DNA from: Narcine bancroftii
Lineage: Eukaryota
Direction: 5' to 3'
NCBI RefSeq assembly: GCF_036971445.1
Contig: NC_091482.1
Span: 30,814,001-30,878,000 of the forward strand
Length of the DNA stretch: 64,000 bases
How positions within the stretch are numbered: position 1 is the first letter of the stretch; the number at the start of each line of letters is the position of its first letter. The translations under genes and the position numbers were made by a program. Shown here piece by piece: positions 1-64,000 of this stretch. The notes beneath the pieces are model-generated. The model worked only from the letters and a program-made list of their open reading frames with translations. It had not been told where the DNA came from and searched no databases.

Positions 1-175
1 CTGAAACCGTGCACATAACGAGTCAATGAGGTACGATTGAAACAGTGGTTTTCATACTTTTTTCTTTCCACTCACAAACCTCCTTAAGTCATCCCTTACT
101 GATTACAGAGCACCTATGGCATCGGGATGACTTAAGGTGGTACGTGAGTGGAAAGAAAACATTTGAAAACCACTG
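1..175. mobile_element. hAT/Charlie-like MITE, right part (left part outside window)
   Basis: Palindromic unit CAGTGGTTTTCA...TGAAAACCACTG at ~44-175; positions 1-175 align by eye with 8522-8696. Confidence 0.65.
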
Positions 176-1288
176 GCCTATATCTTTCACAAATAGATTC
201 TAAGGAGCAGCATTGAACTCCACGGATAATTAACCATCAGTAGTTAATCCAATGTGAATGATGTCACCCAGATTTATAGGTTTACGTAATGCATTTAATA
301 ATTTAATGTCATCATATTTGAAATACCATCACATGACAATTATATTCACCAGTATTTCAGTGAGAAAACCCAATGGTTATGTGTACATCAAAGCGCTAAA
401 ATACAGATTATAGTACACCTTGCCAGTCTAAGAGCATCAGTTTCTCCTTCAAGACATATTGCTTCAAGAGAAAGTAATATCTTATCTCATGTTAATAACA
501 TCAGGGTGACGGCAGTATTCTTGCATCAATGTCAAACATCAACTAAGATTAAATCATATTAAATTATTCTGAAAATCCATGAAATTGAAATGTGGAGCAG
601 CTTCATGTAGCTTGAATTTGCTATGAGTCATTGCCATCACACAATTACCAAATGGATTTCGATCAAGCTCCTTTCCAGCAACGTTAATGGAAACATTAAC
701 CTTAACAGCAACATCGCTCACGTTGACTTCATTGTGTATCAATTTTCTCACTTTTACTTTCTTAACAGACATTACTCACCTAAAATAACATCCCAGAGTT
801 ATTTTGATTTACATTTAAGGTAATCTATTGATGAGCTGAGAAAATGAGGGAGACAGGGATAAAGAGCAGTAATTGGCCTTTATGGGTCCTTCACTGTGGA
901 AAATACAAAGGAAAGGAAGAGCGAGTGTGATCTTATCTGCTCTGCTCCCCATGCTCGGTTCATTGATGGCATTTATTGTCCCAGTTCACGGATGAAGAAA
1001 TCCCAGTTGGAATTTGATAAGACTGATTTCCACTGACACAACTGAAATCCAGCTCGAGTCAGTATACATCAGGAAGAAAGGGACACCTGCCTCCTTTTTG
1101 CTTATACTTTGACAAAGGCTTTGGACCCGAAAAGCTGGTAATATAGAATATCTTTACTTCCTAGGGATGCTGTGAGGCCTGCTGAGTTTCTCCAGTACTG
1201 TTATGTATTAATTAGAACTACTGTCACCTAACAGTGACCTGAGCAGAGACAAATGTTCTCTCCACAGCAGAGGCATTTCTGTCTTTCA

Positions 1289-2087
1289 GATTGCAAACCA
1301 CATCAACTCAAGTTATTGTCATCTGACTGTACAAGTACAACCCGACGAAATGACGCTCTCTGGTCCTTGGTGAAAACATGCAGTCACATCACCAGACAAC
1401 ACACATACAGACAAATAATATATATGCAGGATATATTTTATCTATATAAATAAATATTGTTTGTCTGAAATGAGAGTTTCAGATGGTTGGTGTGAGCAGT
1501 TCAGCATTATCACTGCCTGTGGGAAGAAGCTGTTCCTCAGCCTAGTGGTGCTGGCACTGATACTCCTATATCTCTAACCCAATGGGAGCAGTTGAAAGAC
1601 GCTGTGTGCAGGGTGGAAGGATGTCCTCAATGAATTTGCATGCCCTCTTTAGACAATGATCCTGGTAGATCACATCAATGAGGGGATGGGTGGGGGGAGG
1701 GAGACTCCAGTGATCCTCTCTGCCACTGATCCTCTGGATTGACCTCTGCAGCAACTGTACCACTGTGATGTACCGGACAGGACACTCTCGATATAACTCC
1801 TATAGAAGGTTTACATAATTGTGGCAGGTGGCCTTGCCTGCTTCAGTTGCACCTTCCTGACAAATGAGGAGTTGTGACTGTCCACGAAAGGTCACTCATT
1901 CAGTAAACTCCAAGGAAATTAGTTCCTTCCACTCTACTACAGGGTGGTCGTTCCTGGTCCTCCTGAAGTCCACAATAATCTCCTTCGTCTTGTTCACATT
2001 AAGACTCGGGCAGTTACTCTTGCACCATTTCATGAGATTTTCCATCTCTTCTCTGCAGTGCGACTCATCGTTGTTGTGCAAACATGA
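1289..2087 (-). mobile_element. Rex1/Babar-like LINE, 3' portion (degenerate RT C-terminus)
   Basis: Minus-strand remnants NNDESHCREEMENLMKWC..LNVNKTKEIIVDFRR and LLQRSIQRISG; same 3' region recurs at 4409, 6918, 20570 and 29930. Boundaries approximate. Confidence 0.7.
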
Positions 2088-3174
2088 TGTCCTGGGTAAA
2101 CTTGTACCTCTCATTTTGTTTGTTTTAGATTGGTCACAGTGTTTGAGCTACCGAAAGAAAATAGACACACCGAGAGCAGTTCAGTTTATACAAATGTTTA
2201 TTACAAATTCAAAAGCCCTTCCCAACTATACTTATCAACGCCGGGACTGGTCCCATCTGCCGAAGCGAGGCAACGACTGCACACTTGTAGTGTAAGGGAT
2301 AATGGAATATGGAGAGTCAAGCAAGTGCTAATTAGGAATGAATTATGATGGGTTAAATAAGGGTGAAGTAAGAATGGAATGTGAGGAAGGGTTAAGCAAG
2401 TATAATAGAATGGGAGTCTTCAAAAACAGGATAGCAAGTAGATAGATTTAGCAAGTCCTGGGGGTTGATTAATAAACTGATAAGAAGTTAGAAGACATGT
2501 AGGCAGAATTACCTAATGCTAACCAATCCAGGAGGCAGAAGAATGTTAAGGGGAAGGTACCTCTGTACTGAAATGGAATGTATAAAAAGTTGGGTAAGCT
2601 CCAGTATCTGTGTGTATTCCCAGGGTAAGGGGAAGCACCCAACTTTGCATTGTTGTAAAATAAATGTTCTTTGTTCTCAATTTTTGTCTCGAGTGAAATC
2701 TGTGAAGGCACCTCTGCTTCTCACAGTAGGTTGTCGGGGCGCCGGTAGCAGCTTCTCCACCTCCCTCGACTGGGACGTTAGCTGGACTCTCGAAGTTCTT
2801 CTTCTTGCTGAGAGATTTTGCCACCTCTCAGAGAGTCTCGAACTTCAGCAGTGGGACCATGCCTTATATTACCCAAAAGTTGTTTACTTCATAGCTTATC
2901 TCTTCAAATAAATGATTTAATTATCTTCAAGGTCTCCTGACAGTCTGCGACCAACAAAAGAAAACTGCATAGTGGAATTTAGATGTGTCATATGCATCCT
3001 TGAGCCTCACAGTGTAAATTAGATTAATTTATCTTCCTATTCAACTGCAGCATCCTGTGCCCCATGGTGGAATTTTGATTATGTCTGTTGATTCTAAAAA
3101 ACAAGCAGGTTCTCAGCCTTGCAGAAGCAAAGGCTGCAAAAGTAAAAAAACAAGTTTAAATCTTCCATTACACA
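2088..3174. mobile_element. LTR-like insertion splitting the Rex1-like LINE (itself interrupted by a solo LTR)
   Basis: Begins TG (2088) and ends CA (3174); the LINE RT frame stops at ...NRVI on one side and resumes at I-x-FA..NNDES on the other; target duplication is imperfect (GATG-like). Confidence 0.45.
2291..2725 (+). mobile_element. Solo LTR (435 bp)
   Basis: TGTAAG...CTCACA termini; exact 4-bp TSD GTAG (2287-2290 / 2726-2729); CCAAT ~2523, TATAAAA at 2581 and AATAAA ~2659 in U3-R-U5 order. Confidence 0.85.
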
Positions 3175-4130
3175 CGATGACCCTGTTGGAGTTGGAGCTG
3201 GATCTGGTGACGCAGTCATGAATCATCATCATGAACAGGAATGGGCTGAGCACAGAGCCCTGAGGTGCACCGGTGCTCGATATTATGCTCTGACCTGGAC
3301 AGACTGTGGTCGTTCTATTAGGAATTGCAGGATCCATTTATAGAGCAGGGTGTTGTCCCAGCGAGGACAGCTTCTCCACCAGCCTCTGGGGAAACAATCA
3401 GTGAGCAGAAGTCAATGAACAGCAGTCTGGAGTATGAGGCATCATTCTCCAGGTGGGCTAGGACGGAGTGAAGCGACAAGGCTATAGCATCATATGTGGA
3501 ACGGGTTTCTTCTATAGGCGAATTGAAATGGATCCAGCATCTCTGGGAGGTGTGCCTTGATGTCTTCCATCACCTGATGCTCAAAGCATTTAAAAATGGT
3601 GGAGGTCAGTGGCACAGGGCGGTAGTCATTGAGGCCTGTTATTGTCGCCCACTTGGATCCCAGGATGACGGTAGCTATTTTGAATCCTGCAGTAATGATG
3701 GACTGCTGCAGTGAGCTTTTGAAGATATCTGTGAAGACCTCCATCAATTGGTCTGCATGGTCTCTCAGTACCCAACCTGGTATGTTGCCACCTTGTGTAG
3801 GTTCACCTTGAGAAAGTTTCTCCTCACCTCAGCGCGGCTATGCAGGGAGCCCAATTCATCAGGGGCTTTCTTTGGCGTCATCCTGTCCTTCTAACCAAAC
3901 CGTGCATAGAAGGTGTTCAGTCTGTCCGGAAGGGACGCATCATTGTCCTTAATTTGCAGAGTTGACTTGTGATCTGTTATAGTCTTGATCCTTTGCCACA
4001 TGCGCCTTGTGCTGCTGGTGTCGCACAGCTGTCTGTGGATCTTCTGTGTGTACCCTCGCTTTGCCTTCTGGATTACACAGGAGAGTTCAGCCCTGGCTGA
4101 TCTTAGTACCATCCTGTAGCCTGTCCTGAC
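3175..4130 (-). mobile_element. Rex1/Babar-like LINE, RT core remnant (continuation of 1289-2087)
   Basis: LNDYRPVPLTSTIFKCFE..LDPFQFAYRRN and STGAPQGSVLSPFLF are non-LTR RT motifs; frameshifted. Confidence 0.8.
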
Positions 4131-4408
4131 ATAACATGTGTCTTAACAGACAAGAGTGCATATTTTGCTCTTTTGTTAGCTATGCCAGTGATCAGTTAGT
4201 CAACTCAAAGATAATTGCAAAACTTTTGATGCTCATTGGGATATTTTTCACGTGGCACATCCAATTTTCATATAAATTCCTATCTAAGTGTTCTTGAAAT
4301 GTTGAAAAGAACTTGAAACTATTTTTTCTTCAACAACAATCGAGATCAACCTCCGTGCAGCATATTCTCTGAAAATCAGCAAGTCTCATCTGAGTGGTCA
4401 GATTCAGC

Positions 4409-4851
4409 TTCAGATTTCAGATTTAATGTCAAAGTACATACATGACATCACATACAACACTGAGATTCCTTGTCCTGCAGGCGAGGCAGAATTGGTGGTG
4501 CAAAGGAAAAAATGCACAGTGTATGCAAGTAAACAAGTCACAACTAATGAAAGTAAACAAACTGATTGTGCAACACAGAGAAAATTTAAAAAAATAAAGT
4601 GCACAAGTAAGAGTCCTTAAATGAGTCTCTGTTTGAGTTTGTCGTTGAGAAGTCTGATGGTGGAGGAGGAGCAGCTGTTCCTGAACATGGTGGTGCGAGT
4701 CTTATGGCCCTTATACCTCTTTCCTGATGGTAGCAGTGAGAACAGAGCATGTTTTGGGTGGTGTGGATCTTTGATGATTGCTGCTGCTCTCCAATGGCAG
4801 CATTCCCTGTAGATGTCCTCAATAGTGGGGAGGGTTTTGCCTGTGATGTTT
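4409..4851 (-). mobile_element. Rex1-like LINE 3' end fragment
   Basis: TTCAGATTTCAGATTT tail and 3' UTR nearly collinear with 6918-7380. Confidence 0.65.
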
Positions 4852-5207
4852 TGTAGTGGCTGCTACTGATAGAGAGGTTACGCTCAAAGAAGAGACACAC
4901 ATGACGGGAGTAAATTCAACACTGACTTATTGTGCCACTGACTGGTGGCATTAAGATCCGCTTCCTGGGATTGATCGTTTAGTGCTACCTGAGAGCAGCC
5001 AACCAATGAGAACCTCTCATCCCCAGGTGTGGCTGTTTCCCTAGCTCCACCCAATTGGCTGCCACTGGGCAGCCCATCGGAGTGGGGTGCTGCAGCTGCA
5101 TGCTGTTGAGTCGAGCACTGACTTCGAAGCGCGAAGCCCGTCTCGACTGGCTGGCTCCCAGTTTTGGGTTGCTGCTTCACGCGTGGCGCATTCTGTGGCC
5201 TGCTACA
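4852..5207. mobile_element. Probable solo LTR (Gypsy-like, 356 bp)
   Basis: TGTAGTGG...CCTGCTACA imperfect terminal inverted repeat; flanks GTTT/TTTT (near-TSD). Confidence 0.5.
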
Positions 5208-6211
5208 TTTTCTTTATTTAAATGGTTAATGGGTTCTTTTTTTGTTATTTTGTGTTGTGGGGGGAAGGAGGGGCAATAAAACCAGACCTATGTCTTCAAG
5301 TCACCGACACCCATGTAAGTTTGTATCCATTCATAAAATGCATGAGGCTGCATTTGCAATGATTTATCGCTTGGAGTTCATCTTTCGCCTCTGAATTTAG
5401 CTTCTGCTGGCATTTGGGGCCCAACTTGCCCCTCTCGTTCTCTCTTTTAAACTACTAGATGTTTTAATATTTATTTGTATTTTTTTAAAATTTAGGGCCA
5501 GGGTGAACCTCATTATAACATTTGATACAAGCCCCACACTTGTTTAATCTGGCCCATAGCATTTTGGGACAGATCCCATAAGGATTTATCTACTTTAATA
5601 TGCACTAATATCAATGCAACTTCCTCTTTCCTGACTCAGACACATTCCAGAATATTGGTGCACCCCTCCCTGAACTCTCTACCTTTCACATCCTTCTCCT
5701 TGGTGAAAACTGATGAGAAGTATTCATTCATGATCCTTCTTTTATCTTTTGGCTCCACACATAAATTTCCTTTCTGGCTCCTGAAGGGAGCCTGCTCCTA
5801 ATCTGAAGGTCCAGAAACTAAATCCAGGAAATCCACTAATTCACATAACATGAAGAACATAAAATGTTCTCCATCATTTGTTTAATGAATCTTTTAAATT
5901 ACTTAATGCCCTCTGAAAATAATGAACAGAGGAATCAAACCAGCAAATGTTTGTCCATAAACGGCATAAATAATTTCAAGATGCTGTAAAATTGCATGGC
6001 TCTGTAACCTTGCCATCTAGTGGACATTGGTATATATTTACTATTCTGCAAATTTAATCTGTTGAGGAGAGCAGGATCTATTTCTTTCAGTATGCACATC
6101 AGAGACTCAATTATAACTGACATTACCAGGGTTTTAGATAAATCTGATTTATCTAAATTGACTTTATTGCCCATTTGTTAGACAAAGTCTATAGATGTTG
6201 TTGTTGAGGAT

Positions 6212-6414
6212 AATACACAAATGTGCTGGGGAAACTCAACAGGCCACACAGCATCCAAGGGAAGTCAAGGGTAATCAAAGTTTAGGGCCTGGGTTCTTCA
6301 TCAGGTAACCTGATCATCATACCTGACAAAGATCCATGCCCAAAACGTTGGTTACACTTTACTTCCTCTGGATGTTGCGTGGGCTGTTGAGTTTCTCCAG
6401 CAGGTTTGGGTATT
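6212..6414. repeat. Palindromic element related to Penelope termini
   Basis: Arms TGCTGGGGAAACTCAACAGG / CTGTTGAGTTTCTCCAGCA; related halves at ~1110-1200, ~9650-9760, ~10480-10570, ~44560-44995 and ~49775-49910, and at the end of the Penelope copy at 50685. Confidence 0.55.
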
Positions 6415-6917
6415 GTACTGCTTGGCTTGATGTGGCTTTCACACCAAGTTCACATTGGGGGGTGGGGGGGGGCAGTTTATTTAAATTAAGAAAGGCACAC
6501 TTCTGCTTCAGCATCGATCAAGTGGGAATGTTCCATGAGGGTTTCTTTTATTCGGATGTGCATCAGAAAGATGGCTGTCAAAATCTGAAATTAATGCACC
6601 ATTGCAAAGCAAGAGCTTCTGTCAGAAGATGCTTCGCCTGAGGGCCCACAAATCATGCAAGGCTAACCCAACCGCATGTTCCCACTATCCTGTTGAAGTC
6701 TGGTGCTTCCTTCCTCCCTGAAGACAAGAACGAGGTTTGCACCATCTATCAGCTCGACGTGAGCAGATTTAAAACCAGCACTCACTGATAGAATAAAGTC
6801 AGAGATTAATTATATCATGCCTCAAATTCCACTCAGTTTTGCTTCATCCAGTTTATTTTTTTCATGGATTCTAAGCCTACCTTATAACTATTCTTAAACT
6901 GCATTTTGGTATAAATA

Positions 6918-8120
6918 TCAGATTTCAGATTTATTGTCAGAGTACATACATGACATCACATACAACCCTAGATTCTTGTTTCTGTGAATGAGGCAGAATT
7001 ACAAATTATTGGTTGTAAAAAAAAATTGTACACAAATGTATACATGTAAAAAAATAAAGGACTGAAAACAGAAAACAAATGTAAACAAACTGACTGTGCA
7101 ATACAGAGAGAATTTTTTAAAAATCAATACAAGTGCACAAGTAAGAGTCCTTAAATGAGTCCCTGATTGTTGTTGAGGAGTCTGATGGTGGAGGGGGAGC
7201 AGCTATTCCTGAACCTGGTGGTGCAAGTCTTGTGGTTACCTGTCCTTTCCAGATGGTCAGCAGTGAGAACGGAGCGTATGCTGGGTGGCGTGGATTCTTA
7301 ATGATTGCTGCTGCTCTCCAACAGCAGCGTTCCCTTCAGATACTCTCGATAGTGGAGAGGGTTTTGTCTGTGATGTCCTGGGCTATGTGCATTATCTTCA
7401 GGAGTATTGGTGTCCCCATACCAGACTGTGATGCAGCCAGACAGCACACTTTCCACCACAGATCTGAAGAAATTTGCCAGGGTTTATGGTGTCATACCAA
7501 ACCTCTGCAAACTCCTGAGGAAGTAGAGGTGCTGACGTGCTTTCTTCACGATGCCTTTAGTGTGTTGGGTCCAGGAAAGATAATCCGCGATAGTTACTCC
7601 CAAGGACATAAATTTACTCACCCTCTCCACCTCTGAATGATCCCCTTTGTTTTTTCCTTCCTAAAGTCAACAATCAGTTCCTTAGTTTTGGTGACACTGA
7701 GTGCAAGGTTGTTGTTGGTGCATAATTCAGCCAAGTTTTCAATCTCCCTCCTGAATGCTGATTTATCACCTTTATTTATTCAACTCACTTCTGGCAAATT
7801 TGCAGGTGTTGTAACTGTCGTACCAAACCACACAGTCATAGGTGTAAAGTGAGTAGAGCAAGAATGCAGCCCTGTGGAGCTCTGGTTGGAGATTATGGAG
7901 GAGATGCTCTTTCTGACTGTGGTCTGGAGGTGAGAATATCCATGATCCAATTACACAGTGGGGTGTTGAGTTCAGGTCTTGGACTTCGCTGACCAGTTTT
8001 GAGGGGATGATGGCGTTAGATGCCAAACTGTAATCGATAAAGAATATCCTGATGAATGGATCTTTGCTGTCCAAGTGTTCCAGGGCTTTGTGTAGAGGCA
8101 GTGAAATGGCATCTGCCATA
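6918..8120 (-). mobile_element. Rex1/Babar-like LINE fragment
   Basis: ADAISLPLHKALEHLDSKD..RIFFIDYSLASNAIIPSKL (RT motif) plus the family 3' tail. Confidence 0.75.
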
Positions 8121-8320
8121 GACATATGATAATTGTGGTAGAAGTCAATATTCATGTTAGAGTCAGTTTGGAGCTATCCTATATTGCTGAGTAGTAAAAA
8201 TTTGTAAAAAGTGCATGGCAACTTTCCACTCCATACCACATCGTGCGTTAATTTTTGGATAAGCTGTATAATTAGGACAATGTGTGTGCTTTCATCTTAA
8301 AGCTACACAAACCATGAAAT

Positions 8321-8696
8321 CAGTGGTTCTCAGCTCTATTCTTTCCAGTCACATGCCACTTTAAGTCATCCCTATGCCATCAGTTTTCTGTGATTAGTAA
8401 GGGATTGCTTAAGGTGGTATGTGAAAGGGAAGGGAAGATTGAGAATCACTGCTCTAGATCCAATTGTTACTGAAATATTTTGCTTGAGAAAAATTGTCAT
8501 TGCCCCATTTTCTTTGGAGTCATGAAACCATGCACATAACGAGTCAATTAGGTATGATTAAAACAGTGGTTTTCAATATTTTTCTTTCTACCCACATCCC
8601 ACCTTATGCAATTCCTTACTAATCACAGAGCACCGATGGCTTCGGGAATACTTAAAGTGGTATGTGAGTGGAAAGAAAACATTTGAAAACACACTG
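8321..8696. mobile_element. Composite hAT/Charlie-like MITE with ~131-bp inverted arms
   Basis: 8321-8451 is the reverse complement of 8564-8696; each arm starts CAGTGGTT and ends CACTG. Confidence 0.7.
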
Positions 8697-11540
8697 ACAC
8701 ATTGAAAAATATCTGTCACAAATAGATTCTAAGGAGCAGCCAATAACATTAGAAATTAAAATTAAAATAAGAAATTAAAATGTACTTCAAGGACATTTGG
8801 CATATCGGATCATCAGAAATACTTGAGTATCATCTCCAAACACATTAATATCGAACTCAACAAGATCATCTTCTACATTACAAGTTGAATGATCTGTTTC
8901 AAAGGTACAGGATGGGAGATGAGTTTTTTGGACGCATATTACATATCACAGTTTCAAGTCAGGTTTTTGAAGTGTTTGTTGCTTTGGAAACAAATCATGC
9001 GTTAAAATCTTCAAAGTATACTCACATAGTTGAGCTCAACAGAACAACAGCTTGATCATGTGAAGGTTTACTTTAATTGTTCAGAATTTGACTCCTGATT
9101 GTAAGATCATTCCTGATTTATGAAAAAACTTCATTTGATCCATATCTTTTGTGGGAAAGAGTTCCAGTTCTAGTCCCTTATTTTAGATTCTGTCATCACA
9201 GCAAAAGGCTTGGCAGAAATTCAGTTGAACACTTTCATCATTTTAAATACTTTATTTACAAGACTTCTTTGCTCTTCTAAACCTGAGATTACACCATGAG
9301 TTACCCTAAAATTATGTCAAACCTCCTATAATTCTGGAGAAACGGTTGTTCCATATCTTTCCAGGGGTGTTTTGCTAAAACTGCATGCAGTTTAGTCAAC
9401 TAGAATGCTGGTAAGATGGGATGAAGATTTTGTATAACAGAAGAATAAATCACTGCTTTTTCTATTCCAACCTTTTTGAGATATAAGCCAACTTTGTGTT
9501 AGCCTTTTCTGATACCTTTTATATATCCGAATAAATTTGTAGCCATTTATATAAATGAGTACATGTCTTTGTTTTGTTGAACACCTTCGCTCTGTCCGCT
9601 GCAATAGTGAGAAATCTTCCAGTGGCAACCCATTTGGTTTTTGCTCATATCTTGATGAAGGGCTCAGGGCTGCAATGACATCTTTGCGTCCCATGGACCT
9701 GCTGAGATTCTCCAGCACTTTTGTGCATTAACTATGATCACAACATCTGCAGACCACATGATTCTTTTCATTCTTCCACATCTACTTCAATGCACTTGGA
9801 CAATTGTCCTGAGCTTTATGAGGTTCAACATTCTTGCCATTATCTTTCTTTTAGTAATAATCGCCTCCTTTTTCTGTCCTCATCTATGAGTGAAAACATC
9901 TTCTCGATGTCAACCCAATTAAACTTAAATAATCTCACTTATCTTTGTCAAGCCACCCAAATCATCACTTTTCCAAAACAAGCTTGACAGAAATTTTGAA
10001 TACATCTCCGTATTCTGATAATCATAAACCACTAACCTTTCACTATCCGATTCGTACTGTCATTTTAATCCATTGATTAGATTTTCCCAAAGACTCATTG
10101 TTCCACATATAACCTATTTAATCTATTTGTATTGTTTGATGCCTTAGAAACACTCACTCCTTTATTTAGACAGACAGCACCTTGATTACTTGTATGTCAA
10201 ATGGGAAATCTAATTAACAATTTATCCATGAAACGTTTAGAGGCAGCAACTGTCAGTGAGAAACATCACGACTTCTGGTGTGAATGGGAATGTTTTATAG
10301 TATAAGTATCAGGCACTCACTTTTGAAGTTGGGTGTTTGAGGGGTTGAACCACTGAATGGTGGTAGATGGATGTTCTTTCTGGAGCTAAGTTTCAGGATA
10401 TCCATGTGTGATAAGCACGAGGTCTTGTCTGGATGGTAGACGCAAAGGAGAATGTAGACGCTGGAACATGGAGCAACAAACAATCTGCTGGAGGATCTCA
10501 GCAGGTTGAGCATCATCAGTGCAAGATAAAGAATGATCAACGTTTTTAGCCAGAAACTTTCACCAAGACAAGACAGCACAGGTGTTCACCAATGTCCTTT
10601 CAGACACCACTTTGAAACCTCTTGCCTTAAAATCATTAAAATCTCCGAGGAAGCATTGTGCAAGAAGAAAAATGCTTCGACTCTTTAAATTGACCTCTTA
10701 TTTTTAAATATTCACTTATTTATCAATTTTTTCTGGAGGAAGTGTCCTCACCGCATCCACCCCATCAAGAGTATTATGTTTCCATCAAGTACTGATGGAT
10801 ATCAAACTGCGGATATAAACCTAGCTGGTCCAACCTTTTGTCATCTGCAACCTGCCCTTTCCAAGTCTAAATCATAGAGTTATTTCCTTTGTATCAACAC
10901 TCTCCTCGAGGTTAAAATGGTGCAGAGTGCACCAAGTGCCTTGGGGAGTCAAGAATGTATTGTATATTACAGAGTAAAACTTTCAAGGGGCTGAGTGATT
11001 TTTCTGCTCACTGTTGATAAAAAACTGACTGACTGAAACTTCTGGAATTCAGATTTTTTTTTACTGTGGCATATAGTTTGCAACAAAATCTAAATGTTGC
11101 TATCAGCAATTGATATCTGGAGAAAGCAGTGAATCGACTGGAAAAAAAAAATCCAAGTAACGTATACCCATCGGCCCCTGATAGTAATAGTCCTAATTAC
11201 ATTCTTCAGTACTTTGGAATGATCTTCTGGTTACAAAGGTCAGAACCTTTGAAACCATGGAGCCTCTGCTGAAGCACAATGCACTCTTCTCCATTGGAGA
11301 TGCCACTGATCAGAGAAAATGATTCAGCAGTATTGCAACAACTATCACATTTTTAAAAAAACTGAAAATGCTGGTATCACTCAGAAGGTACTGTGGAAAG
11401 AGTATGAGCTAATGTTTCAGACCAAAGACCTTACTTGCTCTGTTGCCAGATTTAGCTTTCATGAGGAAAGTGTTGCAAGTCTCTAAAAATGCCCATCAGC
11501 TAATTCTCCTTCACAGACTACAAAGAAGCCACAATGCACA

Positions 11541-12496
11541 TGTTACATGTGGATTGTGGAGTAACACGTGGAGCCCCTGTTTAGAATCTTGTGGATTGCG
11601 GAGGGTCATGTGACCTCCCTGTTTGAAACTTATTTGGAAGTTTCAGCACCTGCCAATCAAGGTTGGACACCAGCCACCCATTAGTGCACACCTTACCATT
11701 GGCTCATTTAAATGATTCACTGTCATCACTGGGCATATACCTGGCTCAGAACAATATAAAACATTGATGCATACCATATTTCTTTCTCTCTGCCTCTTAG
11801 TCCAAGTCTCGGACATCACTCCACACCATGTCACTACTGTGGACATCACTGGAGGAGTCGCAGGTAAGGTGTCCACAACACTGAGCTGAGCTGTAGTACT
11901 GCAATAGATCAGTGCTTGCAGAGAGCCGCACCCCCATTGGTATAGAGTTGGGAATGTGTTTGAAAGTCCCTGTCTGTGAAGTGTGTACACGTGTGGGAGA
12001 GTATGGGAGGGTAAGCATCACGGATATCGGAGTCCCTTGAGCCAGATGTGTCTTCTTGCACCATTATAGTTTTGTCTTGTACCATGTAGAACAAGGGTTC
12101 CCAACCTGGGGTACCTGGTATATTTTCACTTTTCAGGGGGTAAATTGGTCTGAGAGAATAACCACTACTGTAATCTGCAGTCAGATTGCACAATGTCATG
12201 GGTTTTTTATCCTTAATTTTTAAGGGTACACGGGAACCTATAAAAATGCCCAAGGGGTACAGAGGAACAAAAAGGTTGGGAACCCCTGATGTAGAAGGTA
12301 GGCGGCCACTGGTATTGGAGTCCAACCTGGGTCTGATGTGAATGTCTAGTTATTTAGTAGCAGAGTAATTAAGTATCATTTGATGCTTTTCCATTTATCT
12401 CCTGTTTGTTCAATAAAGTTATCTTTGATTGTAATATTTGTGTCCAGACTCAACTCTCTGTGAACCCACCGAATTGGATACTTCCCAAACGCAACA
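11541..12496 (+). mobile_element. Solo LTR interrupted by a hAT MITE
   Basis: TGTTAC...GCAACA termini; flanks GCACA/GTACA (5-bp TSD, 1 mismatch); TATAAAA ~11756 and AATAAA ~12412. Confidence 0.65.
12092..12288. mobile_element. hAT non-autonomous element (MITE)
   Basis: TIRs CAAGGGTTCCCAACCT / AGGTTGGGAACCCCTG; exact 8-bp TSD ATGTAGAA (12084-12091 / 12289-12296). Confidence 0.9.
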
Positions 12497-12689
12497 GTAC
12501 ATTGTCCTGGAGACAACTGCAGTGGAGTGGAGACAGACCTACCACTTTGTAGAATACAGCCCTTGACACTGTTCATCCCCATCTAATTTATGGGCTGTTC
12601 CCGTGGATGCACAGAGACAGACATCCAGAAATGCTGGAAGATTATCAACTCAGTGAAAGTTGTCTTTTGGTCTGCCCGAAACAAAGCTG

Positions 12690-12865
12690 ATTCTGGCCAT
12701 TTAAACCCGTGGCGCCCAATTAACCTACAACCCCGTATGTTTTGGAGGGTGGGAGAAAGTGGAGCACCAGGGGAAAACCCATAATATAGGGAGAACATAC
12801 AAACTCCTTACAGATTGTGCCAGATTCGAACCCAAGTCGCTAACACTGTAAAAGCATACCACCCA
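12690..12865 (-). mobile_element. tRNA-derived SINE (V-SINE/HE1-like)
   Basis: Minus-strand B-box GGTTCGAATC (~12823-12832) followed by the GGTTTTCCCCTGGTGCTCCACTTTCTCCCAC core; plus-strand relatives at ~28750-28940 and ~36745-36915. Confidence 0.6.
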
Positions 12866-13616
12866 ACTTGTTGGTCTTCCAGCACAGGAACATTCCAGGC
12901 TGCAGGAGTATGTGCAGAGGGACATTGTGAGGCTTGGCACAGCCAACACAAGGATTTTGTGAGGAAGGTCCACAATCCTGTCCTTCAATTACTGGGCATT
13001 GAGGGGCTGAAACTGAGGGGAATTCCCTCAAACAACAGGGGGGGGGGAAATAACTGCAAGGGGCCATAGTGGTGGCAATGTTGTAGAGATGAACGTAACA
13101 ATGATGGAAATGTATGGATATGACACCAAGGAAATGCATAGTTTCCTTTTGTAAACAATTGGCTGTGAATAAAGTTTGCTTTTTGTGATTAAAAAGGTCC
13201 GCAACAAAGCTGGAGGTGAGCCGCTGTTAATGGACAGCACCGGACCAGCAAGCATCTGGCGATGGGGAAGTGTTAATCCCACAACCACCCACCCATCCAA
13301 ACTCCCAACACCCTGCCCATCTAAACCCCTGACTGCGGTTGGGGCAATGGGAACTCAGATGGGCAGGCGGCCTGACTCACTCACCCACCCTATCTGAACA
13401 GATGACGCCTTGAAATGACACAGGTAGTTACTGAGGTCAAAAGTTTGACCTGTGTAAAAGATGACACCCGCTCCTGCCCCATTTTTGTCTGGAAAAAGTG
13501 GTTCAAAAAATTTGACGATTACATGAGTACATCAGAATCAGAATTTATGGCCATGAGCAACTCATGAAATTCAGCATCATAGTGCAAAGATTCACATTAT
13601 AACCATTTTACAAATT

Positions 13617-14094
13617 TGTCAGAAATAAAACTTCTCACACATGAGTCTCTTTAAAACTGATGACACGACAAGCTTTATTTACAAGTCTGCAGAGTTGGAC
13701 TCAACTGACTTCTCACCAGTTAAGCCCCGATACATACAGTGCATTGATTTTTATACCCTTATTGTTTGCCCTTCCCCTTCTTATTAATACTGTTTTAATT
13801 GGTTAGTATTGCAAAAGCATTCTAAGTACAACTGCATTTTTAATTATCACGTTCGTTACGTACGCTGCGAACTCTACATACACTAAATTCTGTTTCTCAC
13901 CCTTCTTATCAATCTTTTGTCTCCTGCATGTCTCTCACTATGACCATGAAAAGATATGTTTAAAAAAACATATCCAGCTGAACTTTTTGTCCTTGGCTGC
14001 TAGTAAGCTCCCTGTCCGTTCTGGCTTCCCTTTTTATGATTAATCATCACATTTTAACTTAAGCCATTTTAACCTAAATTCTCTATCTATAACA
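13617..14094 (-). repeat. ERV 3' LTR (478 bp)
   Basis: TG...CA; direct repeat of 20086-20563; minus-strand CCAAT (~13798-13802), TATAAAA (~13749-13755) and AATAAA (~13674-13679). Confidence 0.97.
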
Positions 14095-14114
14095 ATCCAC
14101 CCCTTTCTCTCTTT
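14095..14114 (-). other. Polypurine tract
   Basis: AAAGAGAGAAAGGGGTGGAT immediately before the 3' LTR on the minus strand. Confidence 0.93.
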
Positions 14115-14184
14115 AAAATGTGTGTATTATATATATATATATATATATCTGAATGGGGATTTTAACTCGGGGAAGAGAAACGTC

Positions 14185-14693
14185 TCATGATAAATTAATT
14201 TCGTGCTGAAGTAAAATTCTAACGGGGTCTCCCAGTTCCCCTGGTTGCATAGCCTGTTGGACCATGGAAATCACTAGGCTGCGTAGACAGGGAATAAAAC
14301 AGGGCAAAAGAAGCAGGAGGAATAAAATACCTCCGATGACCCACAACTTCTCATTGGAACAGTACGCTGGTGTATGCAAAACCAGAGTCCATCAGGGCAT
14401 GGTGGGCCTGAGTCACCCTACCAACTGTCAAGAGGGAAAGGAGTGGTATTAGGAATCTGTATATAATGACCCATAGTATTTCCTCCTCTTTCCACACAAG
14501 GGGTATATGGATGTTGGGTGGTATTTTCTGCCCAGCATTTCTCAGGAACTGAGGTATGGGAAATAAAATTACCCTCCTTACTTCCCCAAGTGCGGTCCTG
14601 AAACAGGACCACTGTGTCTCTGCATTTCTTACATTTCACTCCTGATAAAGACATAGGCAAACTAAGAAAAATCAAAGAACATAACAATAACAT
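14185..14693 (-). pseudogene. env: env remnant with large internal deletion
   Basis: Signal peptide MLLLCSLIFLSLPMSLSG, in-frame TAG at 14418, then a frameshifted junction to the membrane anchor and tail KLWVIGGILFLLLLLPCFIPCLRSLVISMVQQAM; most of SU and the TM ectodomain are absent. Confidence 0.85.
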
Positions 14694-14699
14694 TGTGAA

Positions 14700-14916
14700 T
14701 CAAGTCTTTCTGCGAAATCGCAAGGTAAGAGGTTTTTCTCCAGGAACACAAGTCCAATCTGAGTTCGTATCAGGGTCCTGAGGCGCCTCGACAGGTCCCT
14801 TAAATCTGGATGCGTGCGTCCACCCCTTCTCTCTTGTTCGTGCTGCAGCCTCTGTAGTTAAGAGAACTTGGTATGGACCTTCCCACTGGGGCTGGAGTTT
14901 TTCAGTTTTCCAGGTC

Positions 14917-14948
<32 letters not shown>

Positions 14949-17900
14949 ATTTTTCACACCATAAATCACAATAGCCATGATATACACTTTTTCTTTTCCA
15001 CACATTTACAGTGACTTTTTAGTTTTCCAGGTCTTGATGAGAATCCAGTCTCCTGGTTCCACTTTGTGTAAAGAAAAGTCTAGAGGCGGTGTTTGTGCCA
15101 ATAGTCCTCTCTTTCGTAAATCTGTAAGAGAGCGTGACAGTGCCTGTAAATAGTTCCTAACAAATATATCCCCTTCCCCCAAGGTGGGACACCCCTCAAC
15201 TGTACTCCAGAAGGGAAGCCCAAACATCATTTCATAAGGGGACAACCCTACATCTTTTCGTGGGGCAGTACGAATTCTCAATAAAGCCAGGGGCAGACAC
15301 TTTATCCAAGGCATTTTAGTTTCCACCATTAATTTTGTCAATTGCATTTTTAGGGTTCCATTCATACGTTCAACTCTCCCTGAGCTTTGTGGATGCCAAG
15401 GGGTATGCAATTTCCAAGAGACCTGCAATGCATTACAAATCAATTGCTGGATTTTTGAACAAAAATGTGGACCCCTGTCTGAGTCTATAGAATCCATTAT
15501 ACCATATCTGGGGATTATCTGCTCTAGGAGGAGGCGAGCTACTGTAGAGGCTGTAGCATTTACTGTTGGGAAGGCTTCCACCCATCGGGTAAAGTGACCT
15601 ATTACCACCAACAGATACTTCCATCTGGTGTCTTCCATGTTCCATCAGCCAGCTGGCTTGCGCCCAGCTGAGCCATGTCCTTTTCTTCCTTAGCAGTGAA
15701 AATGGGAGCCTTCTTTATGCCTTGTCTTATTGGGATTAAGGTCAGCAAACGGACTTCTTGTTGCATGGCTGCCCTTTTGGCTTCTTCATCAGCCAGTCTG
15801 TTTCCAATTGCTGTCGGGGTATCTCCCCTCTGATGGCCTGGTATGTAGACCACTGCTATTTCCTGGGTTAATGTCAAGGCTTCTAAAGTCAGAGTAATCA
15901 TCTGTTCGTGTGCCAATTCCTTTCCTCTTGATGTAATTAGACCACGCTCCTTCCAGATCTTACCAAAGGTATGCACTACCCCGTATGCGTATTTGGAATC
16001 AGTGTAAATCGTTCCAGTTTTCTCTGCCAGTATTCTGAGGGCTCTCTGCAAGGCATATAGTTCACAGGACTGTGCTGACCAGCTTCCGGGTAGTCTCGTG
16101 GATTCTACTACTTTCCAAGTATTTCCTTCTATTATAGCATACCCACTTCTTCTCATTCCGTCAACACATCTGGCGGAGCCGTCAATGTAGAATTCATATC
16201 CTTCTCCCAGAGGAGTATCGCAAAGGTCTTCTCGGGTCTTGGTCTGAAGATCCGTTAACTCGACACAGTCGTGCTCCACCTCTCTCTCTGTTTCACTGCC
16301 GTATAAAAACTGAGCTGGGTTGCAGCTATTAATCTTTGCAAACTGTAGATCTTCTCCGACCATTAAAATGGTTTCATACTTTAATATGCGAGAATCAGTC
16401 AGCCATCGATGGGCAGTTTGTGTTAATAAAACACTCACAGAATGGGAGGTGTACACAGTCATCTTTCCTCCAAAAGTAAGTTTACGTGCTTCCTCTACCA
16501 ACAGAGCAGCAGCCGCTACTCCCTGGATACACGTCGGCCATCCACAAGACACTGGGTCCATCATTTTGGAAAGGAAAGCCACTGGGTGTCGCTGACCGCC
16601 TTTTTCCTGTGTTAAAACTCCCACAGCTGTTCCTTGGTTATGAGTGACAAATAGCTGGAAGGGCTGTTTTAAAGAGGGCAGAGTGAGTACCGGGGCTCGT
16701 GTCAGGCGATGCTTCAAGTCCTCAATCCATCCCTCCTCCTCCTGGGTCCATTTCAATGGATATTCATTTTCATTTGTCAGCTTTTCATACATAAACTTCA
16801 CCAACGCTGAGTAGTCCTCTATCCGTAACCTAAGAGTCCCAGGAATTGTCTTATTTCCTTCTTATTACGGGGTAACGGCATTCTAGTGATTCCCGCAATC
16901 CGTTCAGGGGTAATCCGTTTCTGTCCTTTACTTATCTGGTGTCCCAGATATACCACAGTTCTCTCAACGAACTGTAACTTGTTCCTGGACACCCGTAGAC
17001 CCTTTTTCCCCAGATAATTCAAGAGTCTAATTGTATCTCCCCTCATTTCTTGTTCCTTGGGTCCTGATAATAGTAAATCGTCCACATACTGTATTAGTTG
17101 GGAATCATCAGATTGTGGATAGTCCGCCAGGATTTGTTCTAGCATTTGTCCAAACAGGTTCGGAGATTCAGTGAACCCTTGGGGCAATACAGTCCACCGA
17201 AGCTGTCTCCGTCTACCTGTCCATGGATTTTCCCATTCAAACGCGAACATATCTCTACTTTCCTCTTCTAATGAACACGTCCAGAAGGCATCCTTCAAGT
17301 CGATAACACTAAACCACTCATGGTCTGGGGGAATCCGACTCATAATAGTATAGGGATTAGGCACCACTGGGTGGCGGGTCTGAACAATAGCATTCAAACT
17401 TCTTAGATCCTGAACTAGGCGATAGGATCCATCTGACTTTTTCACTGGGAGTATAGGGGTGTTATAAGGTGACATGCATTCTTCTAATAGTCCGTCTCGT
17501 ATTAGAGTCTCAATTACCGGCTGTAGCCCTTTTCTCCCTTCCAAAGAAATAGGATACTGACGTTTCCTTACCGGCTGATGACCTGGTATTAATGTGACAT
17601 GTAAAGGTGGGATGTCCAGACCTCCTCGATTTCCCTCCTTATACCAGACTCTCTCGTCAATCTGCCGTTCATCCTCTTCCTTTAGAGCACAGAGGTGGAC
17701 TCGCACTTCTCCGTCCACAGGGAGAGCACCCAAACCTAGGAGAGCCTGTAAGTCCCTTCCTAGGAGGTTAAATCCAGCCGACGGTAACAACAAGAGGTCT
17801 TGTACCCCTTCTCTTTCTTCCAGTTTCACTGTTACTTGGGGAATTATTGATACCATTCTGGGAGCACCTTCTATCCCAGAAATTTTCAAATTACTTTTTA

Positions 17901-18054
17901 CAGGTTCAGTCCCAATTGGCACAGTTATTACACTACTTCGTTCCGCTCCTGTGTCCACCATAAACACCACCTCTTCTCCCTTGGGACCAATTTTTAGTTT
18001 TACCAGGGGTTCCCTCTTATACTTGGTCCCCAACATTTGGAACCCCTGACCCCC
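14700..18054 (-). pseudogene. pol: pro-pol (protease, RT, RNase H, integrase), disrupted
   Basis: FMVDTGAERS (PR), VIDLKDAF, VLPQGF, QYVDDLLL (RT), YIDGSAR..SAQSCEL..YTDSKY (RNase H), DSDRGPHF..SSGRVERMN (IN core), WEGPYQVLL (GPY/F). Frame breaks at ~16820 and ~15625; insertion at 14919-15020. Confidence 0.95.
14919..15020 (-). mobile_element. Short poly(A)-tailed retroposed insertion (5'-truncated L1-type) inside integrase
   Basis: Exact 15-bp TSD AGTTTTCCAGGTCTT (14904-14918 / 15021-15035); T-run of ~23 (14917-14939); minus-strand AATAAA just before the tail. Confidence 0.9.
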
Positions 18055-19545
18055 CTAATCTTCTTCCATAAGTTTGAGGGCACGCAATTCCCTCTTGTAT
18101 CGGGGGCATTCCCTCTTAAAGTGTCCTTCCTCATTGCAGTAATAGCACTTAACGAACCTCCGGGGTCTTCCCTCTCTTGGATATCTTGGATTGTTTAGAG
18201 GAAGGTTTTGTTTTCTTTCCCCTCTGGATTCGGCATTCATCTGTCGGATAGTCTGTACCATAACCTTTGTCGCCCTCTTTTGATCTTCTTCTTCTCTCTG
18301 CACATATACTTTTTGCGCCTTTTTTAACAGGTCGCTTAGGGGTTTTTCGCTCCAGTCCTCCTCCTTTTCTAGCTTCTTTCTAATGTCCTGCCATGATTTG
18401 GAAACAAATTCAATTCGAATAAGCTGTTCACCCATTGGTGTACTAGGGTCCACGCCCGCATACTGTTGGACATTCTTTCTCACCCTCTCCAAGAAATCAG
18501 TAGGGGACTCGTCTTTCCCCTGGTGGTTCCCAAATGCCTTGGTGAAATTGTGACCCTTTGGCACAGCCTCCCGTATCCCTTTAATTGTCCACTCTCTATA
18601 TTGTCTCATACTTGCCAATCCCTCGGGTGTTCGTTTGTCCCACCTGGGTTCATTTAAGGGATATTTTTGTTCATGGGGTCTGGGGTCCCCAGGTTGTTCA
18701 TATTCCCACATGAGGAGGGCAGCCCGTCGAATCATCTGCCTCTCCTGGGGTGAGAATAATGTTCCCATTATTGCCTGCATCTCTTCCCACGTATATGTGT
18801 TTGGTCCCAGGAATTGGTCGAGCTGTTTGGCCAGTCCTATAGGATCTTCCAATAACTTTTTCATTTCTTTCTTAAATCCCCGCACCTCTGTACTAGTTAG
18901 GGGAACATTCACATATCCCGTTCCCCCTCCCGGTCCTCCCATAGGAACTTCCCTCAGGGGATTTAGGCTTACTGAAAACTTTGATGGTCCTGGACCAGTC
19001 TGGGATCTTGTCCAGGGTCGGTTTACCGGTGGAAGTTTAGGGTCCGACTCCCTTAATTCATTCTTTTTTTCCCGGCCCCTTTCGGGGCAATCAGATTCAT
19101 CACCTTTCCCCTCCGGTAATGAGCTTTCCTCGGGCGCAGTAGGCACCGGGGGAATATAAGGAGGGGGAAGGTTGTCCAGAGGTTCCCACTTCTTTTCTCC
19201 CGCTACCCTCAATTTAAAACATTTTGTTAAGGATCCTGGCCAGGGAACCCAACAAAATGCATATGCTGACTCTTCTTGATTCACCTTTGGTCTCGAATTT
19301 ACATATATGTTTAATGCTTGTCTAACCCAATCCTCATCAGATCCAAATTTCGGCCACCAGACCGAGGAACCTTTAATAGGTTGTTTCGACCAAAGGAGAC
19401 AATATTGAACCATCTTTTTCTTGTTTTTGTCTCGATATCTTTTACTATCCCAATTTTCAAACATTCTCCCCAAAGGGCTGTCAAGGGGAACTCCCAGGAA
19501 TTGTCCTGAATTATCAGACGAGCCCTTAGATTTTGATCCTCCCAT
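18055..19545 (-). CDS. gag: Retroviral Gag polyprotein, intact ORF (496 aa)
   Basis: MGGSKS myristoylation motif, PPPY and PTAP late motifs, MHR QGKDESPTDFLERV, single CCHC knuckle CYYCNEEGHFKREC, ends in TAG in frame with pro-pol. Confidence 0.96.
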   Translation of the reverse strand: MGGSKSKGSSDNSGQFLGVPLDSPLGRMFENWDSKRYRDKNKKKMVQYCLLWSKQPIKGSSVWWPKFGSDEDWVRQALNIYVNSRPKVNQEESAYAFCWVPWPGSLTKCFKLRVAGEKKWEPLDNLPPPYIPPVPTAPEESSLPEGKGDESDCPERGREKKNELRESDPKLPPVNRPWTRSQTGPGPSKFSVSLNPLREVPMGGPGGGTGYVNVPLTSTEVRGFKKEMKKLLEDPIGLAKQLDQFLGPNTYTWEEMQAIMGTLFSPQERQMIRRAALLMWEYEQPGDPRPHEQKYPLNEPRWDKRTPEGLASMRQYREWTIKGIREAVPKGHNFTKAFGNHQGKDESPTDFLERVRKNVQQYAGVDPSTPMGEQLIRIEFVSKSWQDIRKKLEKEEDWSEKPLSDLLKKAQKVYVQREEEDQKRATKVMVQTIRQMNAESRGERKQNLPLNNPRYPREGRPRRFVKCYYCNEEGHFKRECPRYKRELRALKLMEED

Positions 19546-20065
19546 TTTCCCACCTAGATCCGTTTTTCGTTGCTGAGGACCCTCTCGTTCTGGACCCTAC
19601 TCCCTTCTTCTCAGACGCCTCGTCGGAGGTACTGTCCCTCCTTCGGTTACCACTGAGGTTTCCCTGGGGTCGACCCCTCTCTTCTCGGCACTTCGTCGGA
19701 GGTGCTGTCCCTCCTTCGGTTACCGCCGAGGTTTCCCTGGGGTCTATCCTAGAGTCCCACGACAGGGTCCTCACGCCACGACAAAAGCTCTATACCTGAT
19801 CTATTACGTTAGGTTTTTTTTTATCCAAACAGGTGTATCCTGTTACCCAATCCCCACACCACAATCGTAAGTCGTCACTTACCGGTGTCTTCTCGGGGAT
19901 TGAACCGTCACCCTTCTCCTCTCCGTCTTGTCGTGTCACCTTGTCCGGATACCACTCGCTCAAGCCGCCCGAAGCGACGAGCAAGGGACTAGGAGCCGCT
20001 GAACTCAGCGGGGTGCACCACCTCCGATGTCCCCCTTCTCGCCTCCCCTCACGGCTGGAGTGTAG

Positions 20066-20083
20066 ATCCCGGACGAGCCCCCA
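20066..20083 (-). other. Primer binding site, tRNA-Pro
   Basis: TGGGGGCTCGTCCGGGAT, 2 nt after the 5' LTR; matches the canonical MLV tRNA-Pro PBS. Confidence 0.96.
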
Positions 20084-20085
20084 TT

Positions 20086-20563
20086 TGTCAGAAATAAAAC
20101 TTCTCACACATGAGTCTCTTTAAAACTGATGACACGACAAGCTTTATTTACAAGTCTGCAGAGTTGGACTCAACTGACTTCTCACCAGTTAAGCCCCGAT
20201 ACATACAGTGCATTGATTTTTATACCCTTGTTGTTTGCCCTTCCCCTTCTTATTAATACTGTTTTAATTGGTTAGTATTGCAAAAGCATTCTAAGTACAA
20301 CTGCATTTTTAATTATCACGTTCGTTACGTACGCTGCGAACTCTACATACACTAAATTCTGTTTCTCACCCTTCTTATCAATCTTTTGTCTCCTGCATGT
20401 CTCTCACTATGACCATGAAAAGATATGTTTAAAAAAACATATCCAGCTGAACTTTTTGTCCTTGGCTGCTAGTAAGCTCCCTGTCCGTTCTGGCTTCCCT
20501 TTTTATGATTAATCATCACATTTTAACTTAAGCCATTTTAACCTAAATTCTCTATCTATAACA
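20086..20563 (-). repeat. ERV 5' LTR (478 bp; proviral promoter)
   Basis: Matches 13617-14094 except G20230 versus A13761 (by-eye comparison). Confidence 0.97.
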
Positions 20564-20569
20564 AAAATT

Positions 20570-21320
20570 ACTATAAAAAATAAAATAAAAGTAACAATAA
20601 TAGTGCACTAAATGTAAGGCAGTGTCTTTGGTTCATTGATTATTCAGGAATCTGATGACAGCGGGGATGAAGCCGTCCTTGTGCTGTCTTTAAGCTCCTG
20701 TACCTTTTTCGCCAATGGTAACAGAATGAAGTGGGAATGGCCTGGGTGGCGGGGGAATAAAGGCTGCTTTTATAAGACTCTGCCTCATGTAGATGTCCTC
20801 AATGAAGTTTGGTGCTTGTGATGTTGCAGGCCAAGTTAACCCACTTGAGTTTATTCTTGTCCTGAGAGTTGGTGCCTCCATACCAGGGAGTGATGCAACC
20901 AGCTAGAATACGGTACACCTGTAGAAGTTTACAAGAGTCTTCAGTGACATACTGAATCTTGTCAGACACCTCACAAAGTATAGTCGCTGATGAGCCTTCT
21001 TTGTAATTGGATCAACATGAAGGCTCCAGGACAGATCCTCGGAGATGTTGACACCTAGGAATTTGAAGTTCTTGACCCTCTCCACTACTGAGCCCTCAAT
21101 GAGGACTGGGTCGTGTTCCCCTGACTTACTCCTGAAGTCTACAATCCTCCCCTTGGTTTTGCTAAAGTTGAGTAAAAGATTGTTGGCAAGTCACCATTCA
21201 ACGAGCTAATCTCCATTCTGTACGCTTCCTCATTTCCGTCTGTCATTCTATCAACAACTGTGATGTCATCAGCATTGGAATTGTGCCTGGCCACAGTCAT
21301 GGTGTATAATGAGTAGAAAC
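20570..21320 (-). mobile_element. Rex1-like LINE fragment into which the ERV inserted (tail continues at ~13530-13616)
   Basis: ERVKNFKFLGVNISEDLSWSLHVDPITKKAHQRLYF; the family-type tail TCAGAATCAGAATTTAT lies on the other side of the provirus. Confidence 0.7.
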
Positions 21321-21353
21321 TGTATATAGGTTATATCTAAAAAATGGTACGTA

Positions 21354-21467
21354 ATATGGAAATTTTAAGGCGATTTTCGTAATCAGAGGCCCAAAATCCG
21401 TAAAATGGCAAGTGATATGGAAATTTTAAGGCGATTTTCGTAATTAGCGGCCCAAAATCCGTAAAAT
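21354..21467. repeat. Two 53-bp direct repeats (period 61) at the upstream edge of the CpG island
   Basis: ATATGGAAATTTTAAGGCGATTTTCGTAAT..GGCCCAAAATCCGTAAAAT at 21354-21406 and 21415-21467, 2 mismatches. Confidence 0.9.
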
Positions 21468-21469
21468 CC

Positions 21470-34463: not shown

Positions 34464-35783
34464 GTAAGTCCAGGCTGGATGAAAGGCAGGAATGGCTATA
34501 AAATGAACTGAGCCAGTTAATTATAGTTTGACTTCTTGCTGTATTGGATAGAATTTCCAAATGAGTTTGCAGGAGTTTCTATTACATTTGTAATTGTTGT
34601 GTTCCATTAATATTAAATCACTTTCATTTTTATATTTAAAATAGAATTTGGCTATTTCTGTAACTTTTTATGGTGAAAAGTTTGTAAGATCAAGTGATGG
34701 GGTGAGTTTAACCTCAGTCTTTCTGTTATGAAAATATTGTTCTATTGGGCATCATAACACATCTATCTTTCATTTTAATGACAGATGCAAGGATTGTGAA
34801 CTTACTTTCACAAACCTTTTGAAATAGCTGGAGGACACGTTTCCTGTTAATCTTAATGTTTTCATTTTCGCTTGTTTCCCAACCAGTTTTAATAGAATTG
34901 AAGGAAATATTTTAATGGTTTTTACTAGCTTGTCAAGTTCTTCATAAGTTAAACACTTCAAACCATTTAAATTCCAATCATGTTTCTATACCTGTAAGCA
35001 GAAATTGGAAACTGTCAAACATACCCACTAATATAAAAAAAAATTCTTAAACTAGTATGGATTTGGGAATATGAGATATTTTGGTAACATCTGAAATTCA
35101 AAATCATGCTCTTGTGAGTTTTAGAGCTTGGGTATATGTCTCTTCCATTTCTCACTACAAGAACTTCAGGTGGTTTCTTTGGAGAGAAAATTGAGGGTTA
35201 ATCAGTTCCTAGCATTATGGTATATTTATAAGACAAGTCAATGACTAACACTTGCCTCAGTAGGTGAAATAGTTGAGGTGATTTTACAGCAAGTTTGGTC
35301 ATTGCTTCTCATTGTCATTGTAAAACTGTAATTACTTGGATTGACTTTATGAGCATTGACTTTGTCCTCCAATTCTTCCAAGGATTTTTCTTGCTCTTCA
35401 CTTGTTCTCTATCTGTAAACAAAAAAAAATATCACAGTTTTTAGAACATTTTCTCATTTTAAATTATACTGGAAAAAATATTATTTTCTACAGTACAATT
35501 GGTAATTTCTTAGAAACCTAAGAATAGTTAATTCTTGTCACATCTTAAAGCTAATGTCGGCCTGACTGAAATTTGACATTTGAGTGAAATATCTTACAGA
35601 TACTAAATGTTCTGGAGCATGTTTTTGCAAGATTAGAGGGCATAAAAAATGTAGAGGTTCCCCAAATTAAAGTGTTGATCTAACAGCAATTTCTTGCAGC
35701 AATTGGGGAGCTATTCAGCAACATTCTGTCCAGGCTAAAAAAGAACACGCTAGAATTCTCTCACTGGTTAGTCTCTGAATGTA

Positions 35784-35947
35784 CTGAATTTCCTCAAATA
35801 TGGTTCCAGTCAGTGCATTGAAACCAGGGGAAAATATGTGAACAAGTGGAAACAATGCATTGTCTGAATTTCCTCAAATATGGTTCCAGTCAGTGCATTG
35901 AAACCAGGGGAAAATATGTGAACAAGTGGAAACAATGCATTGTCTGA
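35784..35947. repeat. Perfect 80-bp tandem duplication
   Basis: CTGAATTTCCTCAAATATGG...AATGCATTGT occurs at 35784 and 35864. Confidence 0.92.
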
Positions 35948-36054
35948 TTCAATGTCAGATATTTGAAGCAATGAATCAATTAAATTGAAACAAAAATGAG
36001 CAGACAAGAATTTATTGTCTGATTTTTTTTTTCAGTTCACTTTTTGTTTTCTAG

Positions 36055-36226
36055 GCCTGGAACACTGAAGAGAGGCACCCATTCCCAGTGTTCAGATGAC
36101 CCTATCTCCAAACGGTCACGAACCTCCTCCATTAGTTCACTCAGCAGTCTATGTGTGGGCGGGAAGCACAGTTCTATTCGCAATCCCATTTTCAGTTCTT
36201 ACAGTTCCACCCGGGGACAAGTCCAG
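36055..36226 (+). CDS. POM121: POM121 exon 5
   Basis: CTAG| ... CAG|GTTTGT; PGTLKRGTHSQCSDDPISKRSRTSSISSL..RNPIFSSYSSTRG. Confidence 0.96.
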
Positions 36227-37831
36227 GTTTGTGCATTTTTAAATGACTAATGGGGTGAGGGTGTTGCCAGAAAGAGGAGCGTTTATTGTCCTTCCTAAAT
36301 TCCCTTTAAACTGAGTGGTTTGATTGGCTATTTTTGAGTTGTTTTGTGCTCACCATTACTATTGATCATCATGTTTTAATGATGATTTTATCGGGCAAAG
36401 TATGAACTTTGCCTGCATTTGAAAGTGTTTCTGTACCACTTGTAGATATTTCCAGATCTGTATTCATGTAACCTAACTACTGCAATGTAGAATTCCATTT
36501 TGTGGAACATGTAATATTAAAAGATCGCTACTCTAATTTCTGTTCAAGATATTGTTGTCAGTAATGACGAATGTGGGATATGGTTTTGAAACTGAGTCAC
36601 TTGGTTACATATGTTAGTCTCCTTGTTTTGGATGGCTGCCACAGCAGTGCAATATTGAGGAGCTGCCTCATTGTTTGAGACTATCTTGGATCTGATGCTA
36701 TACTTGGGCCTCTTCAGGTGGGTGCAAAGCATTCCAGGGTAGTATGTAAAGTAGCACAGTTAGCGCAATGCTGTTACACCTATTGCAGAGCCAGGATTCA
36801 AATCTGGCGCTCTCTGAAGAGTTTGTACATTCTTTCCATGTATGCATGGGTTACCTCTGGACACTCTAATTTCCTCCCACCCTTCAAAAATGTACAAGGG
36901 TTGTAGGTCAGTTGGAAGTAATAGGGCAGGATTTGTAAATCAACATTTGTCTTTCAGGCAAAATGACCAAAACAGAATTGGCATCACATTTGCCAATTGT
37001 ATTTGAATTAGTTACCCATTGGGCCGCAACCATTTGTGATTGCACTTCAAAATTGTTAAATATTAGTAAAGTCTTGCCATCCTATGGGAGTTGCCTTCCA
37101 GAGGGAAATTCCTTCACATCTACACCTTGCATAAAACTATTTCCTTCTCCCCTTCTCTTTACCAAAACAAGCACTTTAAACTATGGGCATGTGTTCTTGT
37201 GAACAGAATAGGATTTTAATCACATGATGGAAGTTTCAGCTTAATTTGGATGCAAAAAAAAATCCAAGTACTTTTGGACATTTTAAAGCCCAATAACAAA
37301 GAAAAATTGCTCCTGAATGTGTCCATCTTCAAAATAAAAAAAAGAAAATGAATCTGTAGATGCTGAAAATCTTAAGTAAAAATGTAGTAGATGATCAGCA
37401 GGTCCGACAGCATATTCATGGAAAGAGAAACTGTTACAGGAGTTTCATAGTGTAGATCCACTTCAAAATAAAATTGGCATCATTGCACAGTTTTTATCCT
37501 CTTTCCCACTTAAGATTGTGATGGTTCCTGTCTTTAAACTTCTTTGGTTGCAGTGTTCCTTATTGGCATTACTGTAGCAAAATTGTCCAAAGATTAAAAT
37601 GACTATGTTGTAAGTTTACATTAGATACTTTAAATAGTGCAGGGATTTGTAATCATGAAGTCGACAAGTTAGACAGACAGCCCTAGCTTCAGTTGCTCAT
37701 GTGGCATTCACTTTTTTCTAAAAGTAGATTAAAGTATAAATTGGCTATAACTTTTAATTCAATGCTAATATATTTCTGAATATAACTCTAACCAAAAATA
37801 ATCAGATTGAATTCTTCTGTCACTATTGTAG

Positions 37832-37929
37832 GGCTTAAAGAGCCATCCCTCTGTGCGAAATCCAACTCCACTTTCGAGCCCTGCATCTTCGCGTTCTGAA
37901 ACTCCTGAGAAATCAAGCAAGAAAATCAG
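37832..37929 (+). CDS. POM121: POM121 exon 6
   Basis: GTAG| ... AG|GTAATT; LSSPASSRSETPEKSSKKIR. Confidence 0.94.
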
Positions 37930-39067
37930 GTAATTACTGGTGCAGACTTTAAATCAGCATTTATTGAAATGTAATTCTTTGATATGATATGCAAGCATAG
38001 CTCAACAGTCATCGTTGATGATAAGTAATGCAGTTAAGTTTGCTGCTTTTTATTTGCTTGCTTTGCGTGATTTCCTCATTACAGTTTGGGGAGGCATTCT
38101 TAGAAAATGGCCCCTATCGTGATGTTCCACAATGCAAAGCCACATCATCTGAAAGAAAGAAAGAAGGGTTGATAAAAGATTTTACTGTGATTAATTGTTT
38201 TGTTTCCTATAAATGCTGTGACAGTGAATTTTATTCTGTATCTCAAATTTTTGGTCACTGATTGGTAAATCTAAAAAGTGAATTTCTGTTATTCTACTCA
38301 CCTGATCATGGGTGTTGCCTTTATTCCATGTTCTGTTGTATCTCTTGCTTTAATAGCAGATCCCAGTATAAATATTTTGCTGGATCTGATGCTCCTGATG
38401 CAGGCTCCGCATTGGGGAGACTGGATTCAGGGATTCATACTGGGAAGTTGGTCGTTGAGCACCTTCTTACTGCCTGCTGCAGCAGCAAGGACCTTCCACA
38501 GCCAGCCATTTTAATTCCACACATCATTGCCAACCCCCCCCCCCCCCCCCACACTTTCGAGGGATGCTGTTCATTGTTAATGTCCATAAAGCCAATGTAG
38601 CTTCTGTGCCACCATCCTTCAAGAAATTGGTTTCAAATTTGATTGTCAGCTGTTGCATTCTCCCTGGGATCTTAGAACATAGAGCACAGAACACTAGAGA
38701 ACAGTATAGGCCCTTTGACCCTCGATGTTGTGCTGACCTGTGTATTACTACCAAAAAAAAAGAAATCCTTCCTACCTTGCCAGCTCTTTTAATTGTATTG
38801 GATTTTTTCTAATATGGTTAATTTCAATGATGTGAACCTGTGATAGGAATCCAAATTCAACCATTCTTGCTGCAAATTATGAAAGTATTGATATTTGTAA
38901 GGGAAAAATTCAGATTGAAGGATTCAATCTGGCAATGACTGTCAAACAATGTAGAAACAAATTAGTTTGGCAAGGAACAAGAACAGCTGTAGCACTCATT
39001 TTTAACATTGCACAATTCAGTATGCTTTGCTTGCGTTGAGGATGATGTTTTTAATATATATCTGTAG

Positions 39068-39147
39068 AGAGGAAGAAATACAGAGATCAAATGCCTCTAC
39101 CCCAGTTAGAGTGGACAAATCAGAAAAAGACCAACCTACTGAAGAAG
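39068..39147 (+). CDS. POM121: POM121 exon 7
   Basis: GTAG| ... G|GTAAGA; EEEIQRSNASTPVRVDKSEKDQPTEE; phases fit exons 6 and 8. Confidence 0.9.
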
Positions 39148-40525
39148 GTAAGAATCAAAAGGAATACCATTTTAAATGATTCTGTGCATTGCTTTTCAAT
39201 TTAATGTGGATTCCAATACATGTTCAGATTCTCAACAAAATGTTTTGATTGAAATATAAATACTTGGTGATTCATGAACAATCATATTTCTATTTCTTGT
39301 CTTTTTTTTTAAAAGTAATTTTTTTTGTCTCACATTTTTCCTGAATGACACTTTAATTGCTCTTTCTGATCTTAGGATGATTTTCTGTGATATGCTTAGA
39401 AGTGCATCATGGAGGTCTTAGAAACAGCTAATTCCTTTTGATACATATAGAAATCCTATGAGGGGAAAACTGTTCATTTTTAATGTCCATAAACCCGAGG
39501 TAGTTTATGTTCCACCATCCTTCAAGAACTTGGTTTCAAATTTGATTGTCAGCTGTTGCATTCTCCCTGGGATCTTAGAACACTAGAGCACCATATAGGC
39601 CCTTTGGCCCTTTATGTTGTGCTGACCTGTGTATTCCTACCCAAAAAAATGGAGACCCTTCCTTGTAACCCTTTTTTTTCATCCATGTGTCTGAAATGTC
39701 CCTAATGTTTCAGCCTCCACCCCCATCCCTCCCGAGGCATTTCAAGGACCCACAAGTCTCTGGGTTTTTAAAAAAAAAAAAAATTCCCCTAAACTATCCT
39801 CCCTTCATTTGGTACAGATGTCCTATCTAACTGATCTCTGCCTCTCTGCTAACCTTCTGTTGTTTATGCTGCTGAGCATCATATGCAACAATGTTTTAAT
39901 GTTGAAGTAGAGTGAATGTTACTTGAATAGAGGTAAATTTGAAGAATTTTGACAAATAGATAAGAACAGAGGTGGCCAACTTTTTAATTTTTAATTTAGC
40001 CAGAGAGCACAATAACAGGCCATTTCGGCCCATGAGTACATACTGGAGGTGTAGGTTAATTGGGCCAAAATGCCCTGTTACCTTGCTGTATGTCTAAATT
40101 AAAAATTAGAAGATGCGGGTTGCTCTTTCAGTTCCAGGCAAATTAAATCTTTATTGGTTTAAAATAATGGTGAGAACAGTCTTAAATGAACTGAAAAGCA
40201 AATATAAAAATGGACAGTAAAGGTTTTCATAATTGCATAAAGTAGAAAAGGGTGACTAAAGCAATGGTTTGTTCATTGGAAGATGAGATGGGGGAATTGA
40301 TATTGGGTAACGAGGAAATAGCTGAGGCTTTGAATGACTACTTTGTGTCAATCTTCACGGTGGAGGACATTTCTACCATGCCAAAGGCAGATGTTATCCA
40401 TGTGATTGGAGGTGAGGACCCGGACGTAATAGCTGTCACCAAAGAGGTAGCACTGAGCAAAGTTGAATGCATCCCATGGCACTGAAAGAAATGGCAAAAG
40501 TTATAGTTAATCTCTGGTAATTTAC

Positions 40526-42129
40526 ATTAAAATTTCTTTCTTTCCATTCTTCCTATTTTTCCTGTTCTTCCCATTCCCATTCCCGTTTCCATTTGCCTTT
40601 TTAGGCGACAGCAGCGAAGATCTTCCATATCCTCGCAAATCTGGTAGTGAATTAGCAAGAATTAATGCATCATGGTCATTTTCAAAAAATTGAGATTGAA
40701 AATGACCATAAAAGACTTTTAATACTGCAGGGTAATAAAAAGCAAATTTGTAATCCATCTGCCACAATATCTCTTTAGCTAAGTTAAATTCCCGACGTCG
40801 CCTAATAATCTCTTGACTCAAATCTGCATAGTAAAATACTCTGTTATTTTGGACCATCATTGGAGTTTGACTTTGTCATACCTTCTGCACCGCCAACCAT
40901 AATATAATTTCTCTGTCCTGGTATTTCAAACAATAAATTAAAACCACCCGTGCCGGTTGTTTCGGTAACTGTTTCTTTTGTAACGCTCTATGTGCCCGTT
41001 CCAATTCTAAGCCTTCCAAAAAAAAAAACTCCTTGCCCAACACCTTGGGAATCCAGGTCTTAAAAAATTTTATTGGATCAGACCCTTCAATATCTTCTGG
41101 GAGACCCACAATTTTCACATATTTCTCCGACTTTGATTTTCCAATGAATCAATTTTTTTCAGTAAGTCTTTCTTCTTCATTCCCCAATCCACAAAGGCAT
41201 CTTCTATTTTTTTTACATTCAAAAAAAGCTGTTTCAATTTTAAAAAAATATTTCTTGCACTGTATTATCCACTGATTAATACACTTATTAACATCACTCT
41301 TAACTGCAGACGCAGTAGTCATTTTGGTTGTCACTTCTAAAAATCCTTGAGTCATTTGTTTAGACATATTGTCCATTTGATAAACAATCCCTTCCAGGAC
41401 TGTACACAAATTCCAGTTCTCTGGTCTCCACTTCCAATTGTTCTTTGAGCTGCTCAGTCAAGGTAAGTCTGCCTCTTCTTCCAGTGTTGTTGGTCCACTC
41501 CCGGTGCAGTTGCGGGTCTGTACACCCGACAACGGCATCCCGACCACGTCGGGACGCTGACGCTCGGGAACTCCCCCCCCCCCCCAGCCCACACGCGGTC
41601 CAACAGGTCCTGGACCATTGAAGCACCGTGCATGCCGGTAAGGCCAGGGACTGTGCAGGTGCAACTTCCGACGCCATTCTGCGCGTCCCCAGCTCACCCG
41701 ACGGCAGCCCGGGCTCAAGGGCTCTTCTCTCAGCCGGGTTGCCCGCGCACCTGACATCGCGGACACGCAGTTCAGCACCGGTTGAACTCATCGTCAAGCC
41801 GGCGCCATCTTGCAGAGGCAAGGTCGGTGCTGGCGTCATACTTAGACGGGCAGGAGTCCTCTGTACCTTGGAGGTTCCAAATGTCGGGTCCATGGCTTCA
41901 GTTGAACAGATAGACCTCAACTCTTCAGCACTTTTAAAAGGTAATTTCTTCTGCTGTTGAGTTTTCATTTTTTTTACATTAGTAGCCATTATAACCCACT
42001 AATGTTCCCAAAAGTAAAAATACAACTTTTAATCACTTTTATAAACTTTAAAACGGGTGCTTAAAAAACTAGCTGAGGGAGGGTGGGACTGCATGTCTGT
42101 CCTCTACGCCATCTTGCCATGCCCCCCCC
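40526..42129 (-). mobile_element. L1-like element containing only 5' UTR plus ORF1
   Basis: G-run plus CAAGATGGCG 5' end; ORF1 remnants KIVGLPEDIEGSDP..LELERAHR and YADLSQEIIRRRREF..FAFYYPAVLKV; exact 16-bp TSD ATCTCTGGTAATTTAC (40510-40525 / 42130-42145). Confidence 0.85.
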
Positions 42130-42256
42130 ATCTCTGGTAATTTACCAAAATTCTATGGACTATGTGCAGGTCCCAGGAGATTGCAGGACGCTGAATGTCA
42201 CACCACTGTTCAAAAGGCAGGGAACTATAGGCCAGTTAGTTTAACATCTGTGGTTG

Positions 42257-42888
42257 ATCCTTCTGGGAGGACCTGGGGGAAATTATGAAAAAAATTATAA
42301 AGGTCGATTTTCCACAGGATCTGGAATTGTACCTTCTGGGAAACATTGTGGACATGCATATTTAAACTGTCAGAGTACCAAATTCAGTTTGTGAAGATCA
42401 CCTTGGCAGTAGCCAGGAAATGTATAGCAGTCACGTGGAAGTCTGAATCACAGCTAAATATTACACAATGGAATACTGAAATACAGAGTTGTATTTCCCT
42501 GGAGAAAATTACGTACAATTTGAGGAAATATTTCACATTTGTTGGGGTATTGCAACCCTATCTACAACACATTAGTACGCAGATATAATTATACCCCTTC
42601 TGTATAAAAGGCAATATGCCAGTAGCGGAATGATTGAGATAAATGAAGTGGATCATGCCGCAGATGACATGTTCCTTATTGTTTTTATTTCAGGTTACTT
42701 TGGTTTTTTTCTTAAGGGGTCTGTGATTTTTTTTTTGTTTGTTTAATTTGTATACACTTTGTGATATTAGAGTATGGGAGGTGGGAGAGAGAAAAAACAG
42801 AATCTGTATGTTATATACCATTGTTGAGAGAGAAATTGTTTGGATTTGTGAGTGTCTTTGAAAATCAAAATAAAATATTAAAAAAAAA
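42257..42888 (+). mobile_element. L1/Tx1-like 3' end (5'-truncated)
   Basis: AVARKCIAVTWKS..CISLEKITY C-terminus, AATAAA and A-tail at ~42870-42888; CR1 sequence resumes afterwards. Confidence 0.7.
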
Positions 42889-43731
42889 CCTGTAGTTTGG
42901 AAATGCTTGAAACTATCATTAAAGAAGAAATAATAAGGCATCTGGAGTGAGGTGGATCCATCAGGCAGACACAGCATGGATTCAGCAAAGGTAGGTCCGA
43001 TTTGACAAATTTACTGGACATCTTTGAGGATATAATGAGCGTTGTAGGTAGAGGAGTACATAGATAGATAGATAGGTAGGGAGCAGGTAAACGTTGTTTA
43101 CTTGGATTTCCAGAAGGCATTTGATAAGGTGCCTCATAAAAGACAATGCATCAGAATAGGGTGCATAGAGTTGAGGGTGATGTATTAGCATGGATAGAGG
43201 ATTGGTTAACCAATGGAAAACAGTGAGTAGGGATACAGGGGTGTTTTTCTGGTTGGCAATCAGTGAGGTACCGCAGGGGTTGGTGCTGGGCCCACAATGG
43301 CACACGATATACTTTAATGATCCGGAAGAGGGAACAGTGTAGTGTGTCTTAAGTTGACACTAAATTTAGTGAAACGAGGAATAGTTGGCACAAGACGTGC
43401 ATCACCAAGTTCAGGAACAGTTGCTACCACCCACCATCAAACTCCTCAACAACAAACTCCAATCAGTTTTTTTTTTCACTACCAGTAAGTTATAATTCTG
43501 CCTCCAGGAGTAAGAATCTCAGGGTTTTACATGATGTATGTACTCTGACAATCCAGAGAAGGAAATTATGCAGAGGGTACAGAGTCTGCAGAGAGATTTT
43601 AATGGGTTAACTGAGGTAAGGGTCTGGCAGATGGAGTACAATGTTGGTAAATGTGACGTTATCCACTCCTGCCCGAGGTCCCTGCTCCTGCTGCTGTCAC
43701 TGATCTCCAACACCTTCCCATCACCATCCCT

Positions 43732-44365
43732 GCTCCTGCCCGGCAGCCTGAGGTCCCGGCTCCTGCCCGGCAGCCTGAGGTCCCGGCTCCTGCCCGGCAG
43801 CCTGAGGTCCCGGCTCCTGCCCGGCAGCCTGAGGTCCCGGCTCCTGCCCGGCAGCCTGAGGTCCCGGCTCCTGCCCGGCAGCCTGAGGTCCCGGCTCCTG
43901 CCCGGCAGCCTGAGGTCCCGGCTCCTGCCCGGCAGCCTGAGGTCCCGGCTCCTGCCCGGCAGCCTGAGGTCCCGGCTCCTGCCCGGCAGCCTGAGGTCCC
44001 GGCTCCTGCCCGGCAGCCTGAGGTCCCGGCTCCTGCCCGGCAGCCTGAGGTCCCGGCTCCTGCCCGGCAGCCTGAGGTCCCGGCTCCTGCCCGGCAGCCT
44101 GAGGTCCCGGCTCCTGCCCGGCAGCCTGAGGTCCCGGCTCCTGCCCGGCAGCCTGAGGTCCCGGCTCCTGCCCGGCAGCCTGAGGTCCCGGCTCCTGCCC
44201 GGCAGCCTGAGGTCCCGGCTCCTGCCCGGCAGCCTGAGGTCCCGGCTCCTGCCCGGCAGCCTGAGGTCCCGGCTCCTGCCCGGCAGCCTGAGGTCCCGGC
44301 TCCTGCCCGGCAGCCTGAGGTCCCGGCTCCTGCCCGGCAGCCTGAGGTCCCGGCTCCTGCCCGGC
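43732..44365. repeat. GC-rich 27-bp minisatellite, ~23.5 copies
   Basis: Unit GCTCCTGCCCGGCAGCCTGAGGTCCCG, no variant copies seen. Confidence 0.97.
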
Positions 44366-45399
44366 GTCAATGACACTGGGACAACGGAGATCCAAGTGCA
44401 GTGGAGGGTAAAAAGGAAATAGAGAGAGAGAGAGAGGTGAAATGAGAACAATTTCCCTATATGCTTCCTCACCTGCTGATATTCTGTCCTTCAATGATGG
44501 CTCGACATTCCAGCCTATTTATCTGAGCCAGTATCCAGCCGTTTAGCAGTAAAATCACAAACCTCTGCAGACACCATGGTGGAAGTAAAAAGAAAATGCT
44601 GGAGAAACGCAGCTGGTCAGTGTCCTTTTGCTGCGATCAGAGAGTGGGGGAAGAGGGAAAACTGGAAGGGGGATTCTCAAAACAAGTAGACATTGGTTGA
44701 AGTAAAAACAAAATGCTGGAGAAGCTCAGCTGCACTTTCCAGTTTTACCCTCCACCCACTACAGCCATCCCTCCTCGCCTTGATCGCTACTGTCTCTCTC
44801 TCCCTTCTCTGCCTATCATCTCCTGCCTTTGCCCCCGTCCCCTCTTCCCCCATCCTTTTTCAGATGCCCACCAACATTTTTCCACACCTTGATGAAGGGC
44901 TCAAGCCTGAAATGTCGGTTGTGTATTTTTACCTTTGCTGCTTAAAGGACACTGTTTGACCAGCTGAGTTTCTCCTGCATTTTGTGTTTTTACTCAGTGT
45001 TTTCCTAGCTGGTTCTGAGCTCTGTTACCAAACTGGTGCTAACAGTGAGCATGTTGGGCAAATTTTTTTTTCAACTTGTGACATCATTTTGCCACCAGTT
45101 TTAAAAAAAAAAAGTTTGGATAAGAAAGCTTTTGGGTTTACTGATTTTTTTTCAGATCATTGGAAGTGTACTTTATTTTACTGCCATAGCAGAAACATTC
45201 TCAGTGTCAGGACTGACACTCCACGTTTCAGAGAAAAGAGGATGGAATGTTGAGGTTCAGGGAGAACGTCATGGTAGTACTTCGGATATATTTGGGAAAA
45301 TCATCCAGTGAGGCTGCAATAGTAACCTTAAAATCAGAAGGGGATGGTCTCTTTGTATTTTAGCACCTCTTTCTCCCTCCCCCCCAACCCCCAATGGTC

Positions 45400-47750
45400 A
45401 ACAGAAATTAGAATTAAGCAATATGTAGCGAGATCACAGCTAGCTGGAAGAATAATGGGTCATAATATTAGATGATTTCAACTTCCCTTGCATTGACTGA
45501 GCTCTCGCGGTGTAGAGGGCTTGGATGGGGTGGAATTTATTAAATCTGGATCTCTTCTTAAAAATGAGAACGAGTACGTGAAGTGTCACTCAGGAAGTAT
45601 TTTATGGCCATAAGCTTAATTTGATTTAATTACTTGTTGAGAAAGATAGGACCGGTCTGAAATTGGGGTATGGCTATTATTGGTGGCATTAGGAACTTTA
45701 CAAAGGTTTGCCACACATCTCTTTATCTGCAAACAGCATGTGGGAACTTTTAAAAGAGAGAGAGAGATCAGAGGTAGCAAGGCCAGCATGAGTAGGAACC
45801 TTGTATAACCAGAGATATTGAGGCTCTGGCTGAGAAAAAGCTGGCACATATCAGTATAGACTAGATCAAGTGAATCCATTGAGAATAGAGAATATCAGAG
45901 TGCACTTAAAAAGGAAAATCAGGAGGGCAAGAGCATGAAATGGTACTCGTGTAAATGAGAATTCAAAGAGATTCTACAAATATGTTAAAGGCCAAGTTAG
46001 AAAGACAATTGGGCCCCTTTAAAATCAGAGGTCACCTATGTGTGGGCCATAGGAGATGGATGAAGTGCTAAAGAAGTACTTCTGATTTTTGTTAGTGGAG
46101 AAGGCCAGTATATGAGAGAACGGAAGTAAATAGTAATGTCTTGAATGACAACATTATGGAAGAGAAAGTGTTGGAAGTCTTAAAAAGCATAAAGATGGAT
46201 AAATTCAGCAGGCTTGATCAGGTGTATCCTTGGGGAGCTAGGGGAGAAATTGCAGGGGACCGAGAAGAGATATTTGTATTATTGGGTGCAGATGAGCCGC
46301 TCAAAGTCCAGAGGGTGGCTAATGTTCCGCTCTTATTTAAGAAATCTTCAAGGACGAGCTAGGAAATTACTGGCCGATGAGTCTCAGGACATTCATGGGT
46401 AAGTTGCAATTCAGAGGGACAGAATCTACAAATATTTGGAAAGACTTGGACGGTTTATGAATACTCAGTATTGCTTTGTGCATTACAAAGTTGTTTGAGA
46501 TTGTTTGAAGAGGGAACCAAGAAGATTGAGGTCAAGATGGTAGATGTCCATATGAAGGCCTGGTAGCCTGATTAGAAGGTTGGATAACATGAGATTCAGG
46601 ATGAGCTGGCCAGTTGGATAACATGAGATTCAGGATGAGCTGGCCAGTTGGATAACATGAGATTCAGGATGAGCTGGCCAGTTGGATAACATGAGATTCA
46701 GGATGAGCTGGCCAGTTGGATAACATGAGATTCAGGATGAGCTGGCCAGTTGGATAACATGAGATTCAGGATGAGCTGGCCAGTTGGATAACATGAGATT
46801 CAGGATGAGCTGGCCAGTTGAATTGATGATGGTCGAAGTCAGAGGGTGGTAGTGGAGCATTGTTATTGAGATTGGAGGTCTGTAACCAGTAATGGGCTGC
46901 AGGGATTGGTAGTTGGTCTACAGTTCTTTATCATTTATATTAACAGTTTGGATGATGATGTTGTTACCATGATTAATGTATTAAAATTGGTGGCATAATA
47001 GAGAGGGAAGGTTAGCTAGGATCGCAACAGAAACGGTATGAACTGGGAAAGTGGGCTAATGAGAGGCAGGTGGAGTTTCATCTGGGTAGGTGTATGTTGT
47101 TGCATTCTGGGAGGTTAAATGTCAGAGGACTCTTGAAATCATTGATGTGTAGAGGGATCTGGTGAGGATCAGGTTCATAGATCCTTGAAAGTGGCCATGC
47201 AAGTAGGTAAGGTATTAAAGAAGGCCTATGTGTTCATTGGGTGGGACATTGAGTGTAAAAGTCAAGTTGTATCTATAACAAACTTTGGTTTGGTTGAACT
47301 TGGAGTATTCTGCATGTCCCATGACAGGGATGATGTGGAAAGTACAGAAGAAATTTGCCAGAATGTTGCTTTGTTGTATACATTTGGGCTATTTGTTGTG
47401 GAGGAGGATGGAGGCTGAGGGGAGACCTGATAAGAGTTTATAAAATTGAGAGGCATTGCTCTGTAGACACTCAATCTTTTTCCAGCATAAAATTGTCATA
47501 CACTACAGGATGTGAGTTTAGGAAGTTTGGTGGTGGAGGGTGGAGTTGAAAGGTGTGTGGGGCAAGTTTTTTTTAAACACAGAGTGATGGGTACCTGGAA
47601 TGGGCTTGCAGAGGTAATGCTGGAAGTAGATACATTAGGCTTCTGGAAAGATACATGAGCATGCAGGGAATAGAGGGATAAGTGTCTTGTGCAAGCAGCA
47701 CAATTTTAGTTTAATTTGGCATAATGTTGAGCAATTCAATATGGGCCATG
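45400..47750 (+). mobile_element. Highly degenerate CR1 LINE
   Basis: EEKVLEVLKSIKMDKFSRLDQVYP..ANVPLLFKK, RLRGDLIRVYKI and a CR1-type 3' region; boundaries approximate. Confidence 0.7.
46579..46820. repeat. 34-bp tandem repeat, ~7 copies, inside CR1
   Basis: Unit GTTGGATAACATGAGATTCAGGATGAGCTGGCCA. Confidence 0.95.
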
Positions 47751-48142
47751 GAGATGTCCTTTTTCTGATTTATGTTCATTGTACAGTATTCCCTTTTAAA
47801 AAGCCTCTTGTTTCAAATTGCTGAATACATTTAAACAGTTTCTGATACCTGCCATCTGTAACCTGTAAAATCAAGACTTCCATTTGCAAGATGGGTTTAC
47901 TGCTGCAAGTGTCCGTCCAATTCCAGGCATACAAACAATGTTTTGCAAATGTTAGTGCCATAAACTTGATTGAACTTTATTTCTTGTGATTGGTAAGTAG
48001 TGATATGAAGAATAATTGAAGGCAGGATGTACAGTTAATAAATGAATGCACTGCTACTTTTATTCAGTACTTTGGCAACAGAACATTGCAGTCTGATCCC
48101 AGAATAGGTTTTTATTGAAACAAAACCTTTTTTCTTCTTTAG

Positions 48143-48267
48143 AAATTGTAACTCCATTGTCAAAATTGTCACCTTCAACAGTGGATTCTTCTCCCTTGGA
48201 GGGTAATGGAAAGAGGAAACGGAAGATTCCTCTCCTGGCGAAACGTAAAGGGGATCCACTTACTCTG
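48143..48267 (+). CDS. POM121: POM121 exon 8
   Basis: TTTAG| ... CTG|GTTGAG; GNGKRKRKIPLLAKRKGDPLTL. Confidence 0.93.
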
Positions 48268-48501
48268 GTTGAGTATCACTGTTTGGCTTTTTTAATCCAT
48301 TCCAGTGACCATTGTATTTAAGTCAATAAATATATTTTTTAGAGCCAAAAATACTATGAATGCATTTAGTCTGAGGTTGACTCATATTGAGAAATGGCAA
48401 GTGTATTAGCATTTCTACTTTGTGATTCATCAAATACACCTGTAAGGAGCATGTGTTGTTGAATGAGATCATTGTACTTGAGTATGAAAAAATATTTCTT
48501 G

Positions 48502-49181
48502 TGTTACGAGCCCAGAGGACCCCAAAACCCAGCAGCAATAGATATTCACCAAGACAAATGGTTACTTAAACAAAAGTTGCTTTTAATTATCTTTAAACAT
48601 GAAAACAGAATCACACTTTAACTTATCACTATTGATTTAACTAACCTAACGTGTATATAATGTGTGCATAAGTTCAGAAAAGTTCTTTGGTTCGCAGTCC
48701 AATCTCACTTCTCATTCCTCCAAGTTCACTGGCTGCAAGCAATTCTTTTCAGTGCACAGAATTTGACATTTATAAAGTTCACCAGGCTTTGGTGCTTGAA
48801 AGGTAAATGGTTACCGCTCAGGAAGGTTCTTGTAGGTTTTCAGAGAGAGATTTGTTATTCCAGGACATCCACAACTAATTCCTTTTTAATCAGCCACTCC
48901 AGTGTCTTGCTGATGAAACTTGCCCCCTCAGGGTTCTCCAGATGATAACCTCTTTCTTTCAGGTCACCACAGAGTCCCTTTTTGTTTCACTTATTCCAAG
49001 TGAAACATTAGACAGTCAGTCCTCCTCTTGCATGAACCACGAGAGCTTTGACCAGGCTGAGATAAGAACCCGTCTTCCAAATGGGGTTTTCCAAAAGCTT
49101 GACAGCTTGCCCTGTTCCAGTCCCAGTTGCTGCTGCTGACTATAACACTGTAGAAGTGATCAATGTGTGTGTGTGTGTGTG

Positions 49182-49235
<54 letters not shown>

Positions 49236-49545
49236 AGAAAGCCTGTTTGACTCTCTGCTTGCAAAATCACATGACCCTCTTAGAACAGAAAGTTCCCCTT
49301 CAGACTCTCTGCGGCTCCGACAAGCTCTTTTATCTGTTGCCTTTTTGTAAACAACAATCCATTAGTGAAGTCTCTTGGGCATTCTCCAAAGCTCTTGCAA
49401 AGGCTCTGGAGCCGATATGTTAGCATTAGCAGAGCTCCAATATTTCGAATAAGATCTGTTTTAAAGTGTTTGTATGTTATTACCTACACTAACTAACCTT
49501 TCCCAATTTATCTCCCAAAAACATATCTATATATACTCTGTCACA
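48502..49545 (-). mobile_element. Solo LTR (1,044 bp), Gypsy/ERV-like, containing a (TG)n(TC)n microsatellite
   Basis: TGTTAC...GTCACA termini; exact 4-bp TSD CTTG (48498-48501 / 49546-49549); strand inferred weakly from a minus-strand ATTAAA near 48583. Confidence 0.8.
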
Positions 49546-50297
49546 CTTGTTTATTCATACACAAGGAATAACTATTTGAAATACCAATGTGTCTCTCATT
49601 TTTTTAAAACGTTGCAATGGTACCTTCTTCCTCAACCACCTCCTATGGAAACTGTTCCATAGTCTCGTAACCCTCTGTGTAAAAGGGTTACCCCTCAAAT
49701 TCCTGTTAAATCTCTCTCCCCTCAGGTTACCGATTGCCCTACTCCGGACAAAAGACTGCATTCTAGCCTATACCTTGATGAAGGGCTCAAGCCCAAAATG
49801 TCTGTTATATATCTTTATCTTTGCTATATAAAGAACAATGTTTGAACTACTGAGTTTCTCCAGCATTGTGTTTTTACTCCAACCACATTGTCGGCAGATT
49901 TTTGTGTTTTACTTTTGATAAAGCATGGACCTGCAGCTAATAAGTGAGGATGGTTTTGGGGTGGGGAAGATTGATTTGGAGAACTCCATGCTCCTTTTAT
50001 ATTTGTACTCTGTGTATTATTGGATCATTTGCATTCAACTTAATTGATTTACTATCTGCTTCCCTCAGTGCAACCTAAAATGCCAGTCTTGGTACTGAGC
50101 TTTGAACCCAGAAGTTTCTGACTCAATACTTTAGTGCTTTTCCACCAAGAAACAAAAGTGACACTTAAAAACCTGTTAAATTAGTTTTCAGCTTTGGCAT
50201 AGGTTTTAAAAAAAAAATTATGCACTTCTCTCAATTTTTGACAAAATAAATTGATATAAGATTATCTTGCTTAACTGGAAGTTTGTTTTTGCTTCAG

Positions 50298-50400
50298 CAT
50301 CCTCCAATTGAACTTGGCTACACTATTACTGCAGATGACATGGATTGTGAAAAGAGAGCACGTCTTGACAAGATTAAAAAGGTGTTACAAGAGAAAGAAG
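50298..50400 (+). CDS. POM121: POM121 exon 9
   Basis: TTCAG| ... G|GTAAGG; HPPIELGYTITADDMDCEKRARLDKIKKVLQEKE. Confidence 0.95.
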
Positions 50401-50684
50401 GTAAGGCATTATATTAATGATGTAGGTCATCTTTATCTTTCATGTTGAGTTCAGTAAGAGAACTAAATTGTTCAAATTTAATATGTTATGACTTTGTTCC
50501 TGTACTGTTATGGTCAGTTCTGTTATTGTCTTCAGTGGTTTCTGCTGTTTGCTTAAAATTATTCTAAAGATTAAGAATTTCATCAAAATAATTAAAATTA
50601 TTGTTAGAGACAATAATTTGTGAATGTTTAAACTGCTTTTTCTAGTTCCTTACCACATGCTGAGGTAAAGTTAAATGGAGTAAA

Positions 50685-52720
50685 TCACGAGAATCTGTAA
50701 AAACACAAAGTGCTGGAGAAACTCCAGACAGTGTCCTTTATGTAGCAAAGATAAAAAAATAAATTACCAACATTTCAGGCTTGAGCCCTTCAAGGTATGA
50801 GAGAATGCTGACAGTCTTCCAAGCAGAAGATAGGGGGGGGGGGGGGTGGTAAAAGCAGGAGGTGATGGGTGGAGAAAGGAGGGGGGGACAGCAGTGATCA
50901 GGGTGAGGAGGGATGGCTGGGTGGGTAAGGGGGAAGGAAGGGAAGAACTGGAAAGGGGAGGGGAAAGAAGGTGAGCAAGTTTAGCAAAAGACAGATAAGT
51001 CATTGTTAATGCCATCTGACTGGAGAGTGCCCAGATGGAAAATAGTTTTGTTCCACCAGTCTGCGAGTGTTCAGGGTGGGATAGTATATGTCCATGGGCA
51101 GACATGAGCTTGGAAATGTGACTCAGAATTGAAATGGTTGGCTACTGGGAGGTTGCTGTTGTTGCGGGCAAAGAGGAGGTGCTGAGTGAAGCGATCTCCC
51201 AGTCTGCGATCAGTTTCTCAGATGTAGAGAAGGCCACAAAGAGAGCACCGTATACAGTAAATAACTACTGTGGATGTATAAGTAGAGTTGCTTGGGGCCC
51301 CAGACTGTGGTAGGGGAGGAGGTGTGGGCGCAAATTTTGCATCTCCTGCAGCTACAGTGGAAGGTCCGGTAGTGGGGGGGGAGCTGAGATAGGTGGGGAG
51401 GGATGAGTGCACAATGGAATCATGGAGGGAGTGTTTCCTGTGGAAGGCCAAGAGGGGAAGGAAAAATTGTCTGGTGGTGGATTCCTGTAGTAAGTGCCCG
51501 AAATTCTGGCAGATAATGTGTTGGATGTGAAGGCTGGTGGGGTGGTAGGTGAGGATGAGGTAGTTTCTATGTTTGTTGCATCTGGGGGGGGGGGAGGCCA
51601 GGGCAGATGAGCAGGAAATAAATGGTGGAGAGGAAGCCACGTTTGTGGAAGAAAGCAGACATTTTGGAAGATCTGGATTAGAAGACCTCATCTTGGGAAC
51701 AGATGCGGTGGAGGCAAATTGAGAGAAGGGAATGGAATCCTAGCAGGGGACAGGGTGTGAGGATGTGTAGTCAAGGTAGTTGCGGGAGTTAGAGGGTTTG
51801 TTGTATATGTCAGTGGAAAGCTTGTCTCTCGAGATGAAGGCAGAGAGATGCAGGAAGGGGAGAGTGTTATTGGAGATGGACCAGGTGAGTTTGAGATTGG
51901 GGTGGAAGTTAGCTGCAAAGTGGATGAAGTTGACAAGCTCATGGTGGGTTCATGAGGCAGCCCTGATGTAGTCATCGATATACAGGAGGAAAGGTTGAGG
52001 GGTCTTGCTTGTGTAGGTTACAGCATAGTCCACAAAGCCCACAAACAGGCAGGCATAGTGGGTACCCATGTGGGTATTCATGGTTCCTCCTTTAATTAGG
52101 AGGAAGTGAGATGAGTTAAAGAAGTTATTTAGAGTGAGGACAAGTTTTGCCAGGTGGAGGAAGGTGGTGGTAGATGGTGACTGGTCGGGTCTTTGGTCCA
52201 GGAAGAAGCAAAATGCTTTCAGACCTTCTGTGTGGGGGATAGAGGTATAAAGGGATTGCACATCCATCGTGAAGATGAAGTGGTCCAGTTCAGGGAATCT
52301 GAAGTCATTGAGGAGAAGGAAGGAATGTGAGGTGTTGTGGATGTAGCATGTAGGTGGAGAGGGATTAGAGCAGGGGAGAAAAGATAGAGTTGAAAGTAAC
52401 AAGAAACTAGTTCGGTGGGGCAAGAGCAGGCAAAAACAATTGGTCTACCCAGATGGTTGGGTTTGTGTATCTTGGGTAGAAGGTAGAAAAGGGCAGTATG
52501 GGGTGGGAGAGAATGAAGTTGACAGCCTTGGGAGTGGGGGGGAGGTGACCAGAGGTGAAGAGGTTGAAGATGGTGTTGGAGATGGTGGCTTGATGTGTAG
52601 AGGTGGGGTCCTGTGGCAGGGGTTGATAGAAAGTGATGACTGGCCTCGACAAGGTAAAGTTGAATGAAGGCTTTCCATTCTGCTGCATTCAGCTAGCCAT
52701 TTCCGGGTGAGCCTGAATAT
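50685..52720 (-). mobile_element. Penelope-like retroelement (RT plus GIY-YIG), degenerate
   Basis: FTMDVQSLYTSIPH, MGTHYACLFVG, YIDD (PLE RT); VIYCIRCSLCGLLYI (GIY-YIG). Confidence 0.85.
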
Positions 52721-53546
52721 GAAAACGGACCCTTTGCTATGGATAATGAGGCAGCCTCGTTCTGCACTCCTTGTTTCCAACTGGGATGTCTGAAGATTAG
52801 GCAGAATGTACACCTTGGGCATTTCTTTGATTACTTGCACTCCTCTCCCCAAACCTCACTTTAGCTCAGCTCAAAGTTGGTTGAAGGTACTCAGCTTAAG
52901 GTTAAGAAACACTGCACAGTTAAAAGGAAAAGGGAAAATCCTGTTCTCCATTACCTGCACAATGTCAAGAGTGCAATAGCCTTTGAATATTTTTACTATG
53001 CCTCAGCAACAGTTGCTGCAATGTTTGCCTGCTTCGGCTGACTAGTGCCCAAAATAGTCTTGATCTGTTGTAGTACATGTTCAATTATTTTATGTCTTGT
53101 TAATTAAGTTGTGGGTCTGGAGGTATTGAACAAACTGGTTTTTGAAATGTTGTCTTTTTTGCTGGAAACATTGAAATTCAAAATAGTGAGATCTCTATTA
53201 ACAGCTTCTGTTATGTGGAAATTATTAGGATTAGTCATTTTAAATTTTGGACACCACGTGTTCAGTTATTTTGAAAGGAAAAAGGCTTTGGAGCTCTTTT
53301 TAATGTTTTTTTCAATCAAATCCCTAAGATTTAAAAAATTGGAAAATATTCATGAAGCCTAGTTAATGAGCAGAGTTCAAAATGCAATTAAATTGTAATC
53401 ACCTTCTCTAATTGATGTAATTATTTTAATGTAGCAACAATGCAGCCGTTGTCCTGTTAAAAATTGTGTGGTGTCTCCTTAAAGCAGAATGAAATTCACA
53501 ATCTTAAGTATGTTATTAAGCTTAGATTGATATTTGGTGTTAACAG

Positions 53547-53729
53547 AGCCTTCAAACTCTTCAGAGCCTGTTATTACAGCGCCTTCAGTGTCAACATTCA
53601 CTACCCCAGTAGTGGAAAGCTCTGCTGATTCAACATCTACATGCACCTCCATTTCTGCCATTGTATCTAACCCCTTGCTGGACAGTTTGAAGATGATGCA
53701 GGACCATACCAATGTGATTACCACTTCAG
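53547..53729 (+). CDS. POM121: POM121 exon 10
   Basis: AACAG| ... G|GTGCGT; contains SNPLLDSLKMMQ. Confidence 0.93.
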
Positions 53730-55402
53730 GTGCGTAATAATGGGCATATACTTACTGATCATAACGATTTTCTGTTCAGCGTGAGTTGAATGGTTAGAGA
53801 AACATATTTAAACATCTGCAGAAGAGCCGATGAGAGATACATCAGGCAGATTGAGCCAGGTGCAAGCGCAGGGAGAATTATTTTTTTCCCTGGAATGATT
53901 TAGCATAACTCGCATATGCAGGTAACACTTGGTTGCTTGAAGTCTGTTGGGTTCAAATGAATTTGGATTGTTGTATGAATTCCCAATGGACATGAACACA
54001 AAACTGGCTCTAATTTGGCACTGTGGCAGAATTCAGTGTGCATTTGGCTATGCTGTCCCAGAACTGGTTTCAATATGTTTGGAACTGTCATTGGTTAATT
54101 GTGCCTGGGGGGAAAAATTGTATTCTCAGTTCTAAATCCATTGTTGGGATTCTCTCTCTCTTATTTGCTTGCCGTTTAATTCCAATGTCTTAATTGAGTG
54201 CCATTACAAGTTATACTTGCCAAAAAGGCATTATTTTTATGGTAGTCAACATGGTTTCCAGATTTTGAGGACTATGAAAGAAATTTACTTCAAAGTAGTT
54301 GTTTTTCTCTTACAGTTTTTCAGAAAACATTTAATTGATAGCAAATTTTAAAAATGGGATCAAGGAGAGAGGGAAAACATGTGATTAATGTTAAAATGAT
54401 TGCAGGAGCACAGAGACCTTGGTAAATCTGCCCCCAGTACTTGCAGAAAATTACATTTTGTGGAAATTATCTGAAATCTTTAGTGATCCATAATTGGAAC
54501 GTGGAATGTTATTAGCAGTACTTTTTGGGAATGATCCCCTCCCGAGGAGAGAGCGTGGACAAGATTAATGAGAATCTGAGGAAGATGAAGAAATTGCATT
54601 GTGCAGAGAGACTGGAGAAAATGGCATTGTACTTATTGGAAAGTTCAAAGGATATTTGAAACCTTCAAAACCATGAAGGGGATTTTGATGCTCATTAGGG
54701 AGTAGTAATTCTCGGTGAAAATGGTGTAGATGTAAAAAAGCTAGCTAGTGAGTTATGATCTAGCATTGGAAGATTTTGATGGGAAAATGAGCAAGTACTT
54801 AAAATTGTTGTGAACTGTCCTTTGGTATCTGAGAATGCTGAAGATATTATTTTAAAATACCACTAGTTTCTCTTGCTCTGCATTGAATTGTCGAGGGTTG
54901 AATATTGAATCCAGAGTTGAGATGAAAAAGCCATTAGAACTTTCAAATTTAATTTTTAATGGTCTCCAATCTCAAAAACCTAGCATATTTGAACTTAATT
55001 TGAGTATACTCAAAATTTGTTATTCTCACTTGCAACTATGTACCTTTGAAGCAAATCTATTTTTAACAACCAAATCTATATTTAAGAAATTAGAAATTTG
55101 GATCTTGTACAGCTAACATTGAATATATGGCAGATATGTACTAGATTGCTTCCAAGTGTCAATTTTGGGTGGAAACGTAACTTAAGAAGCACTTTAATAG
55201 AATTCTTTTATCTTGAGCTGTTTGTGAAAAATAATTGGATCAATACTTGCAAATTAGATGGAACAATGTTTTTTTTAGTCTGGGGAAGGTTCATATTGAA
55301 GATAAAAAGGATGCAAAGCATTTTTGATAGTTTGGAGTTTTGAATTCATTGATTTCTTCTGGTGTATTTTCGTAAAGTAATTAATTGTTTTCCCTTTATC
55401 AG

Positions 55403-57235
55403 ATTCTGTTAATGAAATGAATCCAAGTAATACGGTTAAAACCTCAGAAGCTTCTGCAAAAACTTTCAAGGGTGAATTATTGCTTCCATCACCTACTCCT
55501 CTTCCTCCTACAACTGCCACAACAATGGCAACTGATGTTGCAGGGTTTAAACCAGTCGATGTTGTGAAATTCTCCTGTCCCTCCATTACCCAGTCACTTG
55601 TAACACCAATCAATAAGCCTGTTCCCAAAGCAATCACCACTACTACCAACTCGTGCCAGGTCTCTGTTCTGGTTAGTGCACAAGAAAGTAAACTTAGCAA
55701 AGGGCCTGAAATTAATGTGCCTCCATGTACTGGGAATTCATCTCCAAGCACAAATTTTATCCTGTCAAGCACAGTGGCTGCAATCCCAACAGGGATTAGC
55801 ACCACGGCTCCTTCATCTGTCATCATACCTGAGTTTAAACCAGTGTTTGGTCTGCCAGTGACACAGCAGGCCATTGTCACAGCAGCAACATTGAGTTCAG
55901 GAGTACCACTCACTGCACCTATAAGCTTGGCAGCACCAATAACCTCAAGCTCTGCCACCTCAATCATGCCATTCAAACCAGTGTTTGGTAATTCTGTGAC
56001 ACTGACGACTGCCGCCACCACATCTGCACCTTTTAATTTTGGGCAGTCCGTTCAAGCAACAAAGAATAATGAAGCTCCACCTCCCACAAATTCTACCAAA
56101 TCAAATGCGACTCTCTTTCAATTTGGGGCCCCCAGTGTATTAACAAATTCAAGCATTGATTCAGAAGTGAAATGTACAAAAGCTGCAATTAGTTTTGGCT
56201 TGAATGAAAATGTTGCATCAAAACCAAATATAGCTCCTACTGCGAGCAACAACCTGGCAAGCCAGCAACAATTTCAGTTTGGTTCAAACCCAACAACCAC
56301 TACTACTACTGCTGCACCAAGCACAGTGTTCCAATTTGGAAAGAGTTCTGCAGATGTCACTGCAACAGCAGCTGGGCTGTCAGCTGCTGTCTTTGGACAG
56401 TCAAAAGTAGTTCCAAGCCAGGCATCATCAAGCATTGCAACTACTTCAAATTTATTTGGTAATTTTACCCCTTCGGTGTCGACGCCTTCAACCACTTCGA
56501 GTGCTCAGCTCACACATGCATTTGGAAACTCAGGAAAGACATCCCTGTTTGGTAATTCCACAAGCACACCACCCTTTGGGGGCTTGACAACACAGCTTAA
56601 CTTTGAAAGCACAAGCAATCAGTTATTGTTTGGAGCTAATGCTACAGCAACTCAACAAACCCCAAGTAAACCCCCTGCCTTTGGCAACATTGTTACTCCC
56701 TTCAACTTTGGAGCTACACCCACCAAACCAACTTTTCAGAGTACTACTTCACAGTCTGCATTTGGAACTCCGAGCCAGCCCGTGTTTGGAAGTGCTACAG
56801 CTCAGACTGGATTTGGGTCCACTTCTACACAACCAACTTTTGGTGGCACCTCAGTGGGTTTCTCATTCGGTACAACAACCTCTTCTACTGCTGCTCCAAT
56901 GTTCAGCACTACCAAGAGTTCAGGTAGTGGTACAACTGGTTCAATCTTTGGCTCTGCACAAGGTGTTGCTTTTGGTTCCTCAAACCAGCCAGTCATAACA
57001 ACCAATGTAGTTGCCTCAAATGCAAACATAGCTACAGCTGGCTTCTTTGGTTCAAGTCAGAGTGGATTTTGTGCTTCAAACCCTTCCGTCCCATTTGCAA
57101 CTTCCACACCAACATCATCATCATCTCAAAATCTGTTTGGGCCTTCATTGACTAACCAAGGGACACAGAACCAGAGTACTCCTCAGTTCAACTTTGGAGC
57201 TGTAAACACAGTTGAGAATAAATCTGCTTTTGGAG
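55403..57235 (+). CDS. POM121: POM121 exon 11 (large Ser/Thr-rich FG-repeat exon, 1,833 nt)
   Basis: ATCAG| ... G|GTGAGT; about 26 FG dipeptides including FKPVFG, FNFG and FQFG. Confidence 0.96.
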
Positions 57236-57304
57236 GTGAGTGATCCTTTACTTGTATCTTTCCAACATGTTAAAAGTCGGTGAATTTTTCTACACAAAAG
57301 CAAT

Positions 57305-57650
57305 AGCCCATTTTCCACTGGCACCCTGTCCCAAGAATTAACTGGAAATTTACTGGGACAGGGTCCAGTGGAAAAGGAACACGGTCCAAACATCAGCGTC
57401 AAATGATGTCATTTCACGTTGGGGATTAACCGCCTCTACCCCTACTCAAATCCCCGGCGTTTGTTGACGCTGGCGTGCTGATAAAACTAGGGACAGCCGA
57501 AAGTCACCCATTTCCAGTCAAAGGTTGAACACTCCGATCCCCGGGGATGAGTGTGTTCAGTGGAAAAGCAATTAGTGTCCCCGTTAAGAGTGGCCTAGTG
57601 AAATGGACTCTGGACAGCCAATTAACTGGGATGCCAGTGGAAAAGGGGCT
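57305..57650. mobile_element. PIF/Harbinger-like MITE
   Basis: 19-bp TIRs AGCCCATTTTCCACTGGCA / TGCCAGTGGAAAAGGGGCT (1 mismatch); 3-bp flanks AAT/AAT. Confidence 0.75.
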
Positions 57651-60489
57651 AATGATTCCTGAAGAAGGGATGTTGAAACTGCAATTCGTGGGCCAAATTA
57701 GGCCTGCTGTTTCCTTTTATCTGACTAATCAGCCTTTGTATTCTGCAACACGTGAGCCTTAAGGTGTGCTCGTCTTTCCTCTGATCTCATACCATTGGAC
57801 AGAAAGGAGTGGGTGACTGGAAATGAGGTTGTTGGGGATTGTATTAAAGCTCTTACTTGTTGAAATTGTTTGTAGGAATGCTGAAGCAAGCCTCATTCCT
57901 CAAGTTGAGTTCTGCTTCTATTTTATGTGGGTCTGATAACCATGATAGGATTTTGTAGGTCGTGGGAAGAATGCAGGATACTGTTCGAGCCTCTGTTGGA
58001 TTTTGTGTGCATCAAAATGGAAACAACAATTACAATACTAGGTTTTCTGTTCTACCTGGAAGTGATCTTTCAAGGTAGACATTTGATCAAAGTAAATATT
58101 CTGGGGCTAAAACAAGATGAATCTAAAGAGAGTAGAGTGAAATACTGATCAGAAAGTGTGTTGGTAGAGTTGGCTATAAATAGCCCTGTGGGTGAGTGGT
58201 AGAATCATTGGGAGAAACGTTTGCAGTTGATGTGTAAATGGCTCATTGGTCCACATTGGCTGATGATCGATCGATCTTCTGATGCTATTAACGGGTTCAA
58301 GGGAGCTAAATCTAGATAAATCACCAAGACCAAAGAATATGTATGCCAGGCTCTTAAAACAGAATAAGGGAACAATTCATGAAACAACTGAGAGACAGGG
58401 CAGCTGAAGGATTTAAAAGAACATTAAATTTCTCAGCTGGGAGTGTTTACAGGATATTCAGTGAGCCATGCAAAACTAATGTGATCTGCATTGATTTTTA
58501 GCAGAGTTTGATCAGAAAAGCAGAAGCTTTTGAAATCCATGACTTTCGATTCATAATTAGCTCACAGCAGAATGTAAAAACATTAATGACAATAATTGAA
58601 ACACTCCCCAGTGCTCCTTAACTCAGTGATGTTTTGACTAATTCGGATCCATATCACAGGCTCAATTAAAATTATATGTGGAGCACTTGTGAATCCTAAC
58701 ATTTTGTGGTCTGTTTTGGTTGAAACTGGAGAACAAGCTTGTATGTTATTTTAAAGTTATCCTGATTTCCTTGTTTATGTCTTTACTTGTGTTGAGCTCA
58801 GTACTGTCAATCGTGGTTATTGCATTTGATGGTAACTAAGTCATTTTACTGGGTTTGGATTTTCATGCAGTTTGCTGTGATGAGAAAATTTTGTGATAGA
58901 TTATATTCAAAAGATTAGGTGAATGTTTTGACATTAAAAAAAAATCAAAGTTTTTGTGGTTTCTTCATTATTCAAGCTTTAACAATGTGACTTTCTGCAA
59001 ATTGAGTAAATTTGATTGGGGAAGGTTAGAAATGGATAAAATTACTAATTAATGCTCTGATGACCGGGAGCTGTATCCAACTTCACTGACAAATTGGTCC
59101 TAGAAAATGGCTAGAAAATTAGGTGGAATATTTTGGTGTTGAAAGAATAATGCAAATTTACTGGTGAAGGAAGATCAAAAGTTCAATCATGGCAGCTTCT
59201 TGGAACTTCCTTTTATGGAGTGGGTTATGTCTTTGGGATGTCCAATCTCACTAAAGTTTAGGAGTGAGGTACTGTAAAGCTTTTCGATTTCATTGAAATC
59301 AAACATTTCATTTTTCCCATTTAATCGCAGCAAGTTGAAATTAATCATTTTAATCTAACTTTTTAAAGATATTCAAAAATTGCTGGTGTGGGAAAAGAAC
59401 AGAATTTAACTCCGATTATCTGATATCTGATTCTCCAAAATCCTCAGTTATAAACGACACTTTCCTTATTCTAATATATCCACATTTCAGAGTATCATCT
59501 TCCAAAAGCATGAGCTACGATATTCCAAATTTCGATCTCTTTAACAAATCAAACTCTGTGGCTGTTACTTTATGTAGCTTTAATTCATTGATAAAACAAA
59601 TAAACATTTTGCATAGCTTGGCATTAAGACCGTCATAATGATGAATAACAAAGTATTTACTGTATAATTTTAGAGATATAAAATACATAAAAAGAATCTC
59701 AAATGAGGATATCCAAAGCAAATCAGAAATCCTCATTTATCCCAAATTTTTTGGAGCCGAACTGACTGGGGACCTCAGGCTCCCACTGGCAGCAGTGGTC
59801 CTAGGGCTCCCAGCACAAGTGGGGCCTCGGGGATTTGTTGGTGATTGGTGGTGGTCATCATTTTTTTTGGTGAAAGTTAAATATTTTTTAATGCTTAAAG
59901 TCTTGTTGTTTAAACACTCTTACAAATGATTTGCTGTTGCTTCTGGGCTGTTTTTAAAAAATGACCAGTTCTCCAAAAAAAATTTCCAAAATAAGGATTA
60001 GAGAAGCTTTTAAGTCTTTTTTTTCATCCGAAGGGTATTGCAATCTGGAAGGCATTAGCTGAGAAGGTGGTGCAGGTACTCTCACAAGACAAGCAATTGA
60101 ATGCCAAAACGTCGTAGTCAATGGAAATGGGATTAGTACAGATAAATACTTGATGGTTGGTATGGACATGGTGGGCAAGGGTGCCTTTTTCTGCTGTCTC
60201 ACTCTAGAATCATCTGGTATAGTTGTTACCAGATTCGCACGAAGCAGTTAATTTTACAGAATGCGATGGCTCAATTTGTCTGTTCCTCTAAAAACGTGAC
60301 CTGCTTCATATTTTTATGGCGGTAAGATTGTATCCAATATATCTGCTTTTCAGCTTCATGAAAGAAAGCTATAATTGGGTTGAGGTCAGAGTTCACATCA
60401 GAGACTGAATACAATGAAGTACTTATTTAATTTGTAATTTAAATGAAAATAGATTGTTGCCGGTGACAGTCACCATTTTGTTTCATTAG

Positions 60490-60528
60490 GGTTCAACTTT
60501 GGAACTCCCAGTTTGAATTTTGGGACTG
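60490..60528 (+). CDS. POM121: POM121 exon 12 (39-nt FG micro-exon); gene continues beyond window
   Basis: TTTTGTTTCATTAG| GG TTC AAC TTT GGA ACT CCC AGT TTG AAT TTT GGG ACT G |GTAAGT encodes GFNFGTPSLNFGT, phase 1-1. Confidence 0.82.
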
Positions 60529-61119
60529 GTAAGTTCATGCAATGCTGCCATGTTCCTTCAGCTTTCGCTGCTCACTATTAGTTGCTTTCAAGCAATGGGA
60601 AGCATAAGCAAAAAGAAGTGTGCTTTGGAAGATTATTTTGACATATTTCTAACACCTCTGCTCTTTGCTCCAGCAAGGCCAAGTTGCTTAATAAATATGG
60701 CATAAATGTTTTTTTTTCTGAATTTACAAAACCTTAGCTGCTGCTTCAGCAGTTGCTTTTCACTAAACAAAGTTGCAAGTTCAGTTGTGCAGCCATATGA
60801 ACCCATGATAGGATTAATATGAATACAAAAATATATTTTTCTTTTAATTATGCATTATTTTGGAAACACATATATTGTGTCGATATATTGGTTTTATTTG
60901 GATTATTATTTCAGATTTCCCTTACTGAATCATTAATTGTTCTAAATGGGTAATGTGAGGACAGACATGGTCAGATACTATCTTAAGATGTTTTTGGGGT
61001 TGATTACATTTTTAATTCCTTGGATAATAAAGCTCTATAGAGAGGCAGGCAAGGAAACAATGAAAAATCAGATACTGTCCTTGCCTGCCTGCATTGACAT
61101 TAAGACGATAGTAGGCAAA

Positions 61120-62100
61120 GTCTGATTATCGAGTCAGTTTTACTTTGGCCCAACTTGTCGAGACCCAAGTTCTCTAGTTTATCCATCCCTCTAAACTTTT
61201 TCTATGCATGTGTCTGTTTTCTAATGTTTTTCAAATGTTACCATTGTTCTTACCTCCACCACTGCCTTTAGCAGCTCGTTCTATTTACCTACCATCTTTT
61301 GTGTGGGAAAACGGTTGCCCCTCCCGCTTTTATCTTTCACCTCTCACCTTAAAACTGCCCTTGTTTTTGCCTTTTCCCCAGGGTAGAGAATCTGACTACT
61401 ATCTATGCTTCTCATGAATTTTTTATCATTTAGGTTTCCCCTTCAGCCTCTGGTGTTCCAGAGAGAGAAGTTCAGCATATCCAAACCTGCTGCGCTGATC
61501 CCAGAAATTTTCTTGCACTCAATCCAGCTTAATTATATATTTCTTATTATTATTGTTGGACCAGAACAGTACACAGTGTTCTCAGTGCGGTCTCTCCAAC
61601 ATGATGTACAGTTGAAACATGAATTCTCTTGACTGATGTACAAGACAGACATCTTCATCACCATTCTGTTTGGCTCTGTCACCCCTTTCAGAAAACTATG
61701 TACCTGTATGTACCCCTAATCTTTCTGTTCTGCAGCACTCTCCAGCGCCCAACCAAGTCCTGTCTAAGTTTGACTTGCCATAGTGCAACATTACACATTT
61801 GCCAGAGTTAAATTTCATCTGCCATTCCTTGGCTCACTTTTCCCGTTCATCTAGATCCTATTGTGATTTCAGATATAACCACCTTCATTGTCCACTATAT
61901 CAGGAATTTTAGTGTTATCAGGAACATACTAAATCTACATTGTCATCCAAATGTTTAACGTAGATGACAAACTGGTGGATCCAGCACTCGTTCCTGTGGC
62001 ACACCAAAGGTCACAGACCTCCAGTGTTGGAAACAACCTCAACCACCACCCTCTGACTCCTTCTAAGTCTAATTGGCCAGTTCACCCTGATCTGAGAATC
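61120..62100 (-). mobile_element. Degenerate CR1 3' fragment
   Basis: Reverse-strand remnants resembling WQMKFNS.KC and the CR1 3' region. Confidence 0.5.
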
Positions 62101-62104
62101 CAAA

Positions 62105-64000
62105 TCTTTTTTTCTTTGGCTTGGCTTCGCAGACGAAGATTTATGGAGGGGTAAATGTCCACATCAGCTGCAGGCTCGTTTGTGGCTGACAAGTCCAATG
62201 CGGGACAGGCAGACACGGTTGCAGCGGTTGCAGGGGAAAATTGGTTGGTTGGGGTTGGGTTTTTCCTCCTTTGTCTTTTGTCAGTGAGGTGGGCTCTGCG
62301 GTCTTCTTCAAAGGAGGTTGCTGCCCACCGAACTGTGAGGCGCCAAGATGCACGGTTTGAGGCGATATCAGCTCACTGGCGGTGGTCAATGTGGCAGGCA
62401 CCAAGAGCTTTCTTTAGGCAGTCCTTGTACCTCTTCTTTGGTGCACCTCTGTCACAGTGGCCAGTGGAGAGCTCGCCATATAACACTATCTTGGGAAGGC
62501 GATGGTTCTCCATTCGGGAGACGTGACCTACCCAGCGCAGTTGGATCTTCAGCAGCTTGGATTTGATGCTGTCGGCCTCTGCCATCTCGAGTACTTCGAT
62601 GTTAGGGATGAAGTCGCTCCAATGAATGTTGAGGATGGAGCGGAGACTACGCTGGTGGAAGCGTTCTAGGAGCCGTAGGTGATGCTGGTAGAGGACCCAT
62701 GTTTCGGAGCCGAACAGGAGTGTGGGTATGACAATGGCTCTGTATATGCTAATCTTTGTGAGGTTTTTCAGTTGGTTGTTTTTCCAGACTCTTTTGTGTA
62801 GTCTTCCAAAGGCGCTATTTGCCTTGGTGAGTCTGTTGTCTATCTCGTTGTCGATCCTTGCATCCGATAAAATGGTGCAGCTGAGTTAGGTAAACTGGTT
62901 GACCGTTTTGAATTTTGTGTGCCCGATTGGGATGTGGGGGGGCTGGAAGTCATGGTGGGGAGCTGGTTGATGGAGGACCTCAGTTTTCTTCAGGCTGACT
63001 TCCAGGCCAAACATTTTGGCAGTTTCCGCAAAACAGGACGTCAAGCGCTGAAGAGCTGGCTCTGAATGGGCAACTAAAGCGGCATCGTCTGCGAAGAGTA
63101 GTTCACGGACAAGTTGCTCTTGTGTCTTGGTGTGAGCTTGCAGGCGCCTCAAATTGAAGAGACTGCCATCTGTGCGGTACCGGATGTAAACAGCGTCTTC
63201 ATTGTTGAGGTCTTTCATGGCTTAATTCAGCATCATGCTGAAGAAGATTGAAAAGAGGGTTGGTGCGAGAACGCAGCCTTGCTTCACGCCATTGTTAATG
63301 GAGAAGGGTTCAGAGAGCTCATTGCTGTATCTGACCCGACCTTGTTGGTTTTCGTGCAGTTGGATAACCATGTTGAGGAACTTTGGGGGGCATCCGAGAC
63401 GCTCTAGTATTTGCCAAAGCCCTTTCCTGCTCACGGTGTTGAAGGCTTTGGTGAGGTCAACAAAGGTGATGTAGAGTCCTTTGTTTTGTTCTCTGTACTT
63501 TTCTTGGAGCTGTCTGAGGGCAAAGACCATGTCACTAGTTCCTCTGTTTGTGCGAAAGCCGCACTGTGATTCTGGGAGAACATTTTCGGCGACACTAGGT
63601 ATTATTCTATTTAGGAGAATCCTAGCGAAGATTTTGCCTGCAATGGAGAGCAGCGTGATTCCCCTGAAGTTTGAGCAGTCTGATTTCTTGCCTTTGTTTT
63701 TGTACAGGGTGATGATGATGGCATCACGAAGGTCGTGAGGCAGCTTTCCTTGGTCCCAGCATGAAAAACTCATGCAGTTTGGCATGCAGAGTTTTGCCGC
63801 CAGCCTTCCAGACCTCTGGGGGAGATTCCATCCATTCCTGCTGCTTTGCCACTTTTCAGTTGTTCAATTGCCTTATATGTCTCTTCCCGGGTGAGGACCT
63901 CATCCAGCTCTAGCCTTAGGGGCTGTTGAGGGAGCTGGAGCAGGGCGGATTCTTGGACTGAGCGGTTGGCACTGAAAAGAGATTGGAAGTGTTCTGACCA
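62105..64000 (-). mobile_element. RTE-clade LINE (runs off window end)
   Basis: NFRGITLLSIAGKIFARILLNR, ESQCGFR, FVDLTKAF, GVKQGCVLAPTLF, LFADD; few stops. Confidence 0.92.

What the first reader, a model, noticed from the sequence alone, without database searches (positions are those of the whole stretch)
13617..20563. Very young gamma-like provirus whose genes are much more damaged than its LTRs: probable trans-mobilised defective genome with an active helper
Seen: the two 478-bp LTRs differ at one position by eye (A13761/G20230), and PBS, PPT, leader and gag are intact. Yet pol and env carry at least five separate lesions: a small RT deletion, loss of the IN N-terminus, a retroposed insertion, an env nonsense codon and a large env deletion. 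Established: LTRs are identical at integration, and a provirus needs functional RT and IN to integrate. Inference: most lesions predate this integration, so the genome was copied as a defective RNA by a helper. That would mean a recently or currently active retrovirus in this (probably cartilaginous fish) host. From memory, the Gag segment WPKFGSDEDWVRQALNIYVN resembles HERV-I/IP-like and avian gamma-like ERVs; this needs a phylogeny.
Basis: partly seen in the sequence, partly recalled or inferred. Interest (0 to 1): 0.85.

Follow-up and report, generated by a model that had tools for sequence, protein, structure and literature searches.

The report
Broken young retrovirus in electric ray
This is a damaged copy of a recently spreading, mouse-leukaemia-like retrovirus family in the genome of an electric ray; the family, which is also in other rays and a shark, is more interesting than this one copy, whose proposed rescue by a helper virus is plausible but unproven.

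Summary
A minus-strand gamma-like provirus has 478-bp LTRs differing at 1 site, an open gag, and five lesions: a 10-nt RT loss, a ~280-nt IN loss, a 117-bp retroposed insertion, an env stop and a ~1.2-kb env loss. The target-site duplication is imperfect.

The host is Narcine bancroftii or a close relative (Gag 98-99% identical). A 37-member Env cluster exists; 12 of the 15 members seen are near full length, so the family expanded recently. Gag decay (2/451 private residues) matches the LTR clock, which argues against LTR-only homogenisation.

The helper claim is unproven. No sibling seen shares a lesion, no intact Pol was found, and deletions made during the last reverse transcription need no helper. 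'Very young' is about 5 My (0.1-26) at an assumed shark rate.

Relatives in three other elasmobranchs form one clade among bird and reptile ERVs, and their tree contradicts the host tree. Two RefSeq models resemble the MLV P50 splice product. Defective copies spread in trans are a known mechanism; the family was not found in the papers searched.

The parts
20086..20563 (-). 5' LTR, 478 bp
20066..20083 (-). primer-binding site, 2 nt inside the LTR end (tRNA-Pro type, recalled)
19546..20065 (-). leader with a splice-donor-like site at 19883 and a 73-bp-period direct repeat (19602-19744, about 89-91% alike)
18055..19545 (-). gag, open, 496 aa; Gag_p30, PPPY, one CCHC finger; TAG in frame with pro-pol
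18605..18612 (-). alternative splice-donor-like site in capsid, at the junction of RefSeq models XP_069753372 and XP_069741957
16837..18054 (-). protease and RT polymerase domain, open; DTGA, LPQG and YVDD motifs present
16820..16836 (-). lesion 1: net 10-nt loss, frameshift in RT
15627..16819 (-). RT connection and RNase H, open, catalytic motifs present
15618..15626 (-). lesion 2: junction of a ~280-nt loss of the IN N-terminus, frameshift; lies on a 7-9 nt stretch that reads as both flanks (microhomology, inferred from sibling peptides)
15021..15620 (-). IN core remnant; splice-acceptor-like site at 15122-15123
14904..15035 (-). lesion 3: retroposed insert 14919-15020 (80 nt plus about 22 A, AATAAA, same sense as the provirus) between perfect 15-bp duplications; carries a stop in the IN frame; source not identified
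14700..14903 (-). IN C-terminal domain with GPY/F motif and a tail that aligns to the MLV IN tail
14185..14693 (-). env remnant: codons 1-116 with a stop at codon 92 (lesion 4, 14418-14420), junction of a ~1195-nt loss at about 14346 (lesion 5, frameshift), then the last 52 codons
14097..14114 (-). polypurine tract
13617..14094 (-). 3' LTR, 478 bp
13611..13616 (.). left target-site copy (imperfect match to 20564-20569)
20564..20569 (.). right target-site copy; either 6 bp with one mismatch or 5 bp plus one extra A
21400..22400 (+). context: CpG island and probable first coding exon (ATG at 21715) of host POM121, 1.15 kb from the 5' LTR, facing away from the provirus
   Evidence: the exon's link to POM121 is inferred

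Best explanation
This is one copy of a gamma-like retrovirus family that expanded recently, on the host's mutation clock, in the electric ray germ line. Its genes were under purifying selection until shortly before this copy was made. Most of its deletions then arose during reverse transcription by template switching, and at least one pol-inactivating lesion was already in the parent RNA, so RT, IN and Env came in trans from another member of the family. The poly(A) insert more likely landed afterwards, at this locus. Shown: anatomy, lesions, low point decay, many full-length sibling Env proteins. Inferred: the order of lesions, their origin in reverse transcription, and the helper.
For: Four structural lesions accompany very little point decay: LTR 1/478, Gag 2/451 and RT-connection/RNase H 3/236 private residues, none different from the LTR clock (p = 0.52 and 0.13). 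If structural events are 1-5% as common as substitutions (an assumed range), three in pol after integration has probability 0.00008-0.007. All cis elements needed for copying are kept. The IN junction lies on a microhomology. Potential Env donors exist: 12 of 15 listed members carry every Env motif tested. Precedent: degenerate HERV-H with low LTR divergence (PMC4724089 section 38) and canine ERV-Fc (PMC6407205 passages).
Against: The defining sign, a lesion shared by separate loci, was not seen: 0 of 2 (IN loss), 0 of 2 (insert), 0 of 15 (env loss), none testable for the RT break. No intact Pol of this host appeared among the best 120 of 353 long hits or the best 150 representatives. Siblings carry many private deletions and frameshifts; if the lesion-to-substitution ratio is 0.1-0.2, three pol lesions have probability 0.04-0.15 without a helper. 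The insert is in sense with AATAAA, which should hinder full-length transcription of a parent that carried it (inference).
Confidence: 0.5

Rival explanations
1. No helper was needed. An intact parent made the virion; one deletion arose in the final reverse transcription and the other lesions after integration, over a span that may be millions of years, with survival favouring broken copies.
For: One LTR mismatch gives 4.75 My (0.12-26.5) at 2.2e-10 per site per year (rate assumed in PMC4422223). No shared lesion was found. A poly(A) insert with a target duplication can only arise in chromosomal DNA. Private deletions are common in siblings.
Against: Four structural events against roughly a dozen expected substitutions needs a ratio of 0.1 or more, far above the ratio I recall for vertebrate germ lines.
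Confidence: 0.33
2. The lineage lost env long ago and copied itself inside cells with its own Gag and Pol; pol broke only at the end.
For: The env remnant has 8 private residues in 115 against 2 in 451 for Gag (Fisher p = 7e-5) and differs from all 13 siblings by 10-12 residues where they differ from each other by 0-6. Precedent in cat and bat ERVs (PMC4643047 passages).
Against: The 8 changes fall in three tight patches (p about 0.001), mostly avoid structural residues (1 of 8, p = 0.04) and keep all 7 cysteines and both glycosylation sites. That looks like a functional Env variant, not neutral decay. Only 15 of 37 Env members were seen.
Confidence: 0.08
3. The provirus is old and its LTRs were made alike by gene conversion or by the assembler.
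For: In humans 9 of 19 loci with 0-1% LTR divergence were also in chimpanzee (PMC4724089 section 38). The window has a 615-N gap and perfect local duplications, so assembly quality is not assured.
Against: Gag and pol are as little decayed as the LTRs, which LTR-only homogenisation would not produce. The insert's 15-bp duplication is perfect.
Confidence: 0.06
4. The locus is a chimera made by recombination in the chromosome between two proviruses.
For: Imperfect target-site duplication and an outlying env segment.
Against: The flanks match at 5 of 6 bases (chance 0.006) and the LTRs are almost identical.
Confidence: 0.03

Closest known systems
Avian and squamate gamma-like class I ERVs (the group reported as HERV-I-like, ChiRV1, Avigamma1)
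   Same: Best non-elasmobranch hits: Gag 41-48%, named RT hits up to 67% identical. The elasmobranch clade sits among them. PMC1224870 and PMC4724089 (passages) link such bird elements to HERV-I and HERV-IP.
   Different: Host is a ray. The hits carry no family names, so their link to the named groups is inferred.
ERV3-1 (HERV-R)-like Env
   Same: RefSeq names the sibling Env proteins 'endogenous retrovirus group 3 member 1 Env polyprotein-like'; CXXC, furin site, ISD and CX7CC are present.
   Different: An automatic name only; no direct alignment to ERV3-1 was made.
Lemon shark ERV
   Same: A single shark ERV sequence close to a human ERV and thought to come from cross-species transmission (PMC4422223 passage).
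   Different: Here there is a full provirus and a multi-copy family.
Murine leukaemia virus
   Same: Best solved RT match (244 bits against 102 for foamy and 90 for the next class); TAG readthrough; one zinc finger; IN C-terminal domain and tail align; a P50-like Gag-IN junction.
   Different: RT is far less similar to MLV than to bird and reptile ERVs; Env is of another type.
Defective ERVs spread in trans (HERV-H with 'midwife' elements, canine CfERV-Fc1(a), recKoRV)
   Same: Near-identical LTRs around broken genes, with cis elements kept (recKoRV seen as a search listing only).
   Different: The canine case rests on lesions shared across loci (12 of 19 proviruses); none has been shown here.

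Membership tests
Class I gamma-like ERV | RT closest to gammaretroviruses among reference retroviruses | tested here: met
   XMRV/MLV RT 244 bits, foamy 102, others 90 or less; no epsilon RT appeared among the 60 hits shown
Class I gamma-like ERV | gag and pro-pol in one frame, separated by a stop (readthrough) | tested here: met
   TAG at 18055-18057, frame continues
Class I gamma-like ERV | one nucleocapsid zinc finger (epsilon has two, PMC1224870) | tested here: met
   1 CCHC
Class I gamma-like ERV | GPY/F motif in the IN C-terminal domain; no dUTPase | tested here: met
   motif in the 14700-14903 frame, MLVIN_C hit below the curated cut-off, PDB 2m9u E 3.5e-7; no dUTPase hit
Class I gamma-like ERV | gamma-type Env (CXXC, ISD, CXnCC) | tested here: met
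   met in 12 of 15 sibling Env proteins; lost from this copy
Class I gamma-like ERV | RT tree with gamma and epsilon reference viruses | not testable with these tools
   no named MLV, epsilon or HERV protein was among the stored proteins; the tree holds hits only and is midpoint-rooted
HERV-I / HERV-IP group | Pol clusters with HERV-I or HERV-IP | not testable with these tools
   no reference sequence available; support is indirect (bird relatives, Env name)
Defective ERV spread by complementation in trans | inactivating lesion shared by separate loci | tested here: inconclusive
   protein level only: 0 of 2, 0 of 2, 0 of 15, RT break untestable; host DNA not searchable
Defective ERV spread by complementation in trans | intact cis elements (LTRs, PBS, PPT, leader) | tested here: met
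Defective ERV spread by complementation in trans | a contemporary helper with intact gag, pol and env | tested here: inconclusive
   full-length Env yes; intact Pol not found, but both searches show cluster representatives only
Invading ERV (ERVi of PMC10435555) | identical LTRs | tested here: not met
   1 mismatch; applies to this copy only
Invading ERV (ERVi of PMC10435555) | [quoted passage not shown] | tested here: not met
   five lesions; other copies untested
Invading ERV (ERVi of PMC10435555) | insertional polymorphism | not testable with these tools
   no population data

The most novel reading that the evidence does not exclude
A gamma-like retrovirus that entered sharks and rays from an amniote-associated lineage has moved between elasmobranch species by infection, is still invading the electric ray germ line with intact and polymorphic copies, mobilises defective genomes such as this one, and makes an MLV-P50-like spliced Gag-IN product.
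Probability: 0.25. Interest if true: 0.85.

Novelty: new member of a known kind. Interest (0 to 1): 0.5.

Why it matters
A 2018 survey said the gamma-containing clade 'exclusively infects amniotes' (PMC6001957 passage), with one lemon shark fragment as the known exception. A 2023 screen found invading ERVs in 0 of 13 cartilaginous fishes (PMC10435555 supplement). A multi-copy family with full-length Env in a ray, and relatives in two stingrays and a bamboo shark, makes both points directly testable with public genomes. The helper mechanism, even if true, would be a further case of something known from humans, dogs and koalas.

Tried and rejected
1. Reading the env excess as long neutral decay: weakened, which shows clustered, scaffold-sparing changes. 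2. Reading the shared Gag-IN junction of XP_069753372 and XP_069741957 as a shared genomic deletion: it falls on GT and pyrimidine-CAG sites present in the window, so splicing explains it; an integrated spliced copy is not excluded. 3. Rows dropped: IN core 2/36 (both at that splice junction, artefacts), IN C-terminus 3/53 (only the other sub-lineage to compare), protease-RT (no position with two siblings). 4. Conserved-column test: deviations were Gag 2/135, protease-RT 3/132, RT-RNase H 6/126, IN core 3/80, IN tail 0/20, inside the range of relatives (0-18); by eye 5 of the 6 and 2 of the 3 are shared with siblings. 5. Source of the insert: no copy elsewhere in the window, no Rfam hit. 6. 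Exact look-up of six window proteins: 0 of 6 in the collection. 7. Atlas and PDB searches on the neighbouring gene gave no hit or a weak lead; Pfam settled it (4 of 122 frames sent, out of 157 listed). 8. A clock-free placement test was uninformative (p = 0.61). 9. An earlier count said 11 of 15 full-length Env; the correct count is 12 of 15. Unchecked: the host assembly and reads (no tool), viral and metagenome contig collections (closed), 22 of 37 Env members.
Full report
Observation. The window holds a provirus on the minus strand at 13617-20563. Its LTRs are 478 bp and differ at one position, 13761/20230. A primer-binding site (tRNA-Pro type, recalled) starts 2 nt inside the 5' LTR and a polypurine tract precedes the 3' LTR. 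Gag is an open 496-aa frame with Gag_p30 and one zinc finger, ending in TAG in frame with pro-pol. Alignment to full-length relatives confirms all five lesions: a net 10-nt loss in RT, about 280 nt lost from the IN N-terminus, a 102-bp poly(A)-tailed insert with a perfect 15-bp duplication, a stop at env codon 92, and about 1195 nt lost from env. The three deletions each shift the frame. The target-site duplication matches at 5 of 6 bases (chance 0.006), so it is probably real but imperfect.

Host and family. Gag is 98-99% identical to RefSeq models of Narcine bancroftii on other chromosomes or loci. None of six window proteins is itself in the collection, so the window may be an unannotated locus, another haplotype or a close species. 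The env remnant finds one cluster of 37 proteins. Fifteen were listed, all N. bancroftii, on 11 different contig lengths. Twelve of the 15 are 560-567 aa and carry signal peptide, CXXC, furin site, ISD, CX7CC and membrane anchor. They fall into two sub-lineages about 91% alike, with 97.5-99.8% identity inside the larger one. Many intact Env proteins point to recent spread by reinfection (inference). An intact Pol of this host was not seen among the best 120 of 353 long hits or the best 150 representatives. The two closest Pol models, P0274 (96%) and P0279 (93%), keep the HHCC region but are broken elsewhere. Both searches show representatives only, so this absence is weak.

How young. One mismatch gives 4.75 My (95% 0.12-26.5) at the 2.2e-10 per site per year assumed for sharks in PMC4422223 (passage), or about 1 My at 1e-9. 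The measured epaulette shark rate is 7e-10 per generation (PMC10587355 passages). A second clock agrees: residues private to this copy number 2 of 451 in Gag and 3 of 236 in RT connection and RNase H, neither different from the LTR rate (p = 0.52 and 0.13). This argues against LTR-only conversion, a real hazard in humans, where 9 of 19 low-divergence loci were shared with chimpanzee (PMC4724089 section 38, read whole). The copy is young in mutational terms; 'currently active' is untested.

The env remnant. It has 8 private residues in 115, far more than Gag (p = 7e-5; 10-12 differences from each of 13 siblings, which differ from each other by 0-6). I first read this as long decay after env loss. 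The changes, however, form three tight patches (p about 0.001), hit 1 structural residue of 8 (p = 0.04) and keep all cysteines and glycosylation sites. A functional Env variant not among the 15 members seen fits better.

Mechanism. About 6 substitutions (1.5-14) are expected in pol since purifying selection ended, yet pol has three structural lesions. With an assumed ratio of structural events to substitutions of 0.01-0.05 the chance is 0.00008-0.007; at 0.1-0.2 it is 0.04-0.15. The ratio for this host is unknown, and siblings show many private deletions. Reverse transcription makes deletions readily (recalled), and the IN junction lies on a 7-9 nt microhomology. Extra copying rounds without selection on pol therefore explain the pattern somewhat better than host mutation alone. 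Against this, a deletion made in the last round needs no helper, the sense-oriented poly(A) insert more likely came after integration, and no sibling seen shares a lesion (0 of 2, 0 of 2, 0 of 15; RT break untestable). I put the helper model at 0.5 and the no-helper model at 0.33.

Classification. The RT's best solved relatives are XMRV and MLV, and the markers of PMC1224870 (passages) are gamma-type. In a capsid tree of 37 rows, Narcine, Hypanus, Hemitrygon and Chiloscyllium sequences with one unnamed row form a clade (99/100) among bird and snake ERVs; two more distant Narcine and Chiloscyllium rows fall outside it. The RT tree of 40 rows joins the window with Hypanus (100/99). Neither tree has an outgroup or named reference viruses, so HERV-I/IP membership and the direction of transfer are untested. 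In a 13-row Gag tree the window groups with Hypanus, and Hemitrygon with Chiloscyllium. Holding the two stingrays together is rejected (AU p = 0.0008), and holding all rays together less strongly (p = 0.025). I chose these host-taxonomy groups. The pairs match ocean basins, western Atlantic and Indo-West Pacific (recalled). Host switching is the simplest reading; unsampled paralogous lineages are the alternative.

A P50-like product. Two RefSeq models on different chromosomes join Gag residue 311 (about 116 residues into capsid) to the last 101-102 residues encoded from the IN region. The junction falls on GT and pyrimidine-CAG sites that the window also has. MLV P50 joins the first 110 capsid residues to the last 116 of IN, and its RNA is itself packaged and integrated (PMC10496198 passages). 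Whether the two models are spliced transcripts or integrated spliced copies is unknown.

Context. The 5' LTR lies 1.15 kb from the probable start codon of POM121, beside a CpG island. The IN tail aligns to the MLV tail, which steers MLV to promoters through BET proteins (recalled). This fits integration by a working gamma-type integrase, but it is one site.

Novelty. Spread of defective ERVs in trans is known (PMC4724089; PMC6407205 passages; modes listed in PMC10435555 passages). For the family, searches for Narcine with retrovirus and for cartilaginous fish with HERV-I returned 0 papers; two broader searches listed 18 and 7 papers, none on it by title or abstract start. The library lacks most subscription journals. 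PMC6001957 (passages) confines the gamma clade to amniotes; PMC4977317 (passages) lists only snakehead-like and epsilon-like lineages for elephant shark; PMC4422223 mentions one lemon shark sequence close to a human ERV; PMC10435555 (section 6 and supplement rows) found invading ERVs in 0 of 13 cartilaginous fishes, and Narcine was not found in the supplement files searched. Verdict: new member of a known kind, interest 0.5, carried by the family more than by this copy.

Noticed in passing
window 18612 and 15121; RefSeq XP_069753372, XP_069741957: Capsid-to-IN junction on canonical splice sites, with proportions like the MLV SD'/P50 product; both sites are kept in this copy.
   Followed up: partly
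P0015/P0133 and P0082/P0138 (Hypanus sabinus models): Two pairs of models on different chromosomes share exact gag-to-pol junctions. These may be deleted genomes amplified in trans in the sister family, or predicted splices.
   Followed up: partly
P0004 cluster (Chiloscyllium punctatum): Six of 9 members are 508-aa full-length Gag proteins, which hints at a recent expansion in the bamboo shark too; some may be isoforms of one locus.
   Followed up: no
Gag trees: Virus grouping follows ocean basin rather than host family.
   Followed up: partly
P0078 (Narcine) and P0037 (Chiloscyllium): Further, more distant gamma-like Gag lineages in the same hosts, outside the main elasmobranch clade.
   Followed up: no
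window 21400-57243: Host POM121 gene on the + strand: CpG island, Pfam POM121 exons at 34264, 36023, 48097 and 50250, and a long FG-rich frame at 55381-57243.
   Followed up: yes
window 14919-15020: The insert looks like the 3' end of an L1-type or other poly(A) retroposon; no source found in the window.
   Followed up: partly
window 25487-26615 and 62108-63863: Two LINE copies about 95% alike in opposite orientation with RT frames; RTE type recalled.
   Followed up: no
window 27454-28068, 35784-35943, 43592-44512, 46545-46857: A 615-N gap, a perfect 80-bp duplication, and near-perfect 27-bp and 34-bp tandem arrays; some may be assembly artefacts.
   Followed up: no
window 14349-14693: Three patches of private residues in the Env N-terminus, next to sites that vary among siblings; possibly receptor- or antibody-facing loops of an unsampled Env variant.
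   Followed up: partly
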